A DNA stretch of 64,000 nucleotides from a virus (lineage: Duplodnaviria; Caudoviricetes): the IMG/VR virus record IMGVR_UViG_3300031993_000004, positions 192,001-256,000 of that record; one strand, given 5' to 3'. This document shows positions 1 through 64,000 of this stretch, piece by piece. The notes below the pieces were generated by a model. It did no database searches and was not told the origin of the DNA. It saw only the letters and a program-made list of their open reading frames with translations. Each line of letters begins with the position of its first letter. Within the stretch, counting starts at the first letter, position 1. The position numbers and the translations under genes are program-made.

Positions 1-1
1 G

Positions 2-1531
2 AATGTTGTTGAGTTCCCGGTTTTTGTTTCTTCTTCTGTCCCTGTTGATTATGCAACTGCAACGAATGCTCTGCTGGAACAGCTGTATGCCTCGTTCTTG
101 CAGATGGCAATCTCTCAAAATCCCGTTATTTCTGAGGCAGACGCCAACAGCGGCGACATCTTCAGAAGCATGGGTGTAAAGAGTGACGTTTCCAAGTATC
201 TGGAATACGTCAGTGATGATATGTTCTATGCACACGATGCATGCCACAATGTTATCACAACTGATGAAGCTGTCGTGGAATTCAACATGCTGTCGATTGA
301 CAATCGTATTGCAAAGATGATCAATGAAGCAGTTGATCATCAACCTTTGTCTGAATTCGACCATTTCTTCCAGGAAGCGAAAAAGACTCCAACTGAAGCA
401 GAAGTCATCGAAAGAAGGCTCAAAGACTTGGCTGAAAAAGAGGCCGAGCTTGCAAACATGGAGAAGCGGGACCTTCTCACTCCTGATCAGATGGACACGC
501 TCGAACATGTCCGCAAAGATATGTCTCAACTCAGAAAAGATCTGAACTCAATCAACAATGAAAAGCGTGCAGCTGCGGCGGCGGAACGTGAAAAGAACAA
601 ACACGAAGAAGACGAAAAGGATCGGGAAACCAAGCGGAAACGTTCCGAACAGGAAGAGATCAGAGAACGTTTCAAGGCAGCTGATGAAGCCGGTCGTAAG
701 AACGATCTTGGTGAGGGTTACTGGTATCCGGATCCGGATGGAGAGCCGAAGAAGATGCCGGAAACTCGCCGTGACCGTGACGAGAAGCGTGCTGAAGAAA
801 AGCTCAAGTATGAGAAGATTACAGCTACACACGCGAAAGCTCCGCAATTCATGGATGAAACCAAGATCAACAAGCTCAACAGCATGAAGCCGTTGATGAT
901 GACTGTCGGTCTTCGTATCATGTCTGGCGGCAAAGTATCTGATGTCATCGACTATGTCGTCGGTGTTAAGACACATTGCCGTGTAATCGATGCAGAAGTT
1001 CTTCCGGACTTCGCAGAGTATCCGTCCAAGACGATGAACTTCGTTTCCAGAAAAGCGCGTTGGCGTGCTGGTGAGTTGAAGTTCCTGGATTACCTGTTCG
1101 CCAGAAAGGAAAAGAAACAGGCGGCATATGATTCCCGTGATCCGAAGCGTAAGTGGTATCATCGTCTGTATACACTTGCGCATTCCAAGGGAAGTGCAAA
1201 AGCTGCAAAGCGTCTCACCGGTTCTTCTTCTACAGCCGGTCTGATTCCTAATGTCACGATGATTCTCTCCAAGTCTGACGTTGATATGATCGAAGCGACG
1301 AATGGCATCGATCTGCTGAATGGCTCCACTGCAAAGAGGATCTGCAATGAGCTCTTCTTGATTGCAATGGTCGTTATCGATACCGATTCACAATCAGTGA
1401 AGCTGTTGCTTCCGGATACCATGAATGACTATGAGGTTCATTCGATGGCATCTATCAACAAACAACTCGCAACACTGGATTCTTCGAGTGATGTATCGCG
1501 TGAAGTCTCCAAGATGATGCGTGGAAGATAA
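2..1531 (+). CDS. Jumbo-phage virion structural protein, 5'-truncated by the window edge; charged coiled-coil middle region
   Basis: Frame is open from position 2 (NVVEFPVFVSSSVP...) to TAA at 1531; contains FFQE|A motif; followed by an RBS-linked downstream gene. Confidence 0.6.
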   Translation, partial: NVVEFPVFVSSSVPVDYATATNALLEQLYASFLQMAISQNPVISEADANSGDIFRSMGVKSDVSKYLEYVSDDMFYAHDACHNVITTDEAVVEFNMLSIDNRIAKMINEAVDHQPLSEFDHFFQEAKKTPTEAEVIERRLKDLAEKEAELANMEKRDLLTPDQMDTLEHVRKDMSQLRKDLNSINNEKRAAAAAEREKNKHEEDEKDRETKRKRSEQEEIRERFKAADEAGRKNDLGEGYWYPDPDGEPKKMPETRRDRDEKRAEEKLKYEKITATHAKAPQFMDETKINKLNSMKPLMMTVGLRIMSGGKVSDVIDYVVGVKTHCRVIDAEVLPDFAEYPSKTMNFVSRKARWRAGELKFLDYLFARKEKKQAAYDSRDPKRKWYHRLYTLAHSKGSAKAAKRLTGSSSTAGLIPNVTMILSKSDVDMIEATNGIDLLNGSTAKRICNELFLIAMVVIDTDSQSVKLLLPDTMNDYEVHSMASINKQLATLDSSSDVSREVSKMMRGR

Positions 1532-1551
1532 TCAGAAAGGAGAGAAACACA

Positions 1552-3900
1552 ATGGCTATTCTGGGCAAGGACAAGGGAAGCCAGAAGAAACTGGATTCCG
1601 CAATGCTCGCGATCAATTCCATGCTCAATGAAATCTATTCGAACAAGTCTTCGGATGAGTATAAGATGAAGGGTGACATTACAAAGTCACCCTCATACTC
1701 TAAGATTGAAGAGATGGTTGTTGATCTGAAAACTCTGAAAGGGTACAGCCAGGTCGATGCTGCTGACATCGGGAAGATGTTCAATACACTGCATCGCCCA
1801 ATCTTCAAAACCATGGTGAAGGAATATATCATGGAACATAACGACAGAAACACTGTATTCACTGCTTTGTTTACTGTCGGCTATCGTCTGCTTGTCGGTG
1901 AACTGACTCGCGTGTTTGCATCCACCACCGCAACGGACAAGGGTGTCGTGTACAAACCTGACAAAGTTTCTCGCAAGTCCGATGCAACCGCTATGATCAA
2001 GCTGTATAATGATCAGCTCGAAGCAAAAATCGACAAATACATCAAGGATGCGAAGGCCTATCCACAAGAGGCTCCTGTCAATGAGTCTATGTTGATTATG
2101 GCTGTTGACGCGATGTATCAGGAAGAGTACATCCAGGAGATGACCAGTCGTCAGAAAGAAGTCATCAAAGGTACTGTTCTTGGTACGATTCTGCTTCCGG
2201 TATCCGTTGGTCTCATGTTTTCTGCCGGCGGCATACCTTTCACCCTCTTGCATCTCATTATGACAGCTGGTCTTGGAGCAGTGGCTGGCGGAAGAGGTCA
2301 AAAGCAAAAACACAAGAACATTGATAAACGCGATGTTGAAATTGTTGACGATATCAAGAATATCGTCGAGTTTCTCAGACAGCGCGCTTCGTCAGATGTC
2401 GAATCGGACATGAAGGAATTCAAGAAACATGTCAAGAATCTCCGTCAGAATTGTTCAGATTCCAAACTCGTTGTTGAGAAAGAGAAACGGCATTTCTATG
2501 CGGATATGAATGAAGCATGTAATGCCGTTCTTAAAGATCTGAAAAAGGACGCTTCGAATGAGGAAGTTATGTCGAACTTCCTTGAGAAGATGGTGGCCCT
2601 TTACGAAGCCATTACCGGAGAAAAGTTTGGTGGTGACTACGCCAACAAAACTGTTCAAGAGTCTGCTGTCGAAGGTGAATTCATTCAGGAGTTCACTCTG
2701 ATCGAACTGATTCTCACTTGTGCGGCAATCGGCGTTGGCTCCTCAATTGTCAGCGGAGCAATTCGCAGACATAAGGACAAGAAAGCGGTCAAAAACCAGG
2801 AGCATGAGAAAGAGATGTATGAACGTCTCAAGAATGTCACAAAACTGATCGAATCAACCAAAGACTTTGCGGTCATGAAGCCTGACTGGAGTTATGATGA
2901 ACCGGATGATGACGGTATGTCAGACACGTTCCATGACTGGTTCGAAGACCAGAATGACTTCAAATACCATTGCGACCGCATCGTTGATGAGCTCGGAAAA
3001 CTCGGTGAAGTTCTGACCTTCTGCAAAGAGAAGAAGACTGCTCTGTATCTTATTCTCCCGCAAGAAACCAAGGACTATACCGAATTCATCTGGGAAATGA
3101 TCGATCCGTTTACTCTGATGAGCATCGACTATGACAAGCAGAAGTTCTATACTGCCGAAGACATCGAACCTGTTAAGAAGGCTTGTGAGGAATTCGAGAC
3201 CAAGACCCGTGAATTCATGGAAAAGGTCAAGGGAGCCTTCCAGGATATCGTCAAAGAAGCTGCCGAAAACCTGGCAGACGATGATGATGATGCTGAGCCT
3301 ATCACTGAAGAAGACAACGATGTCACAAACGATGTTGACGTTGATGCAAGCGGTGATAATGACACCGTTCAGGAAGGTGTGCTCGGTACAATCGCATCCG
3401 GAATGTCTGAGGGAACCAAAACTCTTACCTCAATTGCAGGAAGCCTCACGATCATCGCCGCATCTGTCGGTATTATCGCAGGTCTGTTCAAAGGTATCAA
3501 CAGCTTCTTCAAGGGCATCAACCCTGTGGCAGATGTCAACGCGTTGTTCATGAACTCTTATGAGAGCAAGATCGACAAACTCGCATCTGTTTCCAAACTC
3601 TATGACGAAACCAAGAAGGCATACGAGGAATACATGAAAATTCCGGCAGCTCAGCGTAACAAGAAAGTCGAGAGCAAATATGTCAAGAACATGGAGAAGT
3701 ACAACATCAGTATGCAGAACCTCGCGGCACAAATTGAACACTACAATCAGCGTGCTAAGAAAGAATCTGCAGATGTTGTGAACAACATCGAGACCAGACT
3801 CCCGAACGGAGATGTGAAACCTGCGGAAAAGAAGGTTCCCGCTCCGAATGTGGAGAGTAAGCCCGATGCTCCACAGCAGGATGATGACTTCCAGTTCTAA
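1552..3900 (+). CDS. Putative inner-head polyprotein with several hydrophobic modules separated by xQE motifs
   Basis: AGGAGA RBS; 782 aa; PQE|A, YQE, IQE|M, VQE|S, IQE|F, VQE|G motifs; hydrophobic helices follow several of them. Confidence 0.6.
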   Translation: MAILGKDKGSQKKLDSAMLAINSMLNEIYSNKSSDEYKMKGDITKSPSYSKIEEMVVDLKTLKGYSQVDAADIGKMFNTLHRPIFKTMVKEYIMEHNDRNTVFTALFTVGYRLLVGELTRVFASTTATDKGVVYKPDKVSRKSDATAMIKLYNDQLEAKIDKYIKDAKAYPQEAPVNESMLIMAVDAMYQEEYIQEMTSRQKEVIKGTVLGTILLPVSVGLMFSAGGIPFTLLHLIMTAGLGAVAGGRGQKQKHKNIDKRDVEIVDDIKNIVEFLRQRASSDVESDMKEFKKHVKNLRQNCSDSKLVVEKEKRHFYADMNEACNAVLKDLKKDASNEEVMSNFLEKMVALYEAITGEKFGGDYANKTVQESAVEGEFIQEFTLIELILTCAAIGVGSSIVSGAIRRHKDKKAVKNQEHEKEMYERLKNVTKLIESTKDFAVMKPDWSYDEPDDDGMSDTFHDWFEDQNDFKYHCDRIVDELGKLGEVLTFCKEKKTALYLILPQETKDYTEFIWEMIDPFTLMSIDYDKQKFYTAEDIEPVKKACEEFETKTREFMEKVKGAFQDIVKEAAENLADDDDDAEPITEEDNDVTNDVDVDASGDNDTVQEGVLGTIASGMSEGTKTLTSIAGSLTIIAASVGIIAGLFKGINSFFKGINPVADVNALFMNSYESKIDKLASVSKLYDETKKAYEEYMKIPAAQRNKKVESKYVKNMEKYNISMQNLAAQIEHYNQRAKKESADVVNNIETRLPNGDVKPAEKKVPAPNVESKPDAPQQDDDFQF

Positions 3901-3908
3901 GAAAGAAG

Positions 3909-3937
3909 AGAGCGGGGCTTCGGCCCCGCTCTTTTTT
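3909..3937 (+). terminator. Rho-independent terminator
   Basis: AGAGCGGGGC-TTCG-GCCCCGCTCT hairpin followed by a T run. Confidence 0.9.
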
Positions 3938-3950
3938 ATTCTTTTTATTT

Positions 3951-3964
3951 ACAGATATTTATAT
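3951..3964 (+). promoter_or_regulatory. Putative phage early promoter (ACAnATATWTAT-like)
   Basis: AT-rich motif directly after the terminator and before a small non-structural gene; similar motifs at 4661, 26072, 48692, 56451, 61571. Confidence 0.4.
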
Positions 3965-3982
3965 GGTTGATCTGGAAAGGAT

Positions 3983-4414
3983 GTGATTGTTTTGAAACTG
4001 AAATTCGTTGTAAACGACATCGCATCTCTACTCGTTGATTTCTATATAAAGATGACAGGTCACAATCAGTCAGCATCAAAACGATCAATCATGAATTTGC
4101 ATATGAAACAGGCAATCACGTCTACATATGAATATGCATATGAGGATCTCGATGAAGTTTGGCAGATTGACGTATACAATCTAAATACCTATACTTATGA
4201 ATTAAACCATGACGTTGAATATGACCCGCAGCAAATGCGTGATGTTGTGGAACAGATTCAGTGTCGGTTAGATAGCATATTGGATCATATATTACAAACT
4301 GATGGAATCCCAGATTACGACAGACCTTTCATCGGGATCTGCTGTGTTCCATTTGATGGCATAAGCATCACAATACGCGATATCATCAGCTTGCTAGATA
4401 TTGATTGTATGTGA
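3983..4414 (+). CDS. Hypothetical protein
   Basis: 143-aa ORF, GTG start with AAAGGA RBS. Confidence 0.55.
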   Translation: MIVLKLKFVVNDIASLLVDFYIKMTGHNQSASKRSIMNLHMKQAITSTYEYAYEDLDEVWQIDVYNLNTYTYELNHDVEYDPQQMRDVVEQIQCRLDSILDHILQTDGIPDYDRPFIGICCVPFDGISITIRDIISLLDIDCM

Positions 4415-4447
4415 TTGCGATACTATAATAGAAAGAAGTGAGTAGAA

Positions 4448-4642
4448 ATGAAACGACCAATCGTTATTAAGGATTACAAAGGAAAGGAAATCGCACAGCA
4501 GTTGTGCGCAACGGAAACTGATATATTGACATATATCGCAAAAGGCTTTACCGTGATCGATAGACGGAGCGGTGAAATTATTCAGGAATCTGATGTGACT
4601 GATACTGTTGGCATCGCTGATGGCGATATGATCATGGGCTAA
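4448..4642 (+). CDS. Small hypothetical protein
   Basis: 64-aa ORF filling the gap, ATG start. Confidence 0.55.
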   Translation: MKRPIVIKDYKGKEIAQQLCATETDILTYIAKGFTVIDRRSGEIIQESDVTDTVGIADGDMIMG

Positions 4643-4750
4643 AAAATATTTTTATTTTGAACACATATATCATTCACGTGTATAATCAGGGAGATATTGT
4701 GCGGTATCGCCCAGATTGTATATATCAAAAATTTAAAGGAGGAAATCCAA

Positions 4751-5167
4751 ATGGCAACCAACAAAGTGGCCAGCACACCCGCATGGGTAGCATATGGCAA
4801 CGCCAAGCTTCAGGCAGCGGCGAAAGCAGACTTCAAGAAGAATATCGGAAAGCTCGGATATCCGACTAAGGAAGAGGTCGCAGGCGGTATCGTTGATAAC
4901 GCTACCCTGGACATCTCCAACACACTGGCAGCAATTCCGGAGTCCATCTCTGGTTACATGCACGATGAGAAGCGTGCATTTGCTCTGCCGGCACCGGATA
5001 AGAAGACTGCACCTGCAACGATCAAGGTCGCAGCAATTCCGAAGAAGACCAAGACCGGTGTGTCTACTCTCGGCCAGAACAAGGGTCAGACCTACACCAC
5101 CACCGTCGAGGCTCATGAGGAGCCGAAGATCAAGGCAAACCGCAGCACCTTCAAATCTACGAAGTAA
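4751..5167 (+). CDS. Small basic protein, possibly a divergent HU/IHF-like DNA-binding protein
   Basis: AAGGAGG RBS before ATG 4751; strongly biased codons; C-terminal IKVAAIPKKTKTG...GQTYTTTVEAHEEPKIKA resembles the HU beta-arm. Confidence 0.45.
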   Translation: MATNKVASTPAWVAYGNAKLQAAAKADFKKNIGKLGYPTKEEVAGGIVDNATLDISNTLAAIPESISGYMHDEKRAFALPAPDKKTAPATIKVAAIPKKTKTGVSTLGQNKGQTYTTTVEAHEEPKIKANRSTFKSTK

Positions 5168-5210
5168 GATTAGGGTCCTTGCTTCGTAAGACAAAGATCT
5201 GACAATTTGG

Positions 5211-5232
5211 TATGGGGGCTTCGGCCCCCATA
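5211..5232 (+). terminator. Terminator hairpin
   Basis: TATGGGGGC-TTCG-GCCCCCATA. Confidence 0.75.
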
Positions 5233-5264
5233 TCATCTCACAATTTTATTCTGGAGGATTTAAT

Positions 5265-6212
5265 ATGAACGAACACAATTGCAAACCAACAGTTGACTTT
5301 CCGCTCAGATTTGATCTGCTTGTGAACCAGCACGTGTCTGTTCGAGAAGTGATCGAATATTTTGCTTCGATGGCTTCCAAGTATCAGGTCAATATCACTG
5401 TGCGTGATACATCTCTTTTGGCAAAAGAACAGAAGATCGGTCCGTATACACTTCGCAATGATGTGACGAATCACGACATCAGCAAACTCATCGATGAAAT
5501 GGCGCATAATGCAGAGAAGAATAACATCCCATGGCCGCCATTGAACAATTTTTATGCATACGGAAATGAAAACGTATGCAAAGGAGATTGCGGACAATGC
5601 AATGTCCCTGCATCCGAATGCGACGGTGGCAGCGATGAAGCATCCGATGATACGGAAGAGTCACCAAAAACATATAACCGCGATTCGGTACCATCCAAAT
5701 GTGGCAAATGTATGTGCAGAACATGTGAGCTTGCGCGCAAATCATATGAAAACTGCCAGGCTCGTGGATATACATGTGATGTATGCAGAAACACAACTGC
5801 TGTACCTGTTGGTACAGATGGTAACACATGCACATTCTACAAAAACTATTTTCCTGTCATGAAGGAATTCCAAAAAGCAATTGACGATGCTCTGAAGAAG
5901 TGTCATGACAGCATGAAGGATGACCCGCGAAGTGTGGGAGCAGTAGTATCGGCTGGTGGAACTGAAGGCAAACTGCTTGTAACATTAATGGTCAGCGGAC
6001 GTGCACAGTTCGCACTTGAGTTGTTGTACCGTCATCGACTCGGCAAATGGGAGTATGTCATCCCTCGCAGCAAGAAGATCCACAACGTGTTTAATGTCGA
6101 CACGTCATTGGCAGAGCTTGTCAATGACTTGATCAGATTTGGCGAGTCTGTTACTAAGGTCCCATATGATACGTTCCTGTCCGAATGCAAATACAAAGGT
6201 ATCGACAATTGA
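5265..6212 (+). CDS. Cys-rich (putative Zn/Fe-binding) hypothetical protein
   Basis: GGAGG RBS; CKGDCGQC, CGKCMCRTC and CDVC clusters. Confidence 0.65.
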   Translation: MNEHNCKPTVDFPLRFDLLVNQHVSVREVIEYFASMASKYQVNITVRDTSLLAKEQKIGPYTLRNDVTNHDISKLIDEMAHNAEKNNIPWPPLNNFYAYGNENVCKGDCGQCNVPASECDGGSDEASDDTEESPKTYNRDSVPSKCGKCMCRTCELARKSYENCQARGYTCDVCRNTTAVPVGTDGNTCTFYKNYFPVMKEFQKAIDDALKKCHDSMKDDPRSVGAVVSAGGTEGKLLVTLMVSGRAQFALELLYRHRLGKWEYVIPRSKKIHNVFNVDTSLAELVNDLIRFGESVTKVPYDTFLSECKYKGIDN

Positions 6213-6226
6213 AGGAGGAAATACCC

Positions 6227-7096
6227 ATGATGAAAGAAGCTTATAAGATCTTATTCCATATCGTTGACAATGTATCCCTGGTCCATGACATGTTCAATGG
6301 ATATGCGGCTCGTCTCGTAAAGATGATTAAAAACATCGATCACGAACCGTTCTGCAGCAGAGATCTCCCGAGAATCGACATGACTGATATTCGTGTCAAG
6401 TTCGCGGAAAGCGATATCGGCCGGCTTGAAGAATCTGATCGGTTCATCGGAGATAGTTCGACTGTCACAATTTCAATCAAAGTTGATGGCACATGGTACA
6501 AGTATTACATGTTTGATCTCCGCACGTTCTGTCCGTATGAGAATGATATTCGGTGCGAAATGACTGTCAGCTATAACAGTAAAATCTATGAGCAGGTTTC
6601 TGCAAGATGTGGAGACAGCTCGACATCATTCCCCGACATTTGTCTGTTCACATCGTTCATGAGAACAAATATCGAGAAATATTTCTATGCGACTTATACG
6701 ATCGCGTATGATAGCCGTATGGATTCATTGGCTCGATTCAGAATGGAATCATTCGAGTACCTCGACAGAAAGATCTTCAAAGATTATAAAGAGAATTCTG
6801 AAGAATTGAGATATTTCGGTTATGAAAAGCTCCCATCTGAAATCACAAGGGATCCCAACGGCATTATCATGTTCGAAGATATCCGGTACAACTTCAGATC
6901 CAAAGGACACATCGTATACGGCATTGTTGCAAGGCATATTAAGTCGAGTGACACGCTTATGTTCGTCGAACCGAAAACAAGCCTGAAAAACATTACGAAA
7001 ATTCCGACTGATCTGAACCCGTATCAGACGGATATCATCAAAGGCTTCGTTTCTATCTGCGACAAATATGCAAAACAGAGCGCAAATGCCAACTGA
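6227..7096 (+). CDS. Hypothetical protein
   Basis: AAGGAGG RBS before ATG 6227, in frame with the 303-aa ORF. Confidence 0.7.
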   Translation: MMKEAYKILFHIVDNVSLVHDMFNGYAARLVKMIKNIDHEPFCSRDLPRIDMTDIRVKFAESDIGRLEESDRFIGDSSTVTISIKVDGTWYKYYMFDLRTFCPYENDIRCEMTVSYNSKIYEQVSARCGDSSTSFPDICLFTSFMRTNIEKYFYATYTIAYDSRMDSLARFRMESFEYLDRKIFKDYKENSEELRYFGYEKLPSEITRDPNGIIMFEDIRYNFRSKGHIVYGIVARHIKSSDTLMFVEPKTSLKNITKIPTDLNPYQTDIIKGFVSICDKYAKQSANAN

Positions 7097-7122
7097 TATT
7101 TTCATGCGCATGAAAATACACG

Positions 7123-7157
7123 AAATACGCGGGGTGTTTACCCCGCGTATTTTTTTT
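7123..7157 (+). terminator. Rho-independent terminator
   Basis: AAATACGCGGGGT-GTTT-ACCCCGCGTATTT plus T run. Confidence 0.85.
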
Positions 7158-7205
7158 ACTCCGAGATAAGGTCGAAAGGCCTAATACTATCGAGGAGATG
7201 ATAAT

Positions 7206-8162
7206 ATGGCAATCAAGGAGTTTGTCCCGAGACTGCAAAGACCTGAGGCTGGGAATAAGTTTTACATTACGAAAGGCGCAGGAGGATATTCCAACGCAAT
7301 TAAGGGAAAACCGACTGATTCAAAGTGCGACGTTCTGTCAAACTGTGTCGGCTATGCAGATGGTCGAGGAAATGAAATCAATAATGACCCGACAATGTCA
7401 TTCCTCAAACCGGTGAATGCTGAACGGTTCTATGACGTTGCAATCGAACAAGGTCATACTATCGAACAAACCCCATCTCTGGGCGCGATAATGGTATGGC
7501 AGAAAGGTCCGACACGTGAACCAACAGGAAAGGATGGTGCCGGCCACGTTGCTGTCGTCGAACAGATCATCAATGAAAACGAGGTCATCACATCAGAATC
7601 TGGTTACAACTGCCAGAATCCGTTCTGGACACAGACCAGAAAGAAGGGTGAAGGTAACTGGGGCGCTGGACCTGATTACAAATTCCTCGGATTCATTCGG
7701 AACCCTGCGATCTCGGCGTCTACAAAACCTGTCAACGATACAACAAAGGTCGACGAGCCTTATCTCGTCAGACTTGAGAAGGGTACTGGTATTTATTCCA
7801 TAACCGGCGTTGTCGTTGTTCAGACTGGCACGATCACGGTATCTACAAAGTATACCATCGTCGAAGAACTTACGGTCAAAGATACGAAATATGGTAAACT
7901 GAAGTCTGGGGCAGGATGGGTTGTTCTTGCCAAGCTGGAGGTGCCCGTATCTGCGACTGTTATGCGTGAAGGAGACTCTGGTGTAGACGTGCTCAAACTG
8001 CAAAAGAAACTGATTGAGCTCGGATACCTGTGTCCCGATTGTGCAACGTCGAAGTACGACACATTTACGTTGTGTGCTGTCACAGGTTATCAGCTTAAGA
8101 CAGGTCTGCTTGTTGACGGCGTATGCGGTCCGGCAACGCAAAAATCTTTGAATCTGAACTAA
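7206..8162 (+). CDS. Endolysin: CHAP domain + SH3-like cell-wall-binding domain + PG_binding_1 domain
   Basis: SNCVGYA...GAIMVW...AGHVAVVE...SES (CHAP Cys/His/Glu); YTIVEE...YGKLKSGAGWV; GDSGVDVLKLQKKLIELGY...VDGVCGPAT. Confidence 0.9.
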   Translation: MAIKEFVPRLQRPEAGNKFYITKGAGGYSNAIKGKPTDSKCDVLSNCVGYADGRGNEINNDPTMSFLKPVNAERFYDVAIEQGHTIEQTPSLGAIMVWQKGPTREPTGKDGAGHVAVVEQIINENEVITSESGYNCQNPFWTQTRKKGEGNWGAGPDYKFLGFIRNPAISASTKPVNDTTKVDEPYLVRLEKGTGIYSITGVVVVQTGTITVSTKYTIVEELTVKDTKYGKLKSGAGWVVLAKLEVPVSATVMREGDSGVDVLKLQKKLIELGYLCPDCATSKYDTFTLCAVTGYQLKTGLLVDGVCGPATQKSLNLN

Positions 8163-8171
8163 GAAAATGGA

Positions 8172-8195
8172 TGATGGGGGCGAAAGCCCCCATCG
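8172..8195. terminator. Bidirectional terminator between convergent genes
   Basis: GATGGGGGC-GAAA-GCCCCCATC. Confidence 0.8.
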
Positions 8196-8201
8196 TTTCC
8201 A

Positions 8202-11200
8202 TTATAGATACATTTTGACAAGTTCGCGGATATACATGTCATCTTCTTCAGTAAATTGATATTCATCGTCATCTTCGCCGAAGAAATAATCAAGATACTC
8301 CGGAAGTTCATCCGCAATCTGATGTGCCAATGTTGAGATTGTACCAGATTGCACATTCAGATCAGCATTCATAAACTCACCCATGTATGGGGCGAACCTA
8401 TCCAATCCGTTTGTAAACGTGCAATTATTGACAATATACGCTTGTTGTTCTTGTGGTATCAACGCATCGTCGAATATCTGCATGTTTGGCGTTTCTTCGA
8501 AAGATGGAATAATCATTGGACCCGTTGGTTCTTCATACGGGATTTCTTCAGTCAGATCAGGCATGATGAAATCATCACCATATCCACCGAACATAGAAGG
8601 ATCTTGCATGAATTCAATCATCGGGTCTTCATAATATGTCTCCACCGTGTCGAACGCTGTCGGAATATACTCTTCATCACCAGATCCAGTGAATCTCCAA
8701 ATCTTCCTCATACGGTTGTATGCTGAGTTCGGAACCCATGGAATGTTTGTTTTGCCAGACAGATACGCAACTGCCGCTGCAGGAGATTGACTCAATCCGG
8801 CACCACCATCAAATCCCTTCGGGGACGTTTGTAGATCAACAATTGGCATTGTGACATGGCCGTCATTCTTACCAGTTCCAGTATTTGGAAGCGCAAGAAT
8901 ATCACCACGTTGCAATTTCGATTGTGAGTAATCCAAAACAGTCCAATCCTTCGACGGACTCTTTGCTGATGCGGAATCAAAGATCAATGTATTTCTAGAC
9001 TGGTTGCCAAGTTCGATTGAACGAAGTCCTTCGTCGCCGGTTGCAGAACCATCTGGATGACGGAGTGTATATCCAAGCTCCTGAATACCTGCGGAGATTG
9101 TACCAGAACAGTCTGGACGAATCTTACGGGTCTTTCCGGAACGTGTTGTGATTGGGTTTGGCCACAGTGAGCACTGGTAAGTCAACGATGGGTTCGTCTT
9201 CTGATATGCTTCGAAGATCTCTGCAACAGAACGAATCAAACGTTCCTTACCCTTCACATTGCTCTTTGTCTTTGTATTTGTCTTTTTAGAGCTTGATGTC
9301 TTTTTCTTGTTTGTCGATGATGTCGTGGTTCTACGAGTATTATTCGAAGACTTTGAATCGCCTCCAACATAACGAACTATGTTCCATGCACCAGCACCAC
9401 CTGAAAATGCTCCAGAACCCATTGCAGAACGCCACGGAACACTGGTTTTTCCATCCAAATATGCTCGTGCCGCGATTGCAGATTGTCTGATGTTCTCTGT
9501 ACCACCAGCATCGAAACCGCTCGGGAATGCTGCAGACAGATTTGTCACAGGGAAGGATGCGTGATATTTGTTACCGGTGATATCTCCAGGTTGGAGATTA
9601 TTTCCAGTAAACTTAAGCAACTTCCAGTCCTTTGAAACAGAACCGTCTGGGTCATGAATGAAGTTCAAATTACCATTCATACCGGTGACATTGTAATGCG
9701 TCGATGATGGTGGGTAATCAAGCTGATAACCCATTGCTGTCATGGCTGCACCCAACATACCAGAACAGTCTGGACGTGCTTTTACAGTACGACCATCACG
9801 GATCTTGAACGTATGCGTGTTCGAATTATCATAATATTTGTCGCCATTGTAATAGTAACCTTCGAACATCATCGCAACAGTTCTGATCCAATCTTCATTT
9901 GAACCACCAATATTCGAATAGTTCGAAGAAGAAGAACTGCTTGACTTCTTTCTGATCTTACGACGTGCTTTTGTTTTTGGACCGACATAACGAATCCAAT
10001 ACGACATTGGAGGTGCGATTGCACCGGCTTGATCTGTCCATTGATGGTCATTGAACCATTTGCCAGGGACCGGATTCAGTCTCGTGTTTGTTGGGAACGA
10101 TCCGTGTGACAGGTAATATTCACCAAGCTTCACAGAGTTCGCAAGTGAATCATCAGCACCACCATTGAAACCAAACCAGTTACCATCCGCGCCTTGGTAT
10201 GCGCCCATGTGGCCGTGGATACATCCACCAATACCGCCAAATGTAATATCGCCGGCTTGTGGATTACCAACACCCATGATCCAGTCTTCAGAAACTTTTC
10301 CGTTTCGATCGAAGATATTCGGATGTCCATCTGTTGATTGGAGACCCCATGAGATTGCACTATGTCCACCTGACGTTGCAGTCATCTGGTCATTACCCTG
10401 ATAGGTATCCGTGTATCCACTGCCTGGGAGATAATAACCCATACGTTTTACGATTGCTGCCATCATAGATGTACAGTGTGTCGGTGAAATCTTATCAATC
10501 ACCATACCGTCATCAAATGTCAAGTTGAACACACTGGTGCCGTTCCAATGAAGATCGCCGCCGGCAGCTTTCTTTGCAGCAACAAAGACTTCGGATGCAG
10601 CTTTGAAGATATCACCCGTACCACCTTCGTAGTAGTATTCATCTTCATACTCATCATCATGCGAACTTCTCGCAGCATTTACAAACTTCGCAAAAGCTTC
10701 CAATACTGAACCGGAATCAATCGACTTATCATAACTTTCCATGAAATCTGTAAGGCTACTGCCATTCTCGTCTTTTCCGTACAGCGTTTCATTGATTAAA
10801 TTAAGCGCTTTTTCCTTTGTACCATCAGCAACTTCTTTCACCTTTTCGGTTACAATTTCTGCCGCCGCGGCTGCCCAGTATTTCGCTTTGTTCTTTTCAT
10901 AACGCTTGCGATAATCTTCATCGCTTTCGCCATAAAGCTTCTCATTGTTGATTGTCGACTTGAACATTTCAAATGCACGGTCATCGATCTTCGAACGTTC
11001 TTCATCTGACAAATCCGCCGTATCCATTTGCGCTTTGGCATACGCATTCTTATCAGATTCAGATGCAAGTCTAGTCTCCACGTCAGCTTGATCAGGATCA
11101 AATAACGTGAAAATACCAGAAGCAAGCGATTTCAACGATGACAATGCATCCAACACATTGTCGTCAAATTTGTATGGTACATCATCGCCGGAACCATACA

Positions 11201-14200
11201 GTCCATCCATTGGTGAACCATTCAAAACATCAACCGTAGATTGTTTTGTCGCTTTTGTCAATTCTTTTGCGGTTTCACTGTTCTTGTTTGTCCCCAACAA
11301 ATTATTCAGGCTGTCTTTCGCAAGCTGTACACTCTTCAGGAATCCTGACTTGACATTGTCTATACCCGATGTGAACAATTCTTTTCCGGTTTCAACAATC
11401 TTCTTGGATGCATTATACAATCCGGGTGCACCAAAGAGTTTTGCGATTGCACCCCATCCTTGCAATGAATGTCCAAGAACAGTTAAGATTGCGCCGAAGC
11501 CAACTTGCAAGATACCGGTTATGATTTGCATAGAATTACCGATGCTTTGAAGAATCGGTACAAGTACTGTCTTCATGACCGCAGTTATTGGCACAAGCAA
11601 TACATCAAGCAAATCTGTTATCATCTTCAGGATTGGCTCCAGTATTTCCATCATCTGTTCAAGGAGTGGACCGATCAATTCCAAGAGCGGTTTCAATCCT
11701 TCGATAATGGAAATAACAATTTGTGAGAGATTGTCAACGAGCTCACGAAGAACTTTTTGCAATGTGAGCATCACAGGTTTGATCGCTTTATATAATGACT
11801 GGAAAGCTTTATTCAGTGGCTTTAACGAGTTCTTGAGTACATTGTGCAGTAGACTCGTGATCTTCTGGACAGCTTTCAACGACATAATTGTCGTCATAAC
11901 TGCTTGCATGATTCCTGTCAAAATACTGAGCATACCACCCAGCACTTTTCCGAAATCATACATTTTCGAATGATTTGCTTTCCGCTTTTGTTTTTCTGCT
12001 TCACGCCGCTGTCTAGCTTCTTCAGCTTTTTGTTTATCGGAATATGTCTCAAACCAGTCTTTGGCTTTCTCTGTTATGTCATCCATGATGTCAAAGAATC
12101 GATTGAAGATAGAGCCCAATGGGGAAGGACTGCTCAACAATTGATCGATTGCGTTTGTCGATTGATCAGACAATGATGCGGGTTTGATTTTTGATTTTTC
12201 TTTCTGCTGTTTCTTAAACGCGTCCAGAACACCTTTACCAAACTCGCTCTTTCCAATCTTATCTTTGAGCTTTCCACCAAATGACGCAATCTTCTGCATG
12301 GGAGCAGAGTTCTTGATCGTGTCTTTCAACTCACCCCAGATGTCGACATTACTTTCGGTTTTCTTTTTTGGTGCTTCATTAATTTCTGTCAATTGATTTT
12401 GCAATCGTTTCATGCGGATATTTTGTTTTGCACGTTTGACAATGCCTGGTGATTCGGATGATCCAGCGAGACCTTCTACAATTGATTTCGCACCACCAGC
12501 AATCTTCTCACCAGAAGATTTGAACATTGATCCGATAAACTTGGTAACACCATTATTCAGAAACAGTTTTGCACCAGAGAGCACAGTCGTAACAAAGCCT
12601 TTGATTGCGGATAGGCCAAAAAGAAGAACTCTTCCAAGAAGAGACTTCTTCTTGTCTTTCTTCGCATTTCGATCCATCGAACCTGTAAAAATCGTTTTGA
12701 TACGATTCTTAATACCGCCTTCTTTCATTGGGTTAAGCGCCGAAAAAATAGACGATGGATTCGTAGATCCTAATTTAGACTCAGCCATCAACACGGATGA
12801 TGATTCGGAGAGTTGTTCCTCGTCTTCACCAGTTGTCCTGATTTGTTCGAATGGTTGGAATTGCGATGGATCCGGAGGTATGATTTCCTCTTCATCATCG
12901 GGTTCATCAACGGGTTCTTCATGCGGTTTCATGACATTTTGTGATACACGCCGCATTCCGAGCTCTTTATATTCTTTTTTGTTGTTTAAGAATTTAACGT
13001 TGATACCGTCATTCAAACGTTCAAAGATCTTTTTGAGAATCTCCAGTTTGATATCTTGTTGACCAAGCAGAAGATGCGCCATTGATTCCGTTGCTGAATC
13101 TTCAATCGTGTCGTTCAAATCAGCAAATGTCGTGATGGGTTTGTCAAGATCTTTCAACTTTTCAGGAGAAAGTGTACTTTTACTGATGATTTTCTGATTG
13201 ATCAGATATCGTAATGTTTTACCTTCGAATTCAAATTCGTCTGAGCTATGGCCGAGACGGGCCATCGTACGCTCGTAAAACATTTTATTGTCGAATACTG
13301 TATCAGTGACCTTATTGGATTCAAACACATTTTTCTTCGCTGCGTTATCAAGCATATACAATGCTTTATTGACAGACGCCGCGAAATTGGACCGAAACTG
13401 TTTATTGGAAATCAGTCTAGATGTAATAATGAACACAATACGTCGCCAATACGTGATGTCATGTCCTTTTGCTTTTGCAAATAACCGAACTGCGCGTTCG
13501 TTTACAACATGATTTCCACCCAGCTCAAAATACTTTGGGCTAATATGGTTGGTTGCTTCGTTACTTGAATACAAATGATACACATATTGCGAAACAAGTG
13601 TACGAAGCAATTCTTTTGCATCAGCAGACGACAACTTCGGATCAACAGATTTTGCAAATGAAACAACATCTGAGATTTGCCGATCAGATATTGCAGATAT
13701 ATTGAATGTAACGTCGATTGATTTTGCAAACTGATTGTCAACCTTTGCAGTTGTCAGACTTCCAGTGTTGGTGACATTGTATCTCTTTCCAGTCACGAAT
13801 GCCGTAATCTGTTTCAGATAATCAGGAATGATGTTAACAATGGATTTGCGCGTCATGTTGTCAAATATCGCCGCGTCTTTATTGAAATCGAGCGCGATAT
13901 ATTTTGAATAATCAATATTCTTTTCAAGTCTATCTCGGAAATGTTCCTTGATGAAAGGAATATCGAATATTTTTGACAACAGGTTATGCTGGAAAGATTG
14001 AACTCGCTCGTTTAATGCTGTATCAAGGTGCGTTAATCCGGTGAAATCCATCAAAACTTCAGAGAATGTTTTTGCGACTTTCGTGCTATTCTCATTGACA
14101 AAGTTTGTGATAGAACCGGCCGTCAGAAATCCTTTCTCAGAATGTATCTGAGCACGACTCTCTTTACGGATTTGCTCACGAATCTTTGATTGTCCATCAA

Positions 14201-14705
14201 GGAACAAATCAAGTTTTTTCGCAATCGTCAACGTAGAGGATTCGATTTTGCGCAAACTCGCAATTGCTTCAGATGATCTATCATTTATCGTCGTGATGAT
14301 TTCAGACGCAGTGTATAATTTAGACTCGATCTGTTTGGATGCAATCTTATATATTTCACGATTCTGTGAACGCATCAGTTCTCGCATATTATCAAAATCG
14401 AGAAGCGTTGACGGGGAATCGTTTGATGATTCATCTTCAAAACGGAAGCCTGCATCGAATTCATCGTCTGCATCATCCAAGAAAACAGACCGATCATCAG
14501 TATCTTCAGTATGTTGTTCGAACCAACGGAATATGGAACGAATATGTCGATTGTTTCTTTTTAATTCAGAAACGCGAACAGTTGTTGACTGATACGTATC
14601 CATGATGGTTGTTTTGATTTCAGCCGCATCTTTTTGTATACCACGGATGGTGTTGTACAATGACGAACGCGACATGATGTCATCGAACAACTGATTCATA
14701 TTCAT
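8202..14705 (-). CDS. Giant tail-associated (tape-measure-like) protein with three tandem NlpC/P60 or CHAP-like amidase domains; paralog of 14778..22433
   Basis: 2167 aa; amphipathic helical repeat region; THCTSMM..GDI..HGH, RPDCSGML..PGDI..YHA and RPDCSGTI..RGDI..GHV modules. Confidence 0.75.
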   Translation of the reverse strand: MNMNQLFDDIMSRSSLYNTIRGIQKDAAEIKTTIMDTYQSTTVRVSELKRNNRHIRSIFRWFEQHTEDTDDRSVFLDDADDEFDAGFRFEDESSNDSPSTLLDFDNMRELMRSQNREIYKIASKQIESKLYTASEIITTINDRSSEAIASLRKIESSTLTIAKKLDLFLDGQSKIREQIRKESRAQIHSEKGFLTAGSITNFVNENSTKVAKTFSEVLMDFTGLTHLDTALNERVQSFQHNLLSKIFDIPFIKEHFRDRLEKNIDYSKYIALDFNKDAAIFDNMTRKSIVNIIPDYLKQITAFVTGKRYNVTNTGSLTTAKVDNQFAKSIDVTFNISAISDRQISDVVSFAKSVDPKLSSADAKELLRTLVSQYVYHLYSSNEATNHISPKYFELGGNHVVNERAVRLFAKAKGHDITYWRRIVFIITSRLISNKQFRSNFAASVNKALYMLDNAAKKNVFESNKVTDTVFDNKMFYERTMARLGHSSDEFEFEGKTLRYLINQKIISKSTLSPEKLKDLDKPITTFADLNDTIEDSATESMAHLLLGQQDIKLEILKKIFERLNDGINVKFLNNKKEYKELGMRRVSQNVMKPHEEPVDEPDDEEEIIPPDPSQFQPFEQIRTTGEDEEQLSESSSVLMAESKLGSTNPSSIFSALNPMKEGGIKNRIKTIFTGSMDRNAKKDKKKSLLGRVLLFGLSAIKGFVTTVLSGAKLFLNNGVTKFIGSMFKSSGEKIAGGAKSIVEGLAGSSESPGIVKRAKQNIRMKRLQNQLTEINEAPKKKTESNVDIWGELKDTIKNSAPMQKIASFGGKLKDKIGKSEFGKGVLDAFKKQQKEKSKIKPASLSDQSTNAIDQLLSSPSPLGSIFNRFFDIMDDITEKAKDWFETYSDKQKAEEARQRREAEKQKRKANHSKMYDFGKVLGGMLSILTGIMQAVMTTIMSLKAVQKITSLLHNVLKNSLKPLNKAFQSLYKAIKPVMLTLQKVLRELVDNLSQIVISIIEGLKPLLELIGPLLEQMMEILEPILKMITDLLDVLLVPITAVMKTVLVPILQSIGNSMQIITGILQVGFGAILTVLGHSLQGWGAIAKLFGAPGLYNASKKIVETGKELFTSGIDNVKSGFLKSVQLAKDSLNNLLGTNKNSETAKELTKATKQSTVDVLNGSPMDGLYGSGDDVPYKFDDNVLDALSSLKSLASGIFTLFDPDQADVETRLASESDKNAYAKAQMDTADLSDEERSKIDDRAFEMFKSTINNEKLYGESDEDYRKRYEKNKAKYWAAAAAEIVTEKVKEVADGTKEKALNLINETLYGKDENGSSLTDFMESYDKSIDSGSVLEAFAKFVNAARSSHDDEYEDEYYYEGGTGDIFKAASEVFVAAKKAAGGDLHWNGTSVFNLTFDDGMVIDKISPTHCTSMMAAIVKRMGYYLPGSGYTDTYQGNDQMTATSGGHSAISWGLQSTDGHPNIFDRNGKVSEDWIMGVGNPQAGDITFGGIGGCIHGHMGAYQGADGNWFGFNGGADDSLANSVKLGEYYLSHGSFPTNTRLNPVPGKWFNDHQWTDQAGAIAPPMSYWIRYVGPKTKARRKIRKKSSSSSSSNYSNIGGSNEDWIRTVAMMFEGYYYNGDKYYDNSNTHTFKIRDGRTVKARPDCSGMLGAAMTAMGYQLDYPPSSTHYNVTGMNGNLNFIHDPDGSVSKDWKLLKFTGNNLQPGDITGNKYHASFPVTNLSAAFPSGFDAGGTENIRQSAIAARAYLDGKTSVPWRSAMGSGAFSGGAGAWNIVRYVGGDSKSSNNTRRTTTSSTNKKKTSSSKKTNTKTKSNVKGKERLIRSVAEIFEAYQKTNPSLTYQCSLWPNPITTRSGKTRKIRPDCSGTISAGIQELGYTLRHPDGSATGDEGLRSIELGNQSRNTLIFDSASAKSPSKDWTVLDYSQSKLQRGDILALPNTGTGKNDGHVTMPIVDLQTSPKGFDGGAGLSQSPAAAVAYLSGKTNIPWVPNSAYNRMRKIWRFTGSGDEEYIPTAFDTVETYYEDPMIEFMQDPSMFGGYGDDFIMPDLTEEIPYEEPTGPMIIPSFEETPNMQIFDDALIPQEQQAYIVNNCTFTNGLDRFAPYMGEFMNADLNVQSGTISTLAHQIADELPEYLDYFFGEDDDEYQFTEEDDMYIRELVKMYL

Positions 14706-14730
14706 TCACTTCCTTTCAAATAAATTAACA

Positions 14731-14764
14731 GATGTGGAGGGCTCTTTCGAGCCCTTTCCACATC
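14731..14764 (-). terminator. Hairpin, probable terminator or attenuator between the two giant genes
   Basis: GATGTGGA-GGGCTC-tttc-GAGCCC-ttTCCACATC. Confidence 0.55.
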
Positions 14765-14777
14765 CGTGTTATTCACA

Positions 14778-17700
14778 TTATCCCACAGACAGACGTTCGA
14801 TTTGTCTGGGGATACCTTGATCTGGAAAAGCTGCATCATTTCTTGATTGCTTACTTGTCCGTGATTTCGTGGTTGCAGTTTGACCACGCTTCTTACGCTC
14901 ATTCATGAGCTTCAGCATTCCAGCTAACAACGATTCGATCTCTTCAGAACGAATGTTGTACGTGTTCGACATCAATGCATTGATGACGTCTTCGGTGTTT
15001 GTATCAACTGCGTAATTATTCACGACCACCGGAGCTGCTGTTTGATCACCGGATTCTCCCGTATCCAGGAGTTTGTTCAATGTTGTATTAAATCCGGTCG
15101 GTATTGTTGTGATGGTATCACCGCCACCATTCAGGAGAGGACTACTCCACACCCAATCGTTGTTTACTTTTTCTGCCTGTGCATTTGCCCAAGCAATTGC
15201 AGCTTCAACTTGAGCGCGATCCTTTGAGACTTGGGATACAGTTGTTGTAGTTGTTGTTCCCTGATTGTTGGCTGAATTGATGACATTTGTACCATCGTTT
15301 ACTTGAGCCGGTGCAATGTCAGGCCAATGGATTTGACCATTTTTGACATAGATCTTACCAGCGTTCTTGTAATTCTTATAGTACAGATTGCCATCTGTTG
15401 TGTCATATATAACACGATGTGTGTTATGCGATGCTGTCGCTGCATATCCGCCATAACCATTGAAGTCATTGATCAAATCCGTTCGGCTCATCTTATTTGC
15501 ATAAGACGACGAATATGATGAAAAGATTGAACGCCATACTTTACGCAGATCATCAGTAGAGATACCACCAGATGGAATTCCTTCCATATATGTGAATGTA
15601 CTCTGGCTGACTGTTTGCTTTGCAGGAACTTTATCGTCGTTGTCATACTTCTCAATCAGAGCTTTTGCGTTCTTACCAGCTGTCGTAGCTGGATAACTCT
15701 TACTGTCGACATAGATTTCAACGAATTTTCCATTGCGGAAGTTTGCGATATGCTTTGTATACGTATGTTTATCGATCCAATTCTTGTTTGCCATGGCGTT
15801 GTTCGGAACAGGGACATAGTATTCGAACAACTTCTGGCCGGCAGCGTTCCATGCAGTTCCTGTCAGACCGGTTGATTTCTGATCGTACTTTGCTGGAACA
15901 CCATCCGTTTTGTCTTCTTGGACCGTTGCATTATACTGCGCACTTGATGCTGCAGCAGTATTGCTGAATCCAACCTGTTCTGTCAAAGACGATGGCGATA
16001 TAGATGTACCACCATTGTAGCTGATGTTTGATGCGTCACCGCTATCATTGATATATCCTTCGTCAAGCAACCAGTTATACACACCAACCGCAGTACCGAT
16101 ATATTTTCTCGGTCCTTCAATCGTATGAATACACGCTGGAACGAGTGCTCCACGGAAGAAATGCTCGGAACCTTCGATGAGATCTTGTTCGTTCATATAT
16201 GGACCATACAAGTCACCCCATGTCAGTTCCCAACCACTACGACCTGTTGCCGCATTATATGCTTCCAAGTCGGCGGAATCATAATCCGTATGACGTACTT
16301 GCGCACGGAAATCCTTAGAATCTCCGTCGAAGTATGTACGCTGAATATATTGAAGCTGCTCTTCCACAGTATCACCATAATCAACGTTCTTGTCCATCCA
16401 GTTCATGATACCAACTGCTTGTTGGCCATTGTAGTCGTACGTGGTATTCGTCAATGACTTTGAACCCCACAGCTTTTCACCAGCATCTTCCCAGATACCA
16501 GTCGATGTGATGGTTGCAACTTCAGGACCAGTCAAGCCGGCACTGAATGCAGTTTGCATAAACTTCGAAACGCCCGTTTTGTTTTTATGCAGATCCCACA
16601 CATTTCCATCTTCCAATTGACCTGAGAAATCAATCGGGCCATATGGTGCACCAGAACGACCTTCATGCCATTTGAAGAATGTATGCGGGTTATACAGCAT
16701 ACTTCCATCGGATGTTTCGATTTGGTAATGCAGATGAGGACCAGTAGAATTACCAGTATTTCCAACATGACCAATGACGTCACCACCGCTAACCTCGTCA
16801 CCAACTTGCAGACTGGATGGTTCGACCATATGGAAGTACGAGTGAATATCTCCACCAACGTCCTGAATACGAACTGCATTACCGCCGCTTCCATATGGTC
16901 CGGAATAGATGACAACACCATCAGTTGTTGCACGGATTGGTGTTCCCTCTGGACCGTGGAAGTCAGTACCTGTATGTGAAGATCCATCAAGACCGATAAC
17001 CTCTTCATTGGCACCAGTCGTTCCATATTTCTGATATGCGGATGACATACCAGACATACCAGGCATGGTATTTTTCAACCATTCCAGCATTGGAATATTT
17101 GGCCAGTAACCTGCACTGTTCTTCCAGTGTACAGCATCAGAGGTATCAAATACAGATGGAGTATATTCATCGGTGTACAAACGTGCACCGTTATCAGAAT
17201 AGAAGCCTGCATCTTCGTCGGAATCCCAATAATCACCGACCATATCTTGAAGCTTGGAGAAGAATGAACCTTGCTGAACAGCATCATCATATGTTTCCAT
17301 AGACGAGATGAGATCATCAAGCATACCATTCTCGTATTTACCCGTTTCCGGATTATACGTTCCAAGATTTGTATCGATGTAATGTCTGACGGTTCCTTCG
17401 TCGGTTCCGGCTTGTTTCTTGGCAGCTTCTTCAAGTTGTTGCATACCAGCTTGTGTCAAATAACGCTGATATGTTTTCGCTTCTTTGAATCGCTTTTCAT
17501 ACTCAGCATCCGTTTCCTTCTCGAATCTCGGATTTTCTTTCTTGAACAAATCAAATGCTTTTTGTATGAATGAAGTCCGTTCTTCTTCTGTCATATCTCC
17601 GAGGTCATTCATTGTCTTCTGGTAACTTAGCTTATCCTTCTCTTCTTTGAGTTTTGCCTCAACAGAATCATCACCAGTAAACATACCGATGATACCACTG

Positions 17701-20700
17701 ACGAGATCCTTCAATGTTGACAACTTGTCTTGGACTTCGTCTGAGAATTGGAATCCGGCATCACCAGAGCCGTAGATGTTGTATCCACCAGCAGGTACAT
17801 CTCCAGATCCATACAGACCTGCAACAGAGTTTGCTGCGAGCGACGAGATAGAACGTCTTTCGATGCGTCCATTCATCGGATTCGACACGAATGCCGTTCC
17901 ACCAGACGAACCGATGACATTCATAAAGTGGTTATTACCCTTACGCGTTGTAAAGTCTGTACCAGAGCCAATGATTGTGATTGGATTATGCGGGGATGCA
18001 TACTTCAGCGATGCAGGTGTTACACCGCCAGCACGCAGATTCATACCCATTGAACCAGCTGTACTCATGAAACCAGATACAGATGTACCCAGATTCGGGC
18101 TGTATGCACCAGAAGATGCCATAGCCGTCGTCAAGCCACGTGCATTAACAGAATTTCCGGAGCGTCTGGCATATGCATCGGCCAATGCAATTGGTCCACA
18201 TCCACGCGAACCCATATTCATGTAGTTGCCAAAACGATTCTGGTTCGCTCCGGCACCACCATACATGGAAAGTACATCGCCGTTACCATAAATGATACCA
18301 TCCATTGGAGAACCATTCAAGGTTTCAACGACACCTTCTCTGTAGCTTGTTGTTCTTTCCTCTTCAGTGCTTTCTTCCTTATCACTAATACCCAGAATAT
18401 TCGAAGCAGTCGATTTAAGCAGTGACAAACTGCCAGCAAGACCAGCTTTTACATTTCCTGCACCGGCAGTCATGAGTTCCTTACCGGATTCAGCAATCTT
18501 CTTACCAGTGCTAGAAAGTCCAGGTGCACCAAAGAGTTTCGCAATTGCACCGATACCAACCAATGTGTTACCAAGCACCGTCAGAATAGCACCAAATCCA
18601 ACTTGAATAAGGCCTGTAATCTGTTGGAGCGAGTATCCAACACCTTGGAGAATCGGAACAACAACTGTTTGGAGAATTGCAGTCAGCGGAACAATCAAGA
18701 CATTGATCAAATCCGTCAACATATCGAGAATCGGTTTCAAGATATCGAGCATCTGTTCAAGCAGAGGTCCGATAGCTTCGAGCAACGGTTGAATGAACTT
18801 GATAACGGATTCAACAATCTCAACAACATATCCAACGATCTGTCTCAGAACGTTTTGGATCGTCTTCATGACCGGTTTGATTGCCTTATACAAAGACTGG
18901 AATGCTTTGTTCAACGGTTGCAATGCCGTCTTCAGCACTTTCATGCCGAGACTCATGATTGCTTTTACAGCTTTCATGGACATGATGACCGTAAGAACCG
19001 CCTGGAGCAATCCGCCCAGAATACTTGTCATACCACCAAGAATCTTACCGATGTCAAAACCGATTCCCTTCTTAGCGGTAGATTGTGTTGTTGGTTGCTG
19101 ATTGATCTCGGAGAGCATCGAACTCGGATCAACCTGCCGTTGCTTTCCAACGTTTTCGTTGATCTCTTCAAGACCATTTCCACCAGTAGTTGCATCGGTG
19201 GTTGTAGATGCAGCCGTTCCACTTGCAGCGGAACCACCGGCCGTTTCTGATTTGCCCGTTAGTTTGTTGATACCTTCTTTGACCACGTCGCCAATACCAG
19301 TGAGCTTCGTAATGATGGTTCCGAACACAGATCCAGTGCCATCTTTACTCTTCAAGATATCGGCAATCGACTTCGTCATTTGGTCAGACAGTGTTTCAGC
19401 TTTCATTTCTTTGTTTGATTTCTTTTTCTCAAACGCAGACATGAAACCTTTACCGAAGTCTGTTTGTTTGAAGCGTTCAACAAAGTTATCCATCGCACGG
19501 GTGATTGCGTTACCCTTCTTGGTCTCTTCTTTTTGTTCAGCAACATCTTCACTAATCTTCGTGAGTTGTGCTTTCAACTCAGGATCAGCAGTTGATGGAC
19601 GGGAGAAGTCTTTTCCTTCACCAATGTCTGACAACACTGACATGTCAACTTTTGATTGGTTCCGGTTGTCATCCAATGCGACCAATGATGCCATCGAGAC
19701 GTCTGTCTTTGGCACCTCAATCGGTTTGGTTGCTGCAATAGGAACTTCATTGATTTCGACCAGTTGACTAGTCAGCTGTTTCAGGTTTCGAGCTTCTTTC
19801 CATCGTCCAACAAGGCCGAGTGATTCATCTGAACCAAAGATACCTTCTTTGATTGCTCGTGCTCCACCAGTGATCCGTTGTCCAGATTGTTTGAAGCTCT
19901 CAATAATTGGTGCAAAGAGTTTCTGACCAAGTGTTGTCAGGAATGTTTTTGCAGATTGTAGCTTTGGGAGAATGAATGTTTTCGCAAGACCAAGAGCCCA
20001 TGTCAGAATCTTACCGAGGCTGGATTGCGCAGGCTTTTTTGTCTCAGCTCTTTGCAGAGTACCCTCAACAACTTTTGCAAGCCGGCTTTTCAGTTTAGGG
20101 TTCTTGATTTGAGAGATCTGCTCCATTAACGGACCAACGTCTTCTTTCGTATCTCCGTCTTGAACAGATGCATTCATCGCAGCCAAAACAGCTTCAGAAA
20201 TCGCTTTATCGTTTTTATCGTCTTCCGATTCACCGAGATTCGCCAACTCCCGTCCTGCCAAGGTCTTGTTGTATTCGATCAAGGCGGTATCAACAGTCGA
20301 CGCTTTCAGAGATGCCATATCAGTTGATATGTTCTCTTTCATTTGGCGAATCGGTTCTAAGACAATATCACGAATAGATTCCATTGTGTTGTGCAATGGA
20401 CTGATGGTAGGTTGTTGACCAGACTGTTCTTGTGTTTGCCCACCAGGTTGTTGTGTCGGTGTAGGTGGTGGTGGTTGCTGATCATCATTGTCTTCCTGTT
20501 CAGATGTGTCAGCTGGTTTTGGTCCAGGGAGTGACAATACACCATTATCAGAAATCAATGGTATTTGTGTTTGTTGAACATGTCGCAACTTCATCTTTGG
20601 GTATCTGGTCTTTCTGGGATTTGCCCAGACATTGATACCGCGATTCAAAATTGCAAATATAGAGGCCAAATAATCAATAGAAGAAGCCGTTACATCACGG

Positions 20701-22433
20701 AACGTCGTACCAATATTACCAATCAACTCAGATTGTTTAATACGTTCACGACGTGCTTGTTTTAGCGCTTCTTCTGATGGACGTGTATTCAGATCAGTGA
20801 TATACTTTGGAACGTCTTTTCGCTTAATATCACCATCTTGAATCCGCTCTTCCCAAGTTCTGTCATCTTTACCTGATGAGGATTTGATATAGCCAGATAC
20901 AACGTTCTCAACCATCTCATCAGATACTTCACCGATGTCATATGTAATTGTCGCTTGCTCCGCATATCGTTTTGCGCGGTTATGCGTATTCAATGCAGCT
21001 TGACGTACAACTCGGGCAAACGCATCACGTGATGGTTTATCAGAAATCAATCGAGACGTTATCAATTGAATGATACGTGTCCAATATGAACGACTCTTCT
21101 TCTGAGAATCATTCATTGTCAACATGTCAATCGCACGTTCGTTAACTTCTGGATCACCACCATTTTCGAATTCAGAGCCTTGTGTTGCATGACCGGTTAC
21201 TCGCATCTCATTGAAAACATACATCGATACGAGAACGCGTTGGGCCATGAATACATCATTCCGATTGATATCAGAATCCGCAGACTCCATCATTTGCTTG
21301 AATCGTTTATGACTGAATCCGCTTTGAATAGTAGAACGGAATGTTCCTTGGAATTCCTGTGGACGTTCCGTCGTAAGACTTCCTTCGGAAGACACGAACA
21401 GGTTCTCACCAGTCAATGCTGCTGTGATACGTCTCAAGTATCCAGGGATGACATCGATAATGGTTTTCCGAGTCATATTATCGAATACAGCTTTGTCACG
21501 GTTGTATTGGTTGTCGATATATGACGAGTAATCTTTGTTCTTTTCACGCGCAGTCAAATCGCCGAACAAATTTTTGAACTTATCCCAGTTCAACAGCTTT
21601 GACAGCAATGTATTCTGCGCGTTATTGACTCTTTCATCAATACTATCTTTGATTTCATTGATGGATTGATTGTCAAGAATCTTGAAATTTTTGTCGTTGA
21701 TCAATCCCATGCCCATACCGAACAATGTTCCAAATGCTTCTGCATGGCTTCCTGCAGTCTGGAACATTGTTGGAACGAATCCTGCAACCATTTTTGCAGA
21801 ATCAACTAATGATGCATAAGGATTGTTCTCTACCAGATAATCAAACGTATTTCCAAGTGTCAAGTTACCGCTGTAATCAAACAGACTCCTCTGACGAGCA
21901 CGTTTGGTTTCCTTGACAGATCCGAGTTCGATAATCTTATCGAGCTTCGAGGAAATCAGTTGCAAAGATGAATTGATATTGCCAAGTGAAGAAAGGATTT
22001 CCGAGGTACGGGTGTTCATCGTGGTGATGATTTCAGACGCAGTCATTGCAGACGCTTCTGTTTGCTTACCCGCAATATTATACAATGAGCTGACGTGTCC
22101 CTTTGTGATATCCTTCATGCTATCATAATCGAGAACACGTGACGCAGGTTCGCCGTCATCGTCGCCGCCGAATTTGAAACCGGCATCAAAATCGTCGTCA
22201 TCATTTTCGAACGATGATCCCTCACCAACTTCTGTACCACGACGGAAGAACCAGTCTGTCACTTTCTTGATACCACCGGAGTTTCGCATCTCACGATACT
22301 TATCTTGAGCAGTACGCGCGCCGCCCATAATCGCATCACGTATGCTATCAGCATCCGATTTCAAATCAGTCAGAGAGTCGGGAGCTGCAGCTGAAATGAA
22401 TCCTTTTGTGAAATCTTTAAACCCATTTGCCAT
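14778..22433 (-). CDS. Giant tail-associated (tape-measure-like) protein with C39-like peptidase, M23 peptidase and phage-tail-lysozyme-like domains
   Basis: 2551 aa; GCGPIALA...NHFM...VSNP (C39-like); HTGTDF...HM...GNTGNSTGPHLHY (M23); GLT..VA.I...IWE...GIMNW...VEEQLQYI (lysozyme-like). Confidence 0.8.
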   Translation of the reverse strand: MANGFKDFTKGFISAAAPDSLTDLKSDADSIRDAIMGGARTAQDKYREMRNSGGIKKVTDWFFRRGTEVGEGSSFENDDDDFDAGFKFGGDDDGEPASRVLDYDSMKDITKGHVSSLYNIAGKQTEASAMTASEIITTMNTRTSEILSSLGNINSSLQLISSKLDKIIELGSVKETKRARQRSLFDYSGNLTLGNTFDYLVENNPYASLVDSAKMVAGFVPTMFQTAGSHAEAFGTLFGMGMGLINDKNFKILDNQSINEIKDSIDERVNNAQNTLLSKLLNWDKFKNLFGDLTAREKNKDYSSYIDNQYNRDKAVFDNMTRKTIIDVIPGYLRRITAALTGENLFVSSEGSLTTERPQEFQGTFRSTIQSGFSHKRFKQMMESADSDINRNDVFMAQRVLVSMYVFNEMRVTGHATQGSEFENGGDPEVNERAIDMLTMNDSQKKSRSYWTRIIQLITSRLISDKPSRDAFARVVRQAALNTHNRAKRYAEQATITYDIGEVSDEMVENVVSGYIKSSSGKDDRTWEERIQDGDIKRKDVPKYITDLNTRPSEEALKQARRERIKQSELIGNIGTTFRDVTASSIDYLASIFAILNRGINVWANPRKTRYPKMKLRHVQQTQIPLISDNGVLSLPGPKPADTSEQEDNDDQQPPPPTPTQQPGGQTQEQSGQQPTISPLHNTMESIRDIVLEPIRQMKENISTDMASLKASTVDTALIEYNKTLAGRELANLGESEDDKNDKAISEAVLAAMNASVQDGDTKEDVGPLMEQISQIKNPKLKSRLAKVVEGTLQRAETKKPAQSSLGKILTWALGLAKTFILPKLQSAKTFLTTLGQKLFAPIIESFKQSGQRITGGARAIKEGIFGSDESLGLVGRWKEARNLKQLTSQLVEINEVPIAATKPIEVPKTDVSMASLVALDDNRNQSKVDMSVLSDIGEGKDFSRPSTADPELKAQLTKISEDVAEQKEETKKGNAITRAMDNFVERFKQTDFGKGFMSAFEKKKSNKEMKAETLSDQMTKSIADILKSKDGTGSVFGTIITKLTGIGDVVKEGINKLTGKSETAGGSAASGTAASTTTDATTGGNGLEEINENVGKQRQVDPSSMLSEINQQPTTQSTAKKGIGFDIGKILGGMTSILGGLLQAVLTVIMSMKAVKAIMSLGMKVLKTALQPLNKAFQSLYKAIKPVMKTIQNVLRQIVGYVVEIVESVIKFIQPLLEAIGPLLEQMLDILKPILDMLTDLINVLIVPLTAILQTVVVPILQGVGYSLQQITGLIQVGFGAILTVLGNTLVGIGAIAKLFGAPGLSSTGKKIAESGKELMTAGAGNVKAGLAGSLSLLKSTASNILGISDKEESTEEERTTSYREGVVETLNGSPMDGIIYGNGDVLSMYGGAGANQNRFGNYMNMGSRGCGPIALADAYARRSGNSVNARGLTTAMASSGAYSPNLGTSVSGFMSTAGSMGMNLRAGGVTPASLKYASPHNPITIIGSGTDFTTRKGNNHFMNVIGSSGGTAFVSNPMNGRIERRSISSLAANSVAGLYGSGDVPAGGYNIYGSGDAGFQFSDEVQDKLSTLKDLVSGIIGMFTGDDSVEAKLKEEKDKLSYQKTMNDLGDMTEEERTSFIQKAFDLFKKENPRFEKETDAEYEKRFKEAKTYQRYLTQAGMQQLEEAAKKQAGTDEGTVRHYIDTNLGTYNPETGKYENGMLDDLISSMETYDDAVQQGSFFSKLQDMVGDYWDSDEDAGFYSDNGARLYTDEYTPSVFDTSDAVHWKNSAGYWPNIPMLEWLKNTMPGMSGMSSAYQKYGTTGANEEVIGLDGSSHTGTDFHGPEGTPIRATTDGVVIYSGPYGSGGNAVRIQDVGGDIHSYFHMVEPSSLQVGDEVSGGDVIGHVGNTGNSTGPHLHYQIETSDGSMLYNPHTFFKWHEGRSGAPYGPIDFSGQLEDGNVWDLHKNKTGVSKFMQTAFSAGLTGPEVATITSTGIWEDAGEKLWGSKSLTNTTYDYNGQQAVGIMNWMDKNVDYGDTVEEQLQYIQRTYFDGDSKDFRAQVRHTDYDSADLEAYNAATGRSGWELTWGDLYGPYMNEQDLIEGSEHFFRGALVPACIHTIEGPRKYIGTAVGVYNWLLDEGYINDSGDASNISYNGGTSISPSSLTEQVGFSNTAAASSAQYNATVQEDKTDGVPAKYDQKSTGLTGTAWNAAGQKLFEYYVPVPNNAMANKNWIDKHTYTKHIANFRNGKFVEIYVDSKSYPATTAGKNAKALIEKYDNDDKVPAKQTVSQSTFTYMEGIPSGGISTDDLRKVWRSIFSSYSSSYANKMSRTDLINDFNGYGGYAATASHNTHRVIYDTTDGNLYYKNYKNAGKIYVKNGQIHWPDIAPAQVNDGTNVINSANNQGTTTTTTVSQVSKDRAQVEAAIAWANAQAEKVNNDWVWSSPLLNGGGDTITTIPTGFNTTLNKLLDTGESGDQTAAPVVVNNYAVDTNTEDVINALMSNTYNIRSEEIESLLAGMLKLMNERKKRGQTATTKSRTSKQSRNDAAFPDQGIPRQIERLSVG

Positions 22434-22476
22434 ATATCAATTTCACCCCTTTCAATATATGATAATACCAAAAGAT

Positions 22477-22502
22477 ATGTGTGGGCCCAAGAGCCCACAC
22501 AT
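22477..22502 (-). terminator. Terminator hairpin
   Basis: ATGTGTGGGC-ccaaga-GCCCACACAT. Confidence 0.65.
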
Positions 22503-22524
22503 CATCTCTTAGTTTGTTTTCGAA

Positions 22525-23286
22525 TCAGAAGAATGTGATCAGGTCAATGTCATCGAAATGAAATGTTCCTGTCCACTCTTTTACCAGAGCTTTTCGTTCT
22601 TCCTCAGCTCCAGACCAAGATGAGATATCCAGTTGGCTATCTTTGAATGCACCACCTGTATGGATCATGTTCTTCAGTTTGTTGTAAAGTGTACGTTGCA
22701 CATCCAACGTTGCAAGTTGAATAAACGATTCACGACAAGATTCCGGAATGGTTTCCAGAGAAGGATCATGATCACACTTTGCAATGAAGTGCACGAAACC
22801 ATCATCAGGATGATCATACAATTTGATCTTGTTGAATCCCAACCACTCAGAAGTTTGAGGGCGAGATGTGACACCTGCGTATTTATTAATCGCAGCGCCA
22901 GTCATGGTTGCGTTCAGAATATCCTGCGGATAATATGAACCGAAACCAACGAATGGTGAACCAACTGTGAACGAATTCGCAGCAACTGCTTGTCCGCCAT
23001 CTAATTGAGCTGTTGTAAGATATGCATCAGCCCAACTGACATGAGTACGGGTCAAATCAGGAGGCAGAATATAGATGCCTTGCTTTCTGGCAAATTCACT
23101 TGGTGATTGCAGATCCTTGATCGCTGCATCGGATTCACGGATCCACGGTTTGAATTGTGAGAAGGTGTGGACAGATGTTTTGATAATTTCCGCCAACACC
23201 ACCTCAGTGGGTTTATCAAATGGCAATGCGATTGTTTCCAATCCACATGGTTCTTTGATATCTTGAATGACTTCGGAAATATTCAA
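22525..23286 (-). CDS. Virion structural protein, possibly head completion/neck
   Basis: 253 aa, TTG start with AGGAGG RBS; lies in the structural cluster; function inferred from context only. Confidence 0.5.
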   Translation of the reverse strand: MNISEVIQDIKEPCGLETIALPFDKPTEVVLAEIIKTSVHTFSQFKPWIRESDAAIKDLQSPSEFARKQGIYILPPDLTRTHVSWADAYLTTAQLDGGQAVAANSFTVGSPFVGFGSYYPQDILNATMTGAAINKYAGVTSRPQTSEWLGFNKIKLYDHPDDGFVHFIAKCDHDPSLETIPESCRESFIQLATLDVQRTLYNKLKNMIHTGGAFKDSQLDISSWSGAEEERKALVKEWTGTFHFDDIDLITFF

Positions 23287-23306
23287 GCCTCACACCTCCT
23301 CATTCG

Positions 23307-23489
23307 TCAATCGATACCGGGACGTGCAAGAATGCTTCCGATTGTTGGTGGCGGTGGATTGTTTTCCTGTACGGTATTTACACCGCCATCGTTTGAGCAC
23401 GACGAACACCACTGATCAAACAGGGTGTTCGTCGTTTCAGCAAACGTTTTGCATGCATTGCATGCTTCTTGATTGAACAATGTGTCCAT
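23307..23489 (-). CDS. Small Cys-containing protein with xQE motifs
   Basis: 60 aa, closely follows the upstream stop; FNQE|A, TVQE|N; CxxC and CxxC. Confidence 0.5.
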   Translation of the reverse strand: MDTLFNQEACNACKTFAETTNTLFDQWCSSCSNDGGVNTVQENNPPPPTIGSILARPGID

Positions 23490-23491
23490 GA

Positions 23492-24466
23492 TCAGAAGGT
23501 GGTCTTCTTACCGTACTCGCGGGCCACCTCATCCTCGGTACCCTTGTGACGGTCAATCTTAGCGGGCTTTTCGCCCTCGACACCCTTCAGGTCCTTCTTG
23601 ACAGCGATATACGCATCAAGGACCTTCTGAGTACCGTTGGAGACCAGCTTCAGAACTTCGCCGACTTTCTGAGAAGCACTCTTCAGCTTATCGACTTCAG
23701 CAGCGGTCAGTGCATAATTTGCATCGACGTTGCCTTCCTTGCGACGTGCAGCAAGCTTCTTTTCAAGAGCCTTTCTCTGCTGTTCGCATGCCTTAGCCAG
23801 CTTCTTCAGTGACTTAATGCACGCGCCAGCGCCCTCGAACGGCGTTTCAGAAGTTCTCTTCCGCTTGCATTCCTTCAGCATTCTGTCGAACATGTTGTTC
23901 CACTTATCCGGTGTGAACTGCTCGCCAACGATATCATACGAATTGATGATGGTATCAATTTCATCGTATGCAATTGTCGGCCACTGGACAAGCTGCCACG
24001 GCTCGCCAACAGCGGCAAACGTGCAACCATGCTGCTTCAGAACAGCGATGGTCTTCGTATTCTCCTTGGAAACAGTCATGTTCTTGATGACGAGAGAACC
24101 GATCTTACGCTGGAGGAAGTTTGCGATCGAAGACAGGAAGCCCTTGATTGCGTCGAGCAGCTTCAGAGGAAGATCCTTAGCCTTCTCGAGAATCGTGGAG
24201 AACTTACCACCCTTCTTCGCAGCCGCGCCATCACCAGCATCAGCCGCAGGAGCTTCTTCAGCAGACGCTTCGGCCTTTTCCTTCTTTGCCTCCTGGATGA
24301 CAATGCCGTCGAACTCGAGCTCATTCTTGGACTCGGTCATGATCTGGACAGACTTGACGTAGGTATCAGCCAGTGCACAGAGCACATCACACTCTGCAAA
24401 CAGCTGGGAAGTCTCGAGCTGATCGAGAGAATCGAGCACAGCTTCCTGAACCATTTCATTAGTCAT
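23492..24466 (-). CDS. Putative abundant inner-head protein (propeptide paralog family)
   Basis: Strongly biased codons; N-terminal leader ending in VIQE|A shared with 36563..37864 and 44429..45274. Confidence 0.65.
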   Translation of the reverse strand: MTNEMVQEAVLDSLDQLETSQLFAECDVLCALADTYVKSVQIMTESKNELEFDGIVIQEAKKEKAEASAEEAPAADAGDGAAAKKGGKFSTILEKAKDLPLKLLDAIKGFLSSIANFLQRKIGSLVIKNMTVSKENTKTIAVLKQHGCTFAAVGEPWQLVQWPTIAYDEIDTIINSYDIVGEQFTPDKWNNMFDRMLKECKRKRTSETPFEGAGACIKSLKKLAKACEQQRKALEKKLAARRKEGNVDANYALTAAEVDKLKSASQKVGEVLKLVSNGTQKVLDAYIAVKKDLKGVEGEKPAKIDRHKGTEDEVAREYGKKTTF

Positions 24467-24471
24467 GATAA

Positions 24472-25068
24472 TTACACTCCTTCGTTAGAATTTTTGTATT
24501 GATCGAGTCGATGCATCACCGGGGTGTTGGTATCCCAGAAATGAACCCGATCTTTGACAGGTGCGCATTTCGGATTGACCCTCGAAGTCTTCGTGGCCAA
24601 CCAGAGATACAATGACATATCGTCATGATAGACTTTCGCCAGCTTGTTGAACTGGTTGCGAGTCATCGTGGCAAGAGCGGTGGAATCGACGCCGGGATGT
24701 TTCTCCAACATAGATTCCATAACCACTTTAAGTCGTTGTGTCCCTTCAATGAATGATTCATTGATTGACGTCATATCAGCCAGAGTGATCTGATGACGAT
24801 AGGGATCATTGACTCCAGTGTTTGCGAACATTGTATCATAGTACTTCTTGGTGGCGGTAATGAGTTTGCCATCGTATTTGTCAGTACCTTCATCTTTATA
24901 GGAAGCGAATCCTTCCAGGAATGCGCACATCTCCTGAAGGATTTTCCCATAATTCATTGATGTGTACATCACATCATCATCCGGACGAATGAATCTTGAA
25001 TTCGTTTTGGCAACGTCTTCAAACATCGTCCGGTACTCACAGACAATTTGTTCAATTTCTTTTGCCAT
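24472..25068 (-). CDS. Hypothetical (probable virion) protein
   Basis: 198-aa ORF in an operon. Confidence 0.65.
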   Translation of the reverse strand: MAKEIEQIVCEYRTMFEDVAKTNSRFIRPDDDVMYTSMNYGKILQEMCAFLEGFASYKDEGTDKYDGKLITATKKYYDTMFANTGVNDPYRHQITLADMTSINESFIEGTQRLKVVMESMLEKHPGVDSTALATMTRNQFNKLAKVYHDDMSLYLWLATKTSRVNPKCAPVKDRVHFWDTNTPVMHRLDQYKNSNEGV

Positions 25069-25069
25069 A

Positions 25070-26050
25070 TCAGATCATTCCTTCCGGGAGTGTGACATTC
25101 CGCTTCCAAATGCCTTGCGAACGATTAATCGGTTTGACTTTCAAAATCTGACTCAGAAGCTTATTCAGATCTGTTTGCATCTGCGTAAGATACTGCTTCG
25201 AATGCGGAACGACGTAACGATCATCATTCATATCGAGGCAAGTCAGATAGAAGTCAACCAACTCAATCTTGGAGCAGGTATAACCAGCAAGCATCGCTTG
25301 GTCATTGGAATCCTGAATGGCGTTGAGCTCGACAGTGATATATGCGACAACATCACGCGGAATCGGCTTCAACTTCTTTGGACGACGAGCGAAAAACGCT
25401 TCTTGTTCGACGTGTTCTTCGGGATTGAAATCATCATCTTCGAAATCATCATCGTCGACTGGGGACTGATCTTCCAGATTCTTGATATCGTTGACCTCAT
25501 GTTTGGTTTCACGAATATCATCCTTCAGATCTGTAGGCAACGATGTATGATCTCTTGTGTCAAGATAATGATCAGTCAACTTCTCGACTTCAGCATCAGG
25601 TTCCTTCAACTGCGTCATGAAGTTGTTACCGTTCTGAACACCGAGATCGATCTCCAATGTTCCATCGTCAGACATTTTACCCATGACACCAGTCAGGATA
25701 ATCTTCAGATGTTTTGGAGTATCGATACCACAACGCGTCATCGCATTGCATGGAAGATTCTGCATCATCACGCCAGTTGCATGATTATCCAGCTCTTCAG
25801 CATCATCAAAGATTGTACCCTTTGCAATTGCATCAGCAACCGATTCGAGTTGAATTTCGGTTACATCATTTGGATACAGCAGATGAATATGGTCCTCTGT
25901 TGTATATGCACGAATTGTCGTTCCTTTATAAGAATCAACAATCACTCGACGTTTCCGGTTCGGATGTTTGATCTTGGCATACTCTGTAATGGCTTTAAAC
26001 TTTCCATTTTCCAGGAATGCTTTAACCATATCGGATCCAAAACCATTCAT
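25070..26050 (-). CDS. Probable virion/head protein
   Basis: AAGGTGGT RBS before ATG 26050; acidic tract followed by VEQE|A. Confidence 0.65.
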   Translation of the reverse strand: MNGFGSDMVKAFLENGKFKAITEYAKIKHPNRKRRVIVDSYKGTTIRAYTTEDHIHLLYPNDVTEIQLESVADAIAKGTIFDDAEELDNHATGVMMQNLPCNAMTRCGIDTPKHLKIILTGVMGKMSDDGTLEIDLGVQNGNNFMTQLKEPDAEVEKLTDHYLDTRDHTSLPTDLKDDIRETKHEVNDIKNLEDQSPVDDDDFEDDDFNPEEHVEQEAFFARRPKKLKPIPRDVVAYITVELNAIQDSNDQAMLAGYTCSKIELVDFYLTCLDMNDDRYVVPHSKQYLTQMQTDLNKLLSQILKVKPINRSQGIWKRNVTLPEGMI

Positions 26051-26096
26051 TAGCAAATCACACCACCTTTCTATATTATTTTTGGAGGTAATCAAT

Positions 26097-26606
26097 ATGA
26101 GTATTCATATCGACTTGTTCACCGCGTATGTGTTCATCGGAATCATCGGATTCATTTCAATCGTATTCGGTACAACAATGATCATCGTGTGCCGTAGACT
26201 GAAGAAGATTCGACATCAATTGGAAGACACCAATCGCTTGTTGTATTTCAATTTAAAGTCAAATATGGAAATCCGTGCTCAGACAAATGAATGTCAAGAG
26301 ACTCTCACTGAAATGCAGTCGAATGTATCAGACTTAGCATCCGGATTGCAGATGAAGCTTCACAGAGAAGCCGAAGCTGCAAAGAAAAAGCATTTCCCAA
26401 AACCAGATGAAGTCGATTCAATCGTATCAACAATCAAAGATTTGATTGAGATAGAGTTTATCAAGCGACATAATCAGCGAAGTCCATTGGGCGGTGCACT
26501 ACCTGACGTGGCCGAACGTGTAATTGCAACCTATCCTGATATATCTATCGATTATATCAATGACAAATGTATTGTCGTTATGGAAGAATTCAACGGCGGA
26601 ATATAA
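26097..26606 (+). CDS. Single-pass membrane protein with coiled coil
   Basis: GGAGGT RBS before ATG 26097; N-terminal hydrophobic helix LFTAYVFIGIIGFISIVFGTTMIIV. Confidence 0.7.
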   Translation: MSIHIDLFTAYVFIGIIGFISIVFGTTMIIVCRRLKKIRHQLEDTNRLLYFNLKSNMEIRAQTNECQETLTEMQSNVSDLASGLQMKLHREAEAAKKKHFPKPDEVDSIVSTIKDLIEIEFIKRHNQRSPLGGALPDVAERVIATYPDISIDYINDKCIVVMEEFNGGI

Positions 26607-26608
26607 TG

Positions 26609-26639
26609 AATGATGGCGGGGGATATCCCCCGCCATCAT
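26609..26639. terminator. Bidirectional terminator
   Basis: ATGATGGCGGGGG-atat-CCCCCGCCATCAT between convergent genes. Confidence 0.85.
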
Positions 26640-26666
26640 CATGTCAGGCGTTTTGGTTATGCAGCA

Positions 26667-28928
26667 TTAAGCGTTCTTGGTGTAGTAGGTGTTAGCAGCC
26701 CATGCAGGAGCGACACCAACAACCGCAGTACGCTCACCTTCCTCAGTCGTTGCGACATAGTAGGTGCTGTATGTGGTAGCCCAGTCAGCCGGCTCGGTCT
26801 GGATTGCAGAACCACCAGTTGCAGCGGTGAAGTAGAACTTCGTGGTGTCGAACTCAGGAGCAACTGCAGTCACAGCCTCCATTGCAGTACCAGCCGCGTT
26901 CAGCTTCCAGTAGCTGGTGTAGGTGGTAGCCCAGTTTGCAGGCTCAGAAGTGGTCACAGTGTAACCCTCGGTCGGATCAACCGGAGGAGTCGGAGAACCG
27001 CCAGAGATCAGACCAGCGTTGGAATCCGGAACAAGAACGGTGTTCTTGCAGATCAGGCGAGCCTGGATACCCTGGATTGCGATGGTGCGATACTGGCTGG
27101 AAGTGGTAACCAGAACAGCTGCGCCACCAGGATTCTGAGCATCTGCATACGCTGCATTCTCCGGGCTGTTCGTCAGGTGACGAGCAAAGCGGAGGTGCTT
27201 GTAGGAGATGTGGAATTTATCCATCGGGTAGCCGACGATTTTGTAGAAATATTCACGGGAGACATCGCCTTCCTGTGCGCCGTCCTGATACGGTTCGATG
27301 TTGATGTAAGCATCGACACGGTTGGAAGCAACAACACGGATCGGAACATCGGTATCAGTCATGACACCGAACGCGTGGTTCATCATGACGCCGCCGATTT
27401 CAGTGGACTTCTGAACAGTCCATGTGACGAACTTCTGCAGCAGACGAGCAGCCTTCGGGTTCGCATAAACAACGAAGCCCAGGTTGTCGAGCTTGCCGCG
27501 ATCGCACAGCTCATAGATGAGGGATGCAATGCCGTTGTGGATGATGTTGGTTCTGTACTCGAACGGATCGCCAGCAAAGCTCGGAGAGATTGCGGTCGGA
27601 TCGAGGTCGACGTACTCAGTTGCGGTATAGGACTCGAGGCCCCAGATATCGGACTCAGCGCCGTCATACTTGTTGAACTCTTCATCCAGGAACTGCAGGA
27701 TGTACTCATCCTCGAACATTTCCTGAGCAGTGATCAGCTCCTGCACCAAACGGTTGTACAGATTGAAGTTCAGCGAAGAGTTAGCCTCGACGAAGTCTTC
27801 AACGGTGAACGGAAGCTGGAAGCGAACGCCATCAGCGATCTGGAACTTGCGGATTTCCGGATACTCGCGGAAACCGATGGTGCGCAGGTTGGTTTCGTTG
27901 GAAACGTGACCGCTCACATAGATACCAGTGATGGATCCGCAGGAAGTTGCAGTGATGGTACCCTTGATGAAGTCGATGACACCGGAGAGACGATCTGCGA
28001 CGCCAGTAACAACTTCACCGGTGGTCTTGCCGTTAGCATCAACAACAGCAAGCTTCATGTCCTCGGTGATACCACCATTGAGGAATACGCCGCCGGTCTG
28101 GATATCGATCTGAATACCGCCGTGAGGCAGGCGAACCTTCTTGCCATCGATCTGGACATACTGAATGCCGAAATCGTAGGACAGTCTGGTGCGGACGTTC
28201 GGGGTGACAGTGGTAGGATTGCCGTCATCGTCGAGCAGCCAGTTGAACAGGGAATACTTCTTATTCGTTGCAGCCTGGATAGTAGACAGCGGAAGAACGG
28301 TGTTCTCGTTCAACCGCAGGCCCTTACCAGCGTTCCACAGCTTTTTCCAGATCGGCTGACCATTCTCATCCTTCTGGAAGTAGATTGCCGGGGTCTCATA
28401 CTCTTCACCGGTCTGGTTGTTAACCAGATACTTGATGAAGATTCTCTGCTCGATATTGACCGAAGACGCGGTCTGGACCGGGATCAGGTCCTTACCGAGG
28501 AAGCGGATATACTGCTTAATGAGGGCCGGGAAATCCAGCGTGCTCAGCGGCAGATAGTTCGCGACGTTATAAGACTCCTGGACCATGAAGGACTTCACGG
28601 AAGTGTCCCATGCCTCTTCGAGCTGATCTGCGACAGACTCGAGGTGAATGCGCTCAGTTTTGTCCTCGGATGCGTTCCGAAGCTCATCGAGCAGCGGTTC
28701 GAGAAGCAGCGTCTTATACTCCATCATGACGTTCTTGTCACCCAACATCTTCTTGACGTCGGTCATGACATTGACGCCCATGCGATCCTGAATGACTCCA
28801 ACAGCGGTTTCAAGCTTGGAATCGAACGTGTCACGCATAGTCAACAGCTCAGAATCAGATGCGCTGTTTACGAGGCTCTGCTGTTCCTGGAACCAGTTGT
28901 GGGTACCAGCGTTTCTGCTGAATGCCAT
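26667..28928 (-). CDS. Major capsid protein precursor with C-terminal repeat extension
   Basis: About 753 aa; strongest codon bias in the window; AAGGAG RBS; N-terminal helical propeptide ending in MVQE|S; position downstream of the prohead protease gene. Confidence 0.75.
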   Translation of the reverse strand: MAFSRNAGTHNWFQEQQSLVNSASDSELLTMRDTFDSKLETAVGVIQDRMGVNVMTDVKKMLGDKNVMMEYKTLLLEPLLDELRNASEDKTERIHLESVADQLEEAWDTSVKSFMVQESYNVANYLPLSTLDFPALIKQYIRFLGKDLIPVQTASSVNIEQRIFIKYLVNNQTGEEYETPAIYFQKDENGQPIWKKLWNAGKGLRLNENTVLPLSTIQAATNKKYSLFNWLLDDDGNPTTVTPNVRTRLSYDFGIQYVQIDGKKVRLPHGGIQIDIQTGGVFLNGGITEDMKLAVVDANGKTTGEVVTGVADRLSGVIDFIKGTITATSCGSITGIYVSGHVSNETNLRTIGFREYPEIRKFQIADGVRFQLPFTVEDFVEANSSLNFNLYNRLVQELITAQEMFEDEYILQFLDEEFNKYDGAESDIWGLESYTATEYVDLDPTAISPSFAGDPFEYRTNIIHNGIASLIYELCDRGKLDNLGFVVYANPKAARLLQKFVTWTVQKSTEIGGVMMNHAFGVMTDTDVPIRVVASNRVDAYINIEPYQDGAQEGDVSREYFYKIVGYPMDKFHISYKHLRFARHLTNSPENAAYADAQNPGGAAVLVTTSSQYRTIAIQGIQARLICKNTVLVPDSNAGLISGGSPTPPVDPTEGYTVTTSEPANWATTYTSYWKLNAAGTAMEAVTAVAPEFDTTKFYFTAATGGSAIQTEPADWATTYSTYYVATTEEGERTAVVGVAPAWAANTYYTKNA

Positions 28929-28989
28929 TATAAACACTCCTTTTTTATTATTGAATTTGATGCGGATGCATCATGTTGTGTAAACCAAG

Positions 28990-29595
28990 TTATTCAGAAT
29001 CTTTCTGAAACTTCTTCAGAACAGAATCGATTTCTGCTTGCAACAAGGTGTACAAACTGTCGAGTTTCTGAAATTCACTCAGATTCTCTCCGTAACTCAA
29101 ATTCACGAACCTGTTGAGTACATAGTCCTTTGAATGATTGAGTGCGCGGTTCAATCGATTGATCGATTTGTCGTTTTGAGCAACGACATCACTTGGAAGA
29201 ATAGGCAAGATCGCCTGAAGATTATCAAGTGTCTCCTGAATCTCATCGTTCTTCGTCAACCATTGCTGGTAAAGCCTCTGATTCATTATATCATTGGCTT
29301 TCTGAGAAAGATGTTGATTCTGGGGTTCACCATTCTCACCGTCTTGTGAGTTATCTCCATTCTGGTCTTCGCCTTCACCTCCATTTTCATCGAAGCTTAA
29401 ATCCTCCATTCCGCCACCGGGTTCTGGTGGAAGATCATCAGCTCCCATGTCAGTCGGTGTTTGTTCGTTTGTCTGACCTTGTTGCTGATCTGATGCTTCT
29501 GCTGGAGGATCTTCTGAAGGTGTGAATGGTTCAAGCAGATCCCCGTCTGCTTCCATAACAGAATAGAACAAGTTCATATCATCCATCCTGAACAA
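28990..29595 (-). CDS. Acidic head-assembly protein (scaffold/core candidate)
   Basis: 201 aa; D/E/Q-rich N-half and helical C-half; directly upstream of the capsid gene. Confidence 0.5.
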   Translation of the reverse strand: MFRMDDMNLFYSVMEADGDLLEPFTPSEDPPAEASDQQQGQTNEQTPTDMGADDLPPEPGGGMEDLSFDENGGEGEDQNGDNSQDGENGEPQNQHLSQKANDIMNQRLYQQWLTKNDEIQETLDNLQAILPILPSDVVAQNDKSINRLNRALNHSKDYVLNRFVNLSYGENLSEFQKLDSLYTLLQAEIDSVLKKFQKDSE

Positions 29596-29610
29596 TCACC
29601 TCTTTCATGT

Positions 29611-32400
29611 TTAGTACGCCGATTTCGGATTCGCGAACCGTTGTTTGTGAGCAGCTGAAGACATATCAACAAGTTTCTGACGCATACGCATCAGTTTGTA
29701 CAACTCTTGGCGATCTGCCTCTGATTGCCGTTCACCCCATCTGCTTCCGCTTTTCAGATATTCGATCTTTTCATCGATAATCTGAATCTCAGTTGCAATT
29801 TCTCGATTTGCCTCTTTACGCAGGCGATCACGATCAAGCAGTTTTGCTCCTTCGACGCCAAGATCTAAGACGCCAAGCCAAGGAGCGATGGAATAGAACA
29901 ATGCGAACTTTCCAGTTTTAATTGCCAATCTTGATACCTTATAAAGCGCAGACCGGTAAGATGGATTTTCGACCAGATCCGCTTTCACACGGTCTTCATC
30001 TCTCTTGATGAAAGAATCAACCGTGGTGCGCAACCAATCTTTGGTTCTCCTTATCGGTTTCCTGATTGCTTTGCCGGTGTTCATGACTTTTTGTACACCG
30101 CGTTTCAGAGTTTGCTGCGCAGGTAGCGTAGCTCTGTCAACGTCCATAGCGGTCGTCAACATATCTCCCTTCGGAGGGTTGCCAGAAACCGATTCAACAA
30201 ATAGGGGCTCTTCGGAATTCAGAAGTGCGAACACCTCTTGAATACTTCTTCCGGTAGAAAAAGTATTTGAATCCTTAGAATTTGAAGAAGGTCTGGTATT
30301 ATCTTTATTGTTTGTGGGTGTATTATTAGAGGTGGGATTTGTCTGCTGATGAGAAGACAAATCATTGTGATTTGTGACATTTGACGTCTTTGATCTGTTG
30401 GACAGATCGTTGTTCGTCGTTGTATTGTGAGAATTTGTGTAGTTGTTCGTGATGTTGTAAACAACCGTACCAGGCCCAGCTTGTGAAGCCGGTTTCACTT
30501 CGCCTTTGTAATCCGCTCCAAGCATATCTCCGAGCGATTTGGCATTAACATCCAATCTCGCGTCGATAGATGCTGCTAAATCTTCCGGTTTATTTGCAGG
30601 AATGTCAGGAGGAAGCTGGATGTCCGTAATCATCGGATCAATCTCACCAGTTGCATCCATTCGATTCCGCATATATTCCGGAACTTCGATGTCATCATCG
30701 TCATCGTTGTCATCAGCATATGCAGAAGCCGTAGAACGTTTCTTCTGTTGCTGTTTAGGTTCCTCTTCGACTTTCTTGCGTTCGTCAGAGAGTCCGAGAC
30801 GGGCTTGGATGTATCGTGGCATCTCACCATTCTCTGCAGCTTCCTGAACCAGAGAATACGATTCGGTCGTCAGCCACTTTGCAATTGTAATCGCAGACGA
30901 ACCCATGTTGTACAATGTGTCACCGATTGTCTCGATGTCTGCGTCAAGTGCATCATGGAATGATTCACAATATCTCATATCAGAAATCGAAAGGTCGCCA
31001 AGTTCCTTCATAATTTGCAACGCATATTCGGCAACCTGTGAAGAACCTTCGATCGAAGTCTTGGTTTCCTTTTTCTTTTGATATGGATTCACGGCATGCG
31101 AATTCTGATTGATTCTGCCACGAATACGTTTGATGAATCCATCCAGTGTCTCAGCTTCTTTCTTCTTCTCATCCATCACATGATACAGGATCGTGAAATA
31201 GATATGTGAGTCAAAGATATTGAACGTGGTGAGCAATGTGTTATTTGAGATGATCGCGTTCTCATTGTTTGCCAAATTCAATTTGAAGAAGTCTTCCAGG
31301 AATTGGATTGTTCCTTCCTTATCCGTTTTGAACGTAGAGAACAAATCGATTCTTCCAAATCGCTTTGCTCCTTCATTCTGACGCATAATGGATGTATACG
31401 ATTTCGTGTAATCCTTGAATTCAGCCTTATCGGTTTCCGCAACCTTATCAGGATTCACGAATACACGAACAAGAATTGCAGGAACGACAGCATCTCTGAA
31501 TGCACCAGGATTAATCGTTGCCGTTTTAAATAGTGCAGCCAGATCATCCGTGTCGTCACATGCACGCAGACGATGCAACATGTCATCAATTGATGCAGTG
31601 AACTGCTTTGAGACGTGCCACTTTCCTTTGCTATACCGGATTCCTTCAACCGCAGTTGTGAAGTAATCGATCTTCGCAGCTTCCTGAACATTCTCATTGA
31701 TTACAATAGTGCAGTTCTCCAGATCACCAAATGACTGAAACCGTTGGATTTCAGTATCAGGTTCCATCTCTTCCGGAAGCTTGATTTGATCATTATCAAA
31801 GACGCTGTTGATGTAGTCTGCGGCATCAAACAACTTATATTCACCGGGAAGCTTTGCAATTGATTCAAGCTCCGGCATCGGAATCGGAGATGTGAATGTC
31901 GTGATTGCTTCACGATATCCGGAAGGTTTGGTAAACAACTCGAATGAATAGATACCATTCATCAACGATTCATATTTGTCAAAGTTGTTGGTGATGTACT
32001 GAAGCACTTTGAAACCGATAAATGCATGGAACATATCAGATGCACTCTTATCATCACCGGATATGATCTGCACCCATGGATTCGTGGCATCACCAGGTTC
32101 TTCCTCAACGGCTTCCTTGACGCCCTCATCGGGTGTTACCGGAGTAGGAGTTGCGGCTTTCTCCGTTACGAGACGCTTCAATGTATTCAGCGTTTCAACT
32201 GCTTTATTCGGATCTTCAATCCAAGATGGTTCAACGTTGTTCAGCCATGACAATGTACGTGCCATGATACGATCCAATTCGAAATCGTTGTCAACAACGG
32301 GAAACGATTTTGTTTTAAACCCAGATGCAAAGAAGTTGTTCATTGAATCAATTGCAACTTTGATGTTATCAAAGTACCGTTTATTGATAACAATCTGCAT
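29611..32400 (-). CDS. Large putative inner-head protein
   Basis: 929 aa; VKE|A, VQE|A (twice), IQE|V, FVE|S motifs; N/T/S low-complexity tract. Confidence 0.6.
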   Translation of the reverse strand: MQIVINKRYFDNIKVAIDSMNNFFASGFKTKSFPVVDNDFELDRIMARTLSWLNNVEPSWIEDPNKAVETLNTLKRLVTEKAATPTPVTPDEGVKEAVEEEPGDATNPWVQIISGDDKSASDMFHAFIGFKVLQYITNNFDKYESLMNGIYSFELFTKPSGYREAITTFTSPIPMPELESIAKLPGEYKLFDAADYINSVFDNDQIKLPEEMEPDTEIQRFQSFGDLENCTIVINENVQEAAKIDYFTTAVEGIRYSKGKWHVSKQFTASIDDMLHRLRACDDTDDLAALFKTATINPGAFRDAVVPAILVRVFVNPDKVAETDKAEFKDYTKSYTSIMRQNEGAKRFGRIDLFSTFKTDKEGTIQFLEDFFKLNLANNENAIISNNTLLTTFNIFDSHIYFTILYHVMDEKKKEAETLDGFIKRIRGRINQNSHAVNPYQKKKETKTSIEGSSQVAEYALQIMKELGDLSISDMRYCESFHDALDADIETIGDTLYNMGSSAITIAKWLTTESYSLVQEAAENGEMPRYIQARLGLSDERKKVEEEPKQQQKKRSTASAYADDNDDDDDIEVPEYMRNRMDATGEIDPMITDIQLPPDIPANKPEDLAASIDARLDVNAKSLGDMLGADYKGEVKPASQAGPGTVVYNITNNYTNSHNTTTNNDLSNRSKTSNVTNHNDLSSHQQTNPTSNNTPTNNKDNTRPSSNSKDSNTFSTGRSIQEVFALLNSEEPLFVESVSGNPPKGDMLTTAMDVDRATLPAQQTLKRGVQKVMNTGKAIRKPIRRTKDWLRTTVDSFIKRDEDRVKADLVENPSYRSALYKVSRLAIKTGKFALFYSIAPWLGVLDLGVEGAKLLDRDRLRKEANREIATEIQIIDEKIEYLKSGSRWGERQSEADRQELYKLMRMRQKLVDMSSAAHKQRFANPKSAY

Positions 32401-32419
32401 TGTGATATTTCAACTCCTT

Positions 32420-32938
32420 TCATGTATAACTGTCGATGTATTTGATTCGGGTATACATCTGACCCAGTTGGTTGTACGTAATACCGACAACAACATTCTG
32501 CATATCTTTTTGATGATATGTGAGTGTTTCGGATCCGGAGATCCGAATAATCAGTGCAGGATGTCCATCTTCTGTAATGTCGTTATATACATCAACCGTG
32601 ATTCCAACATAACCAAGTACGTTCAGCTGGTCATCCAGCTTACTTTTGATCGTGTTTGGAATTGTTCTGTCATCGGAATATTCATGCAGATATTGTTCAA
32701 TGTCGATCCCCAGTTCGGGGATCGAAGGAAATTGTCCTGGTTTCATTTTGAGCAACATCAGAATGGAATTCACGCACATTTGGAATGTCGACAAAACCTT
32801 GGGTTTGCTCATTTCATCGGCATCAAACAACACGTCATATCCGAGGGTCTGTAAAACCCTCGGATATTTCGTATCAATTTCTGCCAGATAGATACCAGTC
32901 TGATCAAGCATGAGGATCACCTCATTTGAGACCAGCAT
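32420..32938 (-). CDS. Baseplate wedge protein, T4 gp25-like
   Basis: ILMLLKMKPGQFPSIPELGIDIEQYLHE matches the gp25-family L.t.pGe.p..P.fG pattern. Confidence 0.7.
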   Translation of the reverse strand: MLVSNEVILMLDQTGIYLAEIDTKYPRVLQTLGYDVLFDADEMSKPKVLSTFQMCVNSILMLLKMKPGQFPSIPELGIDIEQYLHEYSDDRTIPNTIKSKLDDQLNVLGYVGITVDVYNDITEDGHPALIIRISGSETLTYHQKDMQNVVVGITYNQLGQMYTRIKYIDSYT

Positions 32939-33809
32939 TCATCAGAATGCTCAGAGCTTCACGGCGGATTTCACCACGAAGCGGAATGTGCATCTTGCTG
33001 CCGTCATTCTGCTCAACGACAATTGCTTCATTCTGCAGTCCCATGATTTCTGCAGGAGAAATCTGGAAGGATTCGCAGATTGCACGCATGTCTTCAGACT
33101 CTTCTGCGCAATACTTTCCGAGTTCCTTCAGGAAAATGACGCATCCTTCTGCATCAGGCTGGAGAATTGCGCTTTCCTGGTGAACAATCGGAGAGATATC
33201 GCCGTCAGCACCTTCGTGAGATGGATAGTCAACAAGGTCGTAGCAGATGACCTTTGTGACACGCATGTTCGGCTGATTGTAACCGGCATTCGGAATCATA
33301 GTTCCGAGCAAACGAACAGAGAAAGACGGAACCATTCCCAGGTCGACAATCTCTTGTGCAACCTGGCGACCGCATTCACAACCAGGATCGGTTGTAATGA
33401 TTGCCTTATACTTACTGCCTTCGAGACGATTGTTCCGAATGATATGGGAACAACGAGTCGGTTCCGGAATTGTCATTCGGATATCGGTGAGACGTTGGCC
33501 GGCAATTTCCGGATTCGGGTGATTCAACTCACCCCGCCACTTGTTATGGCGCTTCAGCTCAGCAATGCGTTCGTCCTTAGCGACGACAGCACAGTAGTTG
33601 ACAGGGTCGTATCTGCGGTGCATTCTGTTGTAACAGTCAAAAGTTTGAACAGTTGAGTCAAACTCGACATATGCATGCCCGTCCACTGAACGGAACAGCT
33701 TGTATCCACGCGGATCAACTCTGTAATCCACGAGACCACACTCAACAGGTGCTTCCTGAACATAGCATGCTGTCTCATACTTGTTCGTCTGTGTGCTTTT
33801 CAATGGCAT
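32922..33809 (-). CDS. Prohead maturation protease (T4 gp21 type)
   Basis: NRMHRRY, GELNHP, SFSVRLLG and YDLVDYPSH motifs; AAGGAGG RBS; own YVQE|A and VHQE|S sites flank the core. Confidence 0.85.
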   Translation of the reverse strand: MPLKSTQTNKYETACYVQEAPVECGLVDYRVDPRGYKLFRSVDGHAYVEFDSTVQTFDCYNRMHRRYDPVNYCAVVAKDERIAELKRHNKWRGELNHPNPEIAGQRLTDIRMTIPEPTRCSHIIRNNRLEGSKYKAIITTDPGCECGRQVAQEIVDLGMVPSFSVRLLGTMIPNAGYNQPNMRVTKVICYDLVDYPSHEGADGDISPIVHQESAILQPDAEGCVIFLKELGKYCAEESEDMRAICESFQISPAEIMGLQNEAIVVEQNDGSKMHIPLRGEIRREALSILMNAGLK

Positions 33810-33834
33810 AACCTTAACCTCCTTCTTTATAGTA

Positions 33835-35118
33835 TTATACTTCGGACGATGCATTCAGAAGTTTGTCAACAACGTCATTGATTCGCTGCATGATATACAC
33901 CGCAACAAAGCAGATGTATGCTTTGACAATAACGTCATTTGGTTCACCGTATTTCCGCTGCATCGGAATGATAACCGGTCTGCCGGGAATGGCACGGTCA
34001 ACCGCCGTTGGAAACTTTGTAATGCGTCCCATGTATTTGCTGGTGTTAATATCGACAAGACGATTTCCTTCCTTTGTAATGAATACAAATAGGATCAGAT
34101 CAATCAGTCTGCCGATATCTTGTTTTTCGACTTTCTGCGCAAATTTGTACAGAACTTCCGGTTGTTTGATTGCTTTCAGATTGCAGACGGCTTTGTACGA
34201 AGGATTCATTCTCCGGTACAAGTCATCACCATTTGAAATACGCCGCAACAAATTCACACGGATCTTTGTCAGTTCCAATGTTTCAACCGTTGTCGTATCG
34301 TCCGTATCTTCTGCAACAGAATTATTTGCTTCAACGTCGGCGTAGTAACGTTGTGCAAGTGTTCTCATGTTTTGGCGGAATGTGTTTCGAACACGATTCA
34401 ACATATCGGCCAAAATCTGAGGAGTCAAACCCAGACCAATCCGGGTACGATAGAATGCATAACATGTTTCAATGGATTCACCAATCCACGTGACCATGTT
34501 CTCATCCTTCACGATGTTCCACGAACGGTCGAGGTGCATGTAAGTATACTCCATAACAGACGGGATTGGAGGTGAAGGGAATGACATTGCAAATGACATC
34601 TGGTATGACGTCAAACCGTATTGCTGACGTGCGGAATCACGCAAACGATTTCGTCCACGATTTCCGTCGCGTCCAATCGTAAGCGTATCATTCTTTGGAT
34701 CGACCGCCGTAATAGAATCCGAATAGATCAACGCCATTACGTGAATGATGTTCGTCGGATACGCAACGATCGAATTCCAGTCAGATGCATTGACGTGTTT
34801 CTGAAGAATGTCCTTGATGAGTTTCTTCATCTCAAGTGGAGTGAATCCAAACAATCCCAACACATCATCAACATATCGACGAGGATAGATAACCTTCGTA
34901 GTTGGAAATTGTTTTGCAAGCATTTCAGCATTGAGATCAATGAACTCATTTCCCAAATCCAGATATTTTTTCAATCCAGATGGAGATTTCAGAACCTTGA
35001 TAACAGGATCCAACAGTTTCTCTTGGATCTCAATGCGTCCTTCATCGCTCAGTGTAGACTCTTGGATGAAATGCATTGCCTCCTCTTCAGATAAAAAGGA
35101 TTGCTCCATGACAAACAT
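33835..35118 (-). CDS. Hypothetical virion protein
   Basis: 427 aa; N-terminal FIQE|S motif. Confidence 0.65.
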   Translation of the reverse strand: MFVMEQSFLSEEEAMHFIQESTLSDEGRIEIQEKLLDPVIKVLKSPSGLKKYLDLGNEFIDLNAEMLAKQFPTTKVIYPRRYVDDVLGLFGFTPLEMKKLIKDILQKHVNASDWNSIVAYPTNIIHVMALIYSDSITAVDPKNDTLTIGRDGNRGRNRLRDSARQQYGLTSYQMSFAMSFPSPPIPSVMEYTYMHLDRSWNIVKDENMVTWIGESIETCYAFYRTRIGLGLTPQILADMLNRVRNTFRQNMRTLAQRYYADVEANNSVAEDTDDTTTVETLELTKIRVNLLRRISNGDDLYRRMNPSYKAVCNLKAIKQPEVLYKFAQKVEKQDIGRLIDLILFVFITKEGNRLVDINTSKYMGRITKFPTAVDRAIPGRPVIIPMQRKYGEPNDVIVKAYICFVAVYIMQRINDVVDKLLNASSEV

Positions 35119-35139
35119 ATTGGATCATCCTTTCTGAAC

Positions 35140-35694
35140 TCAGCGGCGATTCTTCTTCTTTTTACCGTAGTATGGTTTCTCTTCTTTGGTCTCCTCGACA
35201 GGAGTTTCCTCTGCCGGAGTTTCTTCGATCACGTCGACTGCTTCGAGCGACTCTTCGATTGCCGGAGCTTCCTGCTCTTCAGTGAAAGTTGTGATTTCCT
35301 CTTCCGGAACATCAACGATCTCTTCAGGCTCGACAGCAGGTGCCGTCTCTTCAACAGCAACTTCCGGAGTGAGATATGGCGTGAGAGTCGGAACCTCGAA
35401 CTTCGGTTCTTCCGGGACAGGTTCGACCGGAACTTCACTCTTCGGAACGACAGCCGATGCAACGACCGGTGCCGGAGTTTCTGCAGGTTTGGCGGTCTTT
35501 TTCGCGGGAGGTTTTGCTTTCATAAAGTATCTCGGCGTAATCAGCTCGCCAGTGGTAGCAGAGTAGACCTTAACACCGTTCATATTCAGCAAGCGACGAA
35601 TGCTGTTCTCATTGAGATCAACACCACGTGCCGGAAGAATGCCGATGCCAGCGATAGCTCCGCGTCCAGTAACGTTAACTTTCATGATTAACAT
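35140..35694 (-). CDS. Hypothetical protein with Glu/Pro-rich tail and basic C-terminus
   Basis: 184 aa; E/P/V/T low-complexity region; ends KKKKNRR. Confidence 0.65.
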   Translation of the reverse strand: MLIMKVNVTGRGAIAGIGILPARGVDLNENSIRRLLNMNGVKVYSATTGELITPRYFMKAKPPAKKTAKPAETPAPVVASAVVPKSEVPVEPVPEEPKFEVPTLTPYLTPEVAVEETAPAVEPEEIVDVPEEEITTFTEEQEAPAIEESLEAVDVIEETPAEETPVEETKEEKPYYGKKKKNRR

Positions 35695-35701
35695 CCTTTC
35701 T

Positions 35702-36454
35702 TTAAATAGATTCTCGATTGATATCCTTCATGTTCGCATGAAGTCTTTCAATGCTATAGTAAGATTCTGAAATCAGATCTGTCTTGATGCCCATGGCAGC
35801 AAGATACAAATCTGTCTGCAGCACAGTTGGCTTATCATAGACACCCGTCTTGATATCTTCCAACTTCACAGATCCCGTTCGAGAGATCTCTTCGAGCATA
35901 TTATCATACTCTGTGACGTTGTCTCCACGTGCTCCAGAGATTTCAGACAGAATCACATCGGCACCTGCACCTGCAAGCAGTTCATTCTCAACACCTGTCG
36001 TGGTACCTGCTTTGGAATCACCCTTAACAGCACCAGTATTTTCATCACGATCCGTATCAGTGATCGTCAGACCCGTCTTCTTCATGACCATCTGCTGCGG
36101 ACGTTTTATGTTGAGATAACCGACAAGCACAGGCTCCTTGGTTCTTACAGGTCGGTTGGGGTCAGATGACAAGTGTGGCATGTATACATACTCGAAAAGT
36201 GGAATCCCGAGAATATTCGCAGCATTCTCGATGTTCTCGAATTTCAATCTTCGAGACTCCGGGCCAAACTCTTCGATATCCACACGAATATTTGATTTCG
36301 GATCCGCAAGGAATCCTCTGATCCATTGGTCGAATTGTTCATCTGACATAGGCTGGAACATTCGACGATATTTCTCAGCATTCTTTCCAGAAATATCCAA
36401 TGCCCGCAAAACTTTGTCGATCAACTCTTCAACTTTCTTCCGTTTGTCAGTCAT
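35702..36454 (-). CDS. Phage multisubunit RNA polymerase, beta-subunit C-terminal fragment (probably virion RNAP)
   Basis: PVLVGYLNIKRPQQMVMKK...TGAVKGDSKAG...GVENELLAGAGADVILSEISGARGDN parallels RpoB C-terminal VTVGYMYMLKL...GEME..LEAYGA...LQE....KSDD; AGGAGG RBS. Confidence 0.8.
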   Translation of the reverse strand: MTDKRKKVEELIDKVLRALDISGKNAEKYRRMFQPMSDEQFDQWIRGFLADPKSNIRVDIEEFGPESRRLKFENIENAANILGIPLFEYVYMPHLSSDPNRPVRTKEPVLVGYLNIKRPQQMVMKKTGLTITDTDRDENTGAVKGDSKAGTTTGVENELLAGAGADVILSEISGARGDNVTEYDNMLEEISRTGSVKLEDIKTGVYDKPTVLQTDLYLAAMGIKTDLISESYYSIERLHANMKDINRESI

Positions 36455-36479
36455 TTGTACTCCTCCTTTCGTACAAAAG

Positions 36480-36493
36480 TTACTGAAACGTTT
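36480..36493 (-). promoter_or_regulatory. Putative late promoter AAAC-N7-TAA
   Basis: AAAC-GTTTCAG-TAA just upstream of the RBS; same spacing at 37894, 43320, 61536. Confidence 0.6.
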
Positions 36494-36516
36494 CATAGTA
36501 TAATAGTGTGATATTA

Positions 36517-36540
36517 CAGAGAGGGCCGAAGCCCTCTCTG
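36517..36540 (-). terminator. Terminator hairpin
   Basis: CAGAGAGGGC-cgaa-GCCCTCTCTG. Confidence 0.8.
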
Positions 36541-36562
36541 CAAATAGTACTCGTATCAGAGC

Positions 36563-37864
36563 TTAAGTTTTGTTGAGCTTTCTTGCCAACTTGACAACGA
36601 GATTATATCGTTTAGATGAGAAATTTTCCTTGAGGTCCAGCATGATCTGATTCCAGTCGTCTTCTGTCATATCTTTGGTTGGGTTTGTTGGAATAGATTC
36701 GACATATTTTCCATTCTGGTATGGCTCAAATAACCATTTGTTGGGTTGTTTACATGCCAACATGATATCTTTTACAATACCCGTCGCTTGGGGATCCGCG
36801 TATAATTGGAAGCATATCAATTTACGGAGTTCGTCTCCGTTTTTCTCCTTTATCCATTTACGAATGGTAGGAGTCAACCCATCTTCAGAAATTTGGTCAT
36901 TATCGTCAGATGTTTTTTCAACACCAGGTTCACGCATGATATCATTAATGTCATCATCAAAATCGGGATTATCAGGAACATCATTGTTATTAACATAAGA
37001 TATTAATTGCAGATACAGCGACATCCACCGAATTTTCAGCATGATATGTTTGTACATATCCGATACGTATTTATCAATTGCACGTATCATTCTCTCTTTC
37101 GAAATAGTTTGTTTCCCCATATCTAACACATCATGAGTATCTCCATATTGATCCAAATCATCATGCGTGATCGTGTCAACGACAGCATTAATCTTTTTCA
37201 CAACCTTAATAGATGCATCAAAATTTTGTTGCATTTCTGCGATGGAATGAATAAATTGCCCTTTTGTGACTAATTTAAAATAGTTCGGATTGGGCGGATG
37301 TCCATTCTTTGCGTTTTGTAAGTCATTCTCCAAATATGCTATGCCGTCTTTCATAGTACTGAGAGAGCTGGACCAGCTTCCATCAAAATTATTTTGGAAT
37401 AATCCGGCATAAACTTGATCAATGAATATATCATTGAATACGAAATTTTTGTCAATTTTGTTCAGAAATTCCTGCTGCTTCTCTGTATCATTTTTAAAAT
37501 CATTAAAAAATTCATCATTCAATGGAACGGGAATTATCGGCGTATCATCAGGCACGTTATATCTCTTAACAATGGCTTTCGCAGTTCTATTTAATTTAAA
37601 CTGAGAAAGCTTGATGACGATACGTTGGCACATTTGCTTGATAAAACGTACCAGTTTTGCGATGATGTTTGTTTTCCGGATAGTTTTCGAACCATCGGTC
37701 GTTGCTTCTTGAAAAATGCCGAATGCGCTCAAGTCATCATCTTCAGCATATTCCATCAACACAAGCATCTTGTCATATGATTCAATCAATGACTCATATA
37801 CTGCGTCTTCAGCTTCTGTAGCTGCAGTTTGAATGTCATCAATTTTCAATAACAGTTCATTCAT
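36563..37864 (-). CDS. Putative inner-head protein (propeptide paralog family) with AT-rich cargo region
   Basis: 433 aa; leader ending IFQE|A; AAGGAG RBS. Confidence 0.65.
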   Translation of the reverse strand: MNELLLKIDDIQTAATEAEDAVYESLIESYDKMLVLMEYAEDDDLSAFGIFQEATTDGSKTIRKTNIIAKLVRFIKQMCQRIVIKLSQFKLNRTAKAIVKRYNVPDDTPIIPVPLNDEFFNDFKNDTEKQQEFLNKIDKNFVFNDIFIDQVYAGLFQNNFDGSWSSSLSTMKDGIAYLENDLQNAKNGHPPNPNYFKLVTKGQFIHSIAEMQQNFDASIKVVKKINAVVDTITHDDLDQYGDTHDVLDMGKQTISKERMIRAIDKYVSDMYKHIMLKIRWMSLYLQLISYVNNNDVPDNPDFDDDINDIMREPGVEKTSDDNDQISEDGLTPTIRKWIKEKNGDELRKLICFQLYADPQATGIVKDIMLACKQPNKWLFEPYQNGKYVESIPTNPTKDMTEDDWNQIMLDLKENFSSKRYNLVVKLARKLNKT

Positions 37865-37893
37865 ATTGAAGAGCTCCTTTCATGAGCAAATTT

Positions 37894-37907
37894 TTACTAA
37901 ACCGTTT
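37894..37907 (-). promoter_or_regulatory. Putative late promoter AAAC-N7-TAA
   Basis: AAAC-GGTTTAG-TAA between terminator and RBS. Confidence 0.6.
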
Positions 37908-37911
37908 GATT

Positions 37912-37936
37912 ATGATGGGGGCTTTCGCCCCCATCA
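37912..37936 (-). terminator. Terminator hairpin
   Basis: TGATGGGGGC-tttc-GCCCCCATCA. Confidence 0.8.
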
Positions 37937-37944
37937 CATCATTT

Positions 37945-40173
37945 TCATTGAGCCGATTCAGTGACCGTGATATTGTTGTTCTTCACAACATTGTGCAGAT
38001 GCTGATCGAGATCCTCAGATTCTTTCGGATCAATCAGATTTTTGGCATACGTTGTTCCAATGTCTGTTTCTTCCAACTGCGAGAAGTTTGCGACAATCCA
38101 TTCGCAATACTTCTTGACATCAGGATTGAGTTTCTCCCCAGAGTTTAACAGTTTCTTTGCAACGATCAACGAAGAATATGCGCGCTCTTCAGCCGATGGA
38201 TGTGGATCGAATGACAATTTTCCGATCTCACGTTCCAACGTGACAAGCTTCTGAAGACGACCGCTGTCCATATTATTCGCAGTGAATCCTCTGAAGTCTG
38301 GACCCAGATTCATGATGACTGGGAATTGATACATTGAAGCAAACAAATCCGCATAGTATTCGTCTTTGTCAGTCTTTTTCATCCACTTCTCAAGTTCATG
38401 TGTCATGATTTCTTCAGACACAGGATCATTCGGAACGACATTACCACCAATGAAGATGAACATCAATCCCAATGGAACATGCTTCATTGGAATCAGTGCA
38501 AAGCCAACAATTGCCAAACCAATACCAATGATTTTGCGGATAATATAACCAGCTTTCTTGGCTTTAGTTTGACGAGCTTTCTTGGTCGGATCATTTTCTG
38601 CCACATATTTCTCAGCGGCAGCAATGTATTTATCAAGAACTTCAATGTTTGAAGAATCATTGATAACGACATTCTTCAGATCAGTAAGCTGACTCTTGTC
38701 ATACTTCGTGGATGCGATTGCCAAAAGACGTTTTGCAAGCTTTGACTTCGTTGAACCCTTCATCTTCTTGGTACTCAACGAATCAAGCGTGTTCACACAG
38801 TTCGAGATGATTGTGCGGCGCAGCTTCTTGTTGTCAGTTGACGATGCCATTGCAAGTGCGGATGAAAGCGTGAAGACAAACTCACCGTTTTCCTTTTCCA
38901 ATGAGCAAACAACATTGTGCCAAATCTCATGGAGGATGTACGATGTGACAACCTGGCCGAACAATTCACGATTCTTTGTTGCAGGATTCAGTCTGAAGAC
39001 TTTTCCAGCAAAGTCAATATCGATCGGGGTTCCATGCAGTTGGAAACCTTTTGACTTTGAAACCGTGATTGGTTGGTTGATGTCATTTGCCCATGTTGTA
39101 GATGCATCGACCATTTCCCGACCCTTTTCGTCTCTGGTGTCATAAAAACGAATGGCAAGATGACAATCAAATTGTCGTTCGATGCATCGAATACCTTCTT
39201 TGAATTTGTCATTTCTGCAGATGTCTTTCAAGGAAGGCTCGGTTTCCATAAAGGATAACCGAGCCGCATTAAAAAGGCTGACCGCCTTCATGATGTTGGT
39301 ATTATCAAAACGCATGTGCTTCAGATCACTGATCGGGGGTTGTACAGACCCTGTCTCTGATTCCTGAATCATTGCATGTGTCGGTTGGACAAAATCAAAT
39401 CCAGTTGCATGGAGAAGATCATATCCGAGCGTCGTTGTACCATCGAACTTGTCCATCAGATCCATGAAGTATGCGGACTCACCGATTTTCATGGAAAGGT
39501 CATTGGCAGTCTTGTCGATATCCATCTTGATATCATCATTGGTTTTAACACCTTGCATGATATCAGCTTCCTCGTCAGAGAAATATGAACTCTTCTGAGG
39601 TTCCGGGGCCTTATCAGGTTCAGATATGAAATCAGGAATCTGCTTGGAAGATCTGAGTTCACGAACCTTTGCAAGTGCTTCCGGGCTGTTGTTCATATCC
39701 ACCAATCCAGATGAATACGCAATGATCTCGCTGCCGTCAGCTGCAGTAAATCTGCCAACAACTTCACCCTTTGAAGGATCTGCCTGTCGTTGTGATTCAA
39801 TCGCCTTATTCTGTGCGATCATGTTTGCTTGATATGTATTCAGCTTCTGATCGATACGTTGAGAAATATTATCAAGTACTGCGCCGATCGCACATACGAT
39901 TGCTTTCGTATTTGCAGATGGATTCTTCATGTCCGGTGTTGTAATACAATCACCGGACACGCTGATCTGCTTTGCGCGATCATCAACGATGATATTCGAC
40001 GCAGGAATCTGATACATTGCAGCAACAGATTCCAACGCTTCAACAAGCGTGTTGGACTCTCTGATTGCTTTCTCAACAGCTTCTTTTGTAGGTGTGACAG
40101 AGTTTCCCTGCAATGTCACATTTGGTGCTCCGCTGTTAACGGGCAACGGGTTTCCTGCTTGATCAAGTGCCAT
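37945..40173 (-). CDS. Putative virion protein with M48-like zinc metalloprotease domain and a transmembrane hairpin
   Basis: ILHEIWH (HExxH), DEYYAD and DPHPSAEER motifs; hydrophobic IIGIGLAIVGFALI..LGLMFIFIGG; MIQE|S site. Confidence 0.7.
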   Translation of the reverse strand: MALDQAGNPLPVNSGAPNVTLQGNSVTPTKEAVEKAIRESNTLVEALESVAAMYQIPASNIIVDDRAKQISVSGDCITTPDMKNPSANTKAIVCAIGAVLDNISQRIDQKLNTYQANMIAQNKAIESQRQADPSKGEVVGRFTAADGSEIIAYSSGLVDMNNSPEALAKVRELRSSKQIPDFISEPDKAPEPQKSSYFSDEEADIMQGVKTNDDIKMDIDKTANDLSMKIGESAYFMDLMDKFDGTTTLGYDLLHATGFDFVQPTHAMIQESETGSVQPPISDLKHMRFDNTNIMKAVSLFNAARLSFMETEPSLKDICRNDKFKEGIRCIERQFDCHLAIRFYDTRDEKGREMVDASTTWANDINQPITVSKSKGFQLHGTPIDIDFAGKVFRLNPATKNRELFGQVVTSYILHEIWHNVVCSLEKENGEFVFTLSSALAMASSTDNKKLRRTIISNCVNTLDSLSTKKMKGSTKSKLAKRLLAIASTKYDKSQLTDLKNVVINDSSNIEVLDKYIAAAEKYVAENDPTKKARQTKAKKAGYIIRKIIGIGLAIVGFALIPMKHVPLGLMFIFIGGNVVPNDPVSEEIMTHELEKWMKKTDKDEYYADLFASMYQFPVIMNLGPDFRGFTANNMDSGRLQKLVTLEREIGKLSFDPHPSAEERAYSSLIVAKKLLNSGEKLNPDVKKYCEWIVANFSQLEETDIGTTYAKNLIDPKESEDLDQHLHNVVKNNNITVTESAQ

Positions 40174-40190
40174 TATTCACACCTCCTTTA

Positions 40191-43100
40191 TTATTTTTGC
40201 TCTGTTCCTGGAGCTGGAGCAACCGGAGCTTGCGGTTGCTCCTCAGGCTTCACATAGTTTCCACTTTGATAACCCTTAAGGATTTCAGTGTAGATCCTGT
40301 ATGAAGTATTGAAGAAAATGTTCGTGATTGCGTTCATCACATTGATATGATAAATCTGCGCACACTGCTGGAAGATGTCGAACAGTTGCTGTGCACGGCT
40401 CGTTGTTCCGCCATTGTTGTTGTCAGCTTCCTGGAAGAGATCGCCATTCACATCAGGCTCGGCCGACTCTGTTGTTGCCGGCTTCTGTGCAGCGGCTTCT
40501 TCCTTTTTGCGAATCTGCTCGAGAACCTTCATACCGTCCTGCAGAGACTTCACCATGACCTTACAGGTTTCATCAACAAGCTTCTGCGAATTCATGAGAT
40601 CATTGACGAGCGTGTTCCATTTATCCACAGGAAGAGCACCACTGAACGACACATCTGCACCAGGATTGATCTTTCCATACAGCGTGTAATTCTGAACAGC
40701 TTGGGCCAATTGCTTTGTATCCGTCATCGCAGCAAGCTGTGCTCTTGTGTTATCATCACCTGGAAGAATCTCCTTCTTGATTGCGACAGCATCAACCGGA
40801 GTATCTTCGTCCTGATATGTTTGAAGTGCATTGCGGACAGCATCTGTTCTGCTCTTAATATCATTGAGCGGAATGTTGTACAGCGGGAAATTCTTCATAA
40901 TCGGAGAGAACCGGTTATTCTGAATTGCTTTCGAGACTTCATCGTTTGTCTTCTTATGCGCATTCACCCACTGAACTTTCGCGCCATTGATCTTAGAGAA
41001 CAACGGAGAGATATTTGCAAGTTTCTTCTGAATCCACTCGATGAATTGACGCATAACCGTTGCGAGTTTATTCAGAACACCAGTCTTCGGTACAGTCTGT
41101 TGACCGGTCTTCTGATCTGTGAACGAAACGGTTGGAGGATCAGGTTTTGCACCAGCTGTGGTACCATCTTCCATATAGACGAAGGATTCGCAATATGTAT
41201 AACCAGGAATCATTGTATCTTTCATATCATCAGAATATGTGATGATTGTGCAGTGGTTATCATAAAGCTTGATGACATTGCGCGTGAAGCATTCGCCGAG
41301 AACTGCAAGGATATCTTTCACGAGATCCTTGTTTGCACAGTTCCAAGGCTGTTCATTGATCACTGCCATCATGACACCAGCAATCTTCATCAGATTATTT
41401 GCCAGCTCTTCGTTTGTCTTCAATGAGCAACCACAATACATGCGATGCAGCATCTTGAGCGTGATTGCGATCGGATGACGATTCTCGTTTCCGAGCGTAT
41501 CCATACGATAGTTGCCATCCATGAAGTTGTTGCCGTACGCGATCTTGTCGAGCCAGTTCACGTCCGTCAGGAATCCTGCACGATCATATTCAAAACCGAG
41601 CGGACCATTGTGATTACCACAGCACGGACGGAAGTATGGTTCGAACATTTGCAACGTTGAAGAGCAGCTGAATCTGTCAGGAACTTTCTTAACGGATGCA
41701 GCTTCAACGAGCATTGCATGAATCGGTGAGCGGGAGTCTTTCATGATGAAATGCAACGCGCTTCTCGTGTCTTTGAAGTTCGGTGTGCAATCTTGCAGAA
41801 CGATGTTACGCATATTGCAATCAAATGGCATGCGAGAATGAATCCGCATATCTGGTTTGATGATGCAGAACTCAGTCACATATTCAGAGAATGTCTTTGT
41901 GTCTGCATTCTTTGCAAACCGCTTCAGACGAGTTGTAACTGCAGCGGAATCATACATAGTGCACGGTCCCTCATACAGTTTCACAAATTCGTTCGAATTC
42001 ATGTTTGCAAGCGCCTTAGACATATCATCCGGAGACGGAGAAGCCTTGTCAGAAATCTTTCCGATGAACTCACCAATGATAGAGTTCACGAATGCCGAGC
42101 AGATCTTCTTGTTGTTATCGGTAGACTCCGCAGCATTGTCATTGAATGCTTTCTTTACCAGCAAACCGAGATCATATTTTGTCTTACCAGAATCAATGCG
42201 ATCCTTGATAGCCTGCTTCATGTCATTGACAGAACGATTTGGTGCATAGAATCCGTAAACGCAAATCTCACCGGCGATGTTGTTCAGCATCTTGATGGAT
42301 TCACGACGGAGACCCTGTGATGCCGGGGCATATTCGGTTGTCGCGAATGTATAGGAATACAAATGCTCGAGACCAGGATCGAATGAAATTGCAGCATGCG
42401 ACCATTTGGAATTTGTGAACTTCTTAATGGTCTTGGAGACGATGTTCGTTCCAGAAACCAGAACAACGTACACCGGCTTATTACCGCGCGTAGAAACACT
42501 TTCCTGTGTGACAACATTTTCCTTATCCTTACGGAGGTATGTTGTCATCGGTTCACAATAACCGATCATTTGCGTCAGCATACATGTGTTCAAGCTGACA
42601 GTAAACAGGATGAATGTTTCAATGTAAGTCATTACCGTCTCACAGTTGCAGCATACAAACGATGCATTCTCTTTCATGGACGTTTTGATGACATCAGGAA
42701 GTTTGTTGACGATTGCCTTCATCGTTGCGCCGAAATGCATCTTGTTGATCGTCTCGTAATCCTTCTTTGCATCCTTTGCACGACCTTCCATTTCATCCTG
42801 AGAGTACACGCATCTGTCGAAGAAGGTATTCTCGGTTTGAACCAGAAGATCCATGAGTGTCATGTTCCGTTCATCTGGATATGTTCCCTTTGCAAAGACA
42901 TTATCCGGTGCAACGCAGTCGCCCATGTTCTTTGAAATGAACACTTTTGCCATTTCAACGGAGAATTTCTCCAAGTCAGCAATGTCGCATGCGACCAGCT
43001 TCATGGAGATTGCAGTGAACAATTTCGAAATATATTCCGAAATATCGTTCGGCGTAATATACCGCATGTCGTAGCGGCAATTGCAGATGCCGTATTCTTC

Positions 43101-43265
43101 GCTGAATCCTTTGCCACTGACCAAACTTTGAAGATGGTCCAGTGTATCATCATATGTTTTGATAGCCTTTTCAAATGATGGTTTGAATTCAGGCGAGAAT
43201 TCAACAGCTGGTTTTCCATCGAACTTGTTGTGATCCACAACAGCCGTTGTCTTAGTATCAGCCAT
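40191..43265 (-). CDS. Large putative inner-head protein with an embedded permuted NlpC/P60 (YiiX/C92-like) domain
   Basis: 1024 aa; VSKTIKKFTNSKWSHAAISFD...YDL...ICSAFV...SPDD (His before Cys); VTQE|S, YVTE|F, YME|D and LFQE|A sites. Confidence 0.7.
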   Translation of the reverse strand: MADTKTTAVVDHNKFDGKPAVEFSPEFKPSFEKAIKTYDDTLDHLQSLVSGKGFSEEYGICNCRYDMRYITPNDISEYISKLFTAISMKLVACDIADLEKFSVEMAKVFISKNMGDCVAPDNVFAKGTYPDERNMTLMDLLVQTENTFFDRCVYSQDEMEGRAKDAKKDYETINKMHFGATMKAIVNKLPDVIKTSMKENASFVCCNCETVMTYIETFILFTVSLNTCMLTQMIGYCEPMTTYLRKDKENVVTQESVSTRGNKPVYVVLVSGTNIVSKTIKKFTNSKWSHAAISFDPGLEHLYSYTFATTEYAPASQGLRRESIKMLNNIAGEICVYGFYAPNRSVNDMKQAIKDRIDSGKTKYDLGLLVKKAFNDNAAESTDNNKKICSAFVNSIIGEFIGKISDKASPSPDDMSKALANMNSNEFVKLYEGPCTMYDSAAVTTRLKRFAKNADTKTFSEYVTEFCIIKPDMRIHSRMPFDCNMRNIVLQDCTPNFKDTRSALHFIMKDSRSPIHAMLVEAASVKKVPDRFSCSSTLQMFEPYFRPCCGNHNGPLGFEYDRAGFLTDVNWLDKIAYGNNFMDGNYRMDTLGNENRHPIAITLKMLHRMYCGCSLKTNEELANNLMKIAGVMMAVINEQPWNCANKDLVKDILAVLGECFTRNVIKLYDNHCTIITYSDDMKDTMIPGYTYCESFVYMEDGTTAGAKPDPPTVSFTDQKTGQQTVPKTGVLNKLATVMRQFIEWIQKKLANISPLFSKINGAKVQWVNAHKKTNDEVSKAIQNNRFSPIMKNFPLYNIPLNDIKSRTDAVRNALQTYQDEDTPVDAVAIKKEILPGDDNTRAQLAAMTDTKQLAQAVQNYTLYGKINPGADVSFSGALPVDKWNTLVNDLMNSQKLVDETCKVMVKSLQDGMKVLEQIRKKEEAAAQKPATTESAEPDVNGDLFQEADNNNGGTTSRAQQLFDIFQQCAQIYHINVMNAITNIFFNTSYRIYTEILKGYQSGNYVKPEEQPQAPVAPAPGTEQK

Positions 43266-43319
43266 GTCGAAAATCTCCTTTACATAAATTTGATCAAAAC
43301 CCTCTGCACAATGAGAGGT

Positions 43320-43333
43320 TTAACAGTTCGTTT
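43320..43333 (-). promoter_or_regulatory. Putative late promoter AAAC-N7-TAA
   Basis: AAAC-GAACTGT-TAA, followed by an AAACCTCT...AGAGGGTTT hairpin and the RBS. Confidence 0.6.
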
Positions 43334-43339
43334 TCATAT

Positions 43340-43600
43340 AATATAAAGGTATTCTTTTTCGTGAAAATTTTTTGATTTTTGAAATATATAATCATTCCCA
43401 GGAATGATTTCATATCATAATTCTTGGTAGTGTTATGGAAATTCTGCCAGGTCATTATAATTGGGATTATTTTTGATTTTTCGTTTGTCCGGGAAGCAAC
43501 ATTGGATTGACATCCAATGTTGGAAATAATAAAAATTTCGTTCACTTCGTTCACATCATTTTTATTATTTCCGGAAGATTTTATAAAAGAATATCCGTCA
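43340..43600. other. AT-rich non-coding region with palindromes and a tandem 9-mer at a divergent strand switch
   Basis: AATCATTCC-ca-GGAATGATT, CAACATTGGAT-tgac-ATCCAATGTTG, TTCGTTCAC twice. Confidence 0.55.
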
Positions 43601-43670
43601 ATTGGTCGACAAAAATTTAATCTATTTTAATAGAATAGATGGAATCAATAGAAAGGAGGTTGCATATTCT

Positions 43671-44414
43671 ATGCGCAACACTCGTTGTCCTTTTTGTGGA
43701 AAGATATTTAACGATAAGCACAAGTATTGTGATCATATTGCGTTGAAACATAATGAACAGATACCTGACGATCAACAACCTCTTGAGTTTGCTTATTCAT
43801 TATTGGTGCATAAACCAGTTGGCCGAATCTGTGTGATTTGTAGAAAGAATCCTGTCAGATTTAATAATGAGACATTGAAGTATGACAGACTTTGTGACAA
43901 TCCTACATGTAAAGATGAATATGTCAAACTCATGAAAGCCCGAATGGTTCGTGTACATGGGCAAGAGCATCTTCTCAATGATGCAGATATGCAACGTAAA
44001 ATGATTTACAATCATCACAATGCAAAAGACTTTGTATGGGACGATGAACACAAGTTCCGGATCATAGGAACTTACGAAGAAGACTTCTTGAGAAAGTTGA
44101 AATCAATTGGGTGGTCTCCAAATGACATTATCGCACCATCTCCAAACAATTACTGGTACAAATGGAAAGATGGTACAACGCATTTGTACATCCCAGATTT
44201 CTATATTCCATCGCTCGCTCTGGAAGTTGAAATCAAGGAATCGGATAATCAACATCCGAGAATGGCACATGAGCGTGAGATGGAAGCGCTCAAAGACAAA
44301 CGTCTTGCTGACGAAGAAAAGAAGACGAATATCCATTACATCAAGATTGTTGACAAAAAATATGATGATTTCATGCGAGACTATGTTAAGTCCGATGAAA
44401 ATAAACCTGATTAA
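43671..44414 (+). CDS. Zn-finger + PD-(D/E)xK (TnsA-like) endonuclease
   Basis: CPFC...H...H, CVIC...CDNPTC; HLYIPDFYIPSLALEVEIK; AGGAGG RBS before ATG 43671. Confidence 0.75.
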   Translation: MRNTRCPFCGKIFNDKHKYCDHIALKHNEQIPDDQQPLEFAYSLLVHKPVGRICVICRKNPVRFNNETLKYDRLCDNPTCKDEYVKLMKARMVRVHGQEHLLNDADMQRKMIYNHHNAKDFVWDDEHKFRIIGTYEEDFLRKLKSIGWSPNDIIAPSPNNYWYKWKDGTTHLYIPDFYIPSLALEVEIKESDNQHPRMAHEREMEALKDKRLADEEKKTNIHYIKIVDKKYDDFMRDYVKSDENKPD

Positions 44415-44428
44415 GGAGGATCATTAAA

Positions 44429-45274
44429 GTGGAAGGTAATTATATTTTGGAGGCTGTTGAGGCTATCGACAATTCAAGTATTGAGGCGGAGATCAATATT
44501 ATTGATTCACTGATCAATGCGTATGTGAAGGAGTATACAATGCTCCAATACACTGATTCAGCTGTTGTCCAGGAAGCAGGCGGCATTAAGCTTCCGCCAA
44601 AAGATAAGGTCGTTCCGCCAACGGGAAGAAAAGGTGAATCTCTCATCAAAAAGATCGTCTTGTTCATTCCACGGCTGCTTATCAATGCTATCGTATTGAT
44701 TTTGCGAGGTGTCGACAAGTTTGCTAAATTCATTTCCGGTTCAAAGAAAACTGACGAAATGCCGGTGCAGGTACCTTTCGTTTATGAATTCTACATCTCG
44801 ATGGCTGCATTGGATGAACCGGATGCGTGGCTGCGAGGCATGGTCGAAATATTCTGTGATGCTGATGTAATTGACGATATATTTGTTAACGAAGACGGTG
44901 ATACATTTGCAGACAGACTCTTCAAAAGCACCACATCAACCCAGGTTAATATCTTGGATCTCACAGAAAAACTTATCGAAGACATGCGTGAATCTGGCAG
45001 TGATGAAGACATGACCAGAATGATACCATGGACTGAGGATCTACATAACCAACTGGTTGCATCAAACCAAGGTCTTGCTGGCCAACCGCGAAATATCGCG
45101 CGTCAAATGCGTGGTATCATTATGAAGCTGAATGCAATAAACTCAGAAATGAAGGACAGCAATCTTTATTCGGATGCAACTCGTGAAAACATCATGAAGC
45201 TCAGAAACGATATAATGTATATCGTAAATGTATATAACAAAGCAAACCAGGCATGTAATCCGCCAAAGGCTTGA
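44429..45274 (+). CDS. Putative inner-head protein (propeptide paralog family)
   Basis: GTG start with AAGGAGG RBS; leader ending VVQE|A followed by an amphipathic helix. Confidence 0.65.
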   Translation: MEGNYILEAVEAIDNSSIEAEINIIDSLINAYVKEYTMLQYTDSAVVQEAGGIKLPPKDKVVPPTGRKGESLIKKIVLFIPRLLINAIVLILRGVDKFAKFISGSKKTDEMPVQVPFVYEFYISMAALDEPDAWLRGMVEIFCDADVIDDIFVNEDGDTFADRLFKSTTSTQVNILDLTEKLIEDMRESGSDEDMTRMIPWTEDLHNQLVASNQGLAGQPRNIARQMRGIIMKLNAINSEMKDSNLYSDATRENIMKLRNDIMYIVNVYNKANQACNPPKA

Positions 45275-45312
45275 TCAGATTCTATTCATGTAAAAAAAAG
45301 GAGGAATAACAC

Positions 45313-47541
45313 ATGGCGAAGCCGAGAAAAACTGAACTTCCGGATGAAGTTTTGAAATGGATGAATCCGGATATGGAAGATGAGACTACGTCGGGTAAGG
45401 GAGACGACGAAGATCTCGAAGTAACTCCCGAAGGCGTCGGTGCTGGAGGATTCACAAATTCTCCATTGGTGACATATACGAAGCTGTCACCATTCAAGAA
45501 CTCACCGCGTAATCAACCGATCTCGAAGATCATCATTCATCACATGGCAGGCGTTGCATCAGTCGAATCATTCGGCGAGATTGTTACCGCTCCTGGTCGT
45601 GAAATGAGTGCAAACTATGCTATCGGTAACGATGGACGCATTGGTTTGTATTGCTCGGAAGAAGACAGATGCTGGTGCTCATCTTCTGCATGGGTTGACC
45701 ACCGCGGAATTGCAATTGAAGTATCAAACTCCAAACTTGGAGAACCTTGGCCAATCTCCAAGAAAGCATGGGATTCTATGATCAATCTGTGTGCCGATAT
45801 CTGCAAACGTAACAACATTCCGAAGCTGGTTTACACTGGTGACAAAACAGGTTCACTATGCTTCCACAGATGGTTTGCTGCGACAGGTTGTGTTCCGATT
45901 GATACAACCGAATTGCTCACCGAAAAGGGCTGGCAATATCTGCGCGATCTGAAGATCGGTGATAAGGTCGCAACAGTAACTACGAAAAACTTCTGCATCA
46001 AGTTCAATCCGATCGAGAACATGGTCACTCCGAAGTTGGATACGGTATACCATGTCGGTGATATGACGATCACACGTGATCACAGAGTTCTGAATCAGGA
46101 TCCTGGAAAAATGGACGGATACAACCTGAAGCAATATCAGCTGATTTGCGATGGTCCATTCTCCGTTCCGTGCGCAGGTTACACTACATTCCCGGGACTG
46201 GACATCTCTTCTTCCGAGATGGTCTTCCTGTTGGAAATGCAGCGCATCGGAAATCTGTCTGACGATGGGAAAACTCTCGAGTTCTCATACATCACAGAAA
46301 ATCAAGTTGGATACTTTGATACCCTGGTGAAGAACTGTGGGTTTGAATGCACCCGCACGCAGGATGATCTCGGACCGGTGGTTTTCCGCGTCACATCAAT
46401 TCGCGCATTGTCTCTGGTGAATCGTTTCTTGTCTGGAAAAGACTTCACTTGGGAATGGCTGAAGATGAATCCGACACAGTTCTCGTATTTCATCTACAAA
46501 GTCACGACGCATGAAAATGGTACATGGAACAGACATTATCATTCTGCGTCGAATGTCAATGTTGATGTCGTTCAGGCAATCTGCGCATTGAACGAGCGTG
46601 CCACGAAGTACGATCCAATCGATGGCATCCTGTACGTGTCAGACACTGGAAGCCGCAGTGTGAATCCACGGGAATCTACAGCACAGGAAAACATCATGGT
46701 TTCCTGTGTTACCGTTAAAGGTGAATGCTTCCTGATGCGCCAGAACGGAGTTACCACTTTGACCGGCAACTGTCCTGGTGAATATATCTTCTCCCGCGCA
46801 CAGCAGATCTGTGATGAAGTTAATGCAAAACTTGAGGAGCTTCGTGATGAAGAAATGCAAGAAGCTCTGAAAGAGCAAGCTAAACAGAAGGAAACTGCAA
46901 AACAGGAAGAAACACTTCCAGAAGTCGTTCCGGTTAAACTGGCAACGGGATGCATGGTTAAGTTCAATTCGCCGGATGCGACGTATTACACAGGTGCTCC
47001 GATTCCTGCATGGGTGAAGAATCAGAATTGGTATGTCACAAGCGTGATTGGTTCACGGGTTGTTCTCGGACGAAATGAATCCAATAACGCAAATATCAAT
47101 TCCCCGGTTGATGCAAAGTATCTGACAGTGATTGAAAATGCTGCCGCACAGCCGGAAAAGAAGTTTGTTCCTTATACGAAGAAATTCATACAGGGAACAA
47201 AAATCTATGATATCAGCACCAAGATCGCAATTAAGATGATCACCGTTGCCGGCGTGTACACCATCGTCGATGAGGCTGTCACTGATGGTGTGAAGTACGG
47301 CAAACTGAAATCTGGTGCAGGCTGGGTGGTTTTGTCAGCAAATCCTAACATCACCAGCAATATCATCTGTGAAGGTGACACCGTATCGGTTATCAAGCCG
47401 ATTACTTACGATGGGAAGGCATTCAATGTCTATGAGAAGTCATACAAGGTTCTCCGTGTCGCCGGAAACCGTGTCGTGATTTCTTCTGATGGAAAGAATG
47501 TCACCGCAGCTGTACAAGCATCGAATCTGATCAAACTTTAA
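45313..47541 (+). CDS. Intein-containing N-acetylmuramoyl-L-alanine amidase (Amidase_2) endolysin with SH3-like C-terminal domains
   Basis: IIIHHMAG, SANYAIG, IAIEVSN, HRWFAATG-[intein]-CPG; C-terminal YGKLKSGAGWV SH3-like module. Confidence 0.9.
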   Translation: MAKPRKTELPDEVLKWMNPDMEDETTSGKGDDEDLEVTPEGVGAGGFTNSPLVTYTKLSPFKNSPRNQPISKIIIHHMAGVASVESFGEIVTAPGREMSANYAIGNDGRIGLYCSEEDRCWCSSSAWVDHRGIAIEVSNSKLGEPWPISKKAWDSMINLCADICKRNNIPKLVYTGDKTGSLCFHRWFAATGCVPIDTTELLTEKGWQYLRDLKIGDKVATVTTKNFCIKFNPIENMVTPKLDTVYHVGDMTITRDHRVLNQDPGKMDGYNLKQYQLICDGPFSVPCAGYTTFPGLDISSSEMVFLLEMQRIGNLSDDGKTLEFSYITENQVGYFDTLVKNCGFECTRTQDDLGPVVFRVTSIRALSLVNRFLSGKDFTWEWLKMNPTQFSYFIYKVTTHENGTWNRHYHSASNVNVDVVQAICALNERATKYDPIDGILYVSDTGSRSVNPRESTAQENIMVSCVTVKGECFLMRQNGVTTLTGNCPGEYIFSRAQQICDEVNAKLEELRDEEMQEALKEQAKQKETAKQEETLPEVVPVKLATGCMVKFNSPDATYYTGAPIPAWVKNQNWYVTSVIGSRVVLGRNESNNANINSPVDAKYLTVIENAAAQPEKKFVPYTKKFIQGTKIYDISTKIAIKMITVAGVYTIVDEAVTDGVKYGKLKSGAGWVVLSANPNITSNIICEGDTVSVIKPITYDGKAFNVYEKSYKVLRVAGNRVVISSDGKNVTAAVQASNLIKL
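45889..46770 (+). mobile_element. Class 1 intein (294 aa) with degenerate LAGLIDADG-like region
   Basis: Block A C-VPIDTTELLTEKGW..L.DLKIGDKV; block B TRDHRV; blocks F/G VSCVTV...FLMRQNG..TLTGN followed by Cys+1. Confidence 0.9.
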
Positions 47542-47552
47542 CCAAAAAAAAA

Positions 47553-47579
47553 TAGATGGGGGCGCGAAGCCCCCATCTG
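47553..47579. terminator. Bidirectional terminator
   Basis: A run, then AGATGGGGGC-gcgaa-GCCCCCATCT. Confidence 0.8.
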
Positions 47580-47580
47580 T

Positions 47581-47904
47581 TCAATTCGTATATGTCAACT
47601 CAGAGACGTCACCGTCCCTGATGCATCTGATCGATATCTGGCACATCCCGTTGTTCGAATTATCGAACTGGGTGTACCATCCGATCAGGATGGTGTCCAT
47701 CGTCTCTGTATCTATAACAATGGAACGCGAATTCGTCCGGTAAACCCAGTTGCCCCGGACGAATTCTATGATCTCTAACGAGCTTCCGTAACGGAACTCG
47801 ATTCTATTTCCCGGGACTGTGAATGCACACCCCAGGATATATAACGGAATATATTTATATTTCATTTGTTTCATCCTTTCCTTTTCCTTTATTTTTTCTT
47901 TCAA
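47581..47904 (-). CDS. Hypothetical protein
   Basis: 107-aa ORF; true start may be the internal Met after AAAGGA. Confidence 0.5.
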   Translation of the reverse strand: MKEKIKEKERMKQMKYKYIPLYILGCAFTVPGNRIEFRYGSSLEIIEFVRGNWVYRTNSRSIVIDTETMDTILIGWYTQFDNSNNGMCQISIRCIRDGDVSELTYTN

Positions 47905-47952
47905 AAAAGAACGGCTGTGCGTGTGCGCAACCGTCCCTTTTCAACTGCGGGA

Positions 47953-48531
47953 TTAGAACCCACAGTTGACCGAGCCCTTAAGCCCGGCGGTACCACCTGC
48001 GTCGATCGTCGCAGGATCGATTCCATCGACGTCGATGTTGACGCCGCGCTTGGACTTGGACGTGGCAACGATAGTCATGGCCGTCAGGCCGCCGACCATG
48101 GCAAGACCGGCAACGGCAGTCCCGATCAAGACTCTACGTCCGACACGGGCGTTTTTGACAGCTTCCTGCTGGGTGATAGGGAGAGCTTCAAACTCAGCCT
48201 TTCTTGCCGCGCGCCGTTCCTTGCGGCTCGGCTTCAATGCCTTAGCGGCTTTGCGCTCTTCGCGAGCAGCCTTACGCTCAGCGCGCTTTTCAGCGCGTGC
48301 AGCCTTCTTGTCAGTTGCGGTTTCTGCAACGACGTCGTCGGCTTCTGCAGCGTCGTTCATCTCGGTGTTGAGATCTTCGAAGACCTCAACTGCGTTCTCA
48401 GCAGTATCTGCTGCAGCTTCCACTGCGATTTCATCCGTCGTTGTGACGATCTCGGCTTCCTGCTGCACCTGCTGTGCCTTGGTGGTGGCTTTCTTGGTAT
48501 TGGTAGTATTCTTTTTCATAATGGTCCTCAC
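47953..48531 (-). CDS. Ala/Lys/Glu-rich single-pass membrane protein
   Basis: GAGGAG RBS; acidic then basic helices; TM segment VLIGTAVAGLAMVGGLTAMTIVA; locally GC-rich. Confidence 0.7.
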   Translation of the reverse strand: MRTIMKKNTTNTKKATTKAQQVQQEAEIVTTTDEIAVEAAADTAENAVEVFEDLNTEMNDAAEADDVVAETATDKKAARAEKRAERKAAREERKAAKALKPSRKERRAARKAEFEALPITQQEAVKNARVGRRVLIGTAVAGLAMVGGLTAMTIVATSKSKRGVNIDVDGIDPATIDAGGTAGLKGSVNCGF

Positions 48532-48779
48532 TTTCTCCTCTTACGAGGTTGCGGCGACGCTAAGCTTCTGCGCCGCCTAAATCAAATTTTATTATGAATA
48601 TTGGAAGTTGTTTTTACACTTCTTCCTTTATTCATAATAATAATATATATATGAAATATTAGATTTTCCGCAGAATTATTCCTTTCTGGATACACATATT
48701 ATTTGCCCGATGACCCCGGGACTATCTAACAATCCATATTGGGTTTATCATGAAAATTCAGGAAAGTGAGGAATTGTTT

Positions 48780-50630
48780 ATGGCTGAGCTTATCCGTTCA
48801 AATCCCCCGAAGCCTATGAATTATTCCACGGATTCGGTATTATTTGATGTCAGATATTACCGGCAATCCAGTCAAAATAAAGAGTGCTTTGAGGTTATAA
48901 CTTGGAATCCTTTGACACGTCAATTGGAAGTGAACTATGAAGAACCGATCATTGATATCTGGTTCTTGAAACCGGAATTCCGCACAAACACATATCAGAT
49001 TGCACAGGTGAACAAAGATCAATGCTATCCATTCTATTGCAAACCGTCTCAGGTTTCACGAGTAATTGCCCAGGAGATTGGTGGAGAATGGGAAGACTGG
49101 TATATGACCAATCGAGACCAATATGACAGAAATGATGTGACGAAACATATGTGTGAATGCCCATGGGTATTTGCAGCAGACTTTGAACCAACTGTGCACT
49201 TCCGCCTTAGATGGTTTGAGCAATATGGAAAGACCATCGATCTGACAAAGGTCAGTACAGCACAACTTGATATTGAGACCGATGTCATTGACAGACCCGC
49301 TGATCCGAAAGATATCTGGAATTCTCCCAATCCGATCAACGCAGTGTCATTGATACTCCCTCATGTCAAGATTGCAGTATTGTTTGCATTGGGTCCGCGT
49401 CCGAAACATAAGATTGATCAGAAGTTTTGGCCGTATCTGGAGATGCAAGAAAAGGAATACAAGTGGCTGTGCGAACATCAGGATGAATTTAAACGCATGA
49501 TGCGTGAAGATGATCCTGACAACATGAAATGGTTGGAAGGATTCGATATCCGATTGCACATCTTTGAATATGATGATGAAATCAAAATGATCAAAACCGT
49601 ATTTGATTACATCAACAAATATCGTCCGATGTTCTTGGAATCATGGAACGCGAAGTTTGACCATCCGAGACTGTGGCACCGCATTGAATATCTTGGATAT
49701 GATCCGAAAGATTTCATCATCCCGAAAGATTTCAAGACGAACAGAATCTTCTATCAGGAAGATCAGTCTGGCAACTTCCAGATGAAAAACTCTCGAGATT
49801 GGTTCCAGACATCAACGTACACAATCTATATCTGCCAAATGAGATTGTTTGCGGCAATTCGGAAGTCACAACAAGAACGCCGTTCATATTCGTTGAATTC
49901 TGTCGGCAAAGATATGTGCAACATTGTGAAATTGACAGATACGAAATCCGGATCATTCCGCACGTTTGCATACACAGACTATCTGAAGTTCCTGCTATAT
50001 AACTTCCGTGATACGGTTGTTCAATATGCAATCGAGCACACGACAAACGATTGTCGTACGTTGGTATCACGTTCATTCAACTTTGCGACGATATATTCCA
50101 AGTGTTTCCAAGAGACACACATCGTACGAAATGCGCGTGAGTATTATTACCGCAAATTTTCGAATACGGTACAAGCGTGTCGTTTGATTGTTGACAGAGA
50201 TCTCGATACTGCATTCAAAGGTGCATTCGTTGCGCCGCCTGAAAAGAATGCACCGACTGGTTTGATCTTAAATGGTAAGAACCACAATAACATCATATTC
50301 GGTGCATTGGATGCTGATGCCGCATCCTACTATCCATCCACAAAAATGGGTATGAACATGGATCCAATGTCCTTGCTGTACAAATGTATCATTCCAAACA
50401 GTGTATTTGAAACGGGCGAGTGTGTAAACCGTTCATTGAATCAGGTATACGAATGGAATGACTCGAAGAACAAGCCACACCCAGAAGATATGTCGGGACC
50501 AATTATCAATGCATTCAAGAACAGAAATGTGTGTGCATTGATGAATAACTGGTTTGGTCTTCCAACGATTACTGAGTACATTGAATACTTGGATGCATGT
50601 GATACAAAAATAACAGAAAGAAGGATGTAA
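48780..50630 (+). CDS. Family B DNA polymerase, N-terminal part (3'-5' exonuclease + palm motif A); split polymerase
   Basis: LDIETD (ExoI), SWNAKFD (ExoII), SYSLNSV, YNFRD (ExoIII), FKGAFV, DAASYYPS (motif A); no KxxxNSxYG or YxDTDS seen. Confidence 0.85.
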   Translation: MAELIRSNPPKPMNYSTDSVLFDVRYYRQSSQNKECFEVITWNPLTRQLEVNYEEPIIDIWFLKPEFRTNTYQIAQVNKDQCYPFYCKPSQVSRVIAQEIGGEWEDWYMTNRDQYDRNDVTKHMCECPWVFAADFEPTVHFRLRWFEQYGKTIDLTKVSTAQLDIETDVIDRPADPKDIWNSPNPINAVSLILPHVKIAVLFALGPRPKHKIDQKFWPYLEMQEKEYKWLCEHQDEFKRMMREDDPDNMKWLEGFDIRLHIFEYDDEIKMIKTVFDYINKYRPMFLESWNAKFDHPRLWHRIEYLGYDPKDFIIPKDFKTNRIFYQEDQSGNFQMKNSRDWFQTSTYTIYICQMRLFAAIRKSQQERRSYSLNSVGKDMCNIVKLTDTKSGSFRTFAYTDYLKFLLYNFRDTVVQYAIEHTTNDCRTLVSRSFNFATIYSKCFQETHIVRNAREYYYRKFSNTVQACRLIVDRDLDTAFKGAFVAPPEKNAPTGLILNGKNHNNIIFGALDADAASYYPSTKMGMNMDPMSLLYKCIIPNSVFETGECVNRSLNQVYEWNDSKNKPHPEDMSGPIINAFKNRNVCALMNNWFGLPTITEYIEYLDACDTKITERRM

Positions 50631-50633
50631 CCT

Positions 50634-52910
50634 ATGTCAGTTATGTGCTTTGATGATGATATTCCGTCGATCAATCTTGGAGAAACTTCCAAACGTTACA
50701 TGTCATTATATGGTATGAATATCATATTGCAACGTGCGATTCCTATGTTGACTGATGGGTTGAAACCGATCCATCGCCGTATCATCTGGGCAATCAAACG
50801 CGCATCAAACGGTGATCAGATGAAGGTTGCTGAGATTCAGGGTGATACGATGAAGTTCTCTCCGCACTCTGAACTCGGAACTCGTTTCATTGTTGCTGGA
50901 TTGGCACAGCCGTTTGCCAATAATGTCCCGTTGTTGGCGTCTTCATCTGGATATGGTACACCGACTTGTGGTGATGATGTTGCTGCTGCCAGATATTGGA
51001 GTGCGGGTATATCCAAATTCGCGATGGAAGTATTCTTCAAAGAATTTGACCCGAATGTAAACATGAAAGACAATTATGATGGGAAATATCGGGAACCGAT
51101 TACGTTTCCATCGAAGTTTCCAACGATTCTGTTGAACGGCTCCCATGGTATTGCATACTCCATGTCATCTGATGTGCTCCCATACAATATCAATGAAGTC
51201 GCAGACGCAACAATCAAGCTGCTGAAGAACCCGCAAGCAAAAGTAAACTTGATTCCAGATTCACCGACAGGTTGTGATGTGATTAAGCGTGACGACACAA
51301 CGTTCATCTTCCAGTCTTCATATGAAGTGGACAATGTTAACTATACAATCACGATTAAGAACACTCCGGTCGGTGAATATCTGACCGATATCGATAAGAA
51401 ACTTCGTGAGATCCAGTTGTCGGCAAATCCAATCAAAGAGATCATGTCTGCAGACAATGAATCCGATTTGATTGAAGGCGGTTTCCGGTATGTCATTCGT
51501 TGTAAACCATGCAACCTGTATCAGGTGATCAATACGTTATTCCGTCGCGTACCGGGATTCCGGATTACTGTGTCAACACGTAACTGCAGCGTAGTTGACG
51601 CGAATAACCAGGTGCAATATTACAATGAACGACAAATCCTTTTGTCATGGATTGCCAACCGTTTGATCGAAAAGCGTGCATGGTATCTGAGACGTCTCGT
51701 TCTGGTGTCTACAGAATACAATATGCTTGACGGCAAGCGTTTCATGTTGTCTCCTGAGAATTTGTCAAAGACCATTCGAGTATTCCGAAAGTGTGAGACT
51801 GAAGAAGAAATCATCCAATCGTTGGTTGATGCATATAATGGTAAAGTCTCAACATCACAAGCAAACTTTGTCTCTGGTCTGAAGATGTCAAAACTGACAA
51901 ACGGTGAGTACAAGAAAACAATTGCACGAATCGAAGAGATCTCCGAAGACATTACGAATTTGAAGGCAATCGTCAATGATCCGGAATGTGTTCGTGACAA
52001 AATCATTTCTGACATCAAAGATATCAGAAACAGATTCGGAAATCCGAGACGTTCAAAGATTCTGAACAATCAGGGTGGAGAGAATGTCAATATCGGAATC
52101 TGCCAGATCTTGACAGATGGAACGGTCTTATTCTCAGAGACAGAAAATCTGAACCATTTTGCATCAGATGTGACACCTATCGATGGTGATGAAGTGTGTC
52201 TCATTGATCAATATGGTAAATCGTTATGGGTTAATGTCAACCAAGTCCCGCATGACACACCTATCGCATTGACGGCTATCGGGAAAGAACCGATGGGTGC
52301 GTGCATCGCAGTAATTCCCCGGTCGTCACGATCAATTGTGATGCTGTCGAATCATGGCCGCATTAAACTGATGCCGATCGAAAAGATCCCGTCCAACCAG
52401 TCCAGAAAAGCATTAATGCCTCTGAATGATGGTGAATACATCGTGTCGATTCTGAATGTTGATCAGAATTCTGAAGACCTGTTGGTATATACCTCGGATG
52501 GATATGGAAAACGATTCTCTGTATCTGATCTGAATTCTGTCAATTCTCCGGACGCGCAAGGTCAATTCATCGTGAAGGGGTATGAGGTTGCTGGAATATT
52601 TGCAGTAAGTTCCAGTAAACCGTTCATTTTCTATGCTACACGGCTGGGACGAGTTCGTTTGAACAATGCCCGCTTCCTGGTTACAGGAAAGAAATTTGCA
52701 GGAGTGAAGCCAATCATCAAGCTGTCGCAGCAGGATGATTTGGTATCCGTATTCTGCGCAGATAAAGATCAGAGTGTGACATTGTATCATGCGGATGGAC
52801 GGAGTTCCACTATCAATCTTGAATCATTGGATGTCGTCACAACAAATACCCCGCCGGCCAAACCGAAGCATGTTCCCGCAGTGAAAGTCATCAGAGCAAC
52901 ATTGTCATGA
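50634..52910 (+). CDS. Type IIA DNA topoisomerase subunit A (GyrA/ParC-like)
   Basis: RAIPMLTDGLKPIHRRI, SPHS, AAARY (catalytic Tyr), FPTILLNGSHGIA, FGNPRRSKI, C-terminal pinwheel-like repeats. Confidence 0.9.
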   Translation: MSVMCFDDDIPSINLGETSKRYMSLYGMNIILQRAIPMLTDGLKPIHRRIIWAIKRASNGDQMKVAEIQGDTMKFSPHSELGTRFIVAGLAQPFANNVPLLASSSGYGTPTCGDDVAAARYWSAGISKFAMEVFFKEFDPNVNMKDNYDGKYREPITFPSKFPTILLNGSHGIAYSMSSDVLPYNINEVADATIKLLKNPQAKVNLIPDSPTGCDVIKRDDTTFIFQSSYEVDNVNYTITIKNTPVGEYLTDIDKKLREIQLSANPIKEIMSADNESDLIEGGFRYVIRCKPCNLYQVINTLFRRVPGFRITVSTRNCSVVDANNQVQYYNERQILLSWIANRLIEKRAWYLRRLVLVSTEYNMLDGKRFMLSPENLSKTIRVFRKCETEEEIIQSLVDAYNGKVSTSQANFVSGLKMSKLTNGEYKKTIARIEEISEDITNLKAIVNDPECVRDKIISDIKDIRNRFGNPRRSKILNNQGGENVNIGICQILTDGTVLFSETENLNHFASDVTPIDGDEVCLIDQYGKSLWVNVNQVPHDTPIALTAIGKEPMGACIAVIPRSSRSIVMLSNHGRIKLMPIEKIPSNQSRKALMPLNDGEYIVSILNVDQNSEDLLVYTSDGYGKRFSVSDLNSVNSPDAQGQFIVKGYEVAGIFAVSSSKPFIFYATRLGRVRLNNARFLVTGKKFAGVKPIIKLSQQDDLVSVFCADKDQSVTLYHADGRSSTINLESLDVVTTNTPPAKPKHVPAVKVIRATLS

Positions 52911-52914
52911 AAGG

Positions 52915-53145
52915 ATGAGATCGATGAAATTGAAGGCCTTGCTTACGAAGAAGATTGTTTTGCCATCAAAGATTCAGAAGAAAGGTGGACACAAAGTTCT
53001 GACCAAAACCGAGGATTTCCGGCTGTATGCGATTCGTGATAAGAACGATGAGATTCTCGGTACAATACTTCTGACAGATGGACAGTTTGAAGTGTTAAAC
53101 AACGCCATCAATCCGGAAGGAATATTTGTCACGACAGGGAAGTGA
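52915..53145 (+). CDS. Small hypothetical protein
   Basis: 76-aa ORF filling the operon gap. Confidence 0.5.
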   Translation: MRSMKLKALLTKKIVLPSKIQKKGGHKVLTKTEDFRLYAIRDKNDEILGTILLTDGQFEVLNNAINPEGIFVTTGK

Positions 53146-53150
53146 GTTAA

Positions 53151-54680
53151 TTGTCATTCAAAGTGACAATTCGTGCGACGTCCATAACGGTGCAACCGGG
53201 AGAGGAAGCAATGCTCCCGTTAGCACCGTTATTGGATATGCATGAATACGAAAATGAATACCAGGAAACAACCAGTGTGTTGGGATACATGTATGATGAA
53301 GAGCATGACACATTGTATTTCCACAAGGGAGTTGATCTGGATTATCTGCGTCGTCTGTTGGGTGACGTTGAATTTGCATATGACAGATTTGACGAATACA
53401 AACAGATGAACTACCAGTTCGAAGAAGCTTTCTCTCCGCGTGATGATGACCAGCAGGACGTCATCGATTTCATTTCTGCCAAACCGCCATACCGAGATAA
53501 TATCGCTGAACCACAAATATTTGTGGTGAAAAGAGGTGGATTCGGCAAGACATATTGTGCTGGATATGGCATGGGCGTTCTCGGAATGAAAACGCTCATT
53601 ATCATGCACAGAGACACATTGCGCACGCAATGGATGAACTCATTGTACGATTTGAATGGATACCCATCATCTGCAGTGTATGAACTCACATCATCTGCTG
53701 AATTGGACGCCATTGCGCGGGGAGAACTTAAACTTGATTATGACGTGTATCTGATGACACATGCAACATTCCAAGCCGCGTGTAATCGGCTTCGAGATTG
53801 CGAGTTAATCAGAAACATCACGAAGAATCTGTACATCGGATTTAAGATTATTGATGAAGCCCATCTGTATTTCAAGGATACGCTGTTGATGGATTTTCTT
53901 TTCAATGTGAAACGGAATCTGTATCTGACAGCAACAGATGGCAGATCATCAAAAGACGAGAACGCAATTTTCCGTCATGCATTCTCAAAAGCAATCTTTT
54001 ACCGAAAGCAGTCAATAACTGGTGAGAAGCATCCATCTAAATGGGTTGAATATATCACGGTTGATATCGATACACATTGCAAACCAAACGTGTATAAATA
54101 TCGTGTGAACGGCGGTCGTGGAATGTCCGCAATCACGTATGGCAAATGGGTGATTCAATACGACAAAAAACAAACACACTTCAAAGTGTGTCGCGATATC
54201 ATCAAAGAAATCTATGCACAAGAACCTTCTGCAAAGGTTATTGTCTTCATGCCACTGATTGATCTGTGCACAGATTGTGCCTATTTTCTGAATATGGAAT
54301 TAAGTAATGACGAATCATTCGAGTATTCGCTTGACATCAAAACAGTCAATTCTCACAATTCCAAATCAGAAAATGATTACAATAAGCATCACGCTGATGT
54401 TATTGTAACGACGGTTCAATCGCTTGGTACCGGTCAGGATATTCATGGTATCACTGACATCATATGTTGTTCACCATTGGTTTCGAAGATCACAACGCAA
54501 CAGGTTCTGTGGCGTATTAGATATATCCCGAAACCTTGTCACTACTACGACATCGTAGACACATCTGTACCAGCTGACAGATACTGGTGGCAATCTCGTT
54601 CAAAGACATTGAAAGCAATGACAACGAAGTATACACACATCTCATGGAGCGAGGAGGTGACGAATAATGACACCGATTAA
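53151..54680 (+). CDS. Superfamily 2 helicase (UvsW/XPB-like)
   Basis: GGFGKT (Walker A), IIDEAH, LTAT, IVTTVQSLGTGQDI, QQVLWRIR. Confidence 0.85.
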   Translation: MSFKVTIRATSITVQPGEEAMLPLAPLLDMHEYENEYQETTSVLGYMYDEEHDTLYFHKGVDLDYLRRLLGDVEFAYDRFDEYKQMNYQFEEAFSPRDDDQQDVIDFISAKPPYRDNIAEPQIFVVKRGGFGKTYCAGYGMGVLGMKTLIIMHRDTLRTQWMNSLYDLNGYPSSAVYELTSSAELDAIARGELKLDYDVYLMTHATFQAACNRLRDCELIRNITKNLYIGFKIIDEAHLYFKDTLLMDFLFNVKRNLYLTATDGRSSKDENAIFRHAFSKAIFYRKQSITGEKHPSKWVEYITVDIDTHCKPNVYKYRVNGGRGMSAITYGKWVIQYDKKQTHFKVCRDIIKEIYAQEPSAKVIVFMPLIDLCTDCAYFLNMELSNDESFEYSLDIKTVNSHNSKSENDYNKHHADVIVTTVQSLGTGQDIHGITDIICCSPLVSKITTQQVLWRIRYIPKPCHYYDIVDTSVPADRYWWQSRSKTLKAMTTKYTHISWSEEVTNNDTD

Positions 54681-55035
54681 AACAATTACTGATCTTTTGT
54701 CACGACATTCAATTCGTGTACGATCGGCTGCGTTGTCAATGATCTGTCCGTGGCTTGTGTATTTCATACTGGATTCATTCACGGATATGTGGTATATATA
54801 CCAGGCAGCGATTTCATTTGCATCGTTCATGTTGTTGTATCAGATCATCGTCGCTATGACAAAACGAAACTTGAAGATGGATCTGATTGCATACAATAAA
54901 CAGCGCGATGAAGAGAACCACGAATTCATTACGATGATCCTGGATGGGAAACTTTATACCGATAATCATATAATGGATGCAATCGAAGCTTTGGTGAAAG
55001 AGAAGCAAAAACGTGAGACAGATGGACAAGATTGA
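54667..55035 (+). CDS. Two-TM membrane protein
   Basis: GAGGAGG RBS; two hydrophobic segments. Confidence 0.65.
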   Translation: MTPIKTITDLLSRHSIRVRSAALSMICPWLVYFILDSFTDMWYIYQAAISFASFMLLYQIIVAMTKRNLKMDLIAYNKQRDEENHEFITMILDGKLYTDNHIMDAIEALVKEKQKRETDGQD

Positions 55036-55058
55036 TAGCGGGGCAATGCCCCGCTATC
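55034..55058. terminator. Bidirectional terminator
   Basis: GATAGCGGGGC-aat-GCCCCGCTATC. Confidence 0.8.
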
Positions 55059-55066
55059 AAATCTCA

Positions 55067-55546
55067 TCATTCATCTTCAGGAGGAGAATCATCATTGGTA
55101 ACAACACTCGGAGGTGCAATAAACTCAGGGAACTCAATCGAAGGATCCAGTTCATGGATTTTGTTTTCCAGCCATGCGCGGTAACGCTGGTCGTCGACGG
55201 TGACCCATGTTATGAGTGAGGTCAACCTCTTGTTGAGATCGTCGACGGTCTTCTCGAGATTCTTGTTCGAATTCTGGAGATCTTCCACCTGTTTATGCAA
55301 GCTTTCAATCTCTGCGGATGCGGACTCTTTGAACTCATTGTATTGGCGTTTAGTTTCTTCATTGAGCTCTTTGAACGACTGCTTGATGTAGTCCATCTCA
55401 GTCTGTTCATTCTTGATACGAAGAGCATCAGCCTCTGCTTTGTACTTCTTCTTTGAGAAGAACATAGTCAGAATACTTGATACTCCGCTACCACCGATAA
55501 GTGCACCAATGATTGCGACGATTGAGTTGAGTTTTTCTGTTTCCAT
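55067..55546 (-). CDS. N-terminal TM + coiled-coil protein (holin/lysis-accessory-like)
   Basis: IVAIIGALIGGSGVSSILTMFF then KKK and a long heptad region. Confidence 0.6.
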   Translation of the reverse strand: METEKLNSIVAIIGALIGGSGVSSILTMFFSKKKYKAEADALRIKNEQTEMDYIKQSFKELNEETKRQYNEFKESASAEIESLHKQVEDLQNSNKNLEKTVDDLNKRLTSLITWVTVDDQRYRAWLENKIHELDPSIEFPEFIAPPSVVTNDDSPPEDE

Positions 55547-55690
55547 GCGAATTACCTCATTTCTTAAGATTAAATTATTAGAACATAGTGCATCGTGAAA
55601 TTTTTGTTTTCACTTACATTTGAGTTTTCTGACATACAAACACGTTAACATGTCGGCGACATGTAAATCAAACTTTTCTAGGAGGGTTAT

Positions 55691-55939
55691 ATGAGAAAAG
55701 GCACCAAGTTTATCAAAGTGGAAATTGAAAAGAACGGCATGCGTGCATACGTAATCGACAAGCACCAGCAGGTTTCAAAATTCGACCTGACCCGAAGACA
55801 ACGGAAAATCTTTGAACAGTATTTCCTTTCAGATTTCCTTGATCGAGTTCGTGCCGAATTCAATGCTGATGTAATTGACGAGAACTTTGTCATTACAAAC
55901 GAAGGCAAAACCGTATATCCCATTTCTGATGACGAATGA
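55691..55939 (+). CDS. Small hypothetical protein
   Basis: GGAGGG RBS; 82 aa. Confidence 0.65.
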   Translation: MRKGTKFIKVEIEKNGMRAYVIDKHQQVSKFDLTRRQRKIFEQYFLSDFLDRVRAEFNADVIDENFVITNEGKTVYPISDDE

Positions 55940-55942
55940 GCA

Positions 55943-55966
55943 AGGTGGGCGCCGAAGCGCCCACCT
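55943..55966. terminator. Bidirectional terminator
   Basis: AGGTGGGCGC-cgaa-GCGCCCACCT. Confidence 0.8.
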
Positions 55967-55971
55967 CTTCA

Positions 55972-56433
55972 TTAATCAATTTCACCGTTTTTGTCGATCT
56001 GTTCGTCACCAGCGTCATCATCCGACAGAAATCGAATCGTTGCATCTATCAGTTCAAGATGCTCTTCATTGTCGTGTGTGGGTGCGTTGACGTCGTCTTC
56101 ATCATCGGCATCTTCGTACAATTCATCATCATAATTGTCATCGGTGTCAGAAGGTTTCTGCAACTGTTTGACAACTTGATGATAGCCGGTTGCTGATGCG
56201 CCGCTCGCAAAACCGATGAATACTGCTTCGACTACATTTTTGCCCATGTCAACATCGGGCATAAAGAAGCCGATGATTGCCAGAATCACACCGAATGCAA
56301 GTGAGAACAGAGGAATGAAACGTTTGATCTTTTCAACTCCGGTCTCTCCACCAATTGCATTGGCGATAATTTTGACAATCTCGTTCGCGGCCACAACAAA
56401 TGCGGCAAGAGTAAACATGCTGAAATCTGCCAT
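55972..56433 (-). CDS. Holin (three TM segments) with acidic C-terminal tail
   Basis: KRFIPLFSLAFGVILAI...AVFIGFASGASATGYHQVVKQL is typical of Firmicute phage holins. Confidence 0.75.
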   Translation of the reverse strand: MADFSMFTLAAFVVAANEIVKIIANAIGGETGVEKIKRFIPLFSLAFGVILAIIGFFMPDVDMGKNVVEAVFIGFASGASATGYHQVVKQLQKPSDTDDNYDDELYEDADDEDDVNAPTHDNEEHLELIDATIRFLSDDDAGDEQIDKNGEID

Positions 56434-56671
56434 AAAAAATCCTCTCCTTTACATATATATGATGTATTCGATATCAACATCAGTATGTCGATATTAATAA
56501 TTCGTGGAGGTGTTATTTTGGATAAAGATACTATCCAAACAACATTGGCACAAGTACGGGTTTTTGAGAAAAGAACCATGACAAAAGGTCGAGACAAAAG
56601 AAACGAAGTTCTGACTGATAAAGTGGGTAAGTCGGAAATCAAAAGAACAACACGAAAGGATGGTCCGAAAC

Positions 56672-57271
56672 ATGAGCTTGGATCCGAGAATCGCGAAGAA
56701 GCTGTTTCAGGATGTCACGAGTGATCGTGATGTCTCTGATGCAGTTCAGGAACATGATGAAGACATGGCGGAATTCGAGATTGATGGGGTTCCGAATCAG
56801 ATGCCTATTGATGCAATACCTAACCTCAACAACGAGGATACAATCGTATTTCGCTCAGTCGATCACACCCAATATTTAATCAACAGAAAAGCTATTGATT
56901 GGGCGGCGATGTCAGAAGGCATGGAAGCAATGACACAGAACTGGAATGCAATCCATACTGAAATCGAGAATCTGATCTATCTGAAGACGACCGGAGGAGA
57001 TTGTCAAGAAGATATCGATTTCGTATTGGAGACCGTGCCAAATCTGATAAATTCATTTGTTAAGCCTGACTATGATAGAGTCTATCCGAACCTCGATGAC
57101 CATACCAGAGCAATTCTGTATTGCATCGACTTCCAGGTTTTGGTGGGTATCTTAATGCGCGAAGTCGCAGTGTTCAATGTAAGCAAATCGCTCAGCGATC
57201 TGTTCAATATTATTTCACAGGAGGGTACACTTTATGGAACTCAAGAAATTCGAGAAAATCCTGCCGAATGA
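56672..57271 (+). CDS. Hypothetical protein
   Basis: About 199-aa ORF; AAGGA RBS. Confidence 0.65.
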   Translation: MSLDPRIAKKLFQDVTSDRDVSDAVQEHDEDMAEFEIDGVPNQMPIDAIPNLNNEDTIVFRSVDHTQYLINRKAIDWAAMSEGMEAMTQNWNAIHTEIENLIYLKTTGGDCQEDIDFVLETVPNLINSFVKPDYDRVYPNLDDHTRAILYCIDFQVLVGILMREVAVFNVSKSLSDLFNIISQEGTLYGTQEIRENPAE

Positions 57272-58109
57272 TATCCCGAAGGATGTCCGGAAGGTATGCG
57301 AGCATCTGCTCGTAAAGGAGGGAGTCGACGGTGAGAACACTGAACTCACGATGTACTTCCCCGCAGCTGAGGATCCGGTCACAAAGGTATTCAAATTCGT
57401 GATCATTCCGGAGTCAAAGTTCGGCTCTCTCACGATCGTCACGCAGGACATTATGAGATTCATCTTCTCTGATAAAGCTGTGGACATCATCCCGACAGAA
57501 GATATGCAGGCTGTTATCAGTGCTTGCACGGTCGGCGCTGGTGAACTGACATCAAAGGTGCAGGAAGAAAGCAAGGATCACGCGGACAAGATCTTCTATC
57601 ATCTCATGAATGGGCAGGTTCTTGTATCTGACACCAAGGAGTTTGACTGGAGTGAAAACATCAAGAACATGCACAGAATCTCATTTGCAGAAGATCGTAT
57701 CCGTCAGCTGATCATGCTGCTGGTCACGCAGGAAGAAATTGATGTCATGCCGCCTCGCTCTGAAGATGATACGGATGAAACTCCACGTACACCTGTTAAG
57801 AGAAAGACGGTTGATGTTGCAAAGGATGAGATTGCACTCTTCCAGGAGCAGTATCAGATCAATCCGGATTACTCTATCTTCGAGAATGACAGAACGACTG
57901 AACGTGAGATTCTGATCATGAAGCTGATCGATATGATCGAAGTTCATCAGCAGCTGCTGTCGGCGACGGTTCTCATAAATACACAGTCGCAGATCATCGC
58001 GTATTATGAGGATCAGTTCAGAAAGATCAGAGAAGCCGCAGAACCCGCAGCGGATGCACCTGCTGTTGAAGAAGTCACTGATCAGCTTGCAGATGCGATT
58101 GAGGAATAA
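57234..58109 (+). CDS. Hypothetical acidic protein
   Basis: 291 aa; GGAGGG RBS. Confidence 0.7.
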   Translation: MELKKFEKILPNDIPKDVRKVCEHLLVKEGVDGENTELTMYFPAAEDPVTKVFKFVIIPESKFGSLTIVTQDIMRFIFSDKAVDIIPTEDMQAVISACTVGAGELTSKVQEESKDHADKIFYHLMNGQVLVSDTKEFDWSENIKNMHRISFAEDRIRQLIMLLVTQEEIDVMPPRSEDDTDETPRTPVKRKTVDVAKDEIALFQEQYQINPDYSIFENDRTTEREILIMKLIDMIEVHQQLLSATVLINTQSQIIAYYEDQFRKIREAAEPAADAPAVEEVTDQLADAIEE

Positions 58110-58126
58110 TTATGAAACGGATGAAA

Positions 58127-58151
58127 CGGGCAGTCGAACCTGACTGCCCGT
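58127..58151 (+). terminator. Terminator hairpin
   Basis: ACGGGCAGTC-gaacct-GACTGCCCGT. Confidence 0.65.
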
Positions 58152-58188
58152 ATTTCGTTGAAAACTGATTCGAAAGGAGCCACTAACC

Positions 58189-59193
58189 GTGTCTTTTATT
58201 TTTCACCATGATGATGATGATGGAAGATGTGCTGCAGCCATTGTCTACAATGATATGTGTCAGCGGGATCCGTTCATCGAAGATAATATCTACGAGTATA
58301 CATACGGTACGGAGATGCCGTCGATCGACATCGATAAGATCCATCCCAGTGATACGTTGTATTTTGTAGACATCTCGCTGTCGACAGTTGTGTTCCAATT
58401 CATCAAAAGTATCCTCATCAAGTTCCCGGCAGTGAAAGTTGTGTATATCGATCACCACAAAACGACCAATGATTATCTGGAGTATACTACATTCTCCAAA
58501 GAATCTCTCGATATATTGCAACGGATCACATTCTTCATCAAGCAGGGTGTGTCTGCTTCTATACTTGCGTGGGTGTATTCGTGCATGAGTAACGAAGAGC
58601 GGAAAAATCCGAATAAATATGTGTGGGATGCAACTGCGACATATTCACACATTGGCATCGGTACTGATCTTGATTCACTGCGCGAATATCGTGTCCCGAT
58701 GGTCGTCAGATTTATCAACGATTGGGATGTGTGGAACCATGAGATCTCCGGAACCAGAGCATTCCATTACGGATTTATGACAGAAACAGATAAGTCTCCT
58801 TCAAGCAAGCTGTGGGTGAATCTGATCTATAATGAGGATTCAATCAGCATCACTCGGAAGTATCTGACTCCTGGTGAGACAATTGTTGCGATTAAGGACG
58901 GAGAATCGAAACATATCATTGACACTGGATGGGAATATCCGATGTGTTTCAATGGTGAAATGATCAAGATCTTTGTCGTGAATGCACGTGGTGACTCATT
59001 CATGTTCGGAGATAAACTCGATAAATATCCGGCAGTTTGCATGTTCTGGCGCACAAAAGATATGTGGGAATATAGCTTCCGTTCTAATGCTATAAATGGC
59101 ATTGATGTTTCGAAGCTGTGCAAATCTCTCGGCGGCGGTGGACATATTCATGCAGCTGGTTTCAAATCAAAAGACCTGATGTTTGTACTGTAA
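58189..59193 (+). CDS. DHH/DHHA1 family phosphoesterase
   Basis: FHHDDDDG, FVDIS, IDHH, YSFRS and GGGGHIHAAGF motifs. Confidence 0.9.
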   Translation: MSFIFHHDDDDGRCAAAIVYNDMCQRDPFIEDNIYEYTYGTEMPSIDIDKIHPSDTLYFVDISLSTVVFQFIKSILIKFPAVKVVYIDHHKTTNDYLEYTTFSKESLDILQRITFFIKQGVSASILAWVYSCMSNEERKNPNKYVWDATATYSHIGIGTDLDSLREYRVPMVVRFINDWDVWNHEISGTRAFHYGFMTETDKSPSSKLWVNLIYNEDSISITRKYLTPGETIVAIKDGESKHIIDTGWEYPMCFNGEMIKIFVVNARGDSFMFGDKLDKYPAVCMFWRTKDMWEYSFRSNAINGIDVSKLCKSLGGGGHIHAAGFKSKDLMFVL

Positions 59194-59202
59194 TGTGAGA
59201 AA

Positions 59203-59230
59203 GAATGTGGGGGCCGAAGCCCCCACATTC
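59203..59230. terminator. Bidirectional terminator
   Basis: GAATGTGGGGGC-cgaa-GCCCCCACATTC. Confidence 0.85.
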
Positions 59231-59588
59231 CATCTCCAACGAGGTAGAGTTCTTACGATTGTTACTAGAAATGCTTTCTCGTGACATTACTGACCGAATT
59301 CCAGAATACATAGAAGGAGTAAACTGGTCGACAACATTCAGTCAATAATCGGGAGTATATGTATAAATCACATGATAAGTTCTTTCACATCAACGCTCCG
59401 GAATCTGCGTGCGTGTCACAGATTGATGGCCATCTTAACCAGATTCATATGGTTCATATTAAGAAAATAATACGTGAGACTTATTTTTTATCGACACAAC
59501 CTGTCAGAGCTATCTCTGGTATTATCGACGTCACATGAAACATATTACATGATGTGAACGAGGGCATTACCATGCAATTGTCAACATA

Positions 59589-61508
59589 TCAGGCTTTTAC
59601 AACCTTTTCCAGTGGTGTCATTGTTGGTTTGATTCCATCGATTGTTTGAGTCAAACCAACATTGATTGCGGAAGAGATATCTTGGAACAGCAAACCTTGC
59701 AGGATACCTGCGCGCTGAACTGCTACACGATATTGTTCCTTATCATACGACATCGGATCGACACCACCCTGTCCGAATTTCAACGCAAACGATTTGCCTC
59801 CGGAACGGCATACACGGCGTGCGATAATTTCGTATGTGATCGAAGGACCGGTCAAATCGATTTTATTGATCTCCAGACAGCGGAACATCATTTCTGTCAT
59901 CATATTATATGGAATTTGTGCAGTCTTTGAATACAAATATATCTGATTGATAAAGAACTCAACATTCTTAACGGATTGGCGAATTGCAACGGAGCAGATC
60001 TTTGATTCAGGCTCATATTGGAGAATGAAGTAATCCGGATCTTCTTGGACGTCTTCATAGATACTGAAGTCCAATGTGGTAGGAACAGTCATCCTTGTCG
60101 ACAGGACTTCTTTTCCTGAATTATCATAGAACTTCACGGGTACAACACCAAATGAAGAACACGTTGTAGCCTCCAGCGAGAAGCCTTTGAACTCATCAAA
60201 CATTTTCGGAATGAAAATCTTCATCGGAATTCTGTTCACGATGAAACCTTCCTGAATATCGAAGTAATTATTCTGTTGCTCAAAGATCCATTTCTTGTCA
60301 ATAATTGATGCGGACTGTGACAAGTCATGCTTCGATTTCAGTTTCAGGTTCAAAAGCTTCTGCGTGATAGAAGTGACCAGCAAACCGATCTGTGTGACTT
60401 CCAAGTTATGGAACACACGGCCTGCACATTTCCCACAAATTGCATCATGTGTGCAACATTGTGGGGAATACATATTGACGGTTTTTCCAACGAATGAACT
60501 GATGTTGTCCAATGTTGTCAAAACTTTCTTACCGCCTTCGTTGATGTAACGGAACAGCATATACTGCTTATTGCTGTCAGTGATCGTAATCGGGATTGTT
60601 TGTGTAGTACCACAGTCAGATTCTGGATCTGGATCAATATGAATAGACTGCAACAATGCAAGAATAATCTTTGCCATATAACCAGCATCTGCGGTACCAA
60701 CTGCTGAAGGATATGCACCAGCAACAACAGAGTTTGCAAATGACGGAATATCTTTCTTGTTAATGCCATCCATCAGAGATGACTCTGAGATATCAAATCG
60801 ACCGGTCAAGTTATTAAAGACTGCTCCACGCATAACATTGATCGTCTTGTAGTTGTTATCAAGGTTGCCATCACCAGATGCATACATGTCGTATCCATAG
60901 TCGTTTTTCAGATTCTGACGAACAAGAGCCATCAGTTCCTTTTCAACTGCATTAGATGCGAGCAGCTGTTTCGTCGGGTCTGTTGAATGCAGATCATCAT
61001 GGTATTTCTCCAACAGTTGCAGCTTCAGCTGTTTCACATTATTCATCGGACGAACCAATGAAGGAGAAATTGTGGATGACAAAAATGATGCGGATTGGAA
61101 CCCGAGCTTATCACGTCTGTCAATGAATAAACCAAGCGTTTTTGTATCAATCTGGGATGTAATGACCAAATTGTTAACAAGCATGTTTAATCTTCCAAGT
61201 CCCTTTTTGTGAAGCGGAATATTCCAATACCCCAAGAATTTGATGATTCCGGTATACTCTAATAGATACCTATTCATGAACAGCATTCCAAGGGATGTTT
61301 CGACGTCTTCTTTCACGTATTCATAGTCTGCATGTGTCAACATAATGTGATCATTTGCATTAAATGCAGATTGCTTTTGCGTATTTGTTGTTTTATCGAA
61401 ATAGGATGCAAAAAGACTTTCCAAAAAAGCCTTGTTGAACTCTGTTATATTAGCGCTGAGGATACGCTGTTTTCCAACCGATGCAGTGGATGATGTTGGC
61501 TGCGCCAT
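59589..61508 (-). CDS. Phage multisubunit RNA polymerase, beta'-subunit C-terminal part (probably virion RNAP)
   Basis: Bridge helix AVGTADAGYMAK...DCGT; Zn site SPQCC...ICGKCAG; trigger-loop-like IGLLVTSITQKLLNLKLKSKH. Confidence 0.85.
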   Translation of the reverse strand: MAQPTSSTASVGKQRILSANITEFNKAFLESLFASYFDKTTNTQKQSAFNANDHIMLTHADYEYVKEDVETSLGMLFMNRYLLEYTGIIKFLGYWNIPLHKKGLGRLNMLVNNLVITSQIDTKTLGLFIDRRDKLGFQSASFLSSTISPSLVRPMNNVKQLKLQLLEKYHDDLHSTDPTKQLLASNAVEKELMALVRQNLKNDYGYDMYASGDGNLDNNYKTINVMRGAVFNNLTGRFDISESSLMDGINKKDIPSFANSVVAGAYPSAVGTADAGYMAKIILALLQSIHIDPDPESDCGTTQTIPITITDSNKQYMLFRYINEGGKKVLTTLDNISSFVGKTVNMYSPQCCTHDAICGKCAGRVFHNLEVTQIGLLVTSITQKLLNLKLKSKHDLSQSASIIDKKWIFEQQNNYFDIQEGFIVNRIPMKIFIPKMFDEFKGFSLEATTCSSFGVVPVKFYDNSGKEVLSTRMTVPTTLDFSIYEDVQEDPDYFILQYEPESKICSVAIRQSVKNVEFFINQIYLYSKTAQIPYNMMTEMMFRCLEINKIDLTGPSITYEIIARRVCRSGGKSFALKFGQGGVDPMSYDKEQYRVAVQRAGILQGLLFQDISSAINVGLTQTIDGIKPTMTPLEKVVKA

Positions 61509-61535
61509 ATCATTCCCTCCTTTATAAGATACAGA

Positions 61536-61549
61536 TTATCGTTCGGTTT
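61536..61549 (-). promoter_or_regulatory. Putative late promoter AAAC-N7-TAA
   Basis: AAAC-CGAACGA-TAA upstream of AAGGAGG RBS. Confidence 0.6.
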
Positions 61550-61622
61550 CGTATACTATTTTTAATTTCTATATGTATATTATTGGATTGAACAGGGAGA
61601 ATCAACCTGTTTAAAATAAAAT

Positions 61623-62291
61623 TTGAAAGTGAGGACCTTTACAATGATCATCTCCGACAACCTGCTCGAGCAAATTGCTCAACAAAACCTTGACATGCTA
61701 TTCGCGAAAGGAACATTCAAGGTACGATTTGAACACATGGAAGAAAAGACATCGCCGAGTGGAAAACACCGGATGGGAAGAATTCTGATGCGGATCCATA
61801 AGAATGACCTCCATGAAGAGCTTTTAAACGTTACACTTGAAATCAGAGTTATACCCAGCAGAAATCTGATGAATATCATCGGATATGAGTTCTATTGCGA
61901 AGACGTAAACGACACATTCCTGGATTTTGTGAAATGTGTCAAAGAGATTCAAGATAAAATCAACAGCCTTTCCACATACTCGACGATCTACTATGAGGGA
62001 CCCGATTCGGTCGTTGTGAACTTCAATGAGATCGGGATCGAATCCCTCGTGGGAGATGAAAGCCGTGACCTTATCGTCAAACGAAATGGTGACATTTCAT
62101 ATATCACATTTGATGACAAGGGATTGGCAACCACAAAACCTATGACGGAAGAGGAATTCAAGGCAATGATCATTCAATATCTATCTGATGACAACAAACT
62201 TGTCGACTTCTGTGGAGCTACTCAAATTATGTTTGTCGATTATGACAGATACGAAAATGCCGATATCAAAGATACTGATGATATGGAATAA
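61623..62291 (+). CDS. Hypothetical protein
   Basis: 222-aa ORF; likely start is the ATG after GAGGA; preceded by a TATATTAT motif. Confidence 0.65.
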   Translation: MKVRTFTMIISDNLLEQIAQQNLDMLFAKGTFKVRFEHMEEKTSPSGKHRMGRILMRIHKNDLHEELLNVTLEIRVIPSRNLMNIIGYEFYCEDVNDTFLDFVKCVKEIQDKINSLSTYSTIYYEGPDSVVVNFNEIGIESLVGDESRDLIVKRNGDISYITFDDKGLATTKPMTEEEFKAMIIQYLSDDNKLVDFCGATQIMFVDYDRYENADIKDTDDME

Positions 62292-62297
62292 GATATT

Positions 62298-62319
62298 TGC
62301 GGGGGCGAAAGCCCCCGCA
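62298..62319. terminator. Bidirectional terminator
   Basis: TGCGGGGGC-gaaa-GCCCCCGCA. Confidence 0.8.
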
Positions 62320-62328
62320 TATACCCGT

Positions 62329-62766
62329 TTATTTTTTGAAAAATACGTATTTTGGTTTTTCTTCTCCAAAAAACTTCCATCTGTAGAAGTCGTCCAACAG
62401 AATGGCGACAGCAGACAGAATAAACCAGTAGCAAGTATTCCTCAAACAGATTTGGCCGTAGAAGTTCATGAATCTGTCGGAGTAATCCCACACATTCCAT
62501 CCGAGTTTGATATTCACGATGTAACCGGATATCAATTCCAATGCAGTGATGACGAATGTTCCGATACCCATCTGAATGAGAAACGGCATGGACCAAGTGT
62601 ACCATTCATTCAACAAACCGATGATGACGAAACATAAACCACCGACAATGAACATTGACCAGTGTGTGAATCCACGTCCGATGATTTCCATCAACGCGTA
62701 GATGATTCCGCCGACAATGAAAAGGACAAACTCACGGAGTGTCCACTTCATCACTTTCTTCAACAT
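62329..62766 (-). CDS. Four-TM membrane protein, putative ABC-transporter type IV (CmpB/TMEM229-like) family
   Basis: GGIIYALMEII.RGFTHWSMFIVGG...ELISGYIVNIKLGWNVWDYS...NFYGQIC. Confidence 0.75.
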   Translation of the reverse strand: MLKKVMKWTLREFVLFIVGGIIYALMEIIGRGFTHWSMFIVGGLCFVIIGLLNEWYTWSMPFLIQMGIGTFVITALELISGYIVNIKLGWNVWDYSDRFMNFYGQICLRNTCYWFILSAVAILLDDFYRWKFFGEEKPKYVFFKK

Positions 62767-63172
62767 TTTGGTCACCTTCCTGAGCGCCCACAATGTTCTG
62801 ACTCACATATCTGAAGATGTTTGCAAACAGAGCTGTGATCTTATCATGGGCGGCGATTGAGCTGATGTTTCCGATGTTTTCCTGTGTTGTACCGATGGAT
62901 GTGATTGTCATTGTTGCAATGCGGGCAGCACCCATACCAGGCAGGTCATCAGTGTTACACGCAACAACAACTGATCCTCCGGCAAGTGCTTCATTCAGCA
63001 TGACCATGATCGTCATGTCGTCGAGCTCGACCATGTACGTGAGATCTGCAGTATGTTGCATCGTGGCATCCATTGTATCCTCAACAACAGTGACCACTGC
63101 ATCAAATGTAACGTACTGGCGCTCCAGATCGGACACGAACGTGTCCATTCTTGTTTGAAGTTCCTGTCTCAT
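62732..63172 (-). CDS. Hypothetical protein
   Basis: 146 aa; AGGAGG RBS. Confidence 0.65.
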   Translation of the reverse strand: MRQELQTRMDTFVSDLERQYVTFDAVVTVVEDTMDATMQHTADLTYMVELDDMTIMVMLNEALAGGSVVVACNTDDLPGMGAARIATMTITSIGTTQENIGNISSIAAHDKITALFANIFRYVSQNIVGAQEGDQNVEESDEVDTP

Positions 63173-63187
63173 AGATAAAAATCCTCC

Positions 63188-63877
63188 TTAGATTAAATCA
63201 ACCGCCGGAGCCGGAACATCTTCGTTTGCGAAGTCTCTCTGCGGATGTATAATCTTGTCATAGTCAAATGGATCATTAATTTCTTCCTCGAAATGAACCT
63301 GGGTTGTTGCAATGATTTCTTGCATCTGTTGGTTCAGTTCGTCATCAGCAATTGGTGACCCATACTTGAAGTTTTTGATTGTGTCAAAGTCTGAAAGTGA
63401 ATTGATATATGCTTGTGCAAAGTTGTTATATGTCGTGTGGTATGTAATCCATGCCACGCCGACTGTTGACAGTTGGATGATTTCTTCCGGTGTATAATGT
63501 CTACAGAGCTTTCCGTCTGCGTGATAGAACAGCGGCAGATCTGGGAACATCATTGCCTGTGTTGCAAGCTTTGACAAATTCATCTGATCAGTTGCATCCA
63601 GAGAATAGTGATCATCACCGATCTGAACACCGGCTTCGATTACCATGTGGCATGTTTCTGAGATGAATTTATTTTTTATCTGCTTGGCTTCGCGGATGTG
63701 TCGTTCATCGGCGTCTGCTCTCAGAATGAAGTTGCCTTCGTAGTATTTGTATGAGAAGATGTCTTCCAAGATGTCAGGTGGGACGACGAGAACCTCACAA
63801 CAACCCTCGTCATTTGGATCTCCACCCACGGTAATTGCTTCGATGATATTATACTCATCGTCGAGTCTGAGAATCAT
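63188..63877 (-). CDS. Tail-fibre-associated protein (DUF4376-like)
   Basis: K...ISETC...IEAG...HYSL...DQMNL...YHADGKLC..Y...I....TYHTTY.N pattern; AGGAGG RBS. Confidence 0.65.
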   Translation of the reverse strand: MILRLDDEYNIIEAITVGGDPNDEGCCEVLVVPPDILEDIFSYKYYEGNFILRADADERHIREAKQIKNKFISETCHMVIEAGVQIGDDHYSLDATDQMNLSKLATQAMMFPDLPLFYHADGKLCRHYTPEEIIQLSTVGVAWITYHTTYNNFAQAYINSLSDFDTIKNFKYGSPIADDELNQQMQEIIATTQVHFEEEINDPFDYDKIIHPQRDFANEDVPAPAVDLI

Positions 63878-63889
63878 TTCGTTACCTCC

Positions 63890-64000
63890 TTAATACAATC
63901 CATAGATTCTAATGATACCGACGTTTCCATCGGTTTGGTGCGTGAATCGAATCTTTCCGTCATTCACCCATTGAACGAGCATCCGTGTTGCTGATGATGA
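63890..64000 (-). CDS. 3' end of a gene running off the window, possibly a tail fibre
   Basis: Open frame ...VNDGKIRFTHQTDGNVGIIRIYGLY-stop abutting the next RBS. Confidence 0.5.
   Translation of the reverse strand, partial: SSSATRMLVQWVNDGKIRFTHQTDGNVGIIRIYGLY

Follow-up and report, generated by a model that had tools for sequence, protein, structure and literature searches.

An Amidase_2 endolysin gene in a window of 64,000 nucleotides (the whole stretch of DNA analyzed, positions 192,001 to 256,000 of the virus record IMGVR_UViG_3300031993_000004) carries an insert of 294 residues that is most likely, judging by profile comparisons and a structure model, a genuine intein, in which a LAGLIDADG endonuclease-like domain is nested within a HINT splicing domain. 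The explanation that we consider probable is that this intein homed into the lysin gene and would splice in the standard way, that its endonuclease is dead and its inheritance vertical here, that inteins of sister alleles are still invading intein-free genes, and that no regulatory role is needed.

The lysin gene and the position of the insert

The endolysin precursor is encoded on the plus strand, as are all features described below, by an open reading frame at 45313-47541 (742 aa with the stop) that comprises an Amidase_2 domain, the intein, a charged linker and repeated cell-wall-binding modules, and that matches PHROG endolysin families with E-values down to 8e-41. Its first 46 residues (45313-45450), delimited by alignment A4 and by gene calls in related phages, are acidic; their homologue in related phages is a separate ORF of 42-49 aa just upstream of the lysin, fused in frame to the lysin in the window copy. 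The N-extein (45451-45888) is the Amidase_2 catalytic domain up to G192, with the predicted zinc ligands H76 and H185 and the catalytic E136; the Pfam Amidase_2 model (PF01510) matches residues 67-171 with 56.1 bits for a cut-off of 26, and with 60.3 bits in the genome search. The C-extein (46771-47538) starts with CPGEY..., where the amidase domain ends, and continues through a linker rich in Glu and Lys to a series of ...YYTG..IP.WVK...WYV... repeats; intein-free phage endolysins have these modules too (alignment A2). No other Amidase_2 gene is present in the virus record, which is 277,583 bp long and has a completeness rating of 100%. In Clostridium phage NatCom_42228, a homologue annotated as an endolysin adjoins a holin; the exteins are 35-52% identical to annotated endolysins of Faecalibacterium, Ruminococcus and Clostridium phages, which likewise have the C-terminal wall-binding repeats. 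No match to 50,697 phage records was obtained when 20 kb of the window were searched by megablast.

The intein itself (C193 to N486, 45889-46770) was delimited from the translation, the alignment of relatives, the profile, and the AF2 and Foldseek results. It begins with CVPIDTTELLTEKGW, has TRDH at residues 254-257, ends with TLTGN before CPGEY, and is placed between H185-x7 and C487-P-G of the lysin; the preliminary description, which had an insert splitting the Amidase_2 motif here, agrees with these limits to the base. Intein-free homologues align with a continuous H-x7-C-P-G and lack exactly residues 193-486. Of 205 full-length relatives, all end in Gly-Asn and 202 start with Cys; position +1 is occupied by Cys in 200, by Thr in 4 and by Ser in 1. 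Alignment A1 (124 rows) shows no variation at C1, H65, C273, R284, G293 and N294, and a single row departs from T62. To judge from this conservation of putative splice residues, the pattern of the insert is not due to chance.

The insertion point coincides with a predicted metal site. A profile of the N-extein (71 rows) matched PlyG (2l47, E = 9e-28), PlyL (1yb0), XlyA and T7 lysozyme in the PDB, in alignments that stop before the ligand cysteine; it aligns H185 with the second ligand histidine of PlyL and T7 lysozyme, and extends to K135 of PlyL and to residue 129 of T7 lysozyme. No amidase structure was reached by phmmer against the PDB with the N-extein, or with an intein-free homologue, which gave LysM matches only. 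The zinc ligands are H29, H129 and C137 in PlyL, and H17, H122 and C130 in T7 lysozyme. H76 and H185 are conserved, removal of the intein brings C487 to position H185+8, and H-x7-CPG is uninterrupted in 114 intein-free alleles. As had been proposed, the insert thus lies directly before the cysteine that aligns with the third zinc ligand of PlyL, PlyG and T7 lysozyme, so that C487 (codon 46771-46773), identified by alignment to Amidase_2 enzymes and to intein-free alleles, would be both the +1 splicing nucleophile and a metal ligand, and the mature zinc site would exist only after splicing. The catalytic domain (H76, E136, H185 and C487) is of the same type as in the intein-free endolysins PlyL (1YB0), PlyG (2L47), XlyA (3HMB) and T7 lysozyme (1LBA), but differs from them in being broken one residue before the ligand cysteine, and in the fused acidic N-terminal extension of 46 aa.

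An intein fold with a degenerate endonuclease

Taken alone, the insert has no match by sequence in Pfam, NCBIfam, PHROG or the PDB (phmmer against the latter returned noise only), and AF2 run on the single sequence gave a pLDDT of 34; its identity as an intein therefore rests on profile and structure evidence. With alignment A1 of 124 relatives, AF2 produced a model with a pLDDT of 96.7 and a pTM of 0.93, containing HINT splicing and LAGLIDADG endonuclease domains. The best Foldseek matches of this model were the TliVMA and PhoVMA inteins, PI-SceI and PI-PfuI (E-values of 1.7e-10 to 3e-5, TM-scores of 0.55-0.69), together with a hedgehog autoprocessing domain and the gp41-1 intein, and the endonuclease core matched I-DmoI, I-SceI, I-Tsp061I and the endonuclease domain of PI-SceI. 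When the A1 profile was compared to the PDB, all 10 matches at E ≤ 0.0013 were to inteins or to an intein-like domain, led by the AceL NrdHF intein (6zgq, E = 1.2e-7), whose alignment covers the N-terminal half only. Relatives of the insert occur in other hosts, namely DNA polymerase A, between PNLQN and C, and RNA polymerase Rpb2; in P0241 a Pfam Hint_2 match overlaps the stretch matched by the insert. A second copy of the intein family was sought in the genome and none was found. The HINT and LAGLIDADG fold bears out the intein claim. In the profile search suggested with it (Hint, LAGLIDADG and Amidase_2), Amidase_2 was recovered on the host domain, the insert itself was without a Pfam match, and PF14528 matched 13 of its 124 relatives.

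Three parts can be distinguished in the insert. The N-terminal part of the HINT domain (45889-46182), which is the part that aligns to 6zgq, contains block A (C193) and block B (T254-R-D-H257, with V259 at B:12); the LAGLIDADG-type endonuclease-like domain, of approximate limits (46183-46647), is placed by AF2 helices, by the matches to I-DmoI, I-SceI and PI-SceI, and by motif columns; and the C-terminal HINT part (46648-46770) contains block F, with the invariant Cys465 at F:4 and R476-Q477, and block G (T484-G485-N486). The VMA, PI-SceI and PI-PfuI inteins (PDB 7QSU, 7QSS, 7QST, 1VDE and 1DQ3) also have a HINT domain interrupted by a LAGLIDADG domain, and share with this intein the N-terminal Cys, the block B T-x-x-H, the terminal Asn, the +1 Cys, and an insertion site in a conserved active-site motif of the host protein. 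The family described here is, however, only 8-13% identical to them in sequence and invisible to Pfam; it is inserted in a cell-wall amidase and not in an ATPase or polymerase, it has Cys instead of Asp at F:4, a penultimate Gly instead of His and an invariant Arg-Gln in block F, and the window copy is without the catalytic Asp of motif 1 and has an altered motif 2.

These two endonuclease motifs lie at 46222-46254 (VFLLEMQRIGN), where the catalytic Asp is replaced by Ile312, and at 46486-46521 (YFIYKVTTHENG), where Glu401-Asn402 stands in place of the expected Asp-Gly; the window thus has Q-R-I-G-N and H-E-N-G for the family consensus Q-A-D-G-H and Y-D-G-C. The catalytic Asp is kept in 101 of 124 relatives for motif 1 and in 99 of 124 for motif 2, and the motif-1 Asp is missing in all 64 closest alleles. 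From this loss we infer that the nuclease of the window copy is dead. Over the full length of the intein, the inactive endonuclease domain included, dN/dS is 0.04-0.10, which indicates purifying selection as strong as on the amidase domain; the estimate relied on the pairs P0005/P0006 and P0046/P0049, as pairs below about 85% identity have dS > 1.3 and give unreliable ratios. In the clade of dead endonucleases (HEN-dead), a full-length intein of 290-298 aa persists through divergence to about 48% identity. Strong purifying selection on a dead endonuclease domain speaks against a purely decaying selfish module, which would be expected to erode or shrink.

Intein presence, absence and inheritance among related lysins

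Intein-free alleles account for 114 of 119 shorter homologue matches, and are found in sister jumbo phages; one of them, P0272 in L013, belongs to a syntenic sister phage. The apparent lack of any intein-free allele in the lineage, all 120 top near-length matches having the insert, was an artefact of a lower length limit of 408 aa and was overturned by the search for shorter homologues. On the extein tree (FastTree, about 380 columns), 37 changes between presence and absence are needed, compared to a mean of 77 with shuffled labels; lysin genes recombine, so these numbers of gains and losses are approximate.

Inteins with intact endonuclease motifs (HEN-intact) appear in this tree as single copies scattered among intein-free sisters, and the exteins of presence/absence pairs are up to 98.7% identical. 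In one such pair, L009 with the intein and L012 without it, the flanking DNA is 98.9% and 97.8% identical, a divergent, co-conversion-like tract of about 24 nt lies just 5' of the site, and the predicted target in the intein-free L012 lies around the junction of TTCACAAGT and TGCCCAGGA. Among HEN-intact copies the intein distance (0.29) is smaller than the extein distance (0.39), and 18 pairs combine an intein distance below 0.1 with an extein distance above 0.25. By these sequence comparisons, the HEN-intact inteins are apparently engaged in active homing, with horizontal movement between lysin alleles. The alleles that are HEN-dead group in a clade of 63, nearly pure and including P0001, in which QADGH has become QRIGN; a single intein-free allele is nested among about 64, and intein and extein distances are correlated (Pearson 0.755). 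Vertical inheritance with mobility lost is thus the mode indicated for the clade of the window copy. The motif columns and this near-pure clade agree with the earlier proposal that the endonuclease helices are degenerate and the copy retained without mobility.

Common intein-free alleles, and presence/absence polymorphism between near-identical alleles, are the pattern of a selfish homing element and not of a required regulator. The homing cycle can be seen at several stages within a single gene family, which includes cases of active invasion, of endonuclease death and of partial deletion, a mini-intein and one apparent loss. In lysins the intein family occupies three sites in Amidase_2, adjoining catalytic His or Cys residues, and also occurs in Amidase_5.

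Splicing, its possible regulation and its place among known inteins

In the proposed mechanism, the intein would have homed into the zinc-ligand Cys codon of the Amidase_2 lysin of a gut phage lineage with genomes of about 250-290 kb. Splicing would likely proceed by formation of a thioester at Cys193, transfer to Cys487, cyclization of Asn486 and formation of the peptide bond; ...FHRWFAATG would thereby be joined to CPGEY... (predicted junction peptide WFAATGCPGEYIFSR), completing the H76/H185/C487 zinc site; amidase activity is accordingly expected of the spliced 448-aa protein alone. Both the occurrence of splicing and the inactivity of the precursor are predictions from sequence. In the window phage and about 60 related alleles, loss of the catalytic Asp would have rendered the element immobile and confined it to vertical transmission, with selection on the lysin keeping the intein competent for splicing, and sister alleles with intact endonuclease motifs would still be invading empty lysin genes.

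The route of splicing may not be the textbook one. Class 1 inteins usually employ Asp at F:4, His at F:13 and a penultimate His at G:6 as helpers, which are common but not obligatory. Here F:4 is Cys and G:6 is Gly in 124/124 relatives, and no F:13 His was seen at the columns examined in alignment A1; B:12 is Val in the window and Met, Val or Ile in the family (Met in 58/124), never Trp, and G:5 is Thr in the window, with Thr in 39/124 and Val in 70/124 of the family. Complete splicing is possible with a penultimate Gly, as shown by a phage intein in which the G316H change slowed splicing (PMC5050341). A class-3-type chemistry, in which Cys465 with His257 and Thr484 would be the branch-point nucleophile and Cys193 would be auxiliary or would form a first thioester relayed to Cys465, is rather unlikely in our estimation. 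It is favored by the invariant F:4 Cys, by a spacing of 21 residues from this Cys to the terminal Asn that is the same as in the class 3 MchDnaB1 intein (C124, T143; PMC7664689), and by the top PDB sequence match, which is the class 3 AceL NrdHF intein, itself without Trp at B:12 (Met, as in the 58 relatives) and without His at F:13 and G:6 (PMC7891396). However, class 3 inteins are defined by an absent N-terminal nucleophile (PMC7891396, PMC5050341, PMC7664689), and Cys1 is invariant here (124/124); of the class 3 triplet (Trp B:12, Cys F:4, Thr G:5) only the Cys is general, Trp being absent and Thr in the minority, and the PDB match is limited to the N-terminal half. The family shares with the AceL NrdHF split intein (6ZGQ; PMC7891396) and the class 3 DnaB inteins (PMC7664689, PMC2807308) the F:4 Cys and, in the window's clade, the G:5 Thr, and with AceL NrdHF a non-Trp hydrophobic B:12, the lack of a G:6 His and a phage or metagenome origin, but it is contiguous and carries an endonuclease domain, and its G:5 Thr is not conserved across the family.

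Could the intein, once immobile, have become a switch? We regard as improbable the reading in which a domesticated, conditional intein of the HEN-dead clade gates lysin activation by zinc loading, thiol oxidation or a slow rate, and so times lysis. The near-clade-wide retention, with its one nested intein-free allele, speaks for it, as do the low dN/dS over the whole intein, dead endonuclease domain included, and three conserved cysteines (C1, F:4 and +1) within or next to the active site; passages from work on mycobacterial DnaB inteins describe splicing reversibly inhibited by zinc and oxidants (PMC7360933, PMC6195587, PMC8557812). Yet intein-free alleles function in syntenic sisters (P0272 in L013 and 114 others), so that the gate is dispensable for the lysin, and any intein in an essential protein is expected to be retained under purifying selection, since precise deletion is rare. 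Moreover, phage lysis timing is set by holins. Equally doubtful is the related proposal that the endonuclease domain of the HEN-dead clade has acquired a new role, with conditional or slow splicing that may use the block-F Cys; as the +1 nucleophile is also a zinc ligand, active amidase would then be gated after translation. The lysis timer or redox/metal switch put forward in the preliminary description is accordingly neither supported nor refuted, given abundant intein-free alleles in syntenic sisters and presence/absence polymorphism of HEN-intact copies. We give very little credence to an insert that does not splice at all, being a degenerate HINT-like domain kept in the mature lysin or part of a dead lysin gene: the missing Pfam and NCBIfam matches, penultimate His and F:4 Asp would fit, but hundreds of alleles agree in every residue required for splicing, at a dN/dS of about 0.07, the insert would hold the zinc ligands H185 and C487 294 residues apart, and the complete genome offers no other Amidase_2 gene. 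A homed intein with standard splicing remains the probable explanation.

In the literature searched for inteins in endolysins, amidases, lysins and peptidoglycan hydrolases, no description was found, the matches concerning purification tags or inteins elsewhere in the genomes of these phages; a set of 224 Lysin A genes from mycobacteriophages is reported to be intein-free (PMC3314691). The earlier statement that inteins are rare in lysins thus holds for that literature, but not for metagenomes, in which this family is present in hundreds of lysin alleles. Mycobacteriophage inteins (Kelley et al. 2016, PMC5050341) are comparable in being phage-borne, in spreading by homing, in efficient splicing with a penultimate Gly, and in the coexistence of full-length, degenerate and mini forms; theirs lie in TerL, DNA methylases, TOPRIM, portal and other proteins, and the word 'lysin' is absent from the text of that paper.

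Inteins have been described almost only in proteins of replication, repair, nucleotide metabolism and packaging, and the present family extends this range to phage cell-wall hydrolases, as a large set invisible to Pfam. Lysins of 600-750 aa with an unexplained 'domain' of 150-300 aa would be intein precursors, and for endolysin engineering the mature enzyme would be the spliced product, not the ORF product. The invariant F:4 Cys together with Cys1 poses a question of mechanism that mutagenesis could address cheaply. Finally, the family allows a mobile HEN-intact population to be contrasted directly with a fixed HEN-dead clade in the same gene family.

An intein family in phage lysins

The lysin precursor (742 amino acids, P0001) is encoded on the forward strand at 45313..47541, and its translation contains a 294-residue insert, C193-N486 (window 45889-46770, forward strand), that starts CVPIDTTELLTEKGW, ends ...TLTGN and is directly followed by C487-P-G-E-Y, exactly as delimited in the preliminary description. 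The insert alone had no match in Pfam, NCBIfam, PHROGs or PDB, and its single-sequence fold failed. An exhaustive HMMER search, in turn, matched it to 212 proteins, most of them lysins of 550-750 amino acids that carry it about 150 residues in. Relatives also reside in RNA polymerase Rpb2 and, at the classic PNLQN/C motif (slash, junction), in DNA polymerase A; Pfam Hint_2 overlaps the matched stretch of one polymerase (P0241). Among 205 full-length matches, 202 begin with Cys and all end in Gly-Asn; at the +1 position 200 have Cys, 4 Thr and 1 Ser. C1, G14, H65, C273, R284, G293 and N294 are invariant in an alignment of 124 inteins of the family.

The profile of this alignment retrieved 10 PDB entries at E <= 0.0013, every one an intein or intein-like domain (AceL NrdHF 6zgq at E 1.2e-7, RecA mini-inteins, DnaX and a BIL domain), with the DnaE and gp41-1 inteins beyond that threshold. 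AlphaFold2 with the alignment gave a model (pLDDT 96.7, pTM 0.93) whose best Foldseek matches are the endonuclease-bearing inteins TliVMA, PhoVMA, PI-SceI and PI-PfuI (E 1.7e-10 to 3e-5), its middle resembling I-DmoI, I-SceI and I-Tsp061I. Conserved splice residues, profile matches and fold thus identify the insert as an intein. Standard domain annotation all but misses the family: Pfam Hint_2 and Intein_splicing each reach E <= 0.01 in just one of its 124 aligned members. Thirteen of the 124 match Pfam LAGLIDADG_3. Our literature search turned up no description of a lysin intein, and 224 mycobacteriophage Lysin A genes are reported to contain none (PMC3314691). The element is of a known kind, but its host class is new and its subfamily divergent.

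The lysin gene and the insertion site

Amidase_2 occupies residues 67-171 of the precursor (Pfam, 56 bits, cut-off 26), residues 48-193 match endolysin families (PHROGs, E 8e-41), and among annotated proteins the exteins come closest to endolysins of Faecalibacterium, Ruminococcus and Clostridium gut phages. The source record (277,583 bp, rated 100% complete) has no related record among 50,697 phage genomes, as judged by megablast of 20 kb of the window; P0001 is its sole Amidase_2 gene, and searches of it for Amidase_3 and GH25 genes were negative. A CHAP-domain protein (PF05257, 39 bits; window 7206-8162, forward strand), adjoining ORFs of 2167 and 2551 amino acids, is a second candidate peptidoglycan hydrolase, perhaps virion-associated. 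Because genes for a family-B-type DNA polymerase, topoisomerase II and helicase lie 3' of the lysin (window 48750-54680, forward strand), we place it in a replication module rather than in a recognizable holin-lysin cassette; its neighbourhood yielded no holin. A 270-amino-acid ORF two genes 5' of the lysin (window 43602-44414, forward strand) might encode a free-standing homing endonuclease: it matches phrog_15137, a family of phage endonucleases (E 6e-38), and has a weak match to an HNH endonuclease family. The acidic first 46 residues of the lysin (...SGKGDDEDLE...; window 45313-45450, forward strand), fused in frame here and in contigs L010 and L011, are homologous to a stand-alone ORF of 42-49 amino acids directly 5' of the lysin in related phages (L004 2243-2371, L006 2845-2994).

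A 71-row N-extein profile matched PlyG (2l47, E 9e-28), PlyL (1yb0), XlyA, AmpDh2, AmiD, AmpD and T7 lysozyme in PDB, and aligned the invariant H185 with the second ligand His of PlyL and T7 lysozyme. These alignments end at PlyL K135 and T7 residue 129, 1-2 residues short of the ligand Cys, which we take to be C137 and C130, respectively. In intein-free alleles H-x7-C-P-G reads through uninterrupted, and some relatives have the PlyL-type motif HQDWSGKY/CPHR, split at the same bond as the window's lysin. With the intein removed, C487 stands at H185+8, so that this residue is predicted to be both the +1 splicing nucleophile and the third zinc ligand. The structural part of the earlier interpretation, an intein at the catalytic zinc-ligand Cys, is therefore supported, and it is a reasonable inference that the unspliced precursor is inactive. 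The same family also uses two other Amidase_2 sites (IH/C after the first ligand His; AWH/C), occurs twice within one amidase domain in some proteins, and enters an Amidase_5 hydrolase at GH/TG (P0123, P0124, P0195, P0229, P0233 and P0188, among the HMMER matches).

Class 1 inteins usually have Asp at block F:4. Here this position is Cys in 124/124 sequences, the penultimate residue is Gly throughout, an Arg-Gln pair in block F is (nearly) invariant, and His at F:13 is absent from the common residues of the three columns examined. Class 3 inteins lack an N-terminal nucleophile and have a Trp(B:12)-Cys(F:4)-Thr(G:5) triplet and a Cys-His-Thr triad (PMC7891396, PMC5050341, PMC7664689). The family resembles them in its Cys F:4, its 21-residue Cys-to-Asn spacing, Met or Val at B:12 (as in the AceL 'MCT' intein) and, in the window's clade, Thr at G:5, but differs in its invariant Cys1 and in having Thr at G:5 in just 39/124 members. 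Given these mixed features, the nucleophilic attacks may follow an order other than the textbook one. A mycobacteriophage intein with a penultimate Gly splices completely (PMC5050341), and splicing is most likely the overall outcome.

Homing and vertical inheritance

All 120 best near-length matches carried the intein, but fixation in the lineage was rejected as a reading of that set, in which proteins below 408 amino acids were invisible. A search for shorter proteins gave 2,242 matches; of the best 120, 119 were new and 114 of these were intein-free alleles of 363-407 amino acids, with N-exteins 57-73% identical to P0001. Many sit on contigs of 245-287 kb, and the locus of one (P0272) is syntenic with the window (1022-amino-acid gene, small ORFs, lysin, DNA polymerase B, topoisomerase).

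On a tree of 231 alleles built from exteins only, intein presence or absence requires 37 changes (shuffled labels: mean 77, minimum 65). The 37 inteins with intact endonuclease motifs are scattered one by one over the tree, in most cases next to an intein-free allele that is a well-supported sister. They are closer to each other than are their exteins (mean distance 0.29 vs 0.39), and 18 pairs combine an intein distance <0.1 with an extein distance >0.25. Exteins of alleles differing in intein presence are up to 98.7% identical; contigs L009 (with intein) and L012 (without) share 98.9% identity across the 3.4 kb upstream and 97.8% identity downstream, yet about 24 nt immediately 5' of the insertion point diverge strongly, as expected for co-conversion during homing. 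Scattered intact copies, near-identical presence/absence pairs and the distance contrast together argue that the element is still homing within a portion of the lysin gene pool. In one further pair, P0068 (L008 1183-3213) and P0076 (L009 3001-5028), near-identical inteins (dS 0.011) accompany diverged C-exteins (dS 0.38, dN 0.15), a combination that points to a recent transfer of the intein or to mosaic recombination in the wall-binding region.

Inteins lacking the catalytic Asp of motif 1, by contrast with the dispersed intact copies, form one near-pure clade of 63 that includes P0001, P0272 being the sole intein-free allele nested inside; intein and extein distances correlate within it (Pearson 0.755). 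In the window's lineage the intein is thus fixed, immobile and vertically inherited, in agreement with the proposal that it is non-mobile yet retained.

Retention of a probably inactive endonuclease domain

The LAGLIDADG helices end in Q-A-D-G-H and Y-D-G-C in the family consensus, Asp being kept in 101/124 (first helix) and 99/124 (second helix) sequences. The window's intein has Q-R-I-G-N and H-E-N-G instead, which bears out the degeneracy noticed earlier. The first Asp is absent from P0001 and all its 63 closest homologues (P0003-P0064; 48-76% identical), and both are retained in the next group (P0065-P0103 and a few others). A group of 612-amino-acid lysins has lost half of the endonuclease domain (intein of 223 amino acids), and P0104 and P0120 carry mini-inteins of 145 amino acids.

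The preliminary description had suggested that such an intein could be a lysis timer or a redox/metal switch acting through splicing. The chemistry is plausible, since zinc and oxidants are reported to inhibit some inteins (PMC7360933, PMC6195587, PMC8557812), and three cysteines meet at the active site of this one. Yet sister phages use intein-free lysin alleles, the form with an intact endonuclease behaves as a parasite, and any intein that can still splice is by default expected to be kept in an essential gene; a regulatory role therefore lacks support, and we regard it as improbable.

The splicing domain, on which the lysin depends, has to remain functional. Codon-level Nei-Gojobori estimates were made for pairs from the clade without the catalytic Asp, more divergent pairs being saturated. 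For P0005/P0006, dN/dS was 0.038 in HINT-N (dS 0.65), 0.105 in the endonuclease-like domain (dS 0.69) and 0.109 in the amidase N-extein (dS 0.44); for P0046/P0049 it was 0.041 in the endonuclease-like domain (dS 0.20). Simple decay would not predict that a nuclease domain that has lost its catalytic Asp should be just as strongly constrained. The constraint might come from a structural link with the splicing domain, from DNA-binding ability that has been kept, or from a newly acquired function.
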